A stretch of DNA of 63,448 bases, taken from IMG/VR virus record IMGVR_UViG_3300023296_000800. One strand, 5' to 3'. The position numbers were made by a program, and so were the translations under genes. Positions 1 through 63,448 of the stretch are shown in pieces. The DNA is from a virus. Below the pieces are notes generated by a model. The model searched no databases and was not told the origin of the DNA. It was given only the letters and a program-made list of their open reading frames with translations. The stretch's first letter is position 1, and every line of letters starts with the position of its first letter.

Positions 1-138
1 TTGCTATTGATTGACTGGTGGGAACATGCATTTATTTTAGACTATGGCGCTGATAAGAAAAAATATCTTAAAGAAACATGGAAGATTATTAACTGGAACG
101 TAGTTTCAACACGATGGGGGCATACTGCAAAAAAATGA
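1..138 (+). CDS. sod: Fe/Mn superoxide dismutase, C-terminal part (5'-truncated by window)
   Basis: Frame 1 reads LLLIDWWEHAFILDYGADKKKYLKETWKIINWNVV...; DxWEHA metal-binding motif and INW tail; not in ORF track. Confidence 0.85.
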   Translation: MLLIDWWEHAFILDYGADKKKYLKETWKIINWNVVSTRWGHTAKK

Positions 139-455
139 TAACAATAACTGAAACCGCACAAGAAAAAATAACAGAAGTACTATTAGAAGAAACACCAGAA
201 ACTCGTTTACGCATGTATGTAACTGGGGGCGGTTGTTCAGGATTCCAGTATGGATTCTCTATCGAAGAGTCGCAAAGTGAAGATGATTTTGAAATACCTG
301 CAGGGACAACTAATGTATTAGTTGATTCATTATCTATGCAATATTTAGAAAATGCAATTGTCGATTTTAAAAATGATCTTAACGGTGCGCGATTCTCTAT
401 CAGTAATCCCAAAGCCAAAACCACATGTGGTTGTGGAAGTTCTTTCTCACCTTAA
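135..455 (+). CDS. erpA: A-type Fe-S cluster carrier ErpA/IscA (HesB family)
   Basis: GGGCSGFQYGF and CGCGSSF motifs; ATGA overlap with the sod stop fixes the start at 135. Confidence 0.93.
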   Translation: MITITETAQEKITEVLLEETPETRLRMYVTGGGCSGFQYGFSIEESQSEDDFEIPAGTTNVLVDSLSMQYLENAIVDFKNDLNGARFSISNPKAKTTCGCGSSFSP

Positions 456-478
456 TAACCTGGTTCTTTGTTTTTCGC

Positions 479-1114
479 TCAAAACCGATAATAGGTTTTC
501 AGAACGTCATTATTTAGACCTAAGTCAATAATGACTGGGCCACCTTTATATACGCCCCAGTTTGCCAGTCTAGCAAAATCACCAATTGGTATATCAAAAT
601 TTCCTACAAGGTCAACAAGAGCATCTATATTTTCATTATCCTCTTGTAGTTGTTCGTAACGAGACTCATCTGATTCCGAAGCCCCGCGTCGGCCAATCAA
701 GTATTCTAGCACTCCCTTTAGTTCATTATGACTGATACCACCAAAGAAATTTTTGAAATCATTAGGTTTCATTTTATCAGCAAACTCAACGTGAATCCAT
801 GTTGGCATATCATTCTCTTCATCAAAATCAATCATTGGTATCGTTATTCCTAGTCTCGAGGCATACGCATCGTCTAACATCTGGGCCTCATGACCATTTT
901 GGGCTAAACCCTTTTGATTCTTGGCAATTTTTAAGACCGTCTTACGACCTTCAAATTCAATAATGAAGGCTACACGTGATGAACCTACTCCAATTTGTTT
1001 TGCATGCTCCTTAGCATGTCTAATGCGTTGAGCAAACGGTACATTGCTTTTAAATTTAGATTTATCAAAATGATTGGGCAGTGGGACTTCAGTAATAATG
1101 TGCTTAATTTTCAT
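479..1114 (-). CDS. Protein kinase-like fold protein, possibly virion-packaged
   Basis: GxGSSR loop, VLKIAK lysine, D...ANWG and IIDLG motifs; start MKIKHIITE follows a GATAAATA motif. Confidence 0.6.
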   Translation of the reverse strand: MKIKHIITEVPLPNHFDKSKFKSNVPFAQRIRHAKEHAKQIGVGSSRVAFIIEFEGRKTVLKIAKNQKGLAQNGHEAQMLDDAYASRLGITIPMIDFDEENDMPTWIHVEFADKMKPNDFKNFFGGISHNELKGVLEYLIGRRGASESDESRYEQLQEDNENIDALVDLVGNFDIPIGDFARLANWGVYKGGPVIIDLGLNNDVLKTYYRF

Positions 1115-1119
1115 AGATG

Positions 1120-1151
1120 TATTTATCGGTTTTTCACCCCAGAGATAAATA
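1120..1151. promoter_or_regulatory. Divergent pair of T4-like late promoter motifs (GATAAATA)
   Basis: TATTTATC at 1120-1127 (minus) and GATAAATA at 1144-1151 (plus), each just upstream of a start codon; NTAAATA recurs upstream of many genes (e.g. 2097, 27450, 27926, 53623, 58199, 60698, 62547). Confidence 0.65.
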
Positions 1152-1174
1152 TAAGATAAGGAATAAAGATAACT

Positions 1175-2095
1175 ATGGCTATAACTGGAAAACAATCAAT
1201 TAGCGTTGGTCTACCCAACGAATCTGTGGGCAGTGACTCACTTTACTCTGCATTTACTAAAGTTAATGTAAACTTTGATACGTTGTTTGCTAATGCAAGT
1301 AACTTCAGCACTTTTACTCCTGGCGATGGCATAGGCATAACCGCTAATGCTAACACAGGCACGGTAGTTGTAACGAACACCGGTGTTTCAAGATTGCTTG
1401 CTGGCACAGGCGTTACTTTAAGTGGTACAACTGGTAACATCACGATTTCCACTGTCGGTAGCGGAGGAGGAAGTGGCACTGTTACTAGTGTAGGCATTTC
1501 CGCAAACTCTACTCGATTGACAGTCACTGGAAGCCCTATAGTCTCTTCCGGGACAATGGCACTAGACTTAGCAACAACTGGCGTCACAGCAGGTGCATAC
1601 GCGCAGGCGAACCTTACAGTAGATGCATACGGTAGAATCACAGCAGTTGCAAATGGTACTGCTGGTGGCACTGTTACCAGTGTAGGGTTAACTCCTAGCA
1701 CAGGCATCTCGGTATCAGGCGGTCCAATTACTGCAAGCGGTAATATCACAGTTACAAATACCGGTGTCACTCGATTAAACGCAGGGGCAGGTATTTCAGT
1801 AAGTGGTTCAAATGGAAATGTCACGGTAAGTTCAACAAACTCATCGGATGGTACAGTACAGAGTGTCAATGTCACCAGTAACACATTGTCCGTTACAGGC
1901 GGACCAATTACCACGATTGGATCAATCAATTTAGAAGTAGGTTCTATACCAATATACACAATAGCCGCGAAACCAGCAACCGGGGCCGTAGGACAGATGA
2001 TCGCTATCACAGATGCTCCAGTCGCAGGACAACCTGCTTTTTGGGACACAACAAATACTCGCTGGTCGTATACGGCCAATAATGCGGCAGTTTAA
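1175..2095 (+). CDS. Gly/Thr/Ser-rich tail-fibre/virion structural protein
   Basis: N-terminal GSDSLYSAFTKVNVNF baseplate/fibre-type motif; repeated GTVTSV / SGGPIT / NTGVTRL units; late promoter. Confidence 0.7.
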   Translation: MAITGKQSISVGLPNESVGSDSLYSAFTKVNVNFDTLFANASNFSTFTPGDGIGITANANTGTVVVTNTGVSRLLAGTGVTLSGTTGNITISTVGSGGGSGTVTSVGISANSTRLTVTGSPIVSSGTMALDLATTGVTAGAYAQANLTVDAYGRITAVANGTAGGTVTSVGLTPSTGISVSGGPITASGNITVTNTGVTRLNAGAGISVSGSNGNVTVSSTNSSDGTVQSVNVTSNTLSVTGGPITTIGSINLEVGSIPIYTIAAKPATGAVGQMIAITDAPVAGQPAFWDTTNTRWSYTANNAAV

Positions 2096-2127
2096 GAATA
2101 AATAATACTATTAGGGGATAATAGGCA

Positions 2128-2730
2128 ATGGCAACGAATATTAAAATAACAGAACTCACTGATATAACAAGTGCAAACATGACCTACAACGATTTAGTCG
2201 CGGTAGTAGACATGAACGGAACACCAGAAACTAAAAAATCAACAGTACAGTTACTTGGTAATCTTATACTAAGTGGAGCAGGCGGGTCATATTTTGCTCC
2301 AGCGGCTCTCGCAACTAGTGCCGCAACAGTAACAACTGCCGCACAACCTAACATCACATCAGTGGGTACGCTATCTGCTCTGACAGTAACTGCGGCAATC
2401 ACTGGTTCAGTAAGTGGCTCAGCCGCAACAGCGGCTACAGTAACAACTGCGGCACAGCCAAATATTACTTCTGTAGGTACACTCACTTCGCTTATCGTTA
2501 CAGGTAACATATCAGCATCACAATCAACTGCGACAATACATTCATCATCTTTGTATTCTAAACTGACACCAACAACAGTGTCGGGATTGCCTGTAGCAGG
2601 TACAGCAGGTGCTGGAGCAAGAGCAATGGTAACAGATTCTGGATCAACAACATTCAATGATGTAGCATCCGGTGGTGGCGCCACCACTATTCCAGTATTT
2701 TCTGATGGAACAGACTGGCGCATAGGATAA
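2128..2730 (+). CDS. Virion structural/fibre-like protein with AQPNITSVGTL repeats
   Basis: Two TVTTAAQPNITSVGTL repeats, KITEL N-terminus, SDGTDWRIG C-terminus; late promoter. Confidence 0.7.
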   Translation: MATNIKITELTDITSANMTYNDLVAVVDMNGTPETKKSTVQLLGNLILSGAGGSYFAPAALATSAATVTTAAQPNITSVGTLSALTVTAAITGSVSGSAATAATVTTAAQPNITSVGTLTSLIVTGNISASQSTATIHSSSLYSKLTPTTVSGLPVAGTAGAGARAMVTDSGSTTFNDVASGGGATTIPVFSDGTDWRIG

Positions 2731-2738
2731 TCTAAATT

Positions 2739-2815
2739 TGGTACACCCTGCAGGACTCGAACCTGCTACCCTTGGTTTAGAAAACCAATGCTCTATCCAG
2801 ATGAGCTAAGAGTGC
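2739..2815 (-). tRNA. tRNA-Arg(TCT)
   Basis: Cloverleaf; anticodon loop TTTCTAA; CCA encoded. Confidence 0.93.
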
Positions 2816-2822
2816 ATTAATT

Positions 2823-2898
2823 TGGTGCGTCTTGTTGGGATCGAACCAACTACCAGCGGATTAAAAGTCCGATGCTCTTCCAGATGAGCTAAAGACGC
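2823..2898 (-). tRNA. tRNA-Lys(TTT)
   Basis: Cloverleaf; loop CTTTTAA; CCA. Confidence 0.93.
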
Positions 2899-2906
2899 AT
2901 TGTTCT

Positions 2907-2991
2907 TGGTACGAAAGGAGAGACTCGAACTCTCACGGGTTGCCCCACTGGAACCTAAATCCAGCGTGTCTACCAATTTCACCACTCTCGC
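2907..2991 (-). tRNA. tRNA-Leu(TAG)
   Basis: Class II cloverleaf; loop TTTAGGT; CCA. Confidence 0.93.
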
Positions 2992-3057
2992 ATTTCAATT
3001 TATAATAGCATCATAACACAACTTCAGCGTCATGTACACTACTATTTGTTATATTTG

Positions 3058-3132
3058 AGCGTATACTCGGATTCGAACCGAGACTTAAAGGGTGGAAGCC
3101 TTTCGTGCTTAACCGTTAAACACTATACACGC
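3058..3132 (-). tRNA. tRNA-Gly(TCC)
   Basis: Cloverleaf; loop CTTCCAC; U73; followed by CAA rather than CCA. Confidence 0.9.
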
Positions 3133-3147
3133 ATAATTCTTTTCTTT

Positions 3148-3726
3148 CTAACTCACTCCTTCACTAAAATCAATGGCCATCTGTTTGGCATCGTCCATTG
3201 TTTCAGCAACCCACTCACCACGACCTAATGGGTTAATACGATCAATAGGATAAAGTGTTCCGCCTATCGTGTTGCGTAGCTTTTTGTTTGGAACAGTGTC
3301 TGAGTAGTCCCACTTTATATCGTAATACCGTTTACCATCTTGTTCAACAATAATACCATCACATCTACTATTTAGGTGGTATTCATTTGCCAAAAAGTCA
3401 ATCGCGGCTTGTTCTGCCTCTTCATCTGAGCTTGCCACATAATGGCAATCGGCTTTAGTACATGTTGACCCAACTTTAAAACCATAAATTGTTCGATGAC
3501 TCCAACCATACCATTTTTTATCTAGAGGACTATATCCTACGCCATGTGTTAGTTCTTCAGTTATTTCACGTTCAGCTAGGTGTTTTACATCATCTTCCAT
3601 GCCGACATGGGTGATATAACTACCATCAAAAATACTTTCGTACACGTTAGTGGGTGGCTCACTTTTTGGGCCAATCTGTATCATTGTTTTATATGCTACC
3701 TTATCTAACCATTCGGTAGTGTTCAT
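3148..3726 (-). CDS. Hypothetical protein within the tRNA cluster
   Basis: 192-aa ORF with GGAGA RBS; WYGWSHR motif. Confidence 0.75.
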   Translation of the reverse strand: MNTTEWLDKVAYKTMIQIGPKSEPPTNVYESIFDGSYITHVGMEDDVKHLAEREITEELTHGVGYSPLDKKWYGWSHRTIYGFKVGSTCTKADCHYVASSDEEAEQAAIDFLANEYHLNSRCDGIIVEQDGKRYYDIKWDYSDTVPNKKLRNTIGGTLYPIDRINPLGRGEWVAETMDDAKQMAIDFSEGVS

Positions 3727-3752
3727 ACGTCTTTCTCCATTATATAATTGTT

Positions 3753-3826
3753 TGGCATATCAGTGAGGAATCGAACCCCAGTCTAGGGGTTTGGAATCCC
3801 TCGTTCTGCCACTGAACTACTGACAT
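3753..3826 (-). tRNA. tRNA-Trp(CCA)
   Basis: Cloverleaf; loop TTCCAAA; CCA. Confidence 0.9.
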
Positions 3827-3834
3827 ATTAACAT

Positions 3835-3910
3835 TGGGGTGAGCAAAGGGATTCGAACCCTCGTTTTACAGGTTCACAACCTGCGGCTTTACCACTAAGC
3901 TACACTCACC
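3835..3910 (-). tRNA. tRNA-His(GTG)
   Basis: Cloverleaf with G-1:C73 8-bp acceptor; loop TTGTGAA. Confidence 0.92.
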
Positions 3911-3917
3911 ATTAATC

Positions 3918-3994
3918 TGGTCCGTTTATCAGGATTCGAACCTGAAGTCTGACGCTTCGTAGACGCCTGCTCTATCCAGTTGAGCTATAAACGG
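3918..3994 (-). tRNA. tRNA-Arg(ACG)
   Basis: Cloverleaf; loop CTACGAA; CCA. Confidence 0.9.
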
Positions 3995-4001
3995 TCTAAA
4001 T

Positions 4002-4075
4002 TGGCCTGTTTATCAGGGATCAAACCTGCTCAATCTTTGCGCTGAGATTGATGTTCTTCACTGAACAATAAACAG
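4002..4075 (-). ncRNA. Atypical tRNA-like RNA (7-bp anticodon stem, 8-nt loop, no variable region)
   Basis: CTGTTTA/TAAACAG acceptor plus GCCA; GTTC/GAAC D arm; TCAATCT-CAGCGCAA-AGATTGA arm; CAGG-TTTGATC-CCTG T arm. Confidence 0.65.
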
Positions 4076-4082
4076 TCTAAAT

Positions 4083-4159
<77 letters not shown>

Positions 4160-4165
4160 AATAAT

Positions 4166-4242
4166 TGGTCTAGGAGGTAGGATTTGAACCTACGACCTCT
4201 TCGTTCCAAACAAAGCACGCTACCAGACTGCGTTACTCCTAG
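4166..4242 (-). tRNA. tRNA-Pro(TGG), second copy with A37
   Basis: Cloverleaf; loop TTTGGAA; CCA. Confidence 0.88.
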
Positions 4243-4247
4243 ATAAT

Positions 4248-4417
4248 TTGTTATGATGAAAGATGTGGTTGTCGAATTCACAATCTTCACGGAAGTGTTC
4301 CAACTTCTACGATGTCTTACCTATTAGACGACCTTTCAATCAATGTTGGTGCAAACAAACGAGTACTCATCGATCTACACCACATGATCAGAACGCGCAT
4401 CCTGATCAAAGTCTTAA
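4248..4417 (-). ncRNA. Unknown modular ncRNA, copy 1 (tRNA-mimic 3' domain)
   Basis: AAGACTT-hairpin-hairpin-ACATTGATTGAAAGG...CTTTCATCATAACAAA, shared with two neighbours. Confidence 0.7.
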
Positions 4418-4418
4418 A

Positions 4419-4534
4419 TTTGTTATGATGAAAGAGCATGCGTCCATACCTTTTCATCAATGTCGGTGCAAGTTAAAGGCTAGTAAAACTTTTCACCCCC
4501 CGTTTAAAGCGTTTATTCCTTAAACTAAGTCTTA
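4419..4534 (-). ncRNA. Unknown modular ncRNA, copy 2 (tRNA-like domain reduced to one hairpin)
   Basis: Same termini and linker as copies 1 and 3; 5' end lies at the expected +1 of the 4540-4568 promoter. Confidence 0.7.
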
Positions 4535-4539
4535 GTCTT

Positions 4540-4568
4540 ATTGTAATATAATGATTACCCAAAGTCAA
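4540..4568 (-). promoter_or_regulatory. Sigma70-type promoter TTGACT-N17-TACAAT
   Basis: Near-consensus boxes; spacer begins TTGGGTAA. Confidence 0.8.
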
Positions 4569-4595
4569 CCTTTTTCTCGGTTGAATTTCATTAAA

Positions 4596-4740
4596 TTGTT
4601 ATGACTGAAAGGGTGTGGTATCGAACCACACTTCTTTCCGCTCCGGCGCGTCTTACCCATAGACGACCTTTCAATCAATGTCGGATACAATCATGTATTG
4701 TACCGCTCGTTTAAAGTGCGCACTTTAAACAAAGTCTTAA
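4596..4740 (-). ncRNA. Unknown modular ncRNA, copy 3 (tRNA-mimic 3' domain)
   Basis: TGAAAGG/CCTTTCA acceptor-like stem, GTCT/AGAC D arm, GTGTGG-TTCGATA-CCACAC T arm; no anticodon arm or CCA. Confidence 0.7.
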
Positions 4741-4814
4741 ATTAGTGAGGGTCTCTCCCCTCGGTCACGATTTCACTCGTCGGGTCGGCGCCGTCTTCAA
4801 CCGCGCATTAAAGT

Positions 4815-4889
4815 TGGCAGAGATGGGTGGGATCGAACCACCTCCTAGAGGGTTCAAAACCCCCCGCCTTCCCACTTGGCTACATCTCA
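4815..4889 (-). tRNA. tRNA-Gln(TTG)
   Basis: Cloverleaf; loop TTTTGAA; CCA. Confidence 0.9.
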
Positions 4890-4895
4890 ACTAAC

Positions 4896-4970
4896 TGGCT
4901 GGTAAGGTAGGGATCGAACCTACGACCTGGTGATTAACAGTCACCTGCACTGCCGCTGTGCTACTTACCA
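4896..4970 (-). tRNA. tRNA-Asn(GTT)
   Basis: Cloverleaf; loop CTGTTAA; CCA. Confidence 0.93.
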
Positions 4971-4979
4971 TTTGTAAAT

Positions 4980-5055
4980 TGGCGGTCTGGACGAGGATCG
5001 AACTCGCTGATTCTCCGCAGACAACGGAGCGCATTACCACTATTGCTACCAAACC
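4980..5055 (-). tRNA. tRNA-Asp(GTC)
   Basis: Cloverleaf; loop TTGTCTG; G73; CCA. Confidence 0.88.
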
Positions 5056-5091
5056 TTATTATATCTATATATCACTTTCTTACTTACAAAT

Positions 5092-5169
5092 TGGTTGCGG
5101 AGAGTTGGATTCGAACCAACGACCCTCGGATTATGAGTCCGACGCTCTGACCGACTGAGCTATCCCGCA
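5092..5169 (-). tRNA. tRNA-Met(CAT), initiator-like
   Basis: Loop CTCATAA; TCGGA/TCCGA stem and GCGGG acceptor resemble fMet tRNA. Confidence 0.85.
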
Positions 5170-5173
5170 TCAA

Positions 5174-5248
5174 TGGGGGAGTAGCGAGGAGTCGAACCTC
5201 TTTAACCGTGCGGGCAACTTGTTGCATTACCGCCAATAGGACTACTCC
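5174..5248 (-). ncRNA. Atypical CCA-ended tRNA-like RNA (8-bp acceptor / 4-bp T stem, no canonical D or anticodon arm)
   Basis: GGAGTAGT/GCTACTCC plus CCCA; GAGG-TTCGACT-CCTC; central GCGG..GCAAC-AA-GTTGC..CCGC helix. Confidence 0.6.
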
Positions 5249-5254
5249 ATAATC

Positions 5255-5330
5255 TGGTGGAGATATAAGGACTCGAACCTTAAACCGTCTCGTTGCAAAC
5301 GAGATGCACTACCAATTGTGCTATATCCCC
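5255..5330 (-). tRNA. tRNA-Ala(TGC)
   Basis: Cloverleaf; G3:U70; loop TTTGCAA; CCA. Confidence 0.93.
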
Positions 5331-5338
5331 TAAAATCT

Positions 5339-5420
5339 TGGTGGAGGCGATAGGTGTCGAACCTACACACTACTAACAATGATCAACTGTTAGCACACAC
5401 TTCCATCGTGCGAAACCCCC
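5339..5420 (-). ncRNA. tRNA-like RNA with Ala-type acceptor and 8-bp anticodon stem (loop TTGATCA)
   Basis: GGGGGT/GCCTCC-ACCA with G3:U70 and A73; GCTAACAG-TTGATCA-TTGTTAGT; GTAGG-TTCGACA-CCTAT. Confidence 0.7.
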
Positions 5421-5428
5421 TTTGTTCT

Positions 5429-5504
5429 TGGTGGATAGTACAGGCATCGAACCTGTGACCTATGCCTTGTAAGGGCACCGCTCTGCCGTCTGAGCTAACC
5501 ATCC
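5429..5504 (-). tRNA. tRNA-Val(TAC)
   Basis: Cloverleaf; loop CTTACAA; CCA. Confidence 0.93.
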
Positions 5505-5656
5505 TATAATTAATAATATCCTCTAATACCGGCCTGCATAAACACCGAACACCAGAGGATATTAAGTACCTCTTACAATAATAGATTGACACGTATCAAC
5601 TATTATTCTCTATCATCAGATAAGGTCTTTAGAGAATTTATTATCTAATATTACCT

Positions 5657-5685
5657 ATGATATCAGAAAGATAATCCTATGTCAA
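5657..5685 (-). promoter_or_regulatory. Sigma70-type promoter TTGACA-N17-TATCAT
   Basis: Near-consensus boxes inside the tRNA cluster. Confidence 0.75.
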
Positions 5686-5701
5686 CCTTTATCGCAATTT
5701 A

Positions 5702-5960
5702 ATAATCCTCTAATGGTTTCCACGTTCGAGACACTTTCACCATTAGAGGATGTCAGACATACAGGCAGTGATCAATCCTGCCTGGCTACACCATGTCAAC
5801 TCATAGATGTCTATTACACGACCTAGAACTTACACTTTCAGTCTTCGATGCAGACTTTCCTCATACCGACCGTAGTTCGCTTTCGCAGGCTCGATCTTAA
5901 ACCCTTGTTAAGACCCATGATGATCGTGGAGTCCCTCTAATATCCCTTGCAATGGATATC
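5702..5960 (-). ncRNA. Putative structured ncRNA (~260 nt) with TTGATCA-loop hairpin
   Basis: ORF-free, multiple stems; GTGTAGC-CAGGCAG-GATTGATCA-CTGCCTG; long terminal ATCCTCTAATGG/CCATTAGAGGAT helix. Confidence 0.5.
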
Positions 5961-5964
5961 AAAC

Positions 5965-6041
5965 TGGTAGTTCTGGTAGGGATTGAACCTACGACCTTCC
6001 CATTATGAGTGGGATGCTCTGACCAACTGAGCTACAGAACA
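5965..6041 (-). tRNA. tRNA with CAT anticodon (Ile2 or elongator Met)
   Basis: Cloverleaf; loop CTCATAA; body resembles the neighbouring tRNA-Ile(GAT). Confidence 0.85.
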
Positions 6042-6118
6042 ATTAAATCTTTTAATCAGATAGAGCCGTTACCGACAAACACCTCAGCTTAATCTGATTC
6101 CACCGAGGCTATATTAAT

Positions 6119-6193
6119 TGGTAGTTCCGACAGGACTTGAACCTATGTCTGTCGATTATCAGTCGAATGCTCTACCAACTGAGCTACGGAACT
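6119..6193 (-). tRNA. tRNA-Ile(GAT)
   Basis: Cloverleaf; loop CTGATAA; CCA. Confidence 0.9.
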
Positions 6194-6205
6194 ATTAAAT
6201 AATAA

Positions 6206-6302
6206 AGACCCCCAAGTTTGCGGATAGTAAACCATAGCCTCTGGGGGTACAACAGACAGTGATCAACTCTGTCTGGCTACACTGGGCGAGCCTTTGTGTA
6301 GT
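6206..6302 (-). ncRNA. Putative three-stem ncRNA with TTGATCA-loop hairpin
   Basis: CTACAC/GTGTAG stem, CAGACAG-AGTTGATCA-CTGTCTG, ACCCCCAG/TTGGGGGT terminal stem; covaries with 5762-5791. Confidence 0.55.
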
Positions 6303-6308
6303 CTTTTT

Positions 6309-6399
6309 TGGAGGAGAAAGAGGGATTCGAACCCTCGATACGCTATTAACATATAAACCCTTAGCAGGGGTTCGCCTTCAACCACTCAGCCATTTCTCC
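6309..6399 (-). tRNA. tRNA-Ser(GCT)
   Basis: Class II cloverleaf; loop CTGCTAA; CCA. Confidence 0.92.
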
Positions 6400-6406
6400 T
6401 AATAAA

Positions 6407-6490
6407 TGGAAGAGGGAGAGGGATTCGAACCCTCGAAGCTTTCGCGGTGGATTTGCAATCCACCTCCTTTGACCGCTCAGAAACCCCTCT
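6407..6490 (-). tRNA. tRNA-Cys(GCA) with Tyr-like class II body
   Basis: Loop TTGCAAA, U73, CCA; variable arm CGCGAAAGCTTC identical to that of tRNA-Tyr at 6938. Confidence 0.85.
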
Positions 6491-6496
6491 AGCATT

Positions 6497-6585
6497 TGGC
6501 GGAAGATGAAGGATTCGAACCCTCGAAGCTTTTTACACTCTCCTGTTTTCAAAACAGGCGCATTCGGCCGCTCTGCCAATCTTCC
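6497..6585 (-). tRNA. tRNA-Ser(TGA)
   Basis: Class II cloverleaf; loop TTTGAAA; G73; CCA. Confidence 0.92.
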
Positions 6586-6786
6586 TGAAGCTTTATTTAT
6601 CCCAACGAATTTATTTGTATTAATTGGGTTGTCCCTATTCAGAGTGTCACAACTCCATTCTTGTCATCGAAGGGAACACAACGACTAACCTAATTTCAAG
6701 AGGTTCGCAGTAAACGTCTGGGCCTTAACTCCCCCGACTGTCGTTGATTTGCTACGCTGGCTCAACTGACCTAAGCCATTTCAATA

Positions 6787-6861
6787 TGGTACCCTGTAAG
6801 AGACTTGAACTCTTATTGCTGGGTTGAAAACCAAGTGTCCTAACCTTTGGACGAACAGGGC
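6787..6861 (-). tRNA. tRNA-Glu(TTC)
   Basis: Cloverleaf; loop TTTTCAA; CCA. Confidence 0.9.
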
Positions 6862-6937
6862 AATAAATGGTCGCCTATTATCAAACCGGACGATACGGTC
6901 ACCTCTTTCTACTGAATAGTAGGTGAGCATCTTACAT

Positions 6938-7023
6938 TGGTGAAGAGAGTTGGATTCGAACCAACGAAGCTTTCGCGTCAGATTTACAGTCTGATCCTTT
7001 TAACCGGACTCAGGCACCTCTCC
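6938..7023 (-). tRNA. tRNA-Tyr(GTA)
   Basis: Class II cloverleaf; loop CTGTAAA; CCA. Confidence 0.93.
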
Positions 7024-7029
7024 ATTGTT

Positions 7030-7105
7030 TGGTACCGAAACTTGGAATCGAACCAAGGACACGGAGGTCTTCAACCTCCTGCTCTACCAACTGAGCTATC
7101 TCGGT
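7030..7105 (-). tRNA. tRNA-Phe(GAA)
   Basis: Cloverleaf; loop TTGAAGA; CCA. Confidence 0.93.
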
Positions 7106-7112
7106 GTTAATT

Positions 7113-7188
7113 TGGAGCCCAAGATAGGATTTGAACCTACGACATCCTGATTACAAATCAGGCGCTCTGCCAACTGAGCTACTCGGGC
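7113..7188 (-). tRNA. tRNA-Thr(TGT)
   Basis: Cloverleaf; loop TTTGTAA; CCA. Confidence 0.93.
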
Positions 7189-7197
7189 GCTGTATAA

Positions 7198-7566
7198 TTA
7201 GTTATTTATCGCCGCCAGTACCGAATCTAAAACTTCATCATCTGCCACTGCTTGGGCTCTGCCGCGTTCACGAATTGCATCAAGTGAAAGACTAACTTTG
7301 TAACCTTTGCCTGATTGCTTTTCTTTATCTACAATAGTATCAGCAATGGTTGCCTGATCTGCTGGTGATGCGAACAATGGGTCGGTCATCATATACTTGA
7401 GACCATCAAGTTTGGTCATTGGTTCCGGGAGCGAAATAAAATCGCATCGAGTACCTCTGTTCTTACCAAATATCTTGACTCTACGTACCATATCATTAGT
7501 GAAGCGAACTTTATTAATACCATTTAAATCAGCTATACCAATTACCGTAAAAGTTTGTGTTGTCAT
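7198..7566 (-). CDS. Hypothetical phage protein
   Basis: 122-aa ORF, AGGAG RBS. Confidence 0.75.
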   Translation of the reverse strand: MTTQTFTVIGIADLNGINKVRFTNDMVRRVKIFGKNRGTRCDFISLPEPMTKLDGLKYMMTDPLFASPADQATIADTIVDKEKQSGKGYKVSLSLDAIRERGRAQAVADDEVLDSVLAAINN

Positions 7567-7624
7567 ACATGATTCTCCTAAAATTTAACTACATTTATCG
7601 TGTAATTCTCATTACACACTTACC

Positions 7625-7653
7625 ATAATATCGGGCATAAATGAGTTTGTCAA
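7625..7653 (-). promoter_or_regulatory. Sigma70-type promoter TTGACA-N17-TATTAT
   Basis: Near-consensus boxes. Confidence 0.65.
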
Positions 7654-7702
7654 TTCACTTATTACCCAATATCACAATTCCTTTCTACACTCGCTTTGGT
7701 TA

Positions 7703-7951
7703 TTATTGATCTGCTAAGTGTTTTTCCATTACAAGATTTTGCTTGAGTCTATCAGCAAGTGTAATTTGACCAGTGAAACAGCATGCTAAGAAATCAAACT
7801 GATCGAAAAAAGTTACCGAATGATCTTCGCCGCTATCCATAAAAGCATCAGCTTCAGCAAAGTTCCAGTTAATAGAACCATTAGTTTCAATGTTCTCTGG
7901 ATTAGTAACTGCCTTGTTAAATGCTCTTGCTACTGTGTCTGAAATAATCAT
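7703..7951 (-). CDS. Hypothetical early protein
   Basis: ORF downstream of early promoter; GSINWNFAEAD motif. Confidence 0.7.
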   Translation of the reverse strand: MIISDTVARAFNKAVTNPENIETNGSINWNFAEADAFMDSGEDHSVTFFDQFDFLACCFTGQITLADRLKQNLVMEKHLADQ

Positions 7952-7969
7952 GTAAGTTCTGCCTTTTTG

Positions 7970-8018
7970 CGTTAATATACTATATTATAATGAAATGTTT
8001 ACCCAAAGTCAACCTTTT
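7970..8018 (-). promoter_or_regulatory. Early promoter TTGACT-N17-TATAAT, copy 1 of an exact ~48-bp repeat
   Basis: CGTTAATATACTATATTATAATGAAATGTTTACCCAAAGTCAACCTTTTT repeated at 8682-8730. Confidence 0.9.
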
Positions 8019-8023
8019 TCTTT

Positions 8024-8374
8024 CTAATCTGCTCTGGATGACATATACGCTTTAACGCCATGAGCCGTTAGTACATTAGCATAAGCTCTTGCACCTACTT
8101 CTTTCACGTCCATACTCTGAGTAGGGCTACCACCTGGGTTCCATAACATCAAAGACCTATCATATGATTTCCTAAAGCCAACTGCCTGTAAGGCTTTGCC
8201 CAATTTTGAATTGGATCTAACCTTGTAGACTGATACCCAAGCAAACCCACAATACATTGGTTCACCGTACATAGCCCTATAATCAGCTTCTGCTTGTTTT
8301 GCTTGCTCAATGCCAATAAGATGGATGGTTTCTATCTGATCTATCTTAGATTGATCAACCGTTTGATTAGTCAT
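8024..8374 (-). CDS. Hypothetical early protein
   Basis: CGFAWV...QSMDVKE...SRAD motifs common in small phage proteins. Confidence 0.75.
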   Translation of the reverse strand: MTNQTVDQSKIDQIETIHLIGIEQAKQAEADYRAMYGEPMYCGFAWVSVYKVRSNSKLGKALQAVGFRKSYDRSLMLWNPGGSPTQSMDVKEVGARAYANVLTAHGVKAYMSSRAD

Positions 8375-8664
8375 TACGCTTTTCCTTTATAGCCAAGTTG
8401 TCTCATAGCCGCAACAGGATTCAGATTTGCTGACAGCTCCATGTATTCTTCAACATTACAGTTCTTAACAAGAAAGTTAATCCAAGTCTTGTATGGTTTG
8501 TAACCATATTTGAATCGAGCGACGAATGCAGGTTTGAGTAAACCGTGCCATGATGGGTGACAATCAGGAGAAACATCCTGCATCAACCTTGAACCATTAA
8601 AGTCGCCTTTGTACATTAAGTACATACCGTCCCAACTAAACATTTCTTTATCAAACTTAGTCAT
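8374..8664 (-). CDS. Hypothetical early protein
   Basis: 96-aa ORF directly after promoter; FVARFKY motif. Confidence 0.75.
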   Translation of the reverse strand: MTKFDKEMFSWDGMYLMYKGDFNGSRLMQDVSPDCHPSWHGLLKPAFVARFKYGYKPYKTWINFLVKNCNVEEYMELSANLNPVAAMRQLGYKGKA

Positions 8665-8681
8665 AACTTTCTCTCTCTTTT

Positions 8682-8730
8682 CGTTAATATACTATATTAT
8701 AATGAAATGTTTACCCAAAGTCAACCTTTT
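8682..8730 (-). promoter_or_regulatory. Early promoter TTGACT-N17-TATAAT, copy 2 of the exact repeat
   Basis: Identical to 7970-8018. Confidence 0.9.
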
Positions 8731-9252
8731 TTACCCTCCTAATCTAACGTAAGTTGAAGTCATGTGCATACACTCAAGTAAACTTTTGGTCTCTGTTCTA
8801 AACAACTCAGCAAACTTCGGATCGTGTTCTGCGATACTTCCACTGTTGTGGTGTAGATCACAGGTCTTTACCACTTTAACAATCCAAGGTGCTCGTGACA
8901 ATCTTGCTTCACACAATCCCTTACGAACCTCTCTGTTACCTACAAAGCTCTCGGTCTTGGTCAAGTACCAAACACCAGACGCAATCTCCTTACCAAACAA
9001 CTCTACTATTTCGTCATGAGTCGCATCGGTATCTTCTACAGTATCGTGCAACACCGCGACACACTTAGCAAACTCGACCGTATCTATATCGGCTGTTCGG
9101 CCGAATACATGTACATCTTCACACAAAAACTTCTCAACTTTCTCGGCAACTGCCAACGGATGGGTAATGTAGGGTTCATGGGTGTACTTTCGAACCTGAC
9201 CTTCGTGCTTCTCAGTGGCATATCGAACTGCCTTTTCGTATAACTCACTCAT
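8731..9252 (-). CDS. HD-domain (p)ppGpp hydrolase-like protein (small alarmone hydrolase/Mesh1-like)
   Basis: HEGQVRK..EPYITHP, LHDTVEDT and VKTCDLHHN motifs of RelA/SpoT HD domains. Confidence 0.85.
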   Translation of the reverse strand: MSELYEKAVRYATEKHEGQVRKYTHEPYITHPLAVAEKVEKFLCEDVHVFGRTADIDTVEFAKCVAVLHDTVEDTDATHDEIVELFGKEIASGVWYLTKTESFVGNREVRKGLCEARLSRAPWIVKVVKTCDLHHNSGSIAEHDPKFAELFRTETKSLLECMHMTSTYVRLGG

Positions 9253-9385
9253 AGCAAACTATCCTCAATTAAGTATATATTATAACTTACATGTGAGACA
9301 CATTATTTCATTTTTAATGTCACAGCTTTTTGATCTTCATACTGCATCAAACAGTACCACCCACTACAACTATAGTCTGAAGTAT

Positions 9386-9934
9386 CTACTTCACCCCCAC
9401 TGGTTTTAAATTAATGTTATTCAAGATGTCGCAGACTTGTAAGCACTTGGCCTCCGTGGATTGGCTGATCTCTGACCCTGCATTGCTATAGGCGGTTAGG
9501 GGAATCCAATTGGCAGTTAAAGCGTCATACAAGGGAATCCATTTTGTAGTATTGTCAAACCAATCAGGCACATAATCAGACTCAACATTCAAACACGCTT
9601 GGTTAATTAGCCCTTGAACCTTTGAATACTCTGAGGCTTTGAGTGCTAGTTCCTTTGTTTGCCAGATGTTTCCTATCGCCATGCGTAGCCGCGCAATATC
9701 GTCAGGACGGTAGCACACTTCTCCTACCCCACCAAGGTCACTCACCATGTAATGCCACTCCTCCCCTCCAGATTTAGGCACCCACACCGCAGGCAAAGAG
9801 TCAAAATCTTCCAGTGCCTTGGTGGCTTTATCAAACTCCTCTTCTGCACGGGAGGTCTGTCTGAGAGCGTTCTGAAGATTCTTTGCTGTCACACATAGGT
9901 CGTTCTCTAGCTTTTTTCTTTTTGCTTCAGTCAT
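9386..9934 (-). CDS. Hypothetical protein (paralog of 42873-43223)
   Basis: Shares EYSKVQGLINQACLNVESDYVPDW and the LKPVGVK end. Confidence 0.75.
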   Translation of the reverse strand: MTEAKRKKLENDLCVTAKNLQNALRQTSRAEEEFDKATKALEDFDSLPAVWVPKSGGEEWHYMVSDLGGVGEVCYRPDDIARLRMAIGNIWQTKELALKASEYSKVQGLINQACLNVESDYVPDWFDNTTKWIPLYDALTANWIPLTAYSNAGSEISQSTEAKCLQVCDILNNINLKPVGVK

Positions 9935-10118
9935 AAATTGCCTCATGTCGTTGTATCGTCCAGTACACTATCGCGGCCAAACTTCCGTATCCTATAGCCT
10001 CATAAGGCCATGTCCAAATAACCCAAATAACCCCACAAATAAGAATAAGACAAGGTACACCAATAATAATGCCTGCTATGCCTCTTGCTAGATTATCCTT
10101 AAAATCATCAAGGCTCAT
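9927..10118 (-). CDS. Small membrane protein
   Basis: Two hydrophobic segments; coupled to neighbours. Confidence 0.65.
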   Translation of the reverse strand: MSLDDFKDNLARGIAGIIIGVPCLILICGVIWVIWTWPYEAIGYGSLAAIVYWTIQRHEAIYD

Positions 10119-10345
10119 ATCAACTTCCCCTCTGCCGCCATTTGTGCGCGATAGTCCGAATACGATTTCTTCTCCATTTCTTCCAACTTTGCTTTTGACG
10201 CTACATCGGCCTCATCGCTTAACCTTTGTCCTACGGTTGAGTCCATAACTTCTACTTCTAGCCAGTCGTCCAGAGTTTTTGAAGGGACTAGTCTAGAAAC
10301 ATCTGCCCACTCGCGCATTAAATATCGTTCTCTTTGTGTGATCAT
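10115..10345 (-). CDS. Hypothetical protein (MITxRExYLM family)
   Basis: N-terminus paralogous to 46299 and 41060. Confidence 0.7.
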   Translation of the reverse strand: MITQRERYLMREWADVSRLVPSKTLDDWLEVEVMDSTVGQRLSDEADVASKAKLEEMEKKSYSDYRAQMAAEGKLI

Positions 10346-10758
10346 TTGTTCTCCCTATTCTGTGTTGCGAGTAAAGACCCTGCCTCGTGTAGAGCCTCGT
10401 ATAGATCGTTATAAAAGATTTTAAGGCTCTCGGTCATATCGTGGTGGAAATTACCTACATTGGTTAGCTGTCCCATCTCACCTAGATTATCCCACTCAAG
10501 TTTGCGGTCATGAAGAAGAGCATTAATTTCCTCGGTACATTTTGAAAGATTCTTTTCAATTAGTGCTAAGGATTCCGTTGTTTGGCTCATGAGATCCACC
10601 AATACAGAAGGCACCCACACCGCAGGCTTAGATTGATAATCGGAGAGTTCTTTGCTTACTCTATAAAACTCATCGCGAGCCAACGTAAACATTGTGTAGG
10701 CCGCATTCATATTGTTCTCTAACTCTTTTTTCTCATTCATCTCTTGTATATTAATCAT
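10342..10758 (-). CDS. Hypothetical coiled-coil protein
   Basis: Shares the LEN...PAVWVP module with 9386; ATGA coupling. Confidence 0.7.
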   Translation of the reverse strand: MINIQEMNEKKELENNMNAAYTMFTLARDEFYRVSKELSDYQSKPAVWVPSVLVDLMSQTTESLALIEKNLSKCTEEINALLHDRKLEWDNLGEMGQLTNVGNFHHDMTESLKIFYNDLYEALHEAGSLLATQNRENK

Positions 10759-11411
10759 ACCGTCCACTTCCCTTTGTCGTGATCGAACGTTTGTTTATAG
10801 TAGGTGCGTGAAGCATGATGATACACACAGATACCTTCAGGTTTATTGAACTTTTCAACCATACTACCATCGCGCATGAGCATTTCCATAGCAACATCTG
10901 GATCACCACCGCATAACTCAGTAAGGTCTGGAACAACATGACAACACTTAGGTGTATTAGGATTGTGAACACCCCATCGTAGCACGTTGAACAATGCAAA
11001 GCGTTTCTCTGTTAGTCCATATCCTCGTTGAATCCCCAAACCCATCCACTCACCGAAGTGGCGACCTTCACCCATCTTGAATAACTCTTCTGAGTTGTCA
11101 TACACCCATCGAGCAAACCCAAAGTTGTCAGTTCCTTTTACTGCGACTCCATCACTATCATTAATATGACCGTTCGTAGCAATCCAACGCTTGCGACTTC
11201 CCGCATACATAACGAGTGCGGGATCAGATTCTGTGTCACCATACAGTACATCGATACAGTACGGATCTTGGTTACATTCATCATGCGCTTCGTGATTAGA
11301 CATTTCAAATATTGATACTTGTGCATTCGTCCCATCTAGTTTCTCGGTGATCGTTTGATCACTCTTTAGTCGTGCAATTTTCCCGAAGGATTCAAATTCA
11401 AACTGACTCAT
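10755..11411 (-). CDS. RNA ligase, Rnl2-like nucleotidyltransferase
   Basis: Motif I TEKLDGTNA; FGEWMGLGIQ; FALFN; PEGICVY. Confidence 0.85.
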   Translation of the reverse strand: MSQFEFESFGKIARLKSDQTITEKLDGTNAQVSIFEMSNHEAHDECNQDPYCIDVLYGDTESDPALVMYAGSRKRWIATNGHINDSDGVAVKGTDNFGFARWVYDNSEELFKMGEGRHFGEWMGLGIQRGYGLTEKRFALFNVLRWGVHNPNTPKCCHVVPDLTELCGGDPDVAMEMLMRDGSMVEKFNKPEGICVYHHASRTYYKQTFDHDKGKWTV

Positions 11412-11620
11412 TAGATTTCTCCTCTATACAATTCGCTAGCCTTCACGGGCGTCGCATAAACCCATTCACCATCGTGGTCAGTATAGGGCTTATCTACTTG
11501 GGGCATCTTCTCGGTGATCATCCGTGCCTCATCGCGTGGGTTATTTTCAGGCCCGTAATCCCAGACCCAACACAGTATAGCTTCAGTATCCAATCGCTCC
11601 TCCCACTTATTCATCTTCAT
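11411..11620 (-). CDS. Hypothetical protein
   Basis: AGGAG RBS; LCWVWD motif. Confidence 0.65.
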   Translation of the reverse strand: MKMNKWEERLDTEAILCWVWDYGPENNPRDEARMITEKMPQVDKPYTDHDGEWVYATPVKASELYRGEI

Positions 11621-11648
11621 TCTCCTAATTTTTAAGTGCAGTTCCTTA

Positions 11649-12839
11649 CTATCCTTTGATACAAAGAACTTGCTTTATTTCGTGGACTATCTCCACAAGG
11701 TCGCTTTGCGCTTTCATTACATCATCGATAGGCTTATATGCACTTGGTGTTTCGTCGATAATATCTTCATCAATTCGACATTCAACTCCCTTTACGTCCT
11801 CTTCATGTTGCTGTAGTGTCACTAGTTTTTTTGCTTGAGTTCTGGACATCACTCTTCCTGCCCCGTGACTGCAACTATTGAAGGATTCTGGATTTCCAAG
11901 ACCTTTCACTATGAAGGATCTCTGACCCATACTACTAGGGATTATCCCATACTGTCCACGTCTTGCAGATACAGCACCTTTACGAGTTACCCACACATTT
12001 TCGTTGTAGTGATGTTCTTTTTGCACGTAATTGTGGTGGCAGTCAACTGTCAACTCATCGATACTGAACTCTTTCGTGTGCTTTCGTAACACCTTGAGTG
12101 TGTTCTCCATCATTAGTGCGCGGTTCATCTTAGCGAACTCTTGTGCCCAGTTAACAGATTCTATGTACTGATCAAAGTAAGCAGAGCCTTCTGGTAGGTA
12201 AGCTAGGTCAGCATCAGGTAGAGAGACAAAGTACTTTTCCATTTCTTTTTTTGCTTTCTCGATGAAGTATCTTCCTATAGCATTTCCAACTCCTCGACTA
12301 CCAGAGTGTAGCATCACCCATACTGAATCATCAGCTTTCTCAATACAAACCTCTATGAAGTGATTACCACCCCCTAGCGTTCCAAGGTGAGCTATGTTGT
12401 TTGTGTTCTCAACAGGACAAAAATCAAGTATCCATTTAAATCCAGGCTCTAGTTTGTTATTCCACAAATCTGTCACAGCTTTAGGTAGCTGTTGTATGTC
12501 ATGCTTACCTTGCCCTACTGGGACAACCGATTCGATATCAAGACGCAATGCTTTGAGATTGTCTGGTAGGTCTGCCGCATTTAAAGATGTTTTTACTGCT
12601 TGCATACCACAACCCAGATCAACTCCTACGGCAGACGGTATGATAGCTTTCTTTGTTGCTAATACAGTTCCAATAGCACAACCTTTACCTAAGTGTGCGT
12701 CAGGCATTGAGGCTACCCATTTGTGGATGAAGGGCATATCTGCTAAGTTAAGCAGTTGCTCTTTTACGTTATCATCGAATTGAACTCCATCAGACCACGC
12801 TTTGACTATATTTCTTTTACCTTTTAATACTTCCATCAC
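11649..12839 (-). CDS. rtcB: RNA-splicing ligase RtcB
   Basis: MPDAHLGKG, VGVDLGCG, LGTLGGGNHFIE, HSGSRG, HHNY, SHGAGR, DETPSAYK motifs. Confidence 0.97.
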   Translation of the reverse strand: MMEVLKGKRNIVKAWSDGVQFDDNVKEQLLNLADMPFIHKWVASMPDAHLGKGCAIGTVLATKKAIIPSAVGVDLGCGMQAVKTSLNAADLPDNLKALRLDIESVVPVGQGKHDIQQLPKAVTDLWNNKLEPGFKWILDFCPVENTNNIAHLGTLGGGNHFIEVCIEKADDSVWVMLHSGSRGVGNAIGRYFIEKAKKEMEKYFVSLPDADLAYLPEGSAYFDQYIESVNWAQEFAKMNRALMMENTLKVLRKHTKEFSIDELTVDCHHNYVQKEHHYNENVWVTRKGAVSARRGQYGIIPSSMGQRSFIVKGLGNPESFNSCSHGAGRVMSRTQAKKLVTLQQHEEDVKGVECRIDEDIIDETPSAYKPIDDVMKAQSDLVEIVHEIKQVLCIKG

Positions 12840-12878
12840 TTTTATCCCATTATTTTATTTTTAAAGTCAACCGTTCCC

Positions 12879-13154
12879 TCACATAATTTTGTAAAGAACA
12901 TGCTTTTTGATCTGCCATTTCTCTACTACCGGCAAACCGAACTCGTCCTCGTCAGTGCAGATATATGCAACAGTCTTCTTGACCAGACCATAACGATAAC
13001 GAGAGCCAATAGTATCTGCTACCCATATCTTATGGGGGAAGTCTTCACAGAACGCCATAGAGTCATCATTTAGTGACCACTCGAAATAGTGATTGTATTT
13101 TGTTTCAGTGAACTCACCAAGTAGGCCTGGAGTATTGAACGGTGCAAGTGCCAT
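12879..13154 (-). CDS. Hypothetical protein
   Basis: KKTVAYICTDEDEFGLPVVEKW motif. Confidence 0.7.
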   Translation of the reverse strand: MALAPFNTPGLLGEFTETKYNHYFEWSLNDDSMAFCEDFPHKIWVADTIGSRYRYGLVKKTVAYICTDEDEFGLPVVEKWQIKKHVLYKIM

Positions 13155-13339
13155 TAGTAAGCCGCCTGCGCTAGGTCGAATATAACATCAGTCTCTATCA
13201 GTTCAACAATACGTTTGGTCATCTCAGCTAAGTCGTCCTCTGAAAACTCCCAATAATGAAGTCCTTGACAGTAGCTACCAATGATGTTCGCAACCTGTTT
13301 TTGGCGATCATTCATGTCTTCCATGTCTTCTATTTTCAT
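13154..13339 (-). CDS. Hypothetical protein
   Basis: First ORF after promoter 13374-13402. Confidence 0.65.
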   Translation of the reverse strand: MKIEDMEDMNDRQKQVANIIGSYCQGLHYWEFSEDDLAEMTKRIVELIETDVIFDLAQAAY

Positions 13340-13373
13340 GACGCTTCTCTCTTTATGCTTGAATTAGATATAC

Positions 13374-13402
13374 ATCATACAACTTTTTGTGGTAGAAGTC
13401 AA
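13374..13402 (-). promoter_or_regulatory. Sigma70-type promoter TTGACT-N17-TATGAT
   Basis: Near-consensus boxes. Confidence 0.75.
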
Positions 13403-13429
13403 CCAATGCCCATCAATACTTTTAATTTC

Positions 13430-13816
13430 TTAAACCTTATCTTCATAAACAAACCATTCTATTTTATGTTTTGTGTCAGTTTCAAACCTTGATATCAACT
13501 GCTTGTATGTCAGTAGAGTCTCGGAATTGAACTCCCATAAGTAATTGCTGAGTTTATTCCAGCTCTCTTGGGTCATCATTCCGACTCCATACTCAGATTT
13601 ACCATCGTAATATTCTTGTTCATCCAAACCATATATGTCAATCCGACCACAAGCATATTTGACACTTGGTGTTCTTGAAATATAGGTTTCTCCTGCCTTC
13701 GACTTCACAAAACTACTATATACATGTTCCTCTTCGATCATTGGGATATTGTTATCTTCGTACCAACGAGTTGATACTGGGCCCATCCAGTTCGTGCTAT
13801 AGGATATACTACTCAT
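13430..13816 (-). CDS. Hypothetical protein
   Basis: 128-aa ORF; YSTNWMGP N-terminus. Confidence 0.7.
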   Translation of the reverse strand: MSSISYSTNWMGPVSTRWYEDNNIPMIEEEHVYSSFVKSKAGETYISRTPSVKYACGRIDIYGLDEQEYYDGKSEYGVGMMTQESWNKLSNYLWEFNSETLLTYKQLISRFETDTKHKIEWFVYEDKV

Positions 13817-14052
13817 AATAAGAAATCACTCAGAGTATTGTCCGCTGACATAATTATCACGATCTTCTGAAACACCTTTTTACGGTATGCCGTTTGAACC
13901 TCATTGAGGTTCACGTAAATTCCTGTTTCTGATCCATTGAAATTATCTGGATTGTACCACCAAAGGAAACCAAAGAGTCTTTTCTGTAACACAAAGTATT
14001 TGTCGTGTACACCAGTACCATAGACCACACATTTGACTCGCCACAGTTTCAT
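13813..14052 (-). CDS. Hypothetical protein
   Basis: Coupled ORF with RBS. Confidence 0.6.
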   Translation of the reverse strand: MKLWRVKCVVYGTGVHDKYFVLQKRLFGFLWWYNPDNFNGSETGIYVNLNEVQTAYRKKVFQKIVIIMSADNTLSDFLL

Positions 14053-14225
14053 TAGTTTGTCTCCTCATACCCATCAGGACCGGCTATCTCAAGTTCACCA
14101 GTCGTATTAATATTCAATATTCGGTGGCCTACACTACCACCCTTTCGAGCAATATGTAATGGGGTATGTTCTCCCATCAGAAACTCGCCGCCCTTCCACC
14201 ACCGGTACCATCTGAAATTTTTCAT
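14052..14225 (-). CDS. Small hypothetical protein (57 aa, below ORF-track cutoff)
   Basis: MKNFRWYRWWKGG...; fills the gap with stop/start overlaps at both ends. Confidence 0.55.
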   Translation of the reverse strand: MKNFRWYRWWKGGEFLMGEHTPLHIARKGGSVGHRILNINTTGELEIAGPDGYEETN

Positions 14226-14551
14226 CATTTGTTAACCTTTTTTATGTAGGGGATTGCGAAATCATATTCATATAGCCCGCAGGGAGTGAGAAACAGCTTT
14301 CCAGTATAGTTGCAGATAAGTCTCCTTTGTTTACTTCCCCCCGTGTCCCACGCTTCACAGTCGAACCAAGTATTTGGATTTTTCGGGTCTAGCTCGTCGA
14401 ACCACTGGGGGACTTTAGCCTGTAATTTAGCCAACACGTTTTCCACATTTTTAAGATCAACAAGGGATAAGTCCACCTTGTATGAATGCTCAACTAAAAA
14501 TGCCTCTAGCACTTCTATAGCCTTAACGGTGTCGTCAATGACTCTGATCAT
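14225..14551 (-). CDS. Hypothetical protein (RVIDD family)
   Basis: N-terminus shared with 14935 and 19946. Confidence 0.7.
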   Translation of the reverse strand: MIRVIDDTVKAIEVLEAFLVEHSYKVDLSLVDLKNVENVLAKLQAKVPQWFDELDPKNPNTWFDCEAWDTGGSKQRRLICNYTGKLFLTPCGLYEYDFAIPYIKKVNK

Positions 14552-14572
14552 GACTTTTCTCCTTATCTACCA

Positions 14573-14938
14573 TTACCTTAGCCCTCTCACTATCGCCAAT
14601 GCCTCATCATCAATTGCTCGGCTGGGCCTAGAATCCCGGCGGCGATAGTTTGGCGCGGGTGGTGGGTGAGTTGGTCTTGGACTATCAGACAGACCTGGCT
14701 TAGTTGCATGATGAACATTACCTTCGGTTAATGGGGTTTTTACTGGCGGCATTTTCGGCGCAGTTCCGACTGGCTCTGGGTTGAAAGTTTCTGTCAGGAT
14801 TCGATAATCATCATTCCCATCATGCGGCTGGTTGTTGATCCAATCCTGTGCTAATGCCTCCGAGGAAAAAATACCATTGACATTATACTCACGGCCACCA
14901 CACCAACAATTCTGTACAACAAACACTGATTTACTCAT
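14573..14938 (-). CDS. Hypothetical protein (paralog of 19770-19949 with Pro-rich tail)
   Basis: SVFVVQNCWCGGREYNV...EALAQ. Confidence 0.7.
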   Translation of the reverse strand: MSKSVFVVQNCWCGGREYNVNGIFSSEALAQDWINNQPHDGNDDYRILTETFNPEPVGTAPKMPPVKTPLTEGNVHHATKPGLSDSPRPTHPPPAPNYRRRDSRPSRAIDDEALAIVRGLR

Positions 14939-15162
14939 GATACGTCCTCTAAGTTCAAAGCCTTAAATAAAGCACCGGGTTGCATGATCTCACTACAAAG
15001 CGATGCCGACGGTGTGTGATCCTCAGGGTCTATACCATCCCACCATTTAGGGGTTTCTTCTCTCAGCTTCCTTAACAGCCATATAGACTGTCCCATAGTA
15101 GTCTGGCAAATCTCCATCACTAGGGGTATAGCCTTAGCATCATTATCAATTACTCTAGGCAT
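14935..15162 (-). CDS. Hypothetical protein (RVIDD family)
   Basis: MPRVIDNDAKAI. Confidence 0.7.
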   Translation of the reverse strand: MPRVIDNDAKAIPLVMEICQTTMGQSIWLLRKLREETPKWWDGIDPEDHTPSASLCSEIMQPGALFKALNLEDVS

Positions 15163-15349
15163 TAGTTCTCTCCTCTTTTAAATCCTCTTTAAAATCGTTT
15201 AATAAATCAAACTGGTGTATAGCATTGCTTAAAGCTATTAAAGCTTTCTGGTATTGAATTTTTATTTTTGTTGTTGGCTCATCTACATTCAAGTAAACTT
15301 CCCCGTACAGCCTTGCTAAAGTATTTTGTACATCTGTGGTTTCTTTCAT
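15155..15349 (-). CDS. Hypothetical protein
   Basis: Coupled ORF. Confidence 0.6.
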   Translation of the reverse strand: MKETTDVQNTLARLYGEVYLNVDEPTTKIKIQYQKALIALSNAIHQFDLLNDFKEDLKEERTNA

Positions 15350-15603
15350 GATAAGTCCTCATGAAGTTGATTCTGTTCGATCTTTGACATTGATTCTGTT
15401 CGATCTTTGACACGTGCATCGACCGCCAGGATTAGATTATGTACTGCCCTTGAAGTCTCGATATTGCCCGTATAAATGTTAGAAGTACTAATCATTGTTT
15501 GAATGGCAAGCAGTTGCTCTTTGAACCACTCACACTCAGCTTTTGCGGCTTCATTAAATGCACCGTTGGTGTAGGTCATAAGCTCTGCTACTGTTAATTG
15601 CAT
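15346..15603 (-). CDS. Hypothetical protein
   Basis: AAGGA RBS; coupled. Confidence 0.65.
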   Translation of the reverse strand: MQLTVAELMTYTNGAFNEAAKAECEWFKEQLLAIQTMISTSNIYTGNIETSRAVHNLILAVDARVKDRTESMSKIEQNQLHEDLS

Positions 15604-15638
15604 GATAATGTTTCCTTATTTTTATCTCTCACCCATGA

Positions 15639-15863
15639 TCATGGATTAATAGAGGTATCTAACTCAAATTCGGTAAAGGCCTTGTGCAAGTCTGATTTGT
15701 CATAGACAGAATCCATTGTGATATTGATCACTGGGTTATGCACAAACCCGTCGCCGTAATCTTCGATGGTCATCTCGGCACCGTGATCCACAAGTAACTG
15801 TCTTAATGCGTCAGTGAATGCGGTTCGACGTTGCACAGAGGCTTGGTAGTCATTAGTTATCAT
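15639..15863 (-). CDS. Hypothetical protein
   Basis: ORF in minus-strand array. Confidence 0.6.
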   Translation of the reverse strand: MITNDYQASVQRRTAFTDALRQLLVDHGAEMTIEDYGDGFVHNPVINITMDSVYDKSDLHKAFTEFELDTSINP

Positions 15864-15929
15864 AGTCTTTTCGCTTATTAATGTATTGTAGCGTAGAATA
15901 ACACATTAGCAATGCCATGTCAATGCCTA

Positions 15930-16136
15930 TTAACCATTTTCCCATCCTGTTGTATCGGGCAGTGTTATTAGAGCAGGATGTTCCACTTTTAACTGTACCA
16001 TCCAACTCGACGGTACATCAGAGAATTCAAATCCCATATTCCATGCACCAACCTTGTCTTGGCTCACGATTTGACACACAATGCTTTTGCCCTGCGGCAA
16101 TGTCAGTAACTGGGCAATTAGTTCTGATACAATCAT
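15930..16136 (-). CDS. Hypothetical protein
   Basis: MxVxELIxxLxxLP small-phage-protein N-terminus. Confidence 0.65.
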   Translation of the reverse strand: MIVSELIAQLLTLPQGKSIVCQIVSQDKVGAWNMGFEFSDVPSSWMVQLKVEHPALITLPDTTGWENG

Positions 16137-16387
16137 TGCTTCACCCGACCTGTATTGACGATAAAATAACCGTCCGACTCCATCTGTTTAAACCGCTGTC
16201 TAGCTTTATTATTAACGGCTTTATAATATGGAGTCTGTTCAGGTTTAAACATATCACTATAGGTGTCAATGTCGTCTAGTATCATCCACAGCGCCTCTGC
16301 TTTTTTCTTCCACTCGTCTAGCGTCGCAGGCACTTCCGTCAGCGGCCCATCCCTGTTCGCATTCATTCCCATTAATTCGTCACTCAT
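16133..16387 (-). CDS. Hypothetical protein
   Basis: AGGAG RBS; LWMILDDIDT motif. Confidence 0.7.
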   Translation of the reverse strand: MSDELMGMNANRDGPLTEVPATLDEWKKKAEALWMILDDIDTYSDMFKPEQTPYYKAVNNKARQRFKQMESDGYFIVNTGRVKQ

Positions 16388-16575
16388 TATACTTTCTCCT
16401 TTGGTATTTTCTTGCAGATATTACCCCTAACAATGTCCCTCGCCTCTCTAGTAAAATCTGGGTCAGGGTCAAAAAATCCCGCTCATGTATTGCATCTTTT
16501 CCATGAGATCAGGGAAATTTCCTAATTGACTTTCCATTATTTCTACTTGTCTTGCAATAGTCATCTTAATCATCA

Positions 16576-16776
16576 CTACACCCCCATATCATCGCCATAG
16601 CGTTTTATGGCGTCCATTCCAGTTAACTCAGGAACAACAGTTTTTTCGTGTTTCCCTGTGGTACTATGCACCATTACATGCATGAAGCAAAAGTACACTA
16701 CTGTCTTTGGTAGGCATGCTACTAACCAATACCAAAATTTAGTATTTGTTACAGTTCTATTTTGATTCTTCTTCAT
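16576..16776 (-). CDS. Hypothetical protein
   Basis: GGAG RBS. Confidence 0.6.
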   Translation of the reverse strand: MKKNQNRTVTNTKFWYWLVACLPKTVVYFCFMHVMVHSTTGKHEKTVVPELTGMDAIKRYGDDMGV

Positions 16777-16933
16777 ATTTCTCCATCCTTTGTTGTTTGA
16801 TTTACGTATTGCTCTTTTTCGAACAGAGTTGCGATTACAGTTTTAGGCTCTTTTGGCGTATTCTTGGTTTCAAAGGAAAGGGTTATCTTCCATCTTTTCC
16901 AAGATATAGTGTATATTCGAGTCTTAGTCAGCA

Positions 16934-17164
16934 TCATCTTCTCCTGGTTCCTGGTGTCGTGGTGCCCATATTTCCGACTACCGACATATAGGTTTCGTAG
17001 GCTTTACCAGCATCAGTTATTGTTTCTCCGTTGTAGTGAAATCCGTCACGGTCTATTCTTAACGCTTCTACGTTATCAAAGTAAAAATAAATACTTTGAT
17101 CAATAGTGCCATTAAAGACGAACTCATTCAATAGTGTTTTGGGTAGGTCGTTCGATTCTGTCAT
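16934..17164 (-). CDS. Hypothetical protein
   Basis: ATGA-coupled start MTESND. Confidence 0.6.
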   Translation of the reverse strand: MTESNDLPKTLLNEFVFNGTIDQSIYFYFDNVEALRIDRDGFHYNGETITDAGKAYETYMSVVGNMGTTTPGTRRR

Positions 17165-17379
17165 AAAAACCACCATAGATATCTTTCTATATAAACGCCA
17201 ATATTGATTGCGATGAACAACCACCATGGTTTTGTTACCCAGTACCGTGCGAGCCAGTGATTGTACTCTTTCTCTAGTTCTACCAGCTCATGAAATCTCG
17301 CTCTGGACACAACTCGATCTTCAGGTTCAAGTCTGATCCTTTCTGGCCCATGCACTTTGAAATCAGATGTCGATACCAT
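17161..17379 (-). CDS. Hypothetical protein
   Basis: AGGAG RBS before MVSTSDF. Confidence 0.55.
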   Translation of the reverse strand: MVSTSDFKVHGPERIRLEPEDRVVSRARFHELVELEKEYNHWLARYWVTKPWWLFIAINIGVYIERYLWWFL

Positions 17380-17404
17380 TATACTTTCTCCTTGGTTTCG
17401 GTTT

Positions 17405-17635
17405 TCATGTGTTTTCCTCATCAACAATGGGTACGTCTTGCCACTCGGTATAATTCTTTTCTGTTGGATCCGCAGGACAGTAATCAAGTGGCGGTTTAAT
17501 CTCTTCTCTAAACTGCAAAACACGGATGCGATGCCTTGCCGCATCATAAAATCCACTAGGGCGACTCTCTGCTGACAACAACTTAGAAAAAGGATCTCTT
17601 TTAAGTGGAACACTGAGCCATCTTACTTTGTCCAT
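17405..17635 (-). CDS. Hypothetical protein
   Basis: LQ...EWQDVP C-terminal motif. Confidence 0.6.
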   Translation of the reverse strand: MDKVRWLSVPLKRDPFSKLLSAESRPSGFYDAARHRIRVLQFREEIKPPLDYCPADPTEKNYTEWQDVPIVDEENT

Positions 17636-17856
17636 TATCCTTTCTCCCTCAACATTTCAAATTGTTGTGTGCGTGGGTTGTACATGGCACACTCAGATTG
17701 TGTTGTGTCTGCTTTCCACTCACCTGTAGAACGCGCATCTTGAATCACGCTTCCTGTAAGAACTCCCGCCACAAACAAAGCAACTAAGAAGGTGCCAACG
17801 GCAATTATTCCTTTCTTATCCTTCTTCTTTTTATAATCAGTAAAGCTATTCATCAC
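17635..17856 (-). CDS. Single-TM hypothetical protein
   Basis: Basic N-terminus plus TM; follows GGGGTGAAGTGATG junction. Confidence 0.65.
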   Translation of the reverse strand: MMNSFTDYKKKKDKKGIIAVGTFLVALFVAGVLTGSVIQDARSTGEWKADTTQSECAMYNPRTQQFEMLREKG

Positions 17857-18138
17857 TTCACCCCACTGGCTTGAATGTCTTTTAGCCCACTCTTAGCTTC
17901 AAATGAGAGGGTTACCTTCCATCTTCTCCAAGCTATCGTGTATATTCTGGTTTTAGTCAACATCACTTCTCCTCCTTTGGTGGTGTTAGGTCTACTGGCG
18001 TGTCCAGTTGCTGATCCATAATGTTATTCAATAATTCAAGCCTAGTATCCGGCGTCATTGATAAGTAGCCCAAGACATTCTTGGTCAAGGTATCTTGCAA
18101 CAGATGCAGAAGTAGGTGCGCTTGCCTAGATGTTAGTA

Positions 18139-18381
18139 TCATTGTTCTTTCTCCATGGATTTAATCGCCCGTTCAAGGCTCTGGCTTGGATTTTGGTTAT
18201 TGCTGATAATGCTGTATATAACGCTCATACGGTACTCGTGATTGACCCTCCGAGAATCTTTGTTCTCGCATCCTTTAAACATAAGGTGGAGTATATTGAC
18301 TCCTTCGGAGGTAGTTGAAAACACCCCTCGGATTTCAGTTAGGTCTACAAAATCATTTTTACCTATTTGAATTAGGTACAT
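18139..18381 (-). CDS. Hypothetical protein
   Basis: AGGAG RBS. Confidence 0.65.
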   Translation of the reverse strand: MYLIQIGKNDFVDLTEIRGVFSTTSEGVNILHLMFKGCENKDSRRVNHEYRMSVIYSIISNNQNPSQSLERAIKSMEKEQ

Positions 18382-18430
18382 GTTATTTCTCCTTTACCCA
18401 GCGATTACCCAAGATTAAATACTGCATCCC

Positions 18431-18637
18431 CTAAGCGTTCTCATACAATCCGTTAAGGCTAACGGCCAGCCATATTATATTTAAGATAAAAAATGGCGCA
18501 TCGTTGCTGTTAGCTGAGTGGACCAATAAGAATAACGACCCCCCTCCATTTAATCCGTAGTATATCGCGCTACGCTCTTTGTACTCTCCCCATAACATAG
18601 CAGACAGTATAAAAGTTGCGCCTATATAGACTAGCAT
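18431..18637 (-). CDS. Small membrane protein
   Basis: Three hydrophobic segments; TAATG coupling. Confidence 0.6.
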   Translation of the reverse strand: MLVYIGATFILSAMLWGEYKERSAIYYGLNGGGSLFLLVHSANSNDAPFFILNIIWLAVSLNGLYENA

Positions 18638-18828
18638 TACTCTTCGTCTACCCTCAAGAAGTGCGCTATAGCCTCGGGGTTTACATTTCTCCAAGTGAAG
18701 TTTACCGCCGCTAGTATCAGCTTAACGTCTTCGACCGTCTTAACCTTGTCGAAGTCAATGCTCCTAACCACCCCTTTTTTGAACACGAGTTCGCCACTAG
18801 CAAGTGTATTTTCTTTTGATCCGTCCAT
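18637..18828 (-). CDS. Hypothetical protein
   Basis: IDFDKVKTVEDVKLIL; TAATG coupling. Confidence 0.65.
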   Translation of the reverse strand: MDGSKENTLASGELVFKKGVVRSIDFDKVKTVEDVKLILAAVNFTWRNVNPEAIAHFLRVDEE

Positions 18829-19118
18829 TACTCTTTCTCCTTTACCCAGCGATTGCCGAGTATCAAATACTGCATTTTTCGCCAAAACCAATTAGGCTCT
18901 TTACCCTTATATGGATTCCAAGTAATATCCATGGCCGACCCACCAAACAGGTAACACTTCCAATCAGAATACTCTGGCTGTGTTGAACTGCATAGCTCTG
19001 GCGGTGGTAAATCCGCAGGGTCTAGGTAGACTGAGCCACTTGTAACCTTTTCTTTCAATTGTTCTGCCGTGTAAAGGCTTGCCACATCTTCTTCAAAAGT
19101 GCTTTCTTTGTTCATCAC
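18828..19118 (-). CDS. Hypothetical protein
   Basis: PNWFWRKMQYLILG motif; its 3' end is duplicated at 18386-18428. Confidence 0.7.
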   Translation of the reverse strand: MMNKESTFEEDVASLYTAEQLKEKVTSGSVYLDPADLPPPELCSSTQPEYSDWKCYLFGGSAMDITWNPYKGKEPNWFWRKMQYLILGNRWVKEKE

Positions 19119-19312
19119 TTCACCCCCACTGGCGTTATTTCACCACAAAGTATTTTTCGCGATTCTTCGATTTGTTCTCTGCTGAAAAACACTTCTAATT
19201 TGTCACGTAACTCACTAGGTCTTATTTCTGCCGTTTTCTCGTTTGACCACTCACAATAATGCATCATTTCAACACACAATCTTAGCGGGTATTTAATATC
19301 TGAATAATTCAT
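19115..19312 (-). CDS. Hypothetical protein ending PVGVK
   Basis: Shared junction motif. Confidence 0.65.
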   Translation of the reverse strand: MNYSDIKYPLRLCVEMMHYCEWSNEKTAEIRPSELRDKLEVFFSREQIEESRKILCGEITPVGVK

Positions 19313-19330
19313 ACCTTCACCTCTCCTCCA

Positions 19331-19594
19331 TTAATCTAACTCTGTTGACTCAATGCAACCCAGTATTGTTTCTTCATACATTTTATTAGCTTTTTCCTTA
19401 GCTTCATTTAAAGAACCACAACCATAAAAGTCATTAAAACCCTCTAGCGGCCCCACTATGTCAAAACTAGGAAACTTTTTCCAACCCTTCCATGTAATCA
19501 AAAATTCACCGAGTCCACTTGTCCCTCGAACATGGTTATACCTACAACTTTCGTCACAATCTTTTTCGTCTGACCATATAATATCTTTTATCAT
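19331..19594 (-). CDS. Hypothetical protein
   Basis: YNHV...FLITWKGWK motif. Confidence 0.7.
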   Translation of the reverse strand: MIKDIIWSDEKDCDESCRYNHVRGTSGLGEFLITWKGWKKFPSFDIVGPLEGFNDFYGCGSLNEAKEKANKMYEETILGCIESTELD

Positions 19595-19770
19595 TACACT
19601 ACCTCAAATCCGAATTCCATATAAAGTATGTTGAACCTTAGATAGCCTTCTTCCAAGTGAACACCGAACAAACTACGAAGCCCGTCCTCCCAATTATTAA
19701 CGGACAAAAGCCAAAAGCCATATATTGAATCCGAAGGTATCCAATCTATTCCAAATAAGTCAAAACTCAT
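19594..19770 (-). CDS. Small protein (58 aa), MSFxLF family
   Basis: First ~88 nt near-identical to 48873-48960; below ORF-track cutoff. Confidence 0.7.
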   Translation of the reverse strand: MSFDLFGIDWIPSDSIYGFWLLSVNNWEDGLRSLFGVHLEEGYLRFNILYMEFGFEVV

Positions 19771-19949
19771 CACTTCTTCTCAGGTATTGGGTTAAAGTCT
19801 TCTTTTAGAACATCGTAATCATCAAACTCGCCTTCATCTTGCGCTTCGATCCACTGCTGTGCTAAGGCTTCTGTAGAGAACACGGCGCTGACATTATACT
19901 CATGACCGCCACGCCAGTAGTTCTGTACTACATATACTGAGTTACTCAT
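19770..19949 (-). CDS. Small protein (59 aa), paralog of 14573
   Basis: MSNSVYVVQNYWRGGHEYNVSAVFSTEALAQQWI; below cutoff. Confidence 0.7.
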   Translation of the reverse strand: MSNSVYVVQNYWRGGHEYNVSAVFSTEALAQQWIEAQDEGEFDDYDVLKEDFNPIPEKK

Positions 19950-20152
19950 AACTTCTTCTCCTGTTCTTTGTTTAGTTTAGTCTCGTGTCTAGCTACGACA
20001 TCAAATAGCTCGTCCTCTAGTTTCTTTTGTACTTGAAGATGCTCTGTCTGTAGATCAGCTAGTAGCTCCTTCTCACTATAATCTCTTTCATCACTGGAAG
20101 CCCAGAGTTTTATAAACTGCATAGCTAAAGCATCATCATCAATCACTCTCAT
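19946..20152 (-). CDS. Hypothetical protein (RVIDD family)
   Basis: MRVIDDDALA. Confidence 0.7.
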   Translation of the reverse strand: MRVIDDDALAMQFIKLWASSDERDYSEKELLADLQTEHLQVQKKLEDELFDVVARHETKLNKEQEKKL

Positions 20153-20277
20153 ACATCACTCCAAATATAGTATAGCACACCAGAGGCCATGTAGACTGAG
20201 TCACTTGCTTATTCATCATGCGTACTCTTCTGTTAACCTATTAATATTATAGCACGTTTACCTTGCTTAAGCAAGTG

Positions 20278-20481
20278 TTAACTTGCATCTGAAAAACCAT
20301 ACGTTGGTGCGGGATTCCCCATCGCTATCCAAGAATCTCTTACCAGTTTACGCATTCGTAAAACTAGTTGTCTGTAAATCTCTCGTTCAGGGTGCTCCGT
20401 AGCGCCATAAAACAAATCATCAGCTACACGAATAATCTCTTTTTCGTAACCCAAATATCTTACATCATTTTCCTTATCCAT
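20278..20481 (-). CDS. Hypothetical protein
   Basis: AAGGAG RBS within a 29-bp repeat. Confidence 0.65.
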   Translation of the reverse strand: MDKENDVRYLGYEKEIIRVADDLFYGATEHPEREIYRQLVLRMRKLVRDSWIAMGNPAPTYGFSDAS

Positions 20482-20774
20482 CTTTCTCCTTAATTGATTA
20501 ATGGTGTTATGCGGTGTCGGGTATTAACCACCACTTACCTACCTCATTCCAAGGAATCTTTAATTCGTCATACTCATCCTCAAAGTCATACGGCCCGAAC
20601 CAATCGTTTTCGTCGCATTCATCATCTTCATCTGCGCCATTCAATGTGTATGTAATATGCTGGGGCGTACTTCTGTAACATATAAGCAGTGGTAACCCAT
20701 ATGGGGGTCGCTCCTTTGATGTTTCAGTCCATTCTATATTCATACCTTTCTCCTTAATTGATTAATGGTGTTAT
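20482..20774. repeat. 29-bp direct repeat flanking one gene
   Basis: CTTTCTCCTTAATTGATTAATGGTGTTAT at 20482-20510 and 20746-20774. Confidence 0.9.
20507..20743 (-). CDS. Hypothetical protein, DUF551-like
   Basis: W...ERPP N-terminus and W-W..P C-terminus. Confidence 0.6.
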   Translation of the reverse strand: MNIEWTETSKERPPYGLPLLICYRSTPQHITYTLNGADEDDECDENDWFGPYDFEDEYDELKIPWNEVGKWWLIPDTA

Positions 20775-20983
20775 ATTGATACCATTTCTAGTTGCGCCAT
20801 TGCTTCAGGCAGTGTGTTGCAGAAACTATCTAAAGTTTCTTCACCGCCAAACATTGGAACGTGATAGACATTGAACCCACAAATGCATTCTTCATCGTCA
20901 TAGACAGGCCGTATAAACCCGCCGCTATCACCAAAATGCCAGTGTATTGCATCGTTCTTTTTGTCGTAGTAAACCTTCAACAT
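20771..20983 (-). CDS. Hypothetical protein
   Basis: GGGAG RBS. Confidence 0.6.
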   Translation of the reverse strand: MLKVYYDKKNDAIHWHFGDSGGFIRPVYDDEECICGFNVYHVPMFGGEETLDSFCNTLPEAMAQLEMVSI

Positions 20984-21014
20984 AACAATTCAAGCTCCCT
21001 TTTCTTTTAGTTGA

Positions 21015-21281
21015 TTAATTACTAATTTCAAATGCATGAAATACCAAACCGTTTATAAATCCCGTTCCAATGTAAATGTAATCAACACCCATGACTCTCG
21101 GTATTCTGTGCCCAGTTCCAAATAGCTCGAACTGTCTTGTTTCTGGTTCGGCTTCAGTATCAACCTTTGCCCATATACAACAATCATTTCCTTGGTACGC
21201 CACTGTTAATATTTCCGCGTTTGCCGGCATCTCTATTTTTGCGCCATAAGGGCTAATAACATACTTGTGTACTGTAAACAT
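21015..21281 (-). CDS. Hypothetical protein (common small phage family)
   Basis: HKY...MP..AEIL...IWA.VD...GTGH...YIGT...VFHAFE. Confidence 0.75.
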   Translation of the reverse strand: MFTVHKYVISPYGAKIEMPANAEILTVAYQGNDCCIWAKVDTEAEPETRQFELFGTGHRIPRVMGVDYIYIGTGFINGLVFHAFEISN

Positions 21282-21366
21282 AATTACACCCGCCCATTTC
21301 TACAATCATAGGGCCCATAGAGTTTATTTTTTCCATATTTAAAATATCTGACATTTCGGTTACCCT

Positions 21367-21624
21367 CTAAACTCGTTGATACAACTGTCCGTTTTGGATA
21401 ATCATATCTCCACCGCCCCAGTATAAAGACGTGGTATGAAAGTCACCATCGTTGGCCATATCAACCCAGACTGCCATTTCTGGCTCGCTACCATGTTCGA
21501 GATCAGCCATAAACACGGGTTTGTATTCCTCCCATAACTTTTCTGCCTCGGTTCGAGTGATTAATTCAGTATCCTCTTTCATGGTTCCGTTACCTAATGC
21601 GTATTGAAATGTACAGTCTTTCAT
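21367..21624 (-). CDS. Hypothetical protein
   Basis: AGGAG RBS before MKDCTF. Confidence 0.65.
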   Translation of the reverse strand: MKDCTFQYALGNGTMKEDTELITRTEAEKLWEEYKPVFMADLEHGSEPEMAVWVDMANDGDFHTTSLYWGGGDMIIQNGQLYQRV

Positions 21625-21771
21625 TATTTTTTTTCTCCTAGTTCCAGAACAGCGGTCAATCTTTCTAAAAATCTGTCCCTCCAATCCTCAAAATTTAGGG
21701 GTGTTTCTCCCTTGTCTTTTAGTAAATCCACATAATAATCATAGTGTTTTTTTTCCTGCTTGCTCGTAAAA

Positions 21772-21954
21772 TTAATCACGTATACAACCACCCGCGTCCA
21801 GTATTGCTATCTCCTCTTCTGACATATCCACTAGGGCGAGACAAATCAGATCAACCTCGCTAAAAATAGTTTGCTGTCTAGCGTCATGTTCATACTTGAA
21901 AGATAATCCCTCTTGGCTGTCTCGCTTATAAACCTCCCATACTGGCACTATCAT
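21772..21954 (-). CDS. Hypothetical protein
   Basis: Coupled ORF. Confidence 0.55.
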   Translation of the reverse strand: MIVPVWEVYKRDSQEGLSFKYEHDARQQTIFSEVDLICLALVDMSEEEIAILDAGGCIRD

Positions 21955-22196
21955 TAGGTCTCCTCCTCCTCTTCATATTCACACCACTCTCCGTTAGCAT
22001 CAAGTTCTTCCATTACAAACATATTCGAGTAATCTTCCATGAGTGCATGTTTATGTACGAATAGTAGCAAATTTGCGGCGGTGTTACTGGCGGCGAGCAT
22101 TTCTTCAGCCGTCTCATATGTATGAGTGACTACATGGTTTACCCCTCCTGTTACGCCCAGTTCTAAACAGGGATAGATTGATAGTTTATATTTCAT
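21954..22196 (-). CDS. Hypothetical protein
   Basis: AGGAG RBS. Confidence 0.65.
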   Translation of the reverse strand: MKYKLSIYPCLELGVTGGVNHVVTHTYETAEEMLAASNTAANLLLFVHKHALMEDYSNMFVMEELDANGEWCEYEEEEET

Positions 22197-22205
22197 GTCT
22201 TTCTC

Positions 22206-22412
22206 CTAATATCTGTGTCCGTCAAAATTACACGCGGGACAATGAATGGTATATTGCGGTGGTGATGATAACAGTATCACTCCTGGATCAGAATCCATTA
22301 ATTCCTGTTTACAAACAGGACACTCGATTCCATTTGGAACTGGCTTCGTGCTATTCATAACAAAGTCTAGCACAAGTCGTTTGTCTCTGTTATGTTCATC
22401 TAATGTTTTCAT
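22206..22412 (-). CDS. Zinc-ribbon protein
   Basis: CPVC...CPAC. Confidence 0.7.
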   Translation of the reverse strand: MKTLDEHNRDKRLVLDFVMNSTKPVPNGIECPVCKQELMDSDPGVILLSSPPQYTIHCPACNFDGHRY

Positions 22413-22574
22413 TGGATTTTGCCCTCTCCTTTTTGTAAGCCTGCTCGCCAATAAAGTAGCCAGCATAAACACAAATCGCCCACTCCATTAATATAGTGGC
22501 ACCTGTCACTGCGCCAATAAATATCACAATAAGTACCACACGTAAACAGGTCGAGAACGATTTATTATTATCCA

Positions 22575-22844
22575 TTATTCTGTCAACTCCTCAACAACTG
22601 CTTCGTCTTCGTTGTTCTGAACAACTACTTCACGACCTTCTGCAAACAACATCAACTCTGATGCAACTGCTCGGGCTTGTTGACGGGTCAACTGTATTGA
22701 ATCAAAGAACCGGTCTGGAACACTAAAGTCGTTCCACTTGGCCTGTGTTATTTGGATGCAGGTTTCGCGTTCAAGTCCGCCCCAGAACCTAGTCTGCGTT
22801 ATCTGTTGCTCTATACGCGGAACGTTTCTCAAATCAGTACTCAT
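22575..22844 (-). CDS. Hypothetical protein
   Basis: TRFWGG..R..CIQITQ motif. Confidence 0.7.
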   Translation of the reverse strand: MSTDLRNVPRIEQQITQTRFWGGLERETCIQITQAKWNDFSVPDRFFDSIQLTRQQARAVASELMLFAEGREVVVQNNEDEAVVEELTE

Positions 22845-23035
22845 GACAATTTCCTTTTTGTTAGTTAATTAGTTGTTTCGTTTAGAATCTCGATCATCTA
22901 AACGATCCTTAAGTTCGTCAACAATGTCGATTACTTGTTCAACTAGTTCCTTGTCGTTTGGATCATCAGTGTCCATTACCACTTTAATTTCTATCTTCAC
23001 TGCATTCTCCTAAATTCCTAATTAATTAAGTTGCC

Positions 23036-23064
23036 ATCATACAAGATTCGGTATCCAAAGTCAA
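23036..23064 (-). promoter_or_regulatory. Sigma70-type promoter TTGACT-N17-TATGAT
   Basis: Near-consensus; spacer starts TTGGATA. Confidence 0.75.
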
Positions 23065-23074
23065 CCTTTTAAAA

Positions 23075-23956
23075 TTACAGATTGTCGAATAAGCTAATAA
23101 TATGGGCAGGTGTTTTACCAGGTTTCTCTACGAAAAACTCCTTATTGCCATACTTGCTATTGACATTCTTGTAACTTATCTTCTTGTCCTTATAAGGTAA
23201 ATTGTGTTTTTTTGCTAAAACTTCTTTTCCTGTATTATGAGATACCCCTCTTGCCTGAGTCCAAGTACTGTTGCCTCCAGCAAATTCTTTCAGAATAATG
23301 TTGGTAAGTTGCAAACAACTTAGTCCAAGTAGTGCTATCTGAACACCGAAGTCAACATCTTCATGGGAGATCATTTCGTTGTTTGCCGTTACAAAATTGA
23401 TCTCATCATAGTAGACTTCGAGACCATAATGTTTCTTAAGATTTTTAAGTACGGCAAAACTCCCTTTGCTATCATAGTTGCGTTTAAAGATAAAAAACCT
23501 ATCATAGGCTGATTCTTGTTCTTTAAATGTCTTATTGAAAGGAACCTTGCCTGGATTGGTTGGGAAAAAGAAGTCTATGTCCTTAAGATCACTCACTGGA
23601 ATCATATTGAATATGTCAACAAAATCCTTACTGTCACAGTGTTGATCTCCTTCATGTAAAATAGAATCGTTATCTGCGATGATTGCAAAATCATCTGGTT
23701 GAGAATAAAAATGCTTTAAGCATTCATTTCTTGCTTCTGCAGGTAACAGTAAATGCCCATGCATATTATTTAAATATGTAACTTTGTTATTCTTTTCAGC
23801 CTCGTCATAATCTTGTGGAAACACGATAACTTCCAACCCATTACAAAAACACCAATCAAGCTGTGTGTTATGTTGCTTGATACGGGTGTCTCTGTTTTTA
23901 TCGCCTCGTTTACCAAACCAAGAAATGATATAGATTTTACTAAGATTTTTCATCAA
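23075..23956 (-). CDS. Putative GT-A fold glycosyltransferase
   Basis: ARN..L, IIADND (DxD) and HEDVDF motifs. Confidence 0.6.
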   Translation of the reverse strand: MMKNLSKIYIISWFGKRGDKNRDTRIKQHNTQLDWCFCNGLEVIVFPQDYDEAEKNNKVTYLNNMHGHLLLPAEARNECLKHFYSQPDDFAIIADNDSILHEGDQHCDSKDFVDIFNMIPVSDLKDIDFFFPTNPGKVPFNKTFKEQESAYDRFFIFKRNYDSKGSFAVLKNLKKHYGLEVYYDEINFVTANNEMISHEDVDFGVQIALLGLSCLQLTNIILKEFAGGNSTWTQARGVSHNTGKEVLAKKHNLPYKDKKISYKNVNSKYGNKEFFVEKPGKTPAHIISLFDNL

Positions 23957-24111
23957 TGATTAATGACGCCACAGTTTAATAAAGGCCCGTGTGCATCTAT
24001 ATTTGATCAATCTCATCACAGGCATGATAATTCCCAATTTCCGTGCCCATAGAAAATCCATAATAAGCATGCCCATCAGGACACCAATCATATAAATCAT
24101 AAAGAAATCCA

Positions 24112-24351
24112 TTACTTACACTCCATTATAGTGTATCGCCTTAGGTCAATTCCTAGACGTTTTTTTAACATGTCATCAAGCAATGTCATGTACCCATTGA
24201 ATAATGCCGTTGCTTCTTCAAAGTTCAATTCTATATCAAAGTTAGCAACTGTTGATGGTCTTGTATCAACGCCACTGGTGTTATTGAGCCAGTCAGATGT
24301 AAAAGAATTGCCTGGGACTGGCTCACTGCGTTTTACTGACAGTGTTGTCAT
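24112..24351 (-). CDS. Hypothetical protein
   Basis: Coupled ORF. Confidence 0.6.
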   Translation of the reverse strand: MTTLSVKRSEPVPGNSFTSDWLNNTSGVDTRPSTVANFDIELNFEEATALFNGYMTLLDDMLKKRLGIDLRRYTIMECK

Positions 24352-24560
24352 TATTCTACCCCTTCCAAAGTTACTTTATCGCTTGCTATGTTCATTTCGT
24401 TAGCACTGCGATGTCCTCTAATATGTTTTGTAGTGGCTTCGGCTATCTGTCCATTGCTCAGACGAATATGCATTGGTCCTAGAACGTCTACTACTTCTAA
24501 CCAGTTTGCGTTTATACGTGAAACACTTAAACTTACAAAATCACCTTTAAAAATCATCAT
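24351..24560 (-). CDS. Hypothetical protein
   Basis: Coupled ORF. Confidence 0.6.
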   Translation of the reverse strand: MMIFKGDFVSLSVSRINANWLEVVDVLGPMHIRLSNGQIAEATTKHIRGHRSANEMNIASDKVTLEGVE

Positions 24561-25006
24561 GATACTAACTCCCCAATTGTTTGAATTTCTTCAAATCCGA
24601 ATACGTTAACTATATGAAATGTTCCTTCGTTGGCATTCTCAACAATGTCACCAACTGACAAGGAATGCATATCTCTCACCATATCACCGGTCTCAACTAT
24701 TTTTTTCATTTTGAAACCAGTAACTAGACTATCGAACCAAGGATCACAACCCTGTTCATCATCCCAGTAGTAACCATTAAGAACTTTGAACACATCTTCC
24801 AAAGTACTACCTCCAAAGTTGTCAACAACACACACCTTAGTGTAATGCTCAAACATCTCAGGCTCATATTCGTCACTACCATGCCTAGTTTTCAAGCAAG
24901 TATCGTATATTGGAAATTTCTTAGCAGTTTCGCTATGTCCACCTTCGGGGCTATTTGCAAACTGAGTGATTTCGTCACTGATTCTAACTTGATAGATGTT
25001 ATACAT
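24557..25006 (-). CDS. YodL-like hypothetical protein
   Basis: LEDVF..LN and MHSLSVGDIV...FGFEEI motifs. Confidence 0.65.
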   Translation of the reverse strand: MYNIYQVRISDEITQFANSPEGGHSETAKKFPIYDTCLKTRHGSDEYEPEMFEHYTKVCVVDNFGGSTLEDVFKVLNGYYWDDEQGCDPWFDSLVTGFKMKKIVETGDMVRDMHSLSVGDIVENANEGTFHIVNVFGFEEIQTIGELVS

Positions 25007-25035
25007 ATAGTTCTCTTTTTGCGTGAATATACCAT

Positions 25036-25064
25036 ATTATACTGGATTGTTAACCCAAAGTCAA
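25036..25064 (-). promoter_or_regulatory. Sigma70-type promoter TTGACT-N17-TATAAT
   Basis: Near-consensus; spacer starts TTGGGTTAA. Confidence 0.85.
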
Positions 25065-25165
25065 CACTTTGTTAACTTATTTTTACGTACTAATATCAAT
25101 GATTTGCGATTTAAATTTGGATCGTGTCGAAAATACTAAATATTTATACACACAGGAGAATTATC

Positions 25166-25393
25166 ATGACAAATAAATCAGGTTTCGAGATCAGAGCAGG
25201 CTTGCTGGTTCAAGCACAAAGCCTATTAGAGAATAATATTACTAGAAAAAACTTTGGAATCGAAAGCAAAAATACCAGTACTGGAACCGACGACCCACTT
25301 ATTAGAGAGGAGATTTCAGTAGCTGATGTCATAGCAGCCGCAAAGGCGCTTTACGAGTTTGTAAACGACAAGCAATGTGATACAAAGACATAG
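25166..25393 (+). CDS. Hypothetical phage protein
   Basis: KSGFEIRAxLL...DVIAAAKALYEFV; CTAAATA motif and AGGAG RBS. Confidence 0.75.
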   Translation: MTNKSGFEIRAGLLVQAQSLLENNITRKNFGIESKNTSTGTDDPLIREEISVADVIAAAKALYEFVNDKQCDTKT

Positions 25394-25401
25394 AGAACTT
25401 T

Positions 25402-25419
25402 AAACGGCGCAAGCCGTTT
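25402..25419. terminator. Bidirectional intrinsic terminator
   Basis: AAACGGC-GCAA-GCCGTTT between convergent genes. Confidence 0.7.
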
Positions 25420-26009
25420 TAGTCACGGTTCTGAATTATTTCATCAACTAAGCCATACTCTAAGGCTGTGTTAGCATTCATGAAATTATCACGCTCCATA
25501 TCGGCGGACAATATGGCAAATGTTTTGCCTGCTGAATTGTGATGGACATAGATTTCAGTTAAAAACTGTTTCATCTCTAGGATTTCTTTAACTTGAATTT
25601 CCATATCGGTGGCCTGACCTCTTGCGCCACCCGAAGGCTGATGAATCATGTGCCTAGCATGCGGAAGTATTTTACGTTTGCCTTTAGCACCTGCTTGTGC
25701 TAGTAAACTACCCATTGACGCCGCTTGTCCCATAACAATCGTGTTGATGTCTGGTTTAATAAATTGCATTGTATCATAGATGGCCATACCTGCTGTTACA
25801 CTACCACCAGGGGAGTTAATATACAAAGAAATATCGGCATCGCTGTTTTCACTCTCCAAGAATAGCAACTGGGCTACGATTAAATTAGCCATAGTGTCAT
25901 GCACTTCGCCCTCTAAGAGGATCACACGATCACGCAGTAATCTACTGTAAATGTCGTAACTACGTTCACCACGACTTGTTTGTTCTAAAACTATTGGTAC
26001 CAGTGCCAT
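25419..26009 (-). CDS. clpP: ATP-dependent Clp protease proteolytic subunit
   Basis: [20 protein letters not shown] (Ser), MIHQP (His), ERDNF (Asp). Confidence 0.98.
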
Positions 26010-26088
26010 AAAATTTCCTCTGTAAATATATTTAGTTGTTGATTCTGTGCAGTATACAGGTTAGGTAAACTACATGCAACACTTTCGG

Positions 26089-26994
26089 TTAAACTACTTT
26101 AATATTACTAACAAATTGTCTTTGTTTAATTCGTTCTGTTATTTCATTTGGTGATAAATGCGATTGTATTTTTGCTAACGGTATGTTGCCTGCCCTATTA
26201 TAGATATGACTATAATTATATCTCGCATCATAAAATTCTTGGTTGCTATCATAATGTTTTTTAAACAGTTTACGATATATATTCCAACTCTCGTGTGATG
26301 TTCCCCAATATCTGATAATAAAATCACTTGCATAGTGTCTGAAGGGTTTCCATGCTTCATCGCCAATGTGGTCATCGTCATCAATTGCCATATCTTGGAG
26401 TGTCTTTCCAATCTCTACATATAATAGATAAATTGTTCCGAACTCATAAAAGTCGGTGAAGTGTGCATAGTCATCATCTTCTAATGTTCTAATATGTGGG
26501 CCACGTGGTTGATCATAATAAGTTACTAGGTGCGATGGCATCATCTTTCTAACTGTGCCTTCAGCCATAGATTCGCATCTATGTACTTCTAAGTTTAATT
26601 GTCCTAATGCACACTTAACTTCTTTGGGTGCTTCTAAGTAGAATTTGTGCGGTTCGTTAAGCATTCCATGATATATTTCAAAAATATGATGCAAGTAATT
26701 AAGATCATCTTGTTTTAGTTCCAGTGTCATTCGGCGCTTGATAAATCCTGATTTATAGTCATTAATCGTATCTACGCATTTATTGATAGCATCAACTGCT
26801 CTATGACGTTCTAAAGTCTCTGTATCGAAGCCGTAGAGTCTCCTAGAGTCATTAATGGTGTATATGTCAACTGATTCTGATAGTAAGGTAGCCCAACGTT
26901 GGGCAATGCTAGTGCTGTTGATGTTGAAATTAAAGGTGAGCGGTTCCAATTGATCAGATGGGTCTGAATAAGTAATGTGTAGTTTTGTATACAT
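26089..26994 (-). CDS. Hypothetical phage protein
   Basis: 301 aa; LNYLHHIFE, LN..VHRCE and YVEIGKTL motifs. Confidence 0.75.
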   Translation of the reverse strand: MYTKLHITYSDPSDQLEPLTFNFNINSTSIAQRWATLLSESVDIYTINDSRRLYGFDTETLERHRAVDAINKCVDTINDYKSGFIKRRMTLELKQDDLNYLHHIFEIYHGMLNEPHKFYLEAPKEVKCALGQLNLEVHRCESMAEGTVRKMMPSHLVTYYDQPRGPHIRTLEDDDYAHFTDFYEFGTIYLLYVEIGKTLQDMAIDDDDHIGDEAWKPFRHYASDFIIRYWGTSHESWNIYRKLFKKHYDSNQEFYDARYNYSHIYNRAGNIPLAKIQSHLSPNEITERIKQRQFVSNIKVV

Positions 26995-27012
26995 GTATGT
27001 ATTTAAGTAATA

Positions 27013-27399
27013 TTATTGTGGCCTAACTAATTCCCATGGTCCGTAAGTTCCATGCTTTTCAACTTTCTCTATCATTTCGTCTCTATTATATTTTTTGTAT
27101 TCAGCTGGATTATCAGGATTAATTTGTCCTGCTTTGTAATAAACTTCTTTCCGCATCACAATGTTATTGCCGTTGCTCTTATCGATAACAACATCGCCCA
27201 CTTCGACCCAAGCATGTACATGACGGATGCCTTCGATAGGTCCTTGACCAGTGACTACTGCGTGTACCATTGACATATCATTCATATGTGCTTTTTCGAA
27301 TGGATTAGAGTCCATTAGTTCTTCTAAGGCAGCTATGAAACAATCACCGCCACCGTTCTCATCTTTCTTACTTTCTATTACAAGTTCAAATGCTCTCAT
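27013..27399 (-). CDS. Hypothetical protein with Cys/His (GDC...HAWVE) transglutaminase-like core, likely virion-packaged
   Basis: GGDCF, HAWVE; MRAFELVIE N-terminus after GATAAATA. Confidence 0.6.
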   Translation of the reverse strand: MRAFELVIESKKDENGGGDCFIAALEELMDSNPFEKAHMNDMSMVHAVVTGQGPIEGIRHVHAWVEVGDVVIDKSNGNNIVMRKEVYYKAGQINPDNPAEYKKYNRDEMIEKVEKHGTYGPWELVRPQ

Positions 27400-27508
27400 G
27401 TCTATATTTATCAAATCACAAGATAAAAGTTATCAATCTACATATAAACACTAAATACATACACTGACTCTTATATGGGTCTTAACATAAAATATAAAGG
27501 AGCTACAA

Positions 27509-27898
27509 ATGAAAAATATACAAAAAGGTTTTACATTAGTTGAATTAGTAATTGCCGTTGCTTTAGTTGGGGTGCTATCTGTTGTAGCAATTCCCAAGAT
27601 AACAGGCGTATCTGATGATGCACGTGTGGCCGCTTTGAAAGGGGTTGCAGGAGCATTATCATCTGCCAGTGTTCGTAACTATGCAATACGTGGTGCAAAC
27701 AATGCTAATGGTTATGAAGTTACTCAGTGTGAAGATGTAGTAGATATACTTGAAGGTGGGGTGTTGCCTCAGGGATTTGAACTTGCAGGAACAGATGGAG
27801 TCGATCCAGTGGCTGCTGAAGCAAAGGTTGAATGTACATTAAGTACTACAACTACCCCAGTACAAACCACAACATATACTGCTTACGGTATCGCCTAG
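27509..27898 (+). CDS. Type IV prepilin, MSHA/PilA-like (pilin 1)
   Basis: MKNIQKG|FTLVELVIAVALVGVLSVVAIP class III signal with E5 and P22; AR.AALKGVAGAL; two C-terminal Cys. Confidence 0.9.
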   Translation: MKNIQKGFTLVELVIAVALVGVLSVVAIPKITGVSDDARVAALKGVAGALSSASVRNYAIRGANNANGYEVTQCEDVVDILEGGVLPQGFELAGTDGVDPVAAEAKVECTLSTTTTPVQTTTYTAYGIA

Positions 27899-27988
27899 AT
27901 TTAATATTCGAATCGGGCTAGAAACACTAAATAGATATGATGATCCTTATTTAAGGATCCAAACATAACTTACATAATGGAGTAACAA

Positions 27989-28387
27989 ATGAAAAATATT
28001 AAACGATCTAAGAAAGGTTTTACATTAATTGAATTAGTAGTATCAGTTGCAGTAGTTGGTGTGTTGGCAGTTGTTGCCGCACCAAAGGTTGCAGGAGTTG
28101 CAGGCGATGCTCGGACTGCGGGAATCGATGGTATGGCTGCTTCATTGGCAACTGCATCAAGCATGAACTACAACGAACGAAAGAAGTTATCAACAAACGG
28201 TAATGCGGTAATTACTTGTACCGATACTCCTGCTTCACTAGCTGGTGGAACTCTGCCAGGCGCTTATGTATTCACATTGGATGACGGAGATGTTGAAATT
28301 CTGCCAGGCGAGACAGGACTTTGTAGAATCAGTACCCTTAGCACACCAGTTGCTACTGCTGAATATTTAGCATACGGCATAGAGTAA
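27989..28387 (+). CDS. Type IV prepilin, MSHA/PilA-like (pilin 2)
   Basis: MKNIKRSKKG|FTLIELVVSVAVVGVLAVVAAP; paralog of pilin 1 with two Cys and AYGI end. Confidence 0.9.
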   Translation: MKNIKRSKKGFTLIELVVSVAVVGVLAVVAAPKVAGVAGDARTAGIDGMAASLATASSMNYNERKKLSTNGNAVITCTDTPASLAGGTLPGAYVFTLDDGDVEILPGETGLCRISTLSTPVATAEYLAYGIE

Positions 28388-28400
28388 CACAAGCAAGAAC

Positions 28401-28430
28401 CTGAGGGCCAGATCGGCCCTCAGTATTTTA
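28401..28430 (+). terminator. Intrinsic terminator after the pilin pair
   Basis: CTGAGGGCC-AGATC-GGCCCTCAG followed by TATTTT. Confidence 0.75.
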
Positions 28431-28450
28431 ACAATACTTAGGAGTTAAAC

Positions 28451-28654
28451 ATGGAATATCTACTAATTGGTTTAGTAGTCGTGGTCACCGTTTTGTTCTT
28501 TATCAAGAGAAACGATGAAAAAACAGCCAGTGAGCTACAACCGAAAGTTAAAGAGAAAGCCGCAAAACCAGTAAAAAAAGCACCCGAGAAGGCGCCGGCA
28601 AAGAAAGCACGTGCTAAAAAAACAACAGCTACGCCGCTGAAAGTTCTTAAGTAA
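28451..28654 (+). CDS. Membrane-anchored Lys/Ala/Pro-rich small protein
   Basis: N-terminal TM, basic H1-like tail; AGGAG RBS. Confidence 0.7.
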   Translation: MEYLLIGLVVVVTVLFFIKRNDEKTASELQPKVKEKAAKPVKKAPEKAPAKKARAKKTTATPLKVLK

Positions 28655-28670
28655 AGAGCAATAATAAACT

Positions 28671-29402
28671 ATGGTTGATATCGGATTTGATGTAATCGGT
28701 GACCTTAATTTAGAACCAAACGATTCGTTTAATTGGGAATCCAAAACTACGAGTTTGTATTGTATTCTAAGTGGGAACATTAGTTCTGATATGAGAACTG
28801 TGATTCAAACCTTAGTCCATCTCAGTCAATTGTACCAGGGTGTATTTTTTACACCTGGTTTATTAGAATATGAAACTAGTAAACTTGATATAAACAGGCG
28901 AACTGCTGAACTCGTGAGTTTGGCCGAGAAAGTCCCCAACATTATTATATTACATCACAATATCATTATTGTTGATGGTGTTGCCATTATTGGTTCAAAC
29001 TGTTGGGAAAATGCTCACGAGCCTGGCATGTCTGTCTCTATCGAAGATTTAAAGTACAACCAATATCGATTAGACGATATGGGTTTCTTACACAAAACTA
29101 TAGAAAAATTACAACGTCACATGGATGTTAAAAAGATTGTCCTTGTTACCAACGGTGTCCCTAATTCCAACTGCTATTTCGGCGAAGTGCCTGATTACGC
29201 AGAGAGTCAAATTCCATTAGATACAGTATTAAATGCCGATACTGAAGGCAAGATAACTCACTGGATATATGGATCGTACAGCAAACCAGTAGAAGCAACT
29301 CTGCTTCTACCTAGAAAAAATGACTTGATTGCGATTAGTAATCCACTCGTAGAAAAGGACATGAAACACTATCATCCAAAACGTCTTACTGTTTCGGTTT
29401 AG
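28671..29402 (+). CDS. Degenerate calcineurin-like phosphoesterase
   Basis: IGDLNL, LSGNI, PGLLE and HWIYG as eroded metallophosphoesterase motifs. Confidence 0.6.
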   Translation: MVDIGFDVIGDLNLEPNDSFNWESKTTSLYCILSGNISSDMRTVIQTLVHLSQLYQGVFFTPGLLEYETSKLDINRRTAELVSLAEKVPNIIILHHNIIIVDGVAIIGSNCWENAHEPGMSVSIEDLKYNQYRLDDMGFLHKTIEKLQRHMDVKKIVLVTNGVPNSNCYFGEVPDYAESQIPLDTVLNADTEGKITHWIYGSYSKPVEATLLLPRKNDLIAISNPLVEKDMKHYHPKRLTVSV

Positions 29403-29713
29403 GCTTCTGCTTCCACTTTAATTTGTAAGGGGAATCCCTTAGATCGTGCATCAAGTGTTACCTCAATACCCTTTTGTTCTGCGATTTCATATGGTAAGAC
29501 TGCTACAATAGCACTGCCCTCTGCATGGATATCACTCGTAATAGTAGATGCGGTATCTGGATTATAACTGAAAAAATCACATAGAGATTCTACCACAAAC
29601 TCCATAGTCGTGACTTCATCATTGATATAAATCACCTTAAATAACGGTGGCTCTTGTAATGCAAAATTGGGTTTGATCTTACCTTCGGTTGTTACATTAA
29701 ATTCTTCTGACAT
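29399..29713 (-). CDS. clpS: ClpAP adaptor ClpS
   Basis: PPLFKVIYINDEVTTMEFVV...IHAEG...EIAEQK...FPL. Confidence 0.93.
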   Translation of the reverse strand: MSEEFNVTTEGKIKPNFALQEPPLFKVIYINDEVTTMEFVVESLCDFFSYNPDTASTITSDIHAEGSAIVAVLPYEIAEQKGIEVTLDARSKGFPLQIKVEAEA

Positions 29714-29816
29714 AATAATTACCCATTGTGATAAAGTTAAAAAGTGTGCGTAGTGGTATCGATCGGCTGTCTATTTCGATTTTTTTCTGTCACTACACAC
29801 ACTATACCCTATAATA

Positions 29817-30323
29817 CTATTTAGCGGAGGAAATGTCAATCTTTCTGGGTTTTAACTCATCCGGAAGTTGACGTTCTAAACTAACTCTTAATATGCCATT
29901 AATCATATCAGCACCAGTCACAATAACGTGATCAGCAAGTGTGAACGCTCTGGCGAACGTTCTATTACTAATACCCCTGTGCAAATACTCTGGCTCGTTT
30001 ATAGAACTGGCTATTTCTGTTACGTCCACCTCAACTTTTCCAGCGCCAGTTAAGGAGTCTCCTTTTGTTGTAGAAATGGTTAATTGGCTTTGATCTACTT
30101 CAATGTCAATTGCATCTTTATCAATACCAGCAAGTGCTAGTTCAATAAAAAAATGATCATCGTCGATTTTAATAACATTGTACGGAGGATAATTATCCTT
30201 GCCCGCTATTGTTGCTAGTCGATTGAGGTCTGCAAGCATAGAATCGAAACCGATTCCGAATTTGTGGATTGAGGGGATGTCTAAATGATTTAGGCGGATG
30301 CCTAGTCTGTTGCTATTGCTCAT
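29817..30323 (-). CDS. ibpA: Small heat shock protein Hsp20 (IbpA-like)
   Basis: IGFD, YPPYNVIK, ELALAG, YLHRGIS.R.F, NGIL, PRKIDI. Confidence 0.93.
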   Translation of the reverse strand: MSNSNRLGIRLNHLDIPSIHKFGIGFDSMLADLNRLATIAGKDNYPPYNVIKIDDDHFFIELALAGIDKDAIDIEVDQSQLTISTTKGDSLTGAGKVEVDVTEIASSINEPEYLHRGISNRTFARAFTLADHVIVTGADMINGILRVSLERQLPDELKPRKIDISSAK

Positions 30324-30426
30324 GGTGTTCTCCTTTAATAAAGCAAGTTTACTATTTGGACCCTTTCGGCATCCATGTGATCAGAAACCTATCTTCTCAC
30401 ATAACTATTTATCATTATACAACGAG

Positions 30427-30714
30427 TTAGTATTTTTTGGTACCACGTGATCCTGGCTGTAGAGACAATCTTTTTTGTTCTCGTTTGATTGCGGCGGCCT
30501 TTTTAAGTTTGCGTTTTGAGGTAGGTTTCTCGAAATACTCTCTTTCTCTAACTTCGATAAGCAACCCTGAATTAGAAACTTTTTTCTTAAATTGACGTAA
30601 TGCTTGTTCCACATTGCCGTTTATTACCGTGACAGCGTTGCCAATTGGTTGTTGGGTGTATGATTTTTTTGATGAATTAAAATTATTTTTGTAGTCAGTA
30701 TTTTTATATGTCAT
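30427..30714 (-). CDS. rpsU: Ribosomal protein bS21 with N-terminal extension
   Basis: VEQALRQFKKKV...GLLIEVREREYFEKPTSKRK. Confidence 0.9.
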   Translation of the reverse strand: MTYKNTDYKNNFNSSKKSYTQQPIGNAVTVINGNVEQALRQFKKKVSNSGLLIEVREREYFEKPTSKRKLKKAAAIKREQKRLSLQPGSRGTKKY

Positions 30715-31907
30715 ATAATTGTTTTTGGGTTTATTATTAAGTCCTTATCTATATTTAGCTCGGTAATACCCTTTCTTTTATATTTACCAACGTTAAACAT
30801 ATGAGGCATTAAAACTCTCTCGATTTCCGATTGTAATCCTCTTGCACCAGTTTTAGTGTTGATGCAATTAACCACCATCTCTTCAATGGCATCCTCGGTA
30901 AAACTTAGTGTAATGCCATCGATACCAAGCAAATAAATATATTGATCGATGAAGTTGTTTTTTACTGAAGTAAGTACTTTTATTAATTCATTCTTGGATA
31001 ACTCTGCAACACTAATTGATGTAGGGAATCTACCGATAAACTCTGGAATCATTCCGTATTTCATCAAGTCTTTGGGTGTCACATCAATGAAGTGTTCAGC
31101 TTGATCTTCTTTGAGTTTTGATACAAAACCAATACTTGTTCCTGTAGTTCTGGATTTGATAACATCTTGTAAACCATCAAAGGCTCCACCTGCAATAAAG
31201 AGTATGTTTGTTGTGTCAATCTCAACGAGGGGTTCCTGCGGATGCTTACGTTTACCATTAGGAGCAACTCGACATATAGTACCCTCTACTATCTTCAATA
31301 GTGCTTGTTGGACGCCCTCCCCGCTAACGTCACGTGTTATAGAGGCGTTCTCACTCTTACGTGCGATTTTGTCTATTTCATCTATGAATATAATACCACG
31401 TTCTGCTTTCTCGACATCATCACCAGCTTTTGATAACAGGACGCCTAACATGCTCTCTACGTCATCTCCTACGTATCCTGCTTCTGTTAAATTAGTGGCA
31501 TCAGCAACGATAAAGGGAACATCTAAGTACCTTGCTACAGTTTGTGCAAGTAATGTTTTACCACACCCAGTTGGACCAAGTAACAGAACATTACCTTTAT
31601 GTATTGTTAGCCCTTTTGGCGGTGGATTAAAAACTCTTTTGTAATGGTTTGATATCGCGACCGCTAGAACTTCTTTAGCAGTAATTTGGCCAACAACATA
31701 CTTGTTTAGGTGTCGCATGATAGATTGTGGATCCATGCTCTTTGGAGGGTCGTTGGCCTTTACAGGTACTTGTTCATCCTCTATTAGTTGCTGACAAAGC
31801 GATACGCATTCTGAACAAATCGCGACATTTTCTCCAACAATTAATTTAGTAACAATTTCCTTAGGATTGCCGCAAAACGAACAGTTTACTTCTGATTTAT
31901 CACTCAC
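30711..31907 (-). CDS. clpX: Clp protease ATP-binding subunit ClpX
   Basis: C4 zinc finger, GPTGCGKT, GYVGDD, DEIDK, RDVSGEGVQQALLK, RKHP, IGF loop, TGARGL. Confidence 0.97.
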   Translation of the reverse strand: MSDKSEVNCSFCGNPKEIVTKLIVGENVAICSECVSLCQQLIEDEQVPVKANDPPKSMDPQSIMRHLNKYVVGQITAKEVLAVAISNHYKRVFNPPPKGLTIHKGNVLLLGPTGCGKTLLAQTVARYLDVPFIVADATNLTEAGYVGDDVESMLGVLLSKAGDDVEKAERGIIFIDEIDKIARKSENASITRDVSGEGVQQALLKIVEGTICRVAPNGKRKHPQEPLVEIDTTNILFIAGGAFDGLQDVIKSRTTGTSIGFVSKLKEDQAEHFIDVTPKDLMKYGMIPEFIGRFPTSISVAELSKNELIKVLTSVKNNFIDQYIYLLGIDGITLSFTEDAIEEMVVNCINTKTGARGLQSEIERVLMPHMFNVGKYKRKGITELNIDKDLIINPKTII

Positions 31908-31932
31908 TAAATACGTTTCCTATTTTTCTTTA

Positions 31933-32859
31933 TTAGCAATCTTGCGATCCCTTAATTGACAATTTTATCTGGGACATCTCTTGAAGTTGCTTTGCAAGGT
32001 CCTGATCGATCTCGTACTTAAAAACATTGTCAACTGTATTATTTATATAAAAACGTATACCTGCATTAATATTGGTATATAACCCTGTATAATATCTTTG
32101 CCTGTGTGATATACCCTGTACACATGTATTTAGTATAGGTACGCCCAGCAATGTAGTTGCTGTCATTTCTACCATACTACCACGCAAGAAAGTTTGATTG
32201 ATCTTTTTGTGAATAATATTGTCACTAAAATACAGAGTAGTATCTTCAAAATCTAAATAAGTAACTGCACCGTGAGCATTGGTTGCAAACAACGTCATAA
32301 GTTCTTTTAACGAATCCAAATATGCTTTATTCCAAGTTGCAGTATAATATACTTTAAGATGGTAGTTTCTATCTGGGTCAGTGATTACTTCATAACTCCG
32401 CATTTTGATATTGATTGCGATAGACGGAAAGTATTTAAATGTATTGTCTATTAGTTTATCACCATCGGCTTGTTGTTTCTGGTAGGACTCTAGTTGTTTA
32501 GAGATATTCTCTCCATCAAACCTCTCTGAGGAGATATAACTACTCAATACAAAGTCTTTTAATAGAGACTTGTCAACCGTAACATCTACCTTCACATATT
32601 GTAAATTACCAATTGGATGATGTTCTAATATGTTATATGCAAGAATATATCCTGCACTATAAGTTAGGATTTGATTCCGCGTGAGTTTGTTGTTGATAAC
32701 ACTCCGTTCAGCGTCTATGATAACACCGACTTCGAAATCGACTGCTTTCTTAAATGCGTTGTTAAGTGCTGTGGTAAAAGAATTACCTTCTCCTGTTACC
32801 GTAGTCGCTAGTGCAGGAGAAGCTATAAAAATAAGAAGTGAGAAAAGAAGATTTCTCAT
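31933..32859 (-). CDS. Exported protein (LPP20/FlgT-N-like N-terminus)
   Basis: Signal peptide ending ALA; VTGEG...ALNNA...AV pattern. Confidence 0.6.
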   Translation of the reverse strand: MRNLLFSLLIFIASPALATTVTGEGNSFTTALNNAFKKAVDFEVGVIIDAERSVINNKLTRNQILTYSAGYILAYNILEHHPIGNLQYVKVDVTVDKSLLKDFVLSSYISSERFDGENISKQLESYQKQQADGDKLIDNTFKYFPSIAINIKMRSYEVITDPDRNYHLKVYYTATWNKAYLDSLKELMTLFATNAHGAVTYLDFEDTTLYFSDNIIHKKINQTFLRGSMVEMTATTLLGVPILNTCVQGISHRQRYYTGLYTNINAGIRFYINNTVDNVFKYEIDQDLAKQLQEMSQIKLSIKGSQDC

Positions 32860-32869
32860 ACGAGAACTC

Positions 32870-33511
32870 CTAGTTTTGATTTAGTGTTTGAACGAGACTT
32901 TGGTTAAACAAACTCCATGTTGCAGTAACTTGAATGAGTTGATCATCTATTTTCTTATTACTAAATTCTATGCCTACTAGTCTACGTTTAGAAAACGCTG
33001 TTGCTGTACTAGTTACCACACGATCCATTTCGTTAGAGTTGACCCGTACTGATGTATCTCTTGAGGCCTCTTCATCGGTGATCTCCACAGATCCTTTCAT
33101 CACATTGTTAATCGAGTCTTCACCCTTTTCAATATTTTTGACAATGGTTTTTACAACCCTATCGGATGTAACATCTACACCATGAAAGTCCGACAGTTTT
33201 GCAAGTGCTCCAAGTTCTCCAACTAAGATAGCGGACTCTGCTAATGCATTTGTGCCACCATTTGAATTAACAGTCACTATAGCTGTAATAGATTTGATTG
33301 AAAATTCCTTACAACCAAGTATGAATTTTCTTTTTGCACATTCAGACTTGACAGTGATACCGTCTTTGTTGAATTTACTTGTTAATTCCTGTACCATGTA
33401 TGGATCAGTTTCTGGTCCTTTTGGTCTATCGACTGAGTTCTTAGAACCCATCATTGAACAACCACTCATTGTTATAATTGCTACCAGTACTAATATAATT
33501 TTATTATTCAT
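32870..33511 (-). CDS. Lipoprotein
   Basis: Lipobox MSGC after hydrophobic signal. Confidence 0.7.
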   Translation of the reverse strand: MNNKIILVLVAIITMSGCSMMGSKNSVDRPKGPETDPYMVQELTSKFNKDGITVKSECAKRKFILGCKEFSIKSITAIVTVNSNGGTNALAESAILVGELGALAKLSDFHGVDVTSDRVVKTIVKNIEKGEDSINNVMKGSVEITDEEASRDTSVRVNSNEMDRVVTSTATAFSKRRLVGIEFSNKKIDDQLIQVTATWSLFNQSLVQTLNQN

Positions 33512-33594
33512 GATTCTCTCCTATTAGGATTATTTAATTAACGTAAAGCGAGTATAACGAATTTATGGGTTAATCTCAAGAGTTTTGGGTAAAA

Positions 33595-35526
33595 TTACTC
33601 AGGAATGTCAGTGAGGTATAGCTCTATTTGTTGACGTTCGGATTCGGAAAGTAAATCGACATCATACTCCCCAGATTGAATTTGGTCAACTAAATGCCTA
33701 ATGTAAGCATCATCAAACAAGTAACTATCAGACTGATTTTTGTTGATTTCGATCCAGTGCTTGCCCTCAAATTTATATACTCGGTTCGGCATCTGATCAA
33801 CTCTGACAAAGATGTCTCCTTTAACCGCTATCCTTGGAAAGGCAGTTCCGAAACTCGTATGTGCCGCCCTGCTTCCTTCATCTTTTTGTAAAAATAATTC
33901 AGGGTGCGTTGATTTAAGTGCATTTTCATGTATTGATTTGCCTTCAAGGTCAATAATGTAATCACTGTTTTCTATCTTCTGATATGTTACTCCAGACTCC
34001 ATAATGCTAAGTGGCTCGGTGATAGTTAGTTCTTCTTCAACTGGTTCTTCAACTGCCTCATCCTGTGTAACCAAGAATTCTCTATTACCCATTCGTTGTT
34101 GTCTGTGCCATTCAGACAATGCAAATCTTGCGTCGGCTATCGAAGGTTCTAATTTCTCAAAATTTAATTCGTGTGGCTCATCATCGTCAAACGGTTGAGG
34201 GTCAAACCCAGACGGTGGCATGTCCACCGGCGGCTCTGGGTACTGCTCTTCGTCAGGCTTTTTCAAGTCTGGCTCTTCGCTTGGAATTGTTTTGCGTTTA
34301 CGATGTTCGAATGTGTATTGACTGGCAATCAACAACAATACTGCCAGTGGATCGAACACAAAGATGATGATCATAATCAACCATGATACGGCTGTCTCTA
34401 ATAGAGTGGCATCTGCATTTTCTGTGCCAGTAAAAAATTCAGCAATATACCTAATTGGACCAACTTCGCTTTCAACCAACCTAACTGCTTGTTCAGATTC
34501 AAATTTTTCATCTTTAAGTGTATCTATGGTAGTATATATACCATCTATTTGCACGTTCCATTTGTCAACTTGAGCAAGGTCATCGTCTTGGGATGAATTG
34601 CTTTGTTCTCTTAAACGATTGATTTCTGTAGTAGCATTATCAACAGTGGTTTGTGTTTGGCCGCGATAGTTGTTGATGTTTCCTTGTGCCTCACGAATAG
34701 AACTGCTCGCGCCTAGACGCAAGACTGCTTCTCTGTCTCTTGCAACTTTATCTATTCGTTTTATCTCTGTTGAAATAGCATCACGTTCGGTCTTCTGTGC
34801 TAATCTTATTTTGTTTGCTTCAGCAACATTGTCTATTGTTTCAACAGTAGCACTTCTAAATAGACCACCTGCCTCTAGTTGATTTGTGGTAGTTCCTTGA
34901 TTGGCTTTAGTAGCGACAATGTTATCTAATGGGACGAGTTTGTCTGTTTGTACTTTAACATCTGCGGTACGAGAAGTCTCTAACGCTTCCAAATCTGTTC
35001 TAAGACCTTCATTTATGGTCGTGATATTGTTTTGATTATAATCAATGTCTGCTTGTACAGCACCGCGAGCGCCAGTGATAATCTCTTGTTGTTGATCAAT
35101 AGACGATGATACATCAAAGCCTCCACCAGACGATACATCACCAATCCTTTCTTGGAGAATAGTGATTCTGTTTTCTTCTCTAGCTATTTGACCATCAATT
35201 CGTTGCACTGTCGCTACAGCTTCAGTAGCATTGCCAGATACAGTATCATGTGCCTTAGATAAAAAGCCGAAGATGCCAATGGAAGTGATAAGCATCAATA
35301 CTACAACAGCGATACTTAAATAGATTTTTAGCCACCACGCGGCGATTCTCCAGTATTTATGGAGCCAAACTGCGGTGACAAGTTTACTAACTTCTAGCAC
35401 ACCGCCCATTACAATAATTGGGATAACGGCCGCAGAGAAGATAGCGGCTAAACCCGAGACCGAATAATAAATAGCTACAGCACTAATAGTAAGAGCCGTA
35501 AATAAAGTTAAGTATGCTAAAAACAT
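33595..35526 (-). CDS. Membrane protein with long coiled-coil region
   Basis: N-terminal TMs (YSVSGLAAIF, LEVSKL, GIFGFLSKAH), EVGPIRYIAE, FVFDPLAVLL; late promoter. Confidence 0.8.
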   Translation of the reverse strand: MFLAYLTLFTALTISAVAIYYSVSGLAAIFSAAVIPIIVMGGVLEVSKLVTAVWLHKYWRIAAWWLKIYLSIAVVVLMLITSIGIFGFLSKAHDTVSGNATEAVATVQRIDGQIAREENRITILQERIGDVSSGGGFDVSSSIDQQQEIITGARGAVQADIDYNQNNITTINEGLRTDLEALETSRTADVKVQTDKLVPLDNIVATKANQGTTTNQLEAGGLFRSATVETIDNVAEANKIRLAQKTERDAISTEIKRIDKVARDREAVLRLGASSSIREAQGNINNYRGQTQTTVDNATTEINRLREQSNSSQDDDLAQVDKWNVQIDGIYTTIDTLKDEKFESEQAVRLVESEVGPIRYIAEFFTGTENADATLLETAVSWLIMIIIFVFDPLAVLLLIASQYTFEHRKRKTIPSEEPDLKKPDEEQYPEPPVDMPPSGFDPQPFDDDEPHELNFEKLEPSIADARFALSEWHRQQRMGNREFLVTQDEAVEEPVEEELTITEPLSIMESGVTYQKIENSDYIIDLEGKSIHENALKSTHPELFLQKDEGSRAAHTSFGTAFPRIAVKGDIFVRVDQMPNRVYKFEGKHWIEINKNQSDSYLFDDAYIRHLVDQIQSGEYDVDLLSESERQQIELYLTDIPE

Positions 35527-35591
35527 TGCGTGATGAATTTCCTCTTCAGTGTTATATAGTATTTATCAGATTTCATGTGCCCAAAGAAGTA

Positions 35592-35882
35592 TTAGTCATG
35601 CTTTCCAGTCATTGCCACAAATAAATGACCATATGTACCAAGAAAGTTATTATAAGACATAGTTTGTCTTCTTGGTATACCTGGACCCTGGTAAATATTA
35701 TAAGTTATGAAGGGAGTGATACCCTCTCTGCCTTCACCTTCAAGCAATCTATCTCTTAATTTGACATCCGTAATTTCGATAGAATCACCATCTGGAAAGG
35801 TGTGTTTTACACCTACTAAATTTTCTGGTACAAGCCTCTTCATCTCTTCTGGCCAATGATTGTATTCTTGATCGAGCGCCAT
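35592..35882 (-). CDS. Hypothetical protein
   Basis: Coupled to ligase stop. Confidence 0.7.
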   Translation of the reverse strand: MALDQEYNHWPEEMKRLVPENLVGVKHTFPDGDSIEITDVKLRDRLLEGEGREGITPFITYNIYQGPGIPRRQTMSYNNFLGTYGHLFVAMTGKHD

Positions 35883-37213
35883 TATTTATCATCCCTAAAT
35901 CTTACGAATCTAGGGAACCTTAAACTATATGTGCCATCTTGGTTTTGACTAATAGCATCACAGAGTACCTCAGCAGTCTGTCCAATTAATTCGTGTTTTG
36001 CTTCCCAGTATGAATCTCTGTCTTTGTCAGAAAAGCCAGAACCGACATTCACTTTAATAAATTTACCATCATCTGTGCCTTCACAAACAAGGGCGCCTAA
36101 TCTACTTGCATTTCTTCCCGTACCTTCTTCTAAGTCAACAACGGTTAAGTCTACAGTAATTGTAGGTTTCCACTTCATCCAAAATAGATTTCTCTTGCAC
36201 TCATATGGTGCTTCTAACTCTTTGATCATTATGCCTTCAAAGCCTGCTTCAACCATGTCGTTGGCATACGTCTTAAGTGCTGTCTTGCCGTCGTCAGTAT
36301 CTAAATCAACCATGATGTGTGGTAGCATATCAAGTGATGGGATGGTGTTGAACAAACTTCTTAAGTTTTCTAACACTTCGATGCGTTTACGCAACTGAGC
36401 ATTACAATGTCCTCTGCGAAAGTCAGCAAGTGACATGACATCAAATACATTGAACACTGTGTCAGTAGCATTAACATCAGTTTTTCTACGGGCTTGTTTC
36501 ATTAATTCGTTGAACGATGCTCCGACCACTTCACCGTCAAAGACGTAACAACTAGTGTCTCCAATAGAGTTACCTAATCTAGCAATGATCGCGTTGTGAT
36601 TTAGAAATACTTGTTCTTCAATATGCCCGAAGTTCTCAAATACTTTGCCGTTACGACTATAACATGTAGCTACTCCTTCATCGACTACCATTAGGACTCT
36701 AACGCCATCTAATTTAGGCTCAAGTCGTTTAGTACCCGACATTTCAGGTCGACCTTCTGAGTTAGTAGCAAGTTGACATTTAAAAATAGGGACTTCAAAC
36801 TCTGTGCCTTTGCACACTTTGTTGATAGTCGAAGATGAGAAGCCTGCTCTTAAATCTCTGCGAATGACAGGAGCACAAAAGTTGTCCCATTCGTCACTAG
36901 AAAATCTGTATGACATTTTTTCTACAGCATCGATTGCCGCATTACCTGTCAATGACCGACCAGACAACAAATGAAGCAATTCATTGAAAACTGCCCAAGG
37001 ATTCTCAGGATTCTCGTCTGATGACGATGTTGAACTTGGTACCTTTCTGACGCCATAAGTAATATATGGATTGTATGTTGCTTTAGCCAATTGCAAAAAG
37101 TTGATAGCATTGGTGCTACCCAATCTTGCGGCCTCAAGTGCTTGTCTCAATACATCTTGTTTATGTAGTTTTGAGTTGCTTTCTTGTAATTTTTTAATCC
37201 AACTTGCAGACAT
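35882..37213 (-). CDS. lig: ATP-dependent DNA ligase
   Basis: EPKLDGVR, FDGE, FDV, EGIMIK, WMKWKP, VGSGFSD, SLRFPRF. Confidence 0.96.
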   Translation of the reverse strand: MSASWIKKLQESNSKLHKQDVLRQALEAARLGSTNAINFLQLAKATYNPYITYGVRKVPSSTSSSDENPENPWAVFNELLHLLSGRSLTGNAAIDAVEKMSYRFSSDEWDNFCAPVIRRDLRAGFSSSTINKVCKGTEFEVPIFKCQLATNSEGRPEMSGTKRLEPKLDGVRVLMVVDEGVATCYSRNGKVFENFGHIEEQVFLNHNAIIARLGNSIGDTSCYVFDGEVVGASFNELMKQARRKTDVNATDTVFNVFDVMSLADFRRGHCNAQLRKRIEVLENLRSLFNTIPSLDMLPHIMVDLDTDDGKTALKTYANDMVEAGFEGIMIKELEAPYECKRNLFWMKWKPTITVDLTVVDLEEGTGRNASRLGALVCEGTDDGKFIKVNVGSGFSDKDRDSYWEAKHELIGQTAEVLCDAISQNQDGTYSLRFPRFVRFRDDK

Positions 37214-37234
37214 ACTTTCTCCTAAATATTAATC

Positions 37235-37263
37235 ATTATACTACCGATCAACCTCAATGTCAA
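37235..37263 (-). promoter_or_regulatory. Sigma70-type promoter TTGACA-N17-TATAAT
   Basis: Perfect consensus upstream of the ligase. Confidence 0.85.
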
Positions 37264-37416
37264 CCATTAATGTTTCTCGAAGCCCATTCGCTTATCTGCG
37301 TGAATGTTTCTTCGACAAAGGTTACAACTGCTTCGGCGCCACCATACATGTAGACACACACTAAATATCCTACTATAAATCCTATTGCTAAATTTTTCAT
37401 TCTCGTATCCCTTATT

Positions 37417-37824
37417 TTATTGTGTTAGTTGCTGGACCATATTCATCATAACAGCAGTACCACTAATTGCACTACCAATCATAATTGCTCTATCGCTCCA
37501 ACTCATTCCTACGTACACCCAACCGCAACTGCTTAACACATACGCAATTTGACCATATGTTATAAAACCTGCACTCATGACAAATATACCAATAACACCC
37601 ATTCCCATACTAAACCACTTAACATACCAATCTGGTGTACCGGTTGGAGTCATGGGTTTTACTTCATCATACTCATGTTGCAGTTCAGCGAGGTCTTGTT
37701 GAAGACGTTTCTTTTCGTTACGTAGATCAGCGGCCATCTTTCCTATTTTGCTAGGTACGTACGGATCTTTAAGGTCTTGGTCGCTCTTAATGTCTTGATC
37801 GCTCTTAATGTCTTGATCGCTCAT
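37417..37824 (-). CDS. Membrane protein with N-terminal SDQD(I/L)K x3 repeat
   Basis: 18-bp tandem repeat at about 37766-37822; DWYVKW followed by TMs. Confidence 0.75.
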   Translation of the reverse strand: MSDQDIKSDQDIKSDQDLKDPYVPSKIGKMAADLRNEKKRLQQDLAELQHEYDEVKPMTPTGTPDWYVKWFSMGMGVIGIFVMSAGFITYGQIAYVLSSCGWVYVGMSWSDRAIMIGSAISGTAVMMNMVQQLTQ

Positions 37825-38480
37825 ATAAGTTTTACTCTATTCAATTGCGTTACCATACCATTGCCATTTGATAGATGACGTTTAACTGTGCCCCTAATAT
37901 TAACTACAGTAGATACCTTAGGACAAAATGAAGCAGATGCAAAACTCACCATTTCTTTTTGGTCAGTCGTTCCTGTTGTAAAACGACATTCCCATTTTGT
38001 TGACCAAACAGACTTGAGTATGGTAACGACAAGATCAAGTCTGTCTTTAATAGCACCAATTGTTTTCAATGAAGCGGCCTCCTCCATCATAACATCTTCG
38101 GCCTTTCTCATTCTTGATCTTTTATAGACATGCGGTAAACTAGCAATAATAGCTAAATCATGGTGCTTAGATATGACATCTTTGTTAGCAATTTCCATGG
38201 CTGACCGGTCGAAAGTACTCAAGTATTGATTAGCCAACACTTTAAAAGTCAATGCTTGGAAATGTTGACGAATTTTGACTCCTTCCTCCCTGTCCTTGGC
38301 AGTAAGATTTGTATTGCCTTTTTCTAAAAGTTCAAGCATGATAGTCTTGTTGGTCTTTTTTTCGGGAAAAAAGATTTGCTGGCTAGCACTCATGTAATAT
38401 TTGTTAATGCGCTGAGCCTTACAAGAAATCATAAAAACGTCACTTGCGGGATAACTAAACGTCTTTTTAGACTTATGCAT
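37821..38480 (-). CDS. Hypothetical protein with C-terminal OB-fold-like motif
   Basis: IRGTVKRH...TQLNRVK. Confidence 0.7.
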   Translation of the reverse strand: MHKSKKTFSYPASDVFMISCKAQRINKYYMSASQQIFFPEKKTNKTIMLELLEKGNTNLTAKDREEGVKIRQHFQALTFKVLANQYLSTFDRSAMEIANKDVISKHHDLAIIASLPHVYKRSRMRKAEDVMMEEAASLKTIGAIKDRLDLVVTILKSVWSTKWECRFTTGTTDQKEMVSFASASFCPKVSTVVNIRGTVKRHLSNGNGMVTQLNRVKLI

Positions 38481-38482
38481 AA

Positions 38483-38893
38483 TTAACTGCTCCAGTAAGA
38501 TTCACTTAGTGGGCTTAAGTAGTAAGGCATGTTGATGCCTTCAGTAACTGTGATTATTTCGCCAGTGCCAGGGCACCTACCAGTTCGAGTGATCATTGGT
38601 TCATCATAATCAGCAACTGCTACTATCACATAAGAAGAAGCAAATTGCTTGTGAACTTTTTTGAAGTGTGCTTCAGTAGCATCACGATATGCATTATACA
38701 TCCTAGCCTTGTGTTCAGGTTTCCCTTCAGCAACTGCTTCAGCAACTTGATCAAATGCTGTTTGGTAGAATTTAACAGTTCGAGTGATACCTGCTTTAGC
38801 GGCACCGGCTGTTTTATACCGATCACTCTTATACGAAGCTCTACCAGGTTCATTGTGGATTGAGTTGTCTGTGATATCGATGATATGAAACAT
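38483..38893 (-). CDS. Hypothetical early protein
   Basis: YKTAGAAKAGITR and PYYLSPLSESYWS motifs. Confidence 0.75.
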   Translation of the reverse strand: MFHIIDITDNSIHNEPGRASYKSDRYKTAGAAKAGITRTVKFYQTAFDQVAEAVAEGKPEHKARMYNAYRDATEAHFKKVHKQFASSYVIVAVADYDEPMITRTGRCPGTGEIITVTEGINMPYYLSPLSESYWSS

Positions 38894-38927
38894 AATTTTT
38901 CCTTTGATTAACTTAATTTGTACAGCT

Positions 38928-38956
38928 ATTATACTGCTTTGGGTATCCGTTGTCAA
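38928..38956 (-). promoter_or_regulatory. Sigma70-type promoter TTGACA-N17-TATAAT
   Basis: Perfect consensus; spacer contains inverted TTTGGGTA. Confidence 0.85.
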
Positions 38957-38974
38957 TCTTTTTACCCATTATTT

Positions 38975-40669
38975 TCAGTTATTTAACTTAAATGTCGGAT
39001 TATATGCTTCATATTCGCCTGTATACCAGTATTTAATGATCTTTTCTGCTGGTTTCCCTCTAATTGACTGTGATATGTTAGGGAATCCTTCACGTGGTGT
39101 CTGGGTGTGATGCTGATTAGGCTCTGCATACAGTGTGTCAGATAACCAGTATCCAGTGGTTGTAGTTGTACCTAAGGTCTCAAACACCACTTGATTATGT
39201 ACTGCTCTCATTACTGCTTCTGTAAGGATTGCTTGAGCCGAGAAATCAGTTTGTATCTCATATTGTGTACATTCATAATAGACACCATCGAGTGTTCCTT
39301 CTGTACAGAATCCATCTTCCCACCAGCCCTTTGACAAGTATCTTGTATTACTTTGACTAAAAAAGTTGAAGATGACTTTGGGGATAGTCGTACTTGAATT
39401 ATGCCAGCAAGGGTAATTATCTAAGCAATTCCATTCTTCATATGTTCTTTGTATCGACTGCGCCGCTTTTTCTTGCAGTAACTCAACTGTTGCGGTTGCA
39501 ACTTCTTCATCAGACAGCCTCATATCGGGTGATATTCCAACACCATCTACTTTATCAAAAACACGTTTATCATTCCAGATCACCCCTTCAGCAAGATAGA
39601 CTTTCCCTGAGAATTTTTCTCTGATTTTGTCAATAAGAATTCCCATCCTTTCCATGTAATAGTCTTTGAGTGCATCGGTTTCTACTTGACTGTGTCCTTG
39701 ATCATCTACCCCACATGAAAAACACATCCACATCGCACTCCAATCTGCTGACACAGACTCAACACCGAGAGTCTCCAATCGATCTGCTTCCCATATCATA
39801 TGTTTTTCATGTGCATCCATAATTTTTATTAACAGTGGCATGTCAAGCCTAACGTTTCCGTTAAACGGAAACAGTAATTCATCAGTATTTGCGATACGCA
39901 TGTTAAATTGCCATGCATAATGCACATCTAATCCTAGATCATGTGCTATTGCAGTAATCATATCAATATCAGCATCAGACAAATCTTTGGTATTATGATT
40001 TACTTCCCATGCCCCATCATTAGTCACGTCCCAATAACCATAGTTATAAATCGATGCAGTATTCACGCCATGATCTTTAAGTCTACGTAAGGTCATCCTA
40101 TACATGAGTTTTTTGTATTCGATTTCAGTACAATCAGCTATCCAACTAGTACCAGCTCTTTGGTGGGCGCCGTAAACTTGTCTTACTGAATAATCCTTAA
40201 ATCCTATGCCTTTATAAAGGTGATCATCACCAAATGAGTTTTGTGCTATCGGCACTTCATATTCCCCCAGGTATGACTGTGGGATATCTGCATTATGTGG
40301 ATTAACACACGAGCCTTCAGAGTCTTCTGTATTGACTGTAATTTCGACACTTGAAGAGGCATCTCCGCATGTAATTGTAAAGACTTGATCACCATAGCTA
40401 GTAATAATAACCGTTTCGCTTCCAGATGTGGATTTAGTACCAGACCAATACCCTGATGCCGAGCAAGAAGATGCGTTAGCACTGCTCCATGAGACTATAG
40501 TGGACTCGCCCAGAAATACAGTAGTTGGATTTGCTGATATAGATGCAGTTGCTGAATTACTCAGAAGAGAAGTACTGGATGTTGTTGGTGCGGGTGTTGC
40601 ATCTGAGCCTCCACCTCCACCACATGCTGAAAGGAGTAAAATACTCGAAATTAGTATTAGATTTTTCAT
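38975..40669 (-). CDS. Large lipoprotein with Ig-like domain and possible glycoside-hydrolase-like TIM barrel
   Basis: Lipobox LSAC-GGGGG; beta-rich domain at about aa 40-115; LKDHGVN, AHDLGLDV, IREKFSGKV and GKPAE motifs recall GH113/GTA TIM barrels. Confidence 0.65.
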   Translation of the reverse strand: MKNLILISSILLLSACGGGGGSDATPAPTTSSTSLLSNSATASISANPTTVFLGESTIVSWSSANASSCSASGYWSGTKSTSGSETVIITSYGDQVFTITCGDASSSVEITVNTEDSEGSCVNPHNADIPQSYLGEYEVPIAQNSFGDDHLYKGIGFKDYSVRQVYGAHQRAGTSWIADCTEIEYKKLMYRMTLRRLKDHGVNTASIYNYGYWDVTNDGAWEVNHNTKDLSDADIDMITAIAHDLGLDVHYAWQFNMRIANTDELLFPFNGNVRLDMPLLIKIMDAHEKHMIWEADRLETLGVESVSADWSAMWMCFSCGVDDQGHSQVETDALKDYYMERMGILIDKIREKFSGKVYLAEGVIWNDKRVFDKVDGVGISPDMRLSDEEVATATVELLQEKAAQSIQRTYEEWNCLDNYPCWHNSSTTIPKVIFNFFSQSNTRYLSKGWWEDGFCTEGTLDGVYYECTQYEIQTDFSAQAILTEAVMRAVHNQVVFETLGTTTTTGYWLSDTLYAEPNQHHTQTPREGFPNISQSIRGKPAEKIIKYWYTGEYEAYNPTFKLNN

Positions 40670-40700
40670 ATATACCCATTATTAATGATAATAGGTGTGC

Positions 40701-40729
40701 ATTGTACTGTGGAATGGATTCAAAGTCAA
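40701..40729 (-). promoter_or_regulatory. Sigma70-type promoter TTGACT-N17-TACAAT
   Basis: Near-consensus boxes. Confidence 0.75.
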
Positions 40730-41059
40730 TAAAAAAATGCCAAAAATTTACATTTCGGGCATTTTACGTGTTTTCTAACGATTTGTTAGTTTAGATTTGT
40801 GATATGGAAAAAGCCATAACGTAGAATGATGCTGAAAACAGAATCACCATTCCCAAAGACTCACTATCTAAATCTAACTTCTGCTTTATGCTAAGAAGTT
40901 TTTTCAAGTTATTCTCCGTGTGTAATATAACGTGTGTTATTAGTATACTATGTGCTTTATGCATATTGGTTATGACAAATACGCATACTATGCTAATATC
41001 GTAGGACCCTCCTACGCCTCTATTTATACCTACGGAAAGATTATGTTATTTTTTATTTT

Positions 41060-41245
41060 CTACTCTTTCTTTTCTTTCAAAGCCTCTCGTCGAGCATATT
41101 CGTCTGCTTCCTTACTCAGTATTTCTCCTTGCGTTTCTCCAAAATCAATCTCTACCAGATCAAGCCAGCTCAAATCCATATTCCAATCATCTGTATTAAA
41201 AGACTGCACTTGAGCCATAAGATATTTTTCTCTGTTAGTAATCAT
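41060..41245 (-). CDS. Hypothetical protein (MITxRExYLM family)
   Basis: MITNREKYLM; ATGA coupling. Confidence 0.65.
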   Translation of the reverse strand: MITNREKYLMAQVQSFNTDDWNMDLSWLDLVEIDFGETQGEILSKEADEYARREALKEKKE

Positions 41246-41418
41246 AACTCCACCCATTCCTCTTTGTGACCACAAGGGAAGCATAAAGCACTCGCGTTAG
41301 GGCGATTATCCTTGTTCGAGACCACGAGGTGTGCGAACGTTGAAGCCTGCGCAGAAAACCCCAAGGACATCGCTAAATGCATCACCATTTCTTTGCCACA
41401 ATTAGGGCAGTCCATCAT
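41242..41418 (-). CDS. Zinc-ribbon protein, tandem paralog B
   Basis: CPNCGKEMVMHLAMSL...CFPCG. Confidence 0.65.
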   Translation of the reverse strand: MMDCPNCGKEMVMHLAMSLGFSAQASTFAHLVVSNKDNRPNASALCFPCGHKEEWVEL

Positions 41419-41600
41419 ACCCCTTCCATGATTCCGCAAGGGTAGCAAGACGCAGTTGCGTTGTCCCAGTCAATCCCGCAAATTTGAACCTCTTTACTGC
41501 GAAGCACTTTCTTGGTCACACCGTGAGCATATTTTGCAGGAAGCCGCAAGGACATCGCTAAATGCATCACCATTTCTTTGCCACAATTAGGACATTTCAT
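41415..41600 (-). CDS. Zinc-ribbon protein, tandem paralog A
   Basis: CPNCGKEMVMHLAMSL...CYPCG; 45-bp exact repeat with paralog B. Confidence 0.7.
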   Translation of the reverse strand: MKCPNCGKEMVMHLAMSLRLPAKYAHGVTKKVLRSKEVQICGIDWDNATASCYPCGIMEGV

Positions 41601-41794
41601 CCCTTCACCTCTTCACGTTCAACTAGCATCATCGCCAGTTTAGGCATTTTTAATTTCATCAGCCAATATGGAGCGTACCCAACCTCAATCAATTTATGCT
41701 TTGGCATTGCCAGCTTGAGAAGGTCTGCGGCTTTGCGGTTGGGTGTACTAGCAGTTATTCGTACATCTGCATCATCGTATATAAAATAAATCAC
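41597..41794 (-). CDS. Hypothetical protein
   Basis: Coupled ORF. Confidence 0.6.
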   Translation of the reverse strand: MIYFIYDDADVRITASTPNRKAADLLKLAMPKHKLIEVGYAPYWLMKLKMPKLAMMLVEREEVKG

Positions 41795-42288
41795 ACTTTC
41801 ACTCCCTCTGGTTTATTTACAGGCATGTTAATCATATGAGTCCAAGCCACCACATTTTCATTTTCGTAACACATAGTACCATCTTCGTAATACCACGTTA
41901 TCTCAGTGCCGTCATGACCATCTACTTCTGCATAACACGAATCCTCCGTCATATACATTACTACGGGGTAATCACTGCCCACATTTCCCACCACAAAAAC
42001 ATCCTCGCGCTCTTTTGGTCTCTTCTCCGTCGGACAGTACCATTCATGTGTGTATGTCATCACATCTTTTGGGCGTTTAAGTTTAGGCACCCAATGCGAC
42101 ACGCTATCAAAATCCATCTGCAAGGCATCGTCCAGAACGACCCACAAATAGTGTATCCAAGCCTCTCCCAGAGACTTTTCCTCAACGCAAAACCTTGCAC
42201 TTGCTTGCCCATTAATAGCGGGAATGTAAATGAGAACCTCATCCCCCACTTCAGGCGTCTTATCTTCAAGACTAATCCAGTCATTCAT
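41791..42288 (-). CDS. Double DUF551-like protein
   Basis: WISLEDKTP...VSHW plus second W..EKRP...VVAW unit. Confidence 0.7.
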   Translation of the reverse strand: MNDWISLEDKTPEVGDEVLIYIPAINGQASARFCVEEKSLGEAWIHYLWVVLDDALQMDFDSVSHWVPKLKRPKDVMTYTHEWYCPTEKRPKEREDVFVVGNVGSDYPVVMYMTEDSCYAEVDGHDGTEITWYYEDGTMCYENENVVAWTHMINMPVNKPEGVKV

Positions 42289-42500
42289 TTGTAGACCACG
42301 CTAAACTTTACTTTTGTGATGCCCGCAGTGCAGACCGTTTCGCTAAGGGCGCCGTATTGATTCATCCTTTCTATGCCAGTATCTTGATCAAAGTTATAAT
42401 CAATCAGCCTTTCAGATGCTTTTATATTCTCAACCATATTCAGCAAAACAGTAATTAATTGTTTTTTGTCGCTTTCGTTGCTCTGTAATGAAAATTTCAT
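42285..42500 (-). CDS. Hypothetical protein
   Basis: ATGA-coupled start MKFSLQ. Confidence 0.6.
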   Translation of the reverse strand: MKFSLQSNESDKKQLITVLLNMVENIKASERLIDYNFDQDTGIERMNQYGALSETVCTAGITKVKFSVVYK

Positions 42501-42709
42501 GATACATCTCTGTTTAGTTGTGGCTCTACGATATAATGCCAATCCAGTCCCGGCGTTGGGAATGTCGATCCACCACATTCACCATTATACCACTTCCAGC
42601 CGTCTTTCACCTTTTCCCAATGGCCGCCACCAAGATCGTAAACCTTTGTGCCTTCTGGATGGTGTGCCCATCCTTTGCTTCTCTTAAACTGCTTTTTAAT
42701 ATTCATCAC
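42497..42709 (-). CDS. Hypothetical protein
   Basis: GTK...GGHWEK...GWKW...STFPTPG. Confidence 0.7.
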   Translation of the reverse strand: MMNIKKQFKRSKGWAHHPEGTKVYDLGGGHWEKVKDGWKWYNGECGGSTFPTPGLDWHYIVEPQLNRDVS

Positions 42710-42872
42710 TTCACCCCAACTGGTTTTAATTTATTCAATCTGTGTCCTTCGCTTTTCGCGTGTTCTTTAGACTCAAATGCGCCAGATACATATTCTATCG
42801 TTAAAGCGCCAACCTCACTCTGCCAGAAAATACACCAGCCACAATATTCCAATCTGAAATCGCAGATATACA

Positions 42873-43223
42873 TCACTTCACCCCCACTGGTTTTAACTTA
42901 ATGTCATTCAAGATGTCGCAGACTTGTTGGCACTTGGCTTCTGTGGATTGGTATATAATCCCTGTAGGAGTCTCATGTCCGCCCTCGGTAATCTCCCACT
43001 CTCCCCCAATGCGGCAGTAAGAAGGCCACCACACTTGACGGAATCGACTCCAATCAGGCACATAATCACTCTCGACGTTCAAACACGCTTGGTTGATTAG
43101 CCCTTGTACTTTTGAATACTCTGCGGCTTTATTTGCTTTCAACAACCGTTCTGTCGCTCTCTCATGGATACTCTCGGCTATTAACAGTTTGTCCCTCAAC
43201 TCTTGTTCTGTGTGTTCATCCAT
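42873..43223 (-). CDS. Hypothetical protein (paralog of 9386)
   Basis: Shared central and C-terminal blocks. Confidence 0.75.
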   Translation of the reverse strand: MDEHTEQELRDKLLIAESIHERATERLLKANKAAEYSKVQGLINQACLNVESDYVPDWSRFRQVWWPSYCRIGGEWEITEGGHETPTGIIYQSTEAKCQQVCDILNDIKLKPVGVK

Positions 43224-43247
43224 CGCTCTGCTCCTGTCGCTAAAGAA

Positions 43248-43508
43248 TTATTGTGGTATACTCCATACCAGGATTATACCTGTTACTGGTGTGATTATGA
43301 ACCAACCAAAGTTTATAAGATCAACTATAACCCAAAGCATCGATGGCGGAACTTCTACCATACACCCTTCTTCGTCTTGAATCTGCTCTGGTTCGAATCG
43401 GTAAAGTCCTGCGACTATCGCATAGAATACTGCTATGATAGTATACGATGCCCATATTTGACATACTGTTTGTACAAATAATTCATTTATCAATTGATGT
43501 TCCTCCAA
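43248..43508 (-). CDS. Small membrane protein
   Basis: Two TMs; start uncertain. Confidence 0.5.
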   Translation of the reverse strand: MEEHQLINELFVQTVCQIWASYTIIAVFYAIVAGLYRFEPEQIQDEEGCMVEVPPSMLWVIVDLINFGWFIITPVTGIILVWSIPQ

Positions 43509-43634
43509 TGAGTAAATAGTCTACTAATGAGAAGAAGCCTACAATAATACCACAGTATAATATAAACAACAGTATGTTGAATGTCCATGCTCCTATGAAC
43601 CGTCGTCGTTCTCGTTTAAAGTATTCGTGGCGAT

Positions 43635-44018
43635 TCATATTGAGTCCTCTTTTTTTCTTGGCTCTGTTCTTTGGTCATATTTAAACGCCCCTGTGGCGCT
43701 CTCCATCGATGGATACTTGTTACATTTATAACACTTATGTAACTGAAATGGCAATTCTTTCCGAGGAATGAGAATGTATCCTCTATCATGGCACTGCATA
43801 CATTCTTCATGCTCAGGGTCTGGGCCCTCCATCGTCAACTGCACATCTTGTACGATTGTTTTTACAATAGCTAAATTGTGGGCATGCTCTTCAGCTTGTT
43901 CTAATAGATCGTTTTCTGCCGTGATCAACAGTGCTTGCACACATTCCAATTTCTTTATTGCCCTTTCCAGTTGTCCATCATCCATCATGTAATCTCCATC
44001 CAGTATATCCAGCTTCAT
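43635..44018 (-). CDS. Coiled-coil plus zinc-finger protein
   Basis: CMQCHDRG...CYKC. Confidence 0.65.
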   Translation of the reverse strand: MKLDILDGDYMMDDGQLERAIKKLECVQALLITAENDLLEQAEEHAHNLAIVKTIVQDVQLTMEGPDPEHEECMQCHDRGYILIPRKELPFQLHKCYKCNKYPSMESATGAFKYDQRTEPRKKEDSI

Positions 44019-44172
44019 AATGTATCATAGTTTCTTCGACATACCTAGTCGAATCAATTAAGAACATATCTCCAGACTCGGACTTAAATGGTAACAACGT
44101 TTTGGTTTTCCACATTATTTTACTCCTTAGACCGTCTATTAAGTTAGTTATGTTGCTTATCCATTTACTCAT
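43978..44172 (-). CDS. Hypothetical protein
   Basis: Coupled ORF overlapping the downstream gene. Confidence 0.45.
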   Translation of the reverse strand: MSKWISNITNLIDGLRSKIMWKTKTLLPFKSESGDMFLIDSTRYVEETMIHYEAGYTGWRLHDG

Positions 44173-44743
44173 TCATCACATCACCAGGGGGCTTAGGTGT
44201 TTGTTCGGCACCCGCTGTATGTGGCGTATAGCCTGCATGTTGCATCATGCCAACCTTAGTAGGGTCTTTATACTCAGTTATCGTGTCATGTGTGTCGTGT
44301 TTACGGTTCAGTTTTGGATGGTTTAACGCTTCATACAAAACGAAGCGGTGCTTAAAGTCTCCAGTATAGGGCCTCTTAACATTATTAATGTATACTCCCC
44401 TTTCGTTGTAATCCTCTACCCGACCCTCGTGGTTTGGGTTAGTTGTGGATACACCATGGATAGTGACATGATCACCTATATTATAGGTCCTATCGGCTGA
44501 ACTCGGCTTTAGCTGTTGTTTATCTTCCAATTCACTCATCTTATAGGACATCTTATAGGATTCTTGGTGATCACCAATCAGACGCACACCGTTTGGTGAG
44601 AATTGCATAAGAAATTCTTCAATAGTCATGGCTAACAACTCTGCACGAGTCGATCTACCGCCACAATTGTTTGTTGCAGTATAGACACTGAATAAACTCT
44701 CGTAATAATTCTCTAATGCTTTAGGGTCTGTAAGTTTTTTCAT
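44165..44743 (-). CDS. Hypothetical protein
   Basis: 192-aa ORF in array. Confidence 0.7.
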   Translation of the reverse strand: MKKLTDPKALENYYESLFSVYTATNNCGGRSTRAELLAMTIEEFLMQFSPNGVRLIGDHQESYKMSYKMSELEDKQQLKPSSADRTYNIGDHVTIHGVSTTNPNHEGRVEDYNERGVYINNVKRPYTGDFKHRFVLYEALNHPKLNRKHDTHDTITEYKDPTKVGMMQHAGYTPHTAGAEQTPKPPGDVMNE

Positions 44744-45186
44744 ACTGGTATCCTTGTTAATAATTCATTTTGCATAACCAGTAACATCATCTCATTATGC
44801 TTTGGGTACCCAAAGCTTGGGTCTGTCTTTAACAATAGATCATAGACAGCTTGTACATGCTTTGTTGTCATGTCCATCACCCGAACATAAGTTACTGGTT
44901 GATCACCGTTTATCCCATAACTGCCCCAACGAACCTTTGATCGTATCAAGTCGTGGTCGTCGTCGTTATTCAGAGACAACATTGTCTCATCACCATTATT
45001 AGAACGCCTAAGGAACGTAAGACCTCCATCGATCATATACCACTTACCATTAGCATCAATGTACTCATTGTAATCATGACGATATCGAGATTCCAATACA
45101 GTACCATCAGGTGTACGTAGTGCACTGTACACAACTCTTGTTCGGTGTTCTGTCTCGGGGTGTTTAATACGTTTAGTGTACCACAT
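44740..45186 (-). CDS. Hypothetical protein (TPDGT..LES..RHDY family; paralog of 51922)
   Basis: ALRTPDGTVLESRYRHDY...YMIDGG...WGSYGINGDQP. Confidence 0.8.
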   Translation of the reverse strand: MWYTKRIKHPETEHRTRVVYSALRTPDGTVLESRYRHDYNEYIDANGKWYMIDGGLTFLRRSNNGDETMLSLNNDDDHDLIRSKVRWGSYGINGDQPVTYVRVMDMTTKHVQAVYDLLLKTDPSFGYPKHNEMMLLVMQNELLTRIPV

Positions 45187-45332
45187 GTGAATCCTCCTCC
45201 TCTTCTTCATCTTCAACAATGTCACAACAACCATCTTCGTCGCCGTGCAACCAGTCCTCGCAACTACCATTCCATCCATCAATATTCATATACAGAGTAT
45301 ATCATAGTTTTGGATACAATGCAACACCTTAA

Positions 45333-45542
45333 TTAATCTAACACTGGAGGAAGGGGTTGAGGCATCCAGTGAGTAACATCGTCTGTCAAGAACCCATGTC
45401 TCCCACCAAATTGATGACAGGTGTAACCTTCCTCAACGAAAGTTCTATATGTACCAAAGTGCATACCCACAAATTCAAAATAGTATATAACCCTTTGATC
45501 CTCAGTTGGGTATCTGTCTTTAACACTGATCCATTCACTCAT
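45333..45542 (-). CDS. DUF551-like protein
   Basis: MSEWISVKDRYP...VTHWMP.P.PP. Confidence 0.8.
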   Translation of the reverse strand: MSEWISVKDRYPTEDQRVIYYFEFVGMHFGTYRTFVEEGYTCHQFGGRHGFLTDDVTHWMPQPLPPVLD

Positions 45543-46023
45543 GATCCTTCTCCGTATTTAAAGTTGCTATGATTTCATCTGGGGTAAAGTAGCGCCAATA
45601 TCCATAATGAGGGGAGTCCTTAGGTAATTTACCATGCATATCCTCATCTTCATGTTCCACAATTGCGGCGGTACTTCTGGATCTTTTGCGATATACAAAT
45701 CCATTCACTGCGAATAATGTGCCAAAAGGGGCTACTTTAAAAACCATATCAGTTGAGTATTTTGTTTCCCATTCGTAATATCCACCATCATATATAAATT
45801 CTTTCGGCGGTGTTGGTAATGGCATCCAATGCGATACATCATCGATTTCTATCTGATCAATATCATCTAGTACTATCCACCAAGTCTCAGTAGGATTAAA
45901 ATAATTCCCATTATCAACATAAAGACTTACACTGGCATAACTCTTGCTACAATGAATATATCCAAGAACGTGTTCGCCTTCTTTTGGTAATCTATCGTTG
46001 ATGCTTATCCATTCACTCATCAC
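45535..46023 (-). CDS. DUF551-like protein with C-terminal extension
   Basis: MSEWISINDRLP...VSHWMPLPTPP. Confidence 0.8.
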   Translation of the reverse strand: MMSEWISINDRLPKEGEHVLGYIHCSKSYASVSLYVDNGNYFNPTETWWIVLDDIDQIEIDDVSHWMPLPTPPKEFIYDGGYYEWETKYSTDMVFKVAPFGTLFAVNGFVYRKRSRSTAAIVEHEDEDMHGKLPKDSPHYGYWRYFTPDEIIATLNTEKDHE

Positions 46024-46277
46024 TCACCTGCACCCATTAATTTTCTTGTTGCTCGCTGACTGGCGCTCTCGCATTCCCTGTAGGATATTGCTTTAGTTGA
46101 AATGCTAAATAGATTGTCCGTTATTGGTGTAGCAACTATCTCGCGCAAGTGTCCACAACAAATTACAGTCCCGCTATATTCACCGAACAGGAATTCAACT
46201 TCCCCTTTGTTTAGAGTTGTCTGTCCACCTGGGGCAGAGCTAAGATAATTCAATACATGTGTGACGTTTTTCATCAT
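46020..46277 (-). CDS. Hypothetical protein
   Basis: GAGG RBS. Confidence 0.6.
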   Translation of the reverse strand: MMKNVTHVLNYLSSAPGGQTTLNKGEVEFLFGEYSGTVICCGHLREIVATPITDNLFSISTKAISYRECESASQRATRKLMGAGE

Positions 46278-46298
46278 TTCATCCTCGTCTAATAAATT

Positions 46299-46553
46299 TT
46301 AAATTCCATATGGCATCCACATAAACCAACACATAACCAATACTATGGCAATCATGTCTCCGGTATCCAAGAATAATCCAGTAAATGATGGCACTGGGTT
46401 CTTTGCGGCTACGTACCTGTCAGCCGCATTACTAAGCGCCTTTTCTACAGTGTCATCTCCATAATCAGATTTTAGCCATTGGTTAAGTTCGATCTCGGTG
46501 GCCGGTTCGGAGGCCCAAGCTTCCATCAAATATTTTTCTCTTTCAGTAATCAT
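46299..46553 (-). CDS. Hypothetical protein (MITxRExYLM family) with C-terminal TM
   Basis: Paralog of 10115. Confidence 0.7.
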   Translation of the reverse strand: MITEREKYLMEAWASEPATEIELNQWLKSDYGDDTVEKALSNAADRYVAAKNPVPSFTGLFLDTGDMIAIVLVMCWFMWMPYGI

Positions 46554-46768
46554 AACTTCCCCTTTGGTCTCTTGCGAGCCGTAACCTCCTTAGCCTGAAC
46601 ACTTTGCTCAATGTTAGAGAAATCGAAATCAACAAGATCCTCGTTTTGCTGGTCGATAATTTCGTTTAGGAGTGCGTATCGTTGATGTACGTTTTGATCG
46701 GTTGAACTAGTCAAATAATGTATTAGTAATAATAATTGAGAATTTGATATTTTCATTGTAATTTCCAT
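46550..46768 (-). CDS. Hypothetical protein
   Basis: Coupled ORF. Confidence 0.55.
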   Translation of the reverse strand: MEITMKISNSQLLLLIHYLTSSTDQNVHQRYALLNEIIDQQNEDLVDFDFSNIEQSVQAKEVTARKRPKGKL

Positions 46769-46778
46769 AGTTGTTTAG

Positions 46779-47072
46779 TTATAAGTATTCGCATTCAATC
46801 GGACAAAGAGGGCTAACGCTGAACAACATCTTCCCAGTATCCGAACGCCCTATATATGTTGAATAGGGGTCGCCAGTGTAATGCAGGAAATCATGCTTGA
46901 TTCCCGCCACCACGCCTCCTGCAAGTTGCTGACCTACAAAGTAAGATTTAGCGCCTGCTTCTGTTACAATTGAAAGTGTTTTAATACTCGCGCTTGAGTC
47001 AGCGGCGGCTGTCGTAACCATCAATTCACCGCCAATGAATAGCCAATTATCCATCCTATTACCAATAAACAC
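46779..47072 (-). CDS. Hypothetical protein (start uncertain)
   Basis: ORF in array. Confidence 0.5.
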   Translation of the reverse strand: MFIGNRMDNWLFIGGELMVTTAAADSSASIKTLSIVTEAGAKSYFVGQQLAGGVVAGIKHDFLHYTGDPYSTYIGRSDTGKMLFSVSPLCPIECEYL

Positions 47073-47151
47073 ACGCTTAAATACAAGCTAATTCGTATAA
47101 CACGCTTTACCATTAGTTTACCTACCTCATTTCCAAAACCCGGTCCCATCA

Positions 47152-47406
47152 TCACTTCTCCTCCACTGATTCAGTGGTGTTGTTAATATCCTCCGCATTG
47201 ATGCGGGCCTCTATAGCGTCCCAAGTTGGTTCATACTCAGGCCAGTCATGCTCGACTACTACCGCCTTTAAAGATTCCTTTTTATGTAACAATCGGCTTT
47301 GCTCAACCCGAAAGCATATGTTACTTAACTGTATTTTTTGACTCTCGTTAAGAAACTCTTCTATATCTGACATTTTAAGTACTACATATCTTTGTTCTTT
47401 GTTCAT
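47152..47406 (-). CDS. Hypothetical phage protein
   Basis: RYVVLK.SD...VVVEHDWPEYE motif. Confidence 0.75.
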   Translation of the reverse strand: MNKEQRYVVLKMSDIEEFLNESQKIQLSNICFRVEQSRLLHKKESLKAVVVEHDWPEYEPTWDAIEARINAEDINNTTESVEEK

Positions 47407-47660
47407 CACTTCTCCTTTGCCGGCCAAAAATCGCAACGGCATGTCACAGTATAGTTTTCCCCTTTTCGGCGGGATTCAAATACAGACCAGTACCCTCCAT
47501 AACACCTCTCCACCTCATCTATGGTTCTATCATGGAACCACTCTGCAACTCCTTTGTGGGCAGGCGGACTATCTCTACGGAGCTGTTCACTGGGAACATG
47601 ATAAATTCTTGAGAACTCTCTTATGGGTTTGTTTGCCTCAACGATTGCTTCCATATTCAT
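47406..47660 (-). CDS. Hypothetical protein
   Basis: Coupled ORF. Confidence 0.6.
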   Translation of the reverse strand: MNMEAIVEANKPIREFSRIYHVPSEQLRRDSPPAHKGVAEWFHDRTIDEVERCYGGYWSVFESRRKGENYTVTCRCDFWPAKEK

Positions 47661-47810
47661 TTGAATTTCTTTCCTAGCCAGTTATGAACAGTGCCTGTTT
47701 TATTTTTATTTTTGTTTTTGGTCTTTTTATGTGTTTTTTCTATTTCTTCAAGCTCATCAAAAATAATCCAATCCGCTTGTAAGCCGTTCACCTTGCCGGT
47801 ATATTTCACT

Positions 47811-48023
47811 TCACTTTCCATAAAAATGCAGTGAGACCCTTCTCCGATCCCAAGCCTTAAAATAGTTACTAGCCAAAAATTCTTTTCTTGCCTTTATAAA
47901 ATGACCCCGATAATCGCATTTGGCACATTCAAAAGGGCCGTACACGTAGCTTTTACGTGCATTTTCGCGTGGTAAACGGCCCTCTTCGTATGGGCCTTCA
48001 CATTTGTGGCATATAATTTTCAT
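47811..48023 (-). CDS. Zinc-ribbon protein
   Basis: CHKC...CAKC. Confidence 0.65.
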   Translation of the reverse strand: MKIICHKCEGPYEEGRLPRENARKSYVYGPFECAKCDYRGHFIKARKEFLASNYFKAWDRRRVSLHFYGK

Positions 48024-48039
48024 AACCTTTCCTCATTCT

Positions 48040-48264
48040 TCACCCTCGGCCTATTCGGCCTATTCGGTAAGCATTAATCGACATAATAATAACCGCATAC
48101 ACCCATGACAGTAAAAACGCCGCTAGACAATACCAGAGCATATTTTCGTAAGGCGCTTCGTATGTGATTAATCCAGTGAGTACCACTATGCCCTGAGTAA
48201 GCAGAACAGTGCCTGTTATATTTGTTAACATTGTTGCCCAAAAATAGCTTAATTTTTTCATCAC
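48040..48264 (-). CDS. Small membrane protein
   Basis: Two TMs. Confidence 0.6.
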   Translation of the reverse strand: MMKKLSYFWATMLTNITGTVLLTQGIVVLTGLITYEAPYENMLWYCLAAFLLSWVYAVIIMSINAYRIGRIGRG

Positions 48265-48275
48265 TTCACCTCTGT

Positions 48276-48530
48276 TTAATCTTCATTCTTCTTTCGTCTT
48301 TCTCGTTTATCTTTGATTTCAGAGAAGATGTAAGACTCCCCCGTTAGGATATCCCAGCTTTCAGAGTAGAAGGTTTTTATCTTTTCTCTCTCCTCTAATA
48401 TAATTACTACAGGTATGACAATAGGCGAGAATATTAACATTGTTATAGCTTTGAGCACTAGTTTGATTTCATCAAATCTTAGTAAGTCTTTCATGCGTAC
48501 TGCGTTTTGCAAATCTGTTTCTTTTGACAT
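48276..48530 (-). CDS. Hypothetical protein
   Basis: One TM. Confidence 0.6.
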   Translation of the reverse strand: MSKETDLQNAVRMKDLLRFDEIKLVLKAITMLIFSPIVIPVVIILEEREKIKTFYSESWDILTGESYIFSEIKDKRERRKKNED

Positions 48531-48535
48531 GTCTA

Positions 48536-48793
48536 TTATCCCTCTATTTCCATTGATATAGCCGACATACGGTCCCTATGGGATTTGGTCAATACTAACG
48601 CAATGGTGGTCCATAAAGAAATAGCCACTGCTCCACACAAATACCAGTGTATGTGTCTGTAAGAAGATGTGGGCACAATCATGTCATTGAGTACAAAAAT
48701 CGCATAAGTATAGAATGCAGTTGCTGTAACCTTTGTTATTTCGATTGATCCCTTGATACTCCACTTAAGGTTCTGGTCGCTTAGTCTTTTCAT
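48536..48793 (-). CDS. Small membrane protein
   Basis: TAATG-coupled start MKRLSDQ; two TMs. Confidence 0.6.
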   Translation of the reverse strand: MKRLSDQNLKWSIKGSIEITKVTATAFYTYAIFVLNDMIVPTSSYRHIHWYLCGAVAISLWTTIALVLTKSHRDRMSAISMEIEG

Positions 48794-48960
48794 TAAAATA
48801 CAAACGTCATAAAAAATATGTGGACTCTTATGTAGCCTGCTTCCGAGTGAACGCAAAACAAACAACGTGCCTCGTCCTCCCAATTATTGACGGACAAAAG
48901 CCAACACCCATATATTGAATCCGAAGGTATCCAATCTATTCCAAATAAGTCAAAACTCAT
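48793..48960 (-). CDS. MSFxLF family small protein, tandem copy 3 (55 aa)
   Basis: MSFDLFGIDWIPSDSIYG; below ORF-track cutoff. Confidence 0.7.
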   Translation of the reverse strand: MSFDLFGIDWIPSDSIYGCWLLSVNNWEDEARCLFCVHSEAGYIRVHIFFMTFVF

Positions 48961-48963
48961 ATA

Positions 48964-49227
48964 CTCCACTCCTTGTTAATCCAATCAATGTTTAGTCTTT
49001 TCATTCGAACGAGAAAAAGAATTTCATAAAAAATATATCGAGGAGTATATAGTCCGCGCACCAATCAGCGCCCAACAAACAACGAACCTCGCCATCCGGC
49101 CCCCAAATATTAATGGCCCCAATTAAAACTGAATATAGTGAATCCTTAGGTACCCAATTTATTACAAATAAAATAAAACTCATGTGCTCCACTCCTTGTT
49201 AATCCAATCAATGTTTAGTCTTTTCAT
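48964..49227. repeat. ~41-bp direct repeat separating tandem paralogs
   Basis: CTCCACTCCTTGTTAATCCAATCAATGTTTAGTCTTTTCAT at 48964-49004 and 49187-49227. Confidence 0.9.
49001..49183 (-). CDS. MSFxLF family small protein, tandem copy 2
   Basis: MSFILFVINWVPKDSLYS...RCLLG. Confidence 0.7.
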   Translation of the reverse strand: MSFILFVINWVPKDSLYSVLIGAINIWGPDGEVRCLLGADWCADYILLDIFFMKFFFSFE

Positions 49228-49454
49228 TATACCGAGATAAAGAACTGCATATAAAATAAATCGAGGGTTATATAGGCACCGCCATACAAGGGCTGGCCTG
49301 TATGCATGTCCACGCCTGGGTCCCAGGCAACGCCTAACAAACAACGAATATCCTCATCCCAATTATTAACGCCCATAAAATGAAACGCATATATTGAATA
49401 CTTGGTTACCCATTCTATTTCAAATAAAATAAAACTCAAATTCACGTACTCCAC
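49227..49454 (-). CDS. MSFxLF family small protein, tandem copy 1 (start uncertain)
   Basis: SFILFEIEWV..YSIY...NNWDEDIRCLLG. Confidence 0.65.
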   Translation of the reverse strand: MEYVNLSFILFEIEWVTKYSIYAFHFMGVNNWDEDIRCLLGVAWDPGVDMHTGQPLYGGAYITLDLFYMQFFISV

Positions 49455-49750
49455 TCCTTAATAATCCAATCAGTATCTTTGTCTAATAATTCCACACGGT
49501 CTTTTATTTGATTATATAAACCAGACATACTCATGCGCATGGCGTATCCTTTTTTGTGTACTACATAGCAACTGCCGCTCTCTCCATAAAAGCGCCAATG
49601 TTTTCCTGCATCCTCTACTCTAGTAATACCACTGTTCAGCCTCCAACTGCCGCCAGTAGTATATCCACCACTCCATCCGCCTAGTACTTTGTAAAGACCT
49701 GCTTCCATCTTTACGACGACCCAACTGTCTGGATAATAATCATTGTTCAT
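49442..49750 (-). CDS. Hypothetical phage protein
   Basis: YPDSWVVVK...YKVLGGWSGGY..GGSWRLNSGI...GESGSCY. Confidence 0.8.
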   Translation of the reverse strand: MNNDYYPDSWVVVKMEAGLYKVLGGWSGGYTTGGSWRLNSGITRVEDAGKHWRFYGESGSCYVVHKKGYAMRMSMSGLYNQIKDRVELLDKDTDWIIKEWST

Positions 49751-50019
49751 AAATTGTCACCTTTTTTCGCGTCGATAAACACTTTTAGGGTACGGTCTGC
49801 ATCTTGCAAACTATATCTAATGCTTTCATTTTTGTCAAGATAGTGAACATACGAACGACCTTTTTGATCTATCACCTCAAATCGAGTCACATTGTTCATT
49901 GCCTCTAGTTCTTTGACTTTATCTCTTAGGTCGTATATCTCTTGCGGTGTCCAGTCAGCATCACAGGCACATTCAGATTGGCTGTAAGCGGCACAGGTAC
50001 AACCGTAACCATCACTCAT
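49747..50019 (-). CDS. Hypothetical protein
   Basis: Cys-rich N-terminus; VTRFEVID...LQD..RTLKVFI. Confidence 0.7.
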   Translation of the reverse strand: MSDGYGCTCAAYSQSECACDADWTPQEIYDLRDKVKELEAMNNVTRFEVIDQKGRSYVHYLDKNESIRYSLQDADRTLKVFIDAKKGDNL

Positions 50020-50273
50020 TTTTTCACCTTTGCGATGTATTCCGTGGTGGGAGGCTCTATCGCGATAAGCTCTAGCATAGAAATCGCTCTGGACAATATA
50101 CGGTAAATCGGAGAAATATTAATATTCCCAGATTCGCCTACTATACCAGAAAAATCAATCTTAATGCCGTTATTGCAGATTATAGCCGGCGCAGATTTAA
50201 CTGTGAATTCACCAGCCTTTGCAAATCTGAATTCGCCAACCTTTGCAATTTCTATTTCTTTGGTGTCAGTCAT
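50016..50273 (-). CDS. Hypothetical protein
   Basis: Coupled ORF; AK(V/A)GEF repeat. Confidence 0.55.
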   Translation of the reverse strand: MTDTKEIEIAKVGEFRFAKAGEFTVKSAPAIICNNGIKIDFSGIVGESGNINISPIYRILSRAISMLELIAIEPPTTEYIAKVKK

Positions 50274-50492
50274 CTACTGAAACCAAAGCCAAGTGCCGTG
50301 TACCCATGCTATCGGAAACAAGATGGCTCCTGCAATGAGGAATCCCCATGAACCTGCAATAAAGCACGAGATTACATGAGTAAACCAGGCGGCTATCGCC
50401 CAAAGTATTATTAATATTAATGGCATAATGTATTTTCCTTATTAGTAAAGTTATAGATTAGCACACAGATGCCCCAATGTCAATCTTTAATG

Positions 50493-51146
50493 TTAATCCC
50501 AAAGTGATTCGAAGTAGACTCCGAACAGTCGGAATCCATTGCTGATGCGTTTTTGGTATTTGTCGCGAGCAACACGATCAACTTTAAAAGTGTGATTGGG
50601 CCCATGAGTCATTTCACTATGTCCATTACCGCAAGGCACCCAGACAATATCCATTTCGCCTGATTGGAACTGCTCTTCCCAATCTTCATCTACTTTGCTT
50701 TGAAATGCAAAGATCATTTCATCCATAACCCACTCCCAACGAGCAAAGTGATTATTGTCTAGGTGACCAGTTGAACTGGCCTCTGTCGTTTGCTTCTTAG
50801 TAGCACGAAGTTCTTTGGGAACATCTTTCATGTCTACCATAGGTCCACCGTGATTATCTTTTTTGAGTTGCACTAACATAGGCAATATAATAAGAGCAAC
50901 AGTGTGATCCATACTCCAAGTATCCCACGGATCAATGCGAACCATTACACGCTGTTCTAAACGGTCTAGTACTAGGTTACCTGTCCAGTTATAAACAGTT
51001 TGTAATATACCTTCGAGGTATTCTAGTGCATGATCGGTGAAAGTAATATTCTCATTATCACACATGAATCCATATTTCTTCTCCATATGCCGAGTGTGTA
51101 TATTGCTAATCCAACGACTAGGGTACTGTCCGATTTTAACTTGCAT
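50493..51146 (-). CDS. Hypothetical phage protein
   Basis: WDTWSMDHT.A.IILPML.QLK...WEWVMDEMIFAF...GFRLFGVYFESLWD. Confidence 0.8.
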   Translation of the reverse strand: MQVKIGQYPSRWISNIHTRHMEKKYGFMCDNENITFTDHALEYLEGILQTVYNWTGNLVLDRLEQRVMVRIDPWDTWSMDHTVALIILPMLVQLKKDNHGGPMVDMKDVPKELRATKKQTTEASSTGHLDNNHFARWEWVMDEMIFAFQSKVDEDWEEQFQSGEMDIVWVPCGNGHSEMTHGPNHTFKVDRVARDKYQKRISNGFRLFGVYFESLWD

Positions 51147-51576
51147 TATTATTCCTCATAGTTTGTTGGCCCTTATCTTGTTGGGCAATTGCTCTCGCAT
51201 CATGTAATGCATTGTGGGGTACCGCGCTATTGTCGCTACTTAAATCTCGACGCATCTCCATAACGATTGTCGGAAAGTTTAAACATTCGCCTGGTCCAGT
51301 TATCAATGCTTCGCAGAAGTGGTGAATATCTTCGGGCCAATCTGCTATTAGATGAATATAGTTATACCGATGCAGAAACATATACAAGCGGTGTTGAAAA
51401 ATATTTATAGGTATAGGTTCTTTTAGTAAGCATGTCATAACATGCTGGGCGACCCAACTGCTAGGATTTGCGCACTCTAATACTTCGTAAAATTCGGTGC
51501 CATCTTCAGCTACCAATGCCATCGAGATTAAATCACCTCTAAAGTCGTTAAATTCTGTATCAATGTAAATTCTCAT
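51136..51576 (-). CDS. DEDDh 3'-5' exoribonuclease (Rv2179c-like)
   Basis: IDTEF, LISMALV, DWPEDI, HNALHDAR. Confidence 0.85.
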   Translation of the reverse strand: MRIYIDTEFNDFRGDLISMALVAEDGTEFYEVLECANPSSWVAQHVMTCLLKEPIPINIFQHRLYMFLHRYNYIHLIADWPEDIHHFCEALITGPGECLNFPTIVMEMRRDLSSDNSAVPHNALHDARAIAQQDKGQQTMRNNNAS

Positions 51577-51767
51577 TCTGTATTCCATCTCAATGCAAAC
51601 CAAACCGCATCCTGTTGTTTTTTAAAATAAAAATCAGTTGACTGGTGACTACAAACTACATGCCACTTGTTTTTAAACACACTACCTAACCAAATTTCTA
51701 TTTGATCCACATCTACTGTTTTAAGTGAGACCTTATGTGGCCAGACTGATTTTTTTAATTGTCTCAT
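51573..51767 (-). CDS. Hypothetical protein
   Basis: F...DAVWFALRW C-terminal motif. Confidence 0.7.
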   Translation of the reverse strand: MRQLKKSVWPHKVSLKTVDVDQIEIWLGSVFKNKWHVVCSHQSTDFYFKKQQDAVWFALRWNTE

Positions 51768-51921
51768 TATTAATCATATCATTCCTAATACTATCAACAC
51801 TTTCTCGATAACTAAATAGAAAGACCAGAAGGGAATGACCAGTGCAAAACATGTACTCCAAAATCCCTTCGCAATAACAACGCCTGCTATCCAAATACAT
51901 ACGTATATGAAGCCAAATAAG

Positions 51922-52299
51922 TTATTCATTGGATCTATGCTCCAATTCATTTAACATTGCTGTCTTCATCTGAGGATACATACCACTCTGCGTATCAATA
52001 CACGCTTGTATGTGATCGGTGTCCATCTCAGATAGTTTAATTCGTCTTAATGGTTGGTCACCGTTGATGCCGTAACTTCCCCAAGTCATTGCTTCACGAA
52101 CTTTCTCATGTCCATCTTCCAAAGTAACCGTTAAATATTCCTCGTCTCCGTTACCACTGGATCGCACGTAATCAAACCCGCCGTCAATCATATACTCGTT
52201 GCCATTGGCGTCAATATATGTCTTGTAGTCATGTCGGAAAAAACTTTCTAATATCGTTCCGTCTGGGGTACGTAATGCATTGCTAACCATAGATCCCAT
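51922..52299 (-). CDS. Hypothetical protein (paralog of 44740)
   Basis: ALRTPDGTILES..RHDY...WGSYGINGDQP. Confidence 0.8.
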   Translation of the reverse strand: MGSMVSNALRTPDGTILESFFRHDYKTYIDANGNEYMIDGGFDYVRSSGNGDEEYLTVTLEDGHEKVREAMTWGSYGINGDQPLRRIKLSEMDTDHIQACIDTQSGMYPQMKTAMLNELEHRSNE

Positions 52300-52332
52300 G
52301 GTGCTAACCTCTTTTAGTTAAGTTAAATTATA

Positions 52333-52497
52333 ATGGTGTCCTAACGAGCTTCTACAAGTCGGGACACCAACTCTCCACCGCTTCGGACTAACGCACCCAA
52401 GTATACGGACTACTGTCATCGTATCCCTATTTGGAGATAACTAACCTCCTTCTCGTCGTAGAGGGGATAAGCAACTACTAGTCTCGGTTAGAGACAC
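52333..52497 (-). ncRNA. Putative structured ncRNA
   Basis: ORF-free GC-richer gap with several stems (GTCTC/GAGAC, TATCCC/GGGATA, GGAG/CTCC, TGGTGTCC/GGACACCA). Confidence 0.4.
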
Positions 52498-52503
52498 GTT
52501 CTG

Positions 52504-52836
52504 TTAATCTATATCTTTATATAAAACCCGAGTAACGTTTTTAACAACGAAACTGCGCCAACCTTTAGCATTGACATCATAAACTACTAAAGTGTTAGTA
52601 GGATTTTTAAGTGTTTTTGTGGGTTTTTCTTCTCCCTCTTTAACTACTTTTACTGGTAAGATTTCAGGATCAAGTGTACAGGTCATTACTCGTATATCAC
52701 CATCAAGTTTAGTGAAGGTTATTTCCGCAGTTTTAGTGAGCAAAGCAGTTTGGAGAATTTCTCTGAAGATGATCCAATCAGATTCATCCCAATTTTTCAC
52801 TAATACATCTCCGTGCGTATGTTTTTCTATTTGCAT
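52504..52836 (-). CDS. WYL_2/SH3-like beta-barrel protein
   Basis: ITFTKLDGDIRVMTCTL...VYDV..KGWRSF. Confidence 0.8.
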   Translation of the reverse strand: MQIEKHTHGDVLVKNWDESDWIIFREILQTALLTKTAEITFTKLDGDIRVMTCTLDPEILPVKVVKEGEEKPTKTLKNPTNTLVVYDVNAKGWRSFVVKNVTRVLYKDID

Positions 52837-52986
52837 TATTGAACAATCCATGATTTAAAATTTAAGAGGGGAGAACCCTCGATGTTTCAGACGCTGTGTA
52901 TAACAATAGTTAGCAATTTGTCAATTCGCGTCTTGTGTTACGTATTATACTATTTCGTGGGAGTTGAATAAAGCATTTTGGGTAGA

Positions 52987-53559
52987 TTATTTTTTAGGTT
53001 GGGTTCCGTTTCCGTCCAATATACCGATCGTACCGCCTTGTGCCAGTATTCTCTCAACCACATCTTCAAATTCGATAGGTCTCAAGCCTATCTGTTCAGC
53101 AGACACACACAAGAAGCCAGGATCACGTGCGCCATCTTTCCATACGCTAGTTGCATGTAAATGCCCATGCACGTTGCATCCAAATCTACCCAATTGAGAA
53201 GGGTGAATAGGTATATGGGTAAAGACTAATCCATTAGATACATGACAGCCTCTAATATCATTAAACACCTCTGCGTATTTGTGTAATTTCAAGGTGTCGT
53301 GGTTACCCTTAACGAGAATTTTGATACCATTCATCTGTTTAACTTTATCAAGGCCTTGCTGAGTGAGCGCGATATCACCCAACATGTAGACTTTATCAAT
53401 AGGGCTAACGATTTCGTTGTGCATTTGCACCATTGCGTCTTCCATATCTTCTAATGTATCAAAAGGTCTCAGTTTGGTCCCATCATGATGATCCGTGAAC
53501 TTGATAATGTTATTGTGACCAAAATGCAAGTCTGCTATAAAAAACTTTTTCTGATGCAT
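52987..53559 (-). CDS. Calcineurin-like metallophosphoesterase
   Basis: DLHFGH, LGD, GNHD, THIP, HGHLH. Confidence 0.9.
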   Translation of the reverse strand: MHQKKFFIADLHFGHNNIIKFTDHHDGTKLRPFDTLEDMEDAMVQMHNEIVSPIDKVYMLGDIALTQQGLDKVKQMNGIKILVKGNHDTLKLHKYAEVFNDIRGCHVSNGLVFTHIPIHPSQLGRFGCNVHGHLHATSVWKDGARDPGFLCVSAEQIGLRPIEFEDVVERILAQGGTIGILDGNGTQPKK

Positions 53560-53587
53560 TGTAGTTCCTAATTTATTAATATACCAT

Positions 53588-53616
53588 AGTATATACTTTT
53601 TTATTCGGTGTGTCAA
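53588..53616 (-). promoter_or_regulatory. Sigma70-type promoter TTGACA-N17-TATACT
   Basis: Near-consensus; back-to-back with plus-strand ATAAATA at about 53623. Confidence 0.7.
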
Positions 53617-53634
53617 TCCTTAATAAATATAGTT

Positions 53635-54339
53635 ATGAATATAATTATACCAGCGGCTGGGAAAGGGACACGCTTCCAGGGTCATTATGACTCTCCCAAA
53701 AATCTAATCGATGTTAAGGGTGATCCTATGTTGATCGCATCTGCTAAAAGTTTACAGATGTATAACCCCGTAAATACCTTTATCTTTTTAATCCCAGAAG
53801 ATGAATCTAGTCCAATGGACAACGCTCTGGGAGCAAGGCTAAAGGCAGAATTCCCAGACTGTAAAGTATTTGTCATAATGGGAGACACTGAAGGTGCCGC
53901 AGATACTTTAATGAGGGCGGCCGACTTGATAAACAACGATGAAGAACTACTTATTGTTAATTCTGATCAAATTATGGAATGGAATTTAGCTGAAAAGAAT
54001 TTGGTATTTGAAAAACTAGAGGATTATGATGCAGGAGTTGTTACTGTTAAGAGCGATGATCCCAAGCATAGTTACATCAACCTAGACACAGGTGAAATAG
54101 TAGAAAAAGAAGTAGTTAGCGACCAAGCATTAACTGGTCTGCATTGGTGGAAACATGGTAAAGACTTTGTAAGTTCTGCTAGACTAATGATGCAATCTGG
54201 CAAAAGATCACTGGGTGAATACTATATCGGACCAGTTTACAATTCATTTAATGGCTCCGCTGGATTCTACGAACTAAAAAGTGATCTCATCAATTTTATC
54301 GGAACACCCGAAGATTTAAAAGCATATCTTGAAAAGTGA
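53635..54339 (+). CDS. Sugar nucleotidyltransferase (NTP transferase family)
   Basis: IIPAAGKGTRF, PKNLI, TEGAA, NSD, EK, EYYI, IGTPEDL. Confidence 0.85.
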   Translation: MNIIIPAAGKGTRFQGHYDSPKNLIDVKGDPMLIASAKSLQMYNPVNTFIFLIPEDESSPMDNALGARLKAEFPDCKVFVIMGDTEGAADTLMRAADLINNDEELLIVNSDQIMEWNLAEKNLVFEKLEDYDAGVVTVKSDDPKHSYINLDTGEIVEKEVVSDQALTGLHWWKHGKDFVSSARLMMQSGKRSLGEYYIGPVYNSFNGSAGFYELKSDLINFIGTPEDLKAYLEK

Positions 54340-54656
54340 TCGTAGGGAAACTTAGCGATACACATCGAGGATGGGTTATTGGCGATTTTGAACCTAGTCT
54401 ACTAAGAACAAAGGAATTTGAAGTAGGAATTCTAACCCACCTTGAAGGGGAACAATGGGATGCTCACTATCACAAACTTGGAACAGAGTATAACATCTTA
54501 TTATCAGGCTCAATGAATGTGTGCGACACTGAACTAGTCGCAGGTGATACATTTATCATAGAGCCTAATGAGGTAGCTGATCCTACATTTCACAAAGATT
54601 GCACCATCGTGTGCATTAAAACACCAAGCGACACACAGGATAAATATATCATATGA
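54336..54656 (+). CDS. Cupin-domain protein
   Basis: GWVIGDFEP, HYHK..TEYN, KTPS..DKY. Confidence 0.85.
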   Translation: MIVGKLSDTHRGWVIGDFEPSLLRTKEFEVGILTHLEGEQWDAHYHKLGTEYNILLSGSMNVCDTELVAGDTFIIEPNEVADPTFHKDCTIVCIKTPSDTQDKYII

Positions 54657-55378
54657 GTGCAAAATTTGTATTTGATGTTGATGGAGTACTATGTAATCGT
54701 GGACAAAAGATGGACACTGAATTTCAACACTGGTTAGAAGATTTTTTGCAAGACAAAGATTACTATCTAGTGACTGGATCCCATAGACAAAAGACATGCG
54801 ACCAAATAGATCAACAACTAACACATGGAGCCAAAATAGGGTTTCATTGTTTAGGTAATTCTATATGGACAAAAAGTGGAGTCGAGGTTGCCATCAACCA
54901 ACCCCATTTCACAGACAAGGATCTTGAACACTTAAAAGGTTTTCACCAATCCAGTTTGTTCAATAAAAAACAATCATGGGAAAATGTATTGGAGAGGAGA
55001 AACGGCAGTTACAACTATTCGTTGTGTGCTAGAAACGCCACATCCAAAGAAAGACAAGCATACATGTTACATGACAGCATGTATAAGGAAAGAGAGAACT
55101 TCGTTATTCAATTGAACAACGAATATCCTAGATTTGATTGTTACTTGGGCGGAGATTGCAGTATAGATATTGTACTAAGAGGCGCGAACAAAGGACAGAT
55201 TACTGAGTGGCTTGATCTGCATGGAAATGATGACACGATATACTTCTTTGGAGATAGATGCAATGAATATGGCATTGATAAGCCACTAGCAGATAAAATG
55301 ATGGCCTGGCCACAATGTGTGGTTTTTGAAGTTGCTGATGGGTACACAGAAACATGGAGAATATTAAAATCCTTATGA
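54653..55378 (+). CDS. HAD-IIB phosphomannomutase-like (PMM family)
   Basis: FDVDGVL, VTGS, ERRNG, GGDCSIDI, NK, FFGDRC...GID. Confidence 0.8.
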   Translation: MSAKFVFDVDGVLCNRGQKMDTEFQHWLEDFLQDKDYYLVTGSHRQKTCDQIDQQLTHGAKIGFHCLGNSIWTKSGVEVAINQPHFTDKDLEHLKGFHQSSLFNKKQSWENVLERRNGSYNYSLCARNATSKERQAYMLHDSMYKERENFVIQLNNEYPRFDCYLGGDCSIDIVLRGANKGQITEWLDLHGNDDTIYFFGDRCNEYGIDKPLADKMMAWPQCVVFEVADGYTETWRILKSL

Positions 55379-55851
55379 ATGACAATCTAATATATATCGC
55401 ACATAGAGGTAACATAAACGGACCTAGTAGTATGGAGAACCACCCTGATCATATTAAATATGCACTTACTCAAGGGTTTGACGTAGAAGTCGATGTTAGA
55501 GTCATCGATGGAGTACTATTTCTGGGACACTTCGAACCTCAATATGAAGCACCTCAGGAAATACTAACGAACAATCATGTTTGGTTCCACTGCAAAAATA
55601 TAGAAGCATTAAGTTACATGACAGGCAATTTTGGCTTTGATAGAATAAATTATTTCTGGCATGATGTCGATGATTACACGTTGACAAACAAAGGACATAT
55701 CTGGACTAGTCCAGGGTGTGAACTAGCTGATCGTAGTATTATGGTGATGCCAGAAACATACGAAGAAGATTGGTTAGATTACACGTGTAAAGCAACATGC
55801 TTTGGGGTATGCAGTGACTACGTAGAGTACATCAAAGAAGCAAGGGAGTGA
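55375..55851 (+). CDS. PLC-like/GDPD phosphodiesterase-domain protein
   Basis: IAHRGN...EN, DVEVDV, LGH, WFHCKN, GVCSDY. Confidence 0.8.
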   Translation: MNDNLIYIAHRGNINGPSSMENHPDHIKYALTQGFDVEVDVRVIDGVLFLGHFEPQYEAPQEILTNNHVWFHCKNIEALSYMTGNFGFDRINYFWHDVDDYTLTNKGHIWTSPGCELADRSIMVMPETYEEDWLDYTCKATCFGVCSDYVEYIKEARE

Positions 55852-56684
55852 GATTAATAGGCTGTGGTGATAGTTGGTGTTGGGGTGCTGAGTTAGTAGA
55901 CCCGATTGAAGAGCCATCACCTATTATGAATTTACCAGGTGGTGGATTCGAAAGACAGTTTAAACCTATTAACATGGAATATAGATTAAAACACAGATAC
56001 ATCAACCAACTCGCAGAAAAATTAAATGCTGATGAATTAGTAGACTTAAGTGACCCATCATTATCGAATGATGCTATAATAAGAAAATTGATGGAGTGGC
56101 TATCTACCGAAGGATACCTAACTGACAGAGATACTTCTGATTTATTCATCTCGATTGGTTGGACGAGTCCTGAACGCAGAGAGTTCTATTCAAAAAAACC
56201 TTGGAGACACAGTGAGACAGGATTCGATGATCATTTTATTGCATTTGGTCCTTGGAGTATGGATCAAGATCACGAGGACAAAGAATTAGATCAATTCTTT
56301 CGTTTATACTTTGATAAGTTCTGGTCGGAGACTGAGTTTATTCACAGGCACATCAATCAAGTTTGGCAGATAGAAAAGATATTAAAAAACTACGGGATCA
56401 AATATGTTATGCACCAAGCATTTTATCATCACCATGAAAAGATGATTTATGATTGGGACGATGAAGAATACGAAAAGAATTTCAATAAGATTACACCAGG
56501 CGACAAAGTATTATGGGAATCACTTGACAGTGATGCATTCATAAGATATACTACCGCATGGCAACATATGTTATCTAAAGGAACTGCCGAAGAAGTTTTT
56601 ATCATCTTTTATCCTAGTGCTAACGGACATAAACATTGGGCTGATTACTTGTATCAACATTGCATAGAGAAAAAGTTAATATGA
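55848..56684 (+). CDS. SGNH hydrolase-like protein
   Basis: GDSWCWG, SN, IGWTSPERRE, PSANGHKHWADYL. Confidence 0.65.
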   Translation: MRLIGCGDSWCWGAELVDPIEEPSPIMNLPGGGFERQFKPINMEYRLKHRYINQLAEKLNADELVDLSDPSLSNDAIIRKLMEWLSTEGYLTDRDTSDLFISIGWTSPERREFYSKKPWRHSETGFDDHFIAFGPWSMDQDHEDKELDQFFRLYFDKFWSETEFIHRHINQVWQIEKILKNYGIKYVMHQAFYHHHEKMIYDWDDEEYEKNFNKITPGDKVLWESLDSDAFIRYTTAWQHMLSKGTAEEVFIIFYPSANGHKHWADYLYQHCIEKKLI

Positions 56685-56881
56685 AAGCTAAAAAGAAAAT
56701 AAAGAAAGGCAAAAACAAACCCGAAGTAGGGGACTATATTGTACACAGAGAATCTGCGATTAATAAAGTCAATGAAGGTAAGATTGTACATATGTTAGCC
56801 ATGCAGTTTGTATACGAAACCCCGGCCGGTATTGAACGTTTCTGTTTGTTTTCTGCGGATTGGAATCATATAGAAAAATGA
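56681..56881 (+). CDS. Small hypothetical protein
   Basis: ATGA-coupled on both sides. Confidence 0.6.
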   Translation: MKAKKKIKKGKNKPEVGDYIVHRESAINKVNEGKIVHMLAMQFVYETPAGIERFCLFSADWNHIEK

Positions 56882-57753
56882 AGTGGAATCACATAGCGGT
56901 GGTGCTACGCGGCCACGTTCGCACATGGCATTTTATTTATCCACTAGTGTTTAAGTTCTACGAATCTATTGCAGAAAATGTAGACTACTATTTTATTACA
57001 TGGGACACTAGCAATACTAATGGGATAGAAGAAACATTTGAAGGGAAAAACTTAATTCATTTTCAAGTGGCACCAAACAACTTTAGCAACGGCGGTATGG
57101 GCGATGATGGCGATGATGGTCAATTTTACAATGGCTGGACTGGACCTGCATTCATGCAAACATTGTTGATGCCGCATATAAAAATACAAGAGAAAAGGTT
57201 AGGCAAAAAATACGATGCATTTTTTGATACTAGACCAGATGTCTTGCCTCAACGTCAGAAAATATTGTACGGAAAACATACAGGTAAAGAACTGTCTTGT
57301 ATATTACCAGAACAGGATTCTATATATGTATTGGGAATAGAAATACACAAAAACCAATCACCATTCGATCCACGTGGTGGACAACCAGATGTTGCTATCA
57401 AAGATTGGCTCATCATGTCTCGTGGTAAAGAACTAGAAATAATGGCAAGACGTTATAGCCCCAATGAATTTATATACGAACCTAACCAACAACCAGGTAG
57501 TCAAATAGAGTACAGAGAAATAGCGGAAGGCTATGGCATTACTATATGCACAATAGACTGGATGGTTGCAACTGTGGTGCGACCGAATGCATTTGAACTT
57601 GATTGGAATAAAAGAAATAATTGGGAAGCAATTGATCTGGAATCAAAGAAATGGCCTCACCTAGACAAAGACACTAAAATTGCAGTATGTGAAAATTATG
57701 GTATTGCAGTCTCAGACTATACAGACACGCACTCAATTACATGTAAGATTTAA
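56878..57753 (+). CDS. Hypothetical protein, possibly glycosyltransferase-like
   Basis: IAVVLRGHVR, FITWD, YD....RPD motifs. Confidence 0.6.
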   Translation: MKWNHIAVVLRGHVRTWHFIYPLVFKFYESIAENVDYYFITWDTSNTNGIEETFEGKNLIHFQVAPNNFSNGGMGDDGDDGQFYNGWTGPAFMQTLLMPHIKIQEKRLGKKYDAFFDTRPDVLPQRQKILYGKHTGKELSCILPEQDSIYVLGIEIHKNQSPFDPRGGQPDVAIKDWLIMSRGKELEIMARRYSPNEFIYEPNQQPGSQIEYREIAEGYGITICTIDWMVATVVRPNAFELDWNKRNNWEAIDLESKKWPHLDKDTKIAVCENYGIAVSDYTDTHSITCKI

Positions 57754-58183
57754 GAATCTCTTTCATCAATACAGGTTGTTTTTGTGCTACATCTAGTTCC
57801 CATGGTAACATCAAGTATTCTTTATAGTCTATTTCTGTTAGATCAATTTCATAAGGTACTTTATCCCATATAAATATACCAGCATACGTAATCATCAGTC
57901 TACCCTCATACATTTGATTAACGTGTATTAGCTCATGCACTAGCGGTATCATCAACTCGTTAACAGATAGGGCTAGACTCAGACGAATAAGATTTGAACT
58001 TGTGTTATCTAATGATGAATCTGCATAAGTGTGAGGGGGCATCTCTACAAACTCTATGGTAAGTTTCTCTGGCAGTTGCATAAGCTCCCCTAAAGCAACG
58101 CAAATACTTTTTGCTATCTTACACTTGTTTTCTTCTGCATCGCATAGGACATTCGTTCGGGGAAATTTAAAATTTAATTGCAT
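57737..58183 (-). CDS. Zincin-like metalloprotease
   Basis: LVHELIHVNQ (HExxH) and Y..LPWE. Confidence 0.75.
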   Translation of the reverse strand: MQLNFKFPRTNVLCDAEENKCKIAKSICVALGELMQLPEKLTIEFVEMPPHTYADSSLDNTSSNLIRLSLALSVNELMIPLVHELIHVNQMYEGRLMITYAGIFIWDKVPYEIDLTEIDYKEYLMLPWELDVAQKQPVLMKEILKSYM

Positions 58184-58210
58184 GCTTGTATTTACTCGCT
58201 AAATATACAT

Positions 58211-58846
58211 ATGGCCACACTAACAGATTTTATTATTAATTGGGGAGAAATTGTAGAACTTGATTTCCCCAAAATGGATTTGAACAGAATAAGAAATGTC
58301 TGTGATAACCATCCAGGCTGGAAAGAATACCAGCCACACAAGAAACCTAACAATCGTTACGGATTAAGTGTCACTAGTTTAGATGGTGGATTTAGTGGTG
58401 AGCCAGATTTGTACAGTTTACGAGAATGGGCCAAAATGTATGGGGAAGATTATTTGGAAGGTGATATAGCAACTCGCACAAATGTATGTGCGTTGTTACC
58501 AGAGCTGGACCAGTTTCTAAACTTTTGGGAACCTAATTTAGGCCGCACACATTTCCTCAGATTAGATCAAGGCGGACATTTCCCGCCTCACAGAGATAAC
58601 GGAGCACTAGTTGCAGTGCCTACATTTAGAATTCTTGTGCCAATATACAATTTTGGGCCCAATGATATGAAGTGGATACACGAAGACAAAGTATTAAAAT
58701 TAGAATTAGGTGCAACGTATTTTATCAACACCAGTAGACTGCATAGTTTGTTTAGTTTTGTTGATAACTGCTTGATGCTTGTGTTAAACATAAACACTGA
58801 TGAACATATATTAAAAAGGATGGTAAAGAAAATTGTTGCAATCTAA
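58211..58846 (+). CDS. 2OG-Fe(II) oxygenase (Asp/Asn beta-hydroxylase-like)
   Basis: GGHFPPHRD (HxD), YFINTSRLHS. Confidence 0.75.
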   Translation: MATLTDFIINWGEIVELDFPKMDLNRIRNVCDNHPGWKEYQPHKKPNNRYGLSVTSLDGGFSGEPDLYSLREWAKMYGEDYLEGDIATRTNVCALLPELDQFLNFWEPNLGRTHFLRLDQGGHFPPHRDNGALVAVPTFRILVPIYNFGPNDMKWIHEDKVLKLELGATYFINTSRLHSLFSFVDNCLMLVLNINTDEHILKRMVKKIVAI

Positions 58847-59852
58847 AGCAAACTCATTTTATGAGAACTGGTTAGATACCACTGGACTGTCAGCCAGTAA
58901 TGGACAAAATCACAAGTTAAATCTAACTCCTGAATGGTTCTCGGAGATGGTGACATTTAATGACACCAAGTTAGCTAAATGGCGCACGGATGCCGCTAGA
59001 AGATGTCATGCTGAATTGGGACCTTTCCCTGCATTATGTTTTAGTGGTGGTATCGATAGTCAAGCAATGTTACATTGTTTCGCAGAAGCGGATTTAGAAG
59101 CACATGTCATTATATTTACCTTCAAGGATGGATTAAACAAACAAGACTGTGAACATGCTAAACAATACTGTCAAAAATTTGATATTCCGTATAGAGAAAT
59201 CGAGTTTGATATTGTTCAGTTCTTGACCAGAGACAATGCATCTATGACTGAGAAATACGGAGGCGTAAGTCCTCATTTTAACACTCATTATAGATTTATT
59301 GAAATATTAACTCAGTTGGGGTACACTGGTGTCTGTTTCGGTGGAGTTGCCCCTGATAGAAACGTAGGCACATACGGTAAAAATATTGGAAAGGTGGCAT
59401 TTCACTGGACTAAGATCGCAGACAAATTTGAAATCGCAGTTTGTGGTAGTTTTTTGAGTTATTCACCCGAATTAGCATGGGCAATATCATTATCTACTCC
59501 AGACATTCAAAATACCATGTATGATCAAAATTCAACAAAATTAACTCAAATAGATGTACAACTTGAGGTAGAAAAAGAAAGGTATGATGCTAAGTTGATT
59601 GGTTACAGGCGAGTAGGGTTTGATCTTGTCCCTCAAGCGCGAAAATATACAGGGTTTGAATTAGTCAAAGAACATTTTGCTGAAGAAGCTAGTGATGGTT
59701 GGGCATTCGAGAAACGATTTCGGTATCCACTGACGAGAATGGAGGGTGGCAAGTATAACAGTGATCAACACACTTACAAGATAAGCTTGACAAGCGAACA
59801 ACTTACCGCACTAGACAATATCTACTTCAAGCACTTTCCCTCTAGCGATTGA
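58833..59852 (+). CDS. Adenine nucleotide alpha-hydrolase (PP-loop) protein
   Basis: LCFSGGIDSQ; RKYTGFE. Confidence 0.75.
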   Translation: MLQSKANSFYENWLDTTGLSASNGQNHKLNLTPEWFSEMVTFNDTKLAKWRTDAARRCHAELGPFPALCFSGGIDSQAMLHCFAEADLEAHVIIFTFKDGLNKQDCEHAKQYCQKFDIPYREIEFDIVQFLTRDNASMTEKYGGVSPHFNTHYRFIEILTQLGYTGVCFGGVAPDRNVGTYGKNIGKVAFHWTKIADKFEIAVCGSFLSYSPELAWAISLSTPDIQNTMYDQNSTKLTQIDVQLEVEKERYDAKLIGYRRVGFDLVPQARKYTGFELVKEHFAEEASDGWAFEKRFRYPLTRMEGGKYNSDQHTYKISLTSEQLTALDNIYFKHFPSSD

Positions 59853-60626
59853 TCCTCTTCCTGGATTCGAACGTAACATAGCACCTACATAATTAACATT
59901 CTGGTCTAGTTGAGTCGTGGCCCATAGACGATTAGCTAAATGAATGTTATATCCACTGTATTTTATGCCATTCAGTCTATCATCTTTATACGGATTTAAA
60001 TGTGTTACGAGTATACCGTAATGTTCTAACCCAGTTTCCCAGTTTCTAATCTTGTTTTCTTGTTCAATAAATCTCTGATGCACCCATTCAGGCGATGCCC
60101 AGGTAGTCAAATCACCAAATAGTTTTAAATCGGTGCCAGGATAAATATCAGACTCTAATTTATGCACGGGAGTTGCCTCTAGTCCGATATTGCAATAAAA
60201 CCAGGTGTCTTCCCAGTCACCATCGTATGATTTAATATTCGGAAAACCAAAACATGTCCAGACAGAAACAGTTTGACCCGTCCGCAATAATATATTCAGT
60301 CCTTCATCTGTCCTAGGGTCTCGCCAATGCAAGTTTTTTGGCCAATCCCCATGTGAGCTACGTATGGTCATTGAATTTTCATATTCATCTTTCCATTTGT
60401 CTACGACTGTCTGGTAACGTTCTTTATATCCATCGTTATAAACAAATTGAATGTCAGGGTACATGGCACACAATTGATATGCATAATATATACTTCGTTT
60501 GCCGTGATGTGCCAAGTTGCCGTTGAAGATTACTAAATCAACGTCGGGTAATGCTAAGTCTGCAGGTTCTGTTGGTTCGTTAAAACCATAATAAAGATCA
60601 TGTATTAGGTGTACTTTAAAGGACAT
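59811..60626 (-). CDS. Degenerate metallophosphoesterase-like protein
   Basis: LIHDLY, DLVIFNGNL, ILVTH, SNPGRG. Confidence 0.55.
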   Translation of the reverse strand: MSFKVHLIHDLYYGFNEPTEPADLALPDVDLVIFNGNLAHHGKRSIYYAYQLCAMYPDIQFVYNDGYKERYQTVVDKWKDEYENSMTIRSSHGDWPKNLHWRDPRTDEGLNILLRTGQTVSVWTCFGFPNIKSYDGDWEDTWFYCNIGLEATPVHKLESDIYPGTDLKLFGDLTTWASPEWVHQRFIEQENKIRNWETGLEHYGILVTHLNPYKDDRLNGIKYSGYNIHLANRLWATTQLDQNVNYVGAMLRSNPGRGSIARGKVLEVDIV

Positions 60627-60743
60627 GCTAATATTTAGTAACAATAAATACTGTTGTACAATTCTTTTACAGTTATTCTTTATTCCCAGCAAATAGTGAT
60701 AAATACATAAAGTTAAGCATAACAAATTTTGGAGCCCTAACAC

Positions 60744-62525
60744 ATGAGTAAATTAAAAGTTACATTTGACAGTGATGCAGATGCATTAGCATTTGCAAAT
60801 AAGTGGAAACTGTCTGACGTACCAGTCAGCAATTCATTAGATATTGATTGGCATTTAGCAGAGGATGCAGTCAAGGATCCTACTGTTATCACGCACACAC
60901 AATTAGATACTGATGAACACGAGTTCATCGTTGAAAGCACACTGTACAACCTCGAAGTGTTGGATGATTGTACTGTCGAAGAAGATTTGGGTAGCGGATT
61001 TTTTAGAGTTACATCTAAGTCTGGCCTGGTTTTAGCAAAAGCAGTTACAAGCATCGATGTTTCTGATACCCCATTAGCGTTTTTGGGCGTAAGTAGCATG
61101 ACAGGGATGGATTCTGCTGATTCTGCAATCGATCCAACAAGTTCAGAAGGACAATGGGCCCGCATACGAGTAGCATCACATTATCGTCCATTGGCAACAT
61201 CGTATGCAATGCATGATACAAATTACCTTTCAAAACCTGAATTATATATTATGGATACAGGTGTTGATTCACAACATGCCGAATTTCAAGGCGCAGATTT
61301 AGAAATGTCAACATTCTGGTGTATGCCAGGTGTTTGGGTAGCGGATGATCAAATGGGTCACGGTACTGGTGTAGCATCAATGGCAGTAGGCGCTAACTTG
61401 GGTATCGCAGATAACGTAAAACTCAAAATAATTAAAATTCAAGGTAAAGCATCAGACAATGTAACATTAGCACCTGATGCGGCTACTGTTACTGCAACTA
61501 TGACACAGCTAGGTGAAGCACTTGATTTGCTCGAACAAACAATCGTAGCAGACCCGTTAAAGACACGTATTCTTAATGTTTCTTGGGGTGTTTCAAGATC
61601 AGCATTCCTAGATCGTAAGTTCCAAGCATTAATAGATGCGGGTGTTACTATCATCGCGGCGGCGGGTAACAATGGCATTGACGTTGATTTAGTCACTCCA
61701 GCTGGAATCAGTGGTTGTTTAACTGTTGGTGCAACTGACAAGTACGATATCCCAGCTGGATATAACAACATTTCACCAAGTGATTCAGGCCTTGCTACAT
61801 CACCTGGCTTAAATTTAGATTTATTTGCTCCTGGTGATGAAGTTATGATAGCTCATCCGACTGGTAGTGCAAGTGCATATGGTATATCATCTGGTACATC
61901 GTTTGCGGCTCCTCTTGTAGCAGGTGTTGCCGTTGTGATTGGTTCTATGAACGAGTCATTAGTAACAGCAAATGAAATGAAAAATATAGTTATGTCTACA
62001 TCAACTAAAAATGCGTTGCTATTCGAAGACACAACCTTTAGTGCTAATCAAAACAATTTAGCATACATTTTTACTGCTGACCCAATGGCGTCTTACAAAA
62101 ATGCAGACATGGTATCATATCTAGGTGTTAGTTCTGAAGAGCCCTTAGTCATAGATTTAAACTCGAACATTGACATAGCCACGTGGAAAGAGATGTATCC
62201 CGATGATACGCCGGTGTATTCTCTCGCATTCATAGATGATGTGATTAAAGAAGAATACGAAGACTATGTATCTATTGACAGCGAGACTGGTATAGTTACA
62301 ATTGAGTTGGCAACCGGTGTTGAGTTACCTAATGATACTAGGTTGGAAATGGTTGAATTTAGGGGAATTGCTACGACTAGTAGAGTAACAGTAACATCAA
62401 ATACTATTTTTTACTTCCACAGCAACGCAGATCATAGTGACACATCGGAATCAGATGTTACATTAGCACTATCAGATGTCAACAGTATTAGTTTCTTTGC
62501 TTATTGGGCCAGGTTCTTAAAATAA
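60744..62525 (+). CDS. Subtilisin-like serine protease (S8)
   Basis: Triad YIMDTGV / GHGTGVAS / SGTSFAAP; AAAGN oxyanion residue. Confidence 0.93.
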   Translation: MSKLKVTFDSDADALAFANKWKLSDVPVSNSLDIDWHLAEDAVKDPTVITHTQLDTDEHEFIVESTLYNLEVLDDCTVEEDLGSGFFRVTSKSGLVLAKAVTSIDVSDTPLAFLGVSSMTGMDSADSAIDPTSSEGQWARIRVASHYRPLATSYAMHDTNYLSKPELYIMDTGVDSQHAEFQGADLEMSTFWCMPGVWVADDQMGHGTGVASMAVGANLGIADNVKLKIIKIQGKASDNVTLAPDAATVTATMTQLGEALDLLEQTIVADPLKTRILNVSWGVSRSAFLDRKFQALIDAGVTIIAAAGNNGIDVDLVTPAGISGCLTVGATDKYDIPAGYNNISPSDSGLATSPGLNLDLFAPGDEVMIAHPTGSASAYGISSGTSFAAPLVAGVAVVIGSMNESLVTANEMKNIVMSTSTKNALLFEDTTFSANQNNLAYIFTADPMASYKNADMVSYLGVSSEEPLVIDLNSNIDIATWKEMYPDDTPVYSLAFIDDVIKEEYEDYVSIDSETGIVTIELATGVELPNDTRLEMVEFRGIATTSRVTVTSNTIFYFHSNADHSDTSESDVTLALSDVNSISFFAYWARFLK

Positions 62526-62558
62526 AAGAACGTTGGTAGTCTGTTAATAAATAGAGTA

Positions 62559-63344
62559 GTGAACGTAGATCATTACTTGGATAACAAACCAAATAAACAT
62601 TATATAGGGACTCAACAACCATTGAGTCTTTATACTTATTCAGATGTGTTTCCTCCGACAGTCTACCAACAGATCAAGGATGCGATAATCTCGCACCTAA
62701 CCACAAACAACAAATTAACCTACAAGACACACCGATCATCTTTCACACACAATGATAGACGTTTGCACATTGTATCTCATAAACAAAATGGTAGACAACA
62801 AGAAGTTATATACGATCTTACCTTTGAAAGGGATTGGTGGTACCAGACATCTGATACTATCCATGCATGGACATGGGCTACCTTGCAAAATAGTATTCAT
62901 CCGTTGTTCTTTCATGTACTCACAACATTTAACAACGAATCACCATTCTTAGCTGATCCTGAATGTTGGGTGCCGTATAGGTGGCACATCAATTACATGG
63001 AGTATACCGAATATCTGCAGGTACACGGTGACATGAATCCTCAGTATTTTAACACGCCCACAAGTCAAGATGCAAGAGCAAGAACAACAACCTTTTATTT
63101 ACATGATCATGTAGAAGGCCATGGAGGTGAGTTTTACACGATGGGTGGCTATGTTTATAAGCCCAAGCAGAATGAAGCAATATCAATTAACGGTAACGCA
63201 TGTTATCATGGTGTTAATTCCAATATGGACCCCGATAAAGAACCACGTCTAGCATTCTCTATACGTTGGGCACATAAAGATGATTTGTATTTACCAGGAC
63301 ATCCTGATAAAGCAATGTATACTATAGACTTTCCGGAGAAGTAA
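62559..63344 (+). CDS. 2OG-Fe(II) oxygenase
   Basis: VHGD, GGEF, YHGV, RLAFS. Confidence 0.8.
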   Translation: MNVDHYLDNKPNKHYIGTQQPLSLYTYSDVFPPTVYQQIKDAIISHLTTNNKLTYKTHRSSFTHNDRRLHIVSHKQNGRQQEVIYDLTFERDWWYQTSDTIHAWTWATLQNSIHPLFFHVLTTFNNESPFLADPECWVPYRWHINYMEYTEYLQVHGDMNPQYFNTPTSQDARARTTTFYLHDHVEGHGGEFYTMGGYVYKPKQNEAISINGNACYHGVNSNMDPDKEPRLAFSIRWAHKDDLYLPGHPDKAMYTIDFPEK

Positions 63345-63448
63345 TGCACATTATTAAAAAGATAACATGGGAAGAAATTTTACCAGTCTGGAGGGATCAT
63401 CTATGGATAGAAAGAAAATCAGTCATAGAATCAACCAGTGCCATGTGT
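63344..63448 (+). CDS. Start of next ORF (3'-truncated), possibly GNAT acetyltransferase
   Basis: TAATG-coupled MHIIKKITWEEILPVWRDHLWIERKSVIESTSAM. Confidence 0.5.
   Translation, partial: MHIIKKITWEEILPVWRDHLWIERKSVIESTSAMC

Follow-up and report, generated by a model that had tools for sequence, protein, structure and literature searches.

An RNA encoded between two tRNA genes of a phage tRNA array belongs to a Proteobacterial RNA family with a covarying multi-hairpin fold, and the bacterial RNA adjoins a solitary PemK/MazF (YifN-type) gene whose modelled product has a MazF fold. The bacterial RNA is likely an antitoxin that binds this protein, and the phage RNA a decoy cut from a tRNA precursor, a reading that we hold with about even confidence; toxicity, binding, an anti-phage role, processing and decoy action are what we infer from the arrangement described below.

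The virus record is contained in salt-lake metagenome runs, is 77.6 kb long and 22% complete, and includes the window, the whole stretch of 63,448 nucleotides analysed here. Its minus strand carries an array of 25 ARAGORN-called tRNA genes (window 2739-7188), in which Rfam found only tRNAs above its cut-offs. The original prediction held that three different RNAs of this array share a hairpin with the self-complementary loop UUGAUCA and may assemble through it. Checking the sequence confirmed three UUGAUCA hairpins on the minus strand, in elements labelled A (6200-6305), B (core 5762-5791) and C (5339-5420), none of which had an Rfam match at E ≤ 10. The stretches 5761-5791 and 6252-6282 are identical at 27 of 31 bases (87%). 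As had been described, the A and B hairpins differ at two bases on the 5' side of the loop and at one stem pair, a compensatory change between G-C and A-U; the U after the stem is common to both. Folding gave a long terminal helix after each of the hairpins at 5762 and 6253, and a cloverleaf for 5339-5420 with UUGAUCA at the anticodon position. The heptamer itself is not rare (33 matches in the window vs 16.7 expected); TGATCA closing a stem of at least 7 pairs was found only at these three sites in the whole 77.6-kb contig. What did not hold is the shared hairpin: UUGAUCA is common to all three, but the loops of A and B comprise 9 nt and close stems of 7 bp, and that of C comprises 7 nt on a 9-bp stem, so that they are not one hairpin. 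Four DNA sequencing runs, with patchy coverage, showed no variants in the hairpins. The features concerned are as follows.

6200..6305, minus strand: element A, a shortened, toxin-less PemK-linked RNA between tRNA-Ser(GCT) and tRNA-Ile(GAT)
6276..6304, minus strand: core of A, AGA followed by hairpin 1 (CUACAC/GUGUAG, loop AAAGGCUCGCCCA) and C, in a layout identical to that of the bacterial RNA
6253..6275, minus strand: hairpin 2 of A, 7 bp with loop AG-UUGAUCA, occupying the place of the bacterial GAYRACAA hairpin
6195..6248, minus strand: the terminal helix of A with its U-rich tail, which align with the terminator and tail of the family
6119..6193, minus strand: true tRNA-Ile(GAT) with anticodon loop CUGAUAA, immediately 3' of element A
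5762..5791, minus strand: core of B, GUGUAGC and hairpin 2 (loop GA-UUGAUCA), a partial duplicate of A in which hairpin 1 is not kept
5705..5751, minus strand: terminal helix of B, from sequence, fold and alignment, whose loop holds GUCUCGAA (5725-5732)
5700..5964, minus strand: non-coding stretch holding B, after tRNA-Met, no Rfam match, its first 150 nt at the 5' end carrying no assigned element
5339..5420, minus strand: C, a tRNA-like RNA with G3-U70, A73, CCA, a D stem, a 9-bp anticodon-position stem and loop UUGAUCA at 5380-5386
7625..7653, minus strand: sigma-70-like promoter, 11/12 match, upstream of the tRNA block with A and B (from a promoter scan whose total number of sites is at chance level)
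5657..5685, minus strand: sigma-70-like promoter, 11/12 match with TG, between B and the block of C (same scan)
6660..6669, minus strand: CGAUGACAAG, the bacterial hairpin-2 tip, inside 6586-6786, with weak matches of the models R1 and R2 described below
11649..12839, minus strand: RtcB RNA ligase gene (Pfam PF01139, E 1e-124), an RNA-repair context

The key part of A lies directly upstream of the 6253 hairpin and consists of AGAC and a hairpin whose loop is AAAGGNNCGCCCA. Searches with exact or nearly exact versions of the hairpins had no match in viral contigs or in 25 related phage records, and BLAST of the region against cultured phages gave tRNA matches only; 25 loci reached through neighbouring proteins were without arrays, and the arrays of nine of those related phage records did not contain these hairpins. 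A loose pattern (GTGTAGC, nine bases, TTGATCA) returned 120 loci from 49 of the 64 parts of the viral collection. Only one, L105, had all 7 of 7 pairs, and the part that it has in common with A is not the stem but the upstream AGAC-TACAC-AAAGG-NN-CGCCCA-GTGTAGC. Four matches with 6 of 7 pairs were dropped, and the two of them that were tested (L117 and L073) were unmatched by R1. The core was present in 11 of 18 viral loci, the other 7 having been dropped for absence of the flanking stem, and in 38 metagenome loci and 19 bacterial genome loci.

In Proteobacteria the core lies in the middle of an RNA of about 125-140 nt that consists of hairpin 0, a linker ending in AGAC, hairpin 1, one base, hairpin 2 with the tip GAYRACAA, a terminator-like hairpin and a tail whose sequence complements that of the tip. 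Changes on both sides of a pair were found in 27 of 39 pairs among 30 sequences, a number reached by 0 of 500 shuffles, and in 30 of 32 pairs of a diverse, model-fitted set. The hairpin-2 loop and the tail also covary (cognate run 5.7 vs non-cognate 4.0 nt), with pair 99-159 being GC in 17 and AU in 10. Promoter-like hexamers, read by eye and unscored, occur in the stretch that separates the RNA from the stop codon upstream of it. No Rfam family matched the bacterial or phage RNA, the Rfam pemK motif had no match on 14 loci (E ≤ 5) or on the window array (E ≤ 10), and no solved structure was matched by sequence. Likenesses to RNase P, hammerhead, HDV-like, pistol, twister and SRP Alu RNAs were dropped, Rfam giving no match, and so were REP elements, which had no Rfam match and whose GTAG is lost in distant members.

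Covariance model R1 matched A with 28.3 bits (E 2e-8) as its sole match in 20 kb, a score that is partly circular because R1 was trained on sequences from an A-derived pattern. With the broader model R2, A ranked first in 30 kb at a weak 15.6 bits (E 0.002) and was missed when filters were on. Five other weak R1 matches were terminator-like, had no pemK and were set aside. Of the family features, A retains AGAC, hairpin 1 and the GC junction, together with a short form of hairpin 2, the terminal helix and a family-like tail, and its hairpin-1 loop is of the type typical of the closest PemK protein subclade. Given that it has neither hairpin 0 nor the tail-pairing GAYRACAA loop, A is a truncated variant. 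The family layout (AGAC, hairpin 1, GC, hairpin 2, terminal helix) is present in A, from GUGUAGC onward only in B, and absent from C.

The bacterial RNA keeps company with one gene. Among 57 distinct core matches, a PemK-like ORF lay upstream on the same strand in 26 and was convergent in one (27/57), and it lay just upstream in 15 of the 19 bacterial genome matches. Conversely, a protein profile run over three partly overlapping genome samples (400, 401 and 301) yielded 16 non-seed loci, 14 of which had an RNA model match beside the gene (2 of the 14 were already in the collection); the two misses were a broken gene fragment and a gene at a contig end. When a viral pattern built on the RNA only had given 120 loci and 80 of them were searched with the RNA model, a PemK gene accompanied 13 of 17 model matches (eight lineages) and 0 of 63 non-matches. 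The RNA is mostly downstream of the gene, convergent with it in L268 and L321, and upstream, with a terminator, in L355. Linkage that survives three gene orders points to action in trans. Full-length RNAs with no gene in the fetched flank were seen in bacteria (L303, L314, L316 and L317) and in viruses (L361, L414, L434, and also L362, whose sequence ends early); three such orphan RNAs sit by other defence-like or antitoxin genes.

The partner protein matches Pfam PemK_toxin (PF02452, E 3e-12) and no other Pfam or any PADLOC family, and the source records name it PemK/MazF or YifN. Its model has a pLDDT of 69, with the best Foldseek matches all being MazF proteins (E 2e-6), and the RP and ST motifs are invariant in 22 protein sequences. 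In size, the pair amounts to one 144-residue gene and one 130-nt RNA. No antitoxin-like ORF was found on the scanned upstream side in 26 of 27 same-strand loci: 11 of the 27 had no ORF ending within 400 nt upstream, and of the other 16, 14 were scanned and two duplicates dropped. One scanned locus had antitoxin-like HTH matches, 157 nt away.

Several arrangements of the cassette were seen besides. It lies between dnaN and recF in a Sphingomonas record (L324, 701-1283) and elsewhere adjoins nrdB, yqeY and other housekeeping genes, and at the genome end of tailless Vibrio phages pemK and the RNA are found together with a repressor (L328, 701-1388). In a more distant PemK subclade, carried by plasmids of E. 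coli and Pseudomonas (L322, 1138-1303; L326, 1168-1298), the gene precedes a different and shorter RNA whose ends are promoter-like and terminator-like and which scores weakly with R2 (16 and 14 bits).

We reasoned that an RNA with this layout could instead be a c4/CI-type regulator, working as antisense or in antitermination by loop-tail pairing, or the end of a mobile cassette, with the phage copies being regulatory or passengers; we regard this as unlikely, if worth keeping in mind. The layout does resemble that of the P4 immunity-region RNA and of c4 of P1 (Rfam C4, RF01695) in its order: a hairpin and a GGG loop come first, followed by a motif whose pairing partner is the tail beyond a terminator-like hairpin. 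In the present family the loop covaries with the tail, and the neighbours of the cassette differ in each genome. However, no model matched in either direction: RF01695 gave nothing above 45 bits on the window array or the loci searched, one further search having run without a working positive control, while R1 and R2 did not match P4 and R1 did not match P1 c4. In the part of PMC2864571 that concerns us, c4 is listed only in a table. Moreover, the neighbour here is pemK rather than icd or ant, target sites were found neither upstream nor downstream, the RNA had no antisense fit to the pemK start region (mean z −0.1, 22 loci), and the genes downstream are unrelated and often in the opposite direction. 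The phage copies also drop the loop-tail pair and yet keep hairpin 1.

In the reading preferred here, the bacterial RNA, probably a separate transcript in view of the promoter and terminator read from its sequence, would act on the protein and not on the pemK mRNA, and would bind and silence the predicted RNA-cutting toxin. Phage shut-off of host transcription would then free the toxin, as in ToxIN, and A, excised from the tRNA precursor that has tRNA-Ser and tRNA-Ile on either side of it, would replenish the antitoxin as a decoy. That the phage has a copy of a toxin-linked RNA suggests that it likely uses it as a decoy antidote, and AGAC-hairpin 1-GC is likely the handle bound by the protein. 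Co-occurrence does not show the direction in which the RNA acts. No pemK gene was found in the contig, which is 22% complete, so that the phage may encode its own toxin elsewhere. Of the earlier suggestion that all these RNAs bind one protein, the candidate now has a name, the host PemK/MazF protein whose gene travels with the RNA family, and its binding is a prediction.

Phage copies of the core sit between unrelated genes and sometimes adjoin tRNA genes. Nearly all of them keep AGAC-hairpin 1-GC, with hairpin 1 almost letter-for-letter the same in many unrelated phages; the loop-tail pair is lost, and hairpin 2 is free to vary or absent. In three of them (L289, L227 and L196) the core is fused to a tRNA gene or lies beside one. 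Such copies could be decaying relics from a host cassette with no present function, and the truncated hairpin 2, the lost hairpin 0, the partial state of B, the modest single-sequence fold z-scores of A (−1.6) and C (−1.7) and the absence of the hairpins from the arrays of the nine related records would fit decay. We consider it very improbable, given that hairpin 1 is so strictly kept and that compensatory changes accompany an invariant loop across four sources.

These four sources carry five hairpins with an invariant UUGAUCA (A, B, L197, L286 and L290), in which 35 of 35 stem cells are paired and double changes occur in 3 of 7 pairs; L286 and L290 were retrieved by a pattern without the loop. 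A loop that is invariant while its stem covaries indicates that it is selected in one phage-side subgroup. UUGAUCA occupies the position of the bacterial GAYRACAA and is one of the forms that the hairpin-2 loop takes on the phage side. None of its sources has pemK in the flank (for L286, only 263 nt upstream), and the loop occurs in none of the PemK-linked RNAs seen (0 of 34 in one set and 0 of 27 in another).

Another reading, which takes up the original prediction, makes kissing the main job of this loop: copies of one RNA, or different ones of the three, would pair and build an RNA assembly, for instance a split tmRNA. The six-base palindrome UGAUCA is indeed invariant in the five hairpins, symmetric GAUC-centred kissing loops have a precedent in OLE RNA (in the portion of PMC12286853 that describes them), and the palindrome could stand in for the host loop-tail pairing; host RNA L349, with a palindromic loop, has no terminator. 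What was not borne out, for the family as a whole, is a loop that stays palindromic in homologues: it is non-palindromic in 31 of 34 host RNAs and in other phage copies, the 3 palindromic host loops being near chance (3.1% of random heptamers hold a six-base palindrome). The duplex is also weak, at −5.0 kcal/mol vs −7.9 and −10.9 for the HIV-1 hexamers. Neither a tmRNA nor a piece of one was found by ARAGORN or Rfam, and the picture of a tRNA-like module docking a coding piece is unsupported: C has a D arm, and its long arm is closed and leaves no strands free for docking. No change from one palindrome to another was seen, so that conservation cannot separate kissing from protein binding. As the main role of the loop, kissing has a small probability in our estimate, and it may coexist with the decoy role.

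A further possibility, hardly more probable than kissing, is that UUGAUCA imitates the anticodon loop of tRNA-Ile, in which case A, B and C would act as substrate decoys that draw off an anticodon nuclease, possibly PemK itself. The loop differs from that of the window tRNA-Ile (CUGAUAA) at 2 of 7 positions, C displays it at the anticodon position, A adjoins tRNA-Ile, 29 of 34 host hairpin-2 loops begin with GAU, an RtcB gene is nearby, and one MazF is known to cleave tRNA anticodons (PMC4756823, in excerpt). However, the 9-nt loops of A and B on 7-bp stems are unlike an anticodon arm, hairpin 1 is left unaccounted for, the contig, at 22% complete, contains no TROVE (Ro60) gene, and YrlA had no match on A, B or C; the proposal overlaps with the decoy reading preferred here. 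Sequence cannot tell kissing, anticodon mimicry and protein binding apart.

Elements B and C would show the UUGAUCA loop on other scaffolds, and their roles are less sure than that of A; neither R1 nor R2 matches them. In B, GUCUCGAA of the terminal helix is the complement of the family linker UUCGAGAC. Apart from a bulge, the T loop of C also complements this terminal-helix loop (5725-5732). C is labelled tRNA-Ile(GAT) by ARAGORN and is not matched by the Rfam tRNA model at E ≤ 10; it carries alanine identity (G3-U70, A73, CCA) and has in common with A and B only the loop and a similar stem start. A pattern for C gave 35 loci, five of them permuted tmRNAs with TTGATCA elsewhere in the molecule; none is homologous, and C is thus without a known relative.

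Type III toxin-antitoxin systems provide the nearest precedent: a ribonuclease of MazF/Kid fold has a non-coding RNA as its partner instead of a protein antitoxin, and this RNA is encoded as short tandem repeats that precede the toxin gene in the same operon, with a terminator between the two (PMC5086642). As in ToxIN, CptIN, TenpIN and AbiQ, a protein with a MazF fold in its predicted model has an RNA partner here, the pairing being genomic. By contrast, the RNA here is one multi-hairpin unit, mostly downstream and with its own promoter-like site, so that the defining layout is absent, and the protein falls in PemK_toxin. PMC3475682 describes a non-coding mimic of a host RNA antitoxin, the pseudo-ToxI of phage PhiTE, which worked after repeat expansion in escape mutants, whereas the putative mimics here appear singly and shortened in many unrelated wild phages, some of them in tRNA arrays. 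[quoted passage not shown] That system has another protein family and RNA motif, with RCd22 upstream and comprising two repeats, and the lone weak abiF match, at 27 bits (cut-off 37), is beside the L290 core and not on it. OLE, ROOL and GOLLD are phage or bacterial RNAs with symmetric kissing loops, the last two often near tRNA islands (again PMC12286853, in part), but they are far larger, Rfam matched none of the RNAs here, and palindrome-to-palindrome covariation was not seen.

In the literature listings, with subscription papers and preprint supplements outside their scope, no earlier description was found. If the antitoxin and decoy reading is true, it adds an RNA-controlled MazF toxin family with a new gene order and explains the missing protein antitoxin of these solitary 'type II' pemK genes. 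It would also make antitoxin RNA mimicry common in wild phages rather than a laboratory rarity and give a function to some RNAs in phage tRNA arrays. A more far-reaching version, which we advance tentatively and think probably wrong in at least some part, is a widespread and as yet undescribed anti-phage toxin-antitoxin family of Proteobacteria (YifN-type MazF and a multi-hairpin RNA transcribed on its own) with minimal decoys in many unrelated phages, in which, for the present lineage, UUGAUCA would replace the host loop-tail pairing so that the decoy dimerises to fit a two-fold toxin, one copy being placed on an alanine-chargeable tRNA scaffold.

The array holds further structured RNAs. A stretch of about 200 nt (window 6586-6786, minus) contains the family motifs UGUUCCC and CGAUGACAAG; its site at 6660..6669 is the sole one closed by 3 pairs among 12 GAYRACAA sites in the contig, and this hairpin is absent from the minimum-energy fold. 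At window 4243-4730 (minus), three related repeats run through AAGAC, a pair of hairpins, ACAUU, a long helix whose ends are AAAGG/CUUU, and AUAACAA. In two of them the long helix encloses tRNA-like D and T arms, and two of the first-hairpin loops contain GCGC palindromes; the layout echoes that of the PemK-linked RNA family, and R1 and R2 had no match there on the same strand. A tRNA-like RNA at 3998-4075 (minus), called by neither ARAGORN nor Rfam, resembles the neighbouring tRNA-Arg and has a 7-bp arm with loop CAGCGCAA, and another at 5174-5248 (minus) has a CCA end and a long central arm, no D arm and only a weak tRNA-Sec match. An RNA at 5505-5640 (minus), directly after a promoter, begins with AAAGAC and has a terminal helix similar to that of B (AUCCUCU...AUUAGAGGAU). 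Arrays of related large phages (L061-L069) likewise contain many other unassigned structured spacers, some conserved among them. Away from the array, two tandem ORFs at window 27509-28387 (plus) look pilin-like from their sequence alone, and nearby ORFs are putatively ClpP-, ClpX- and small heat-shock-like.
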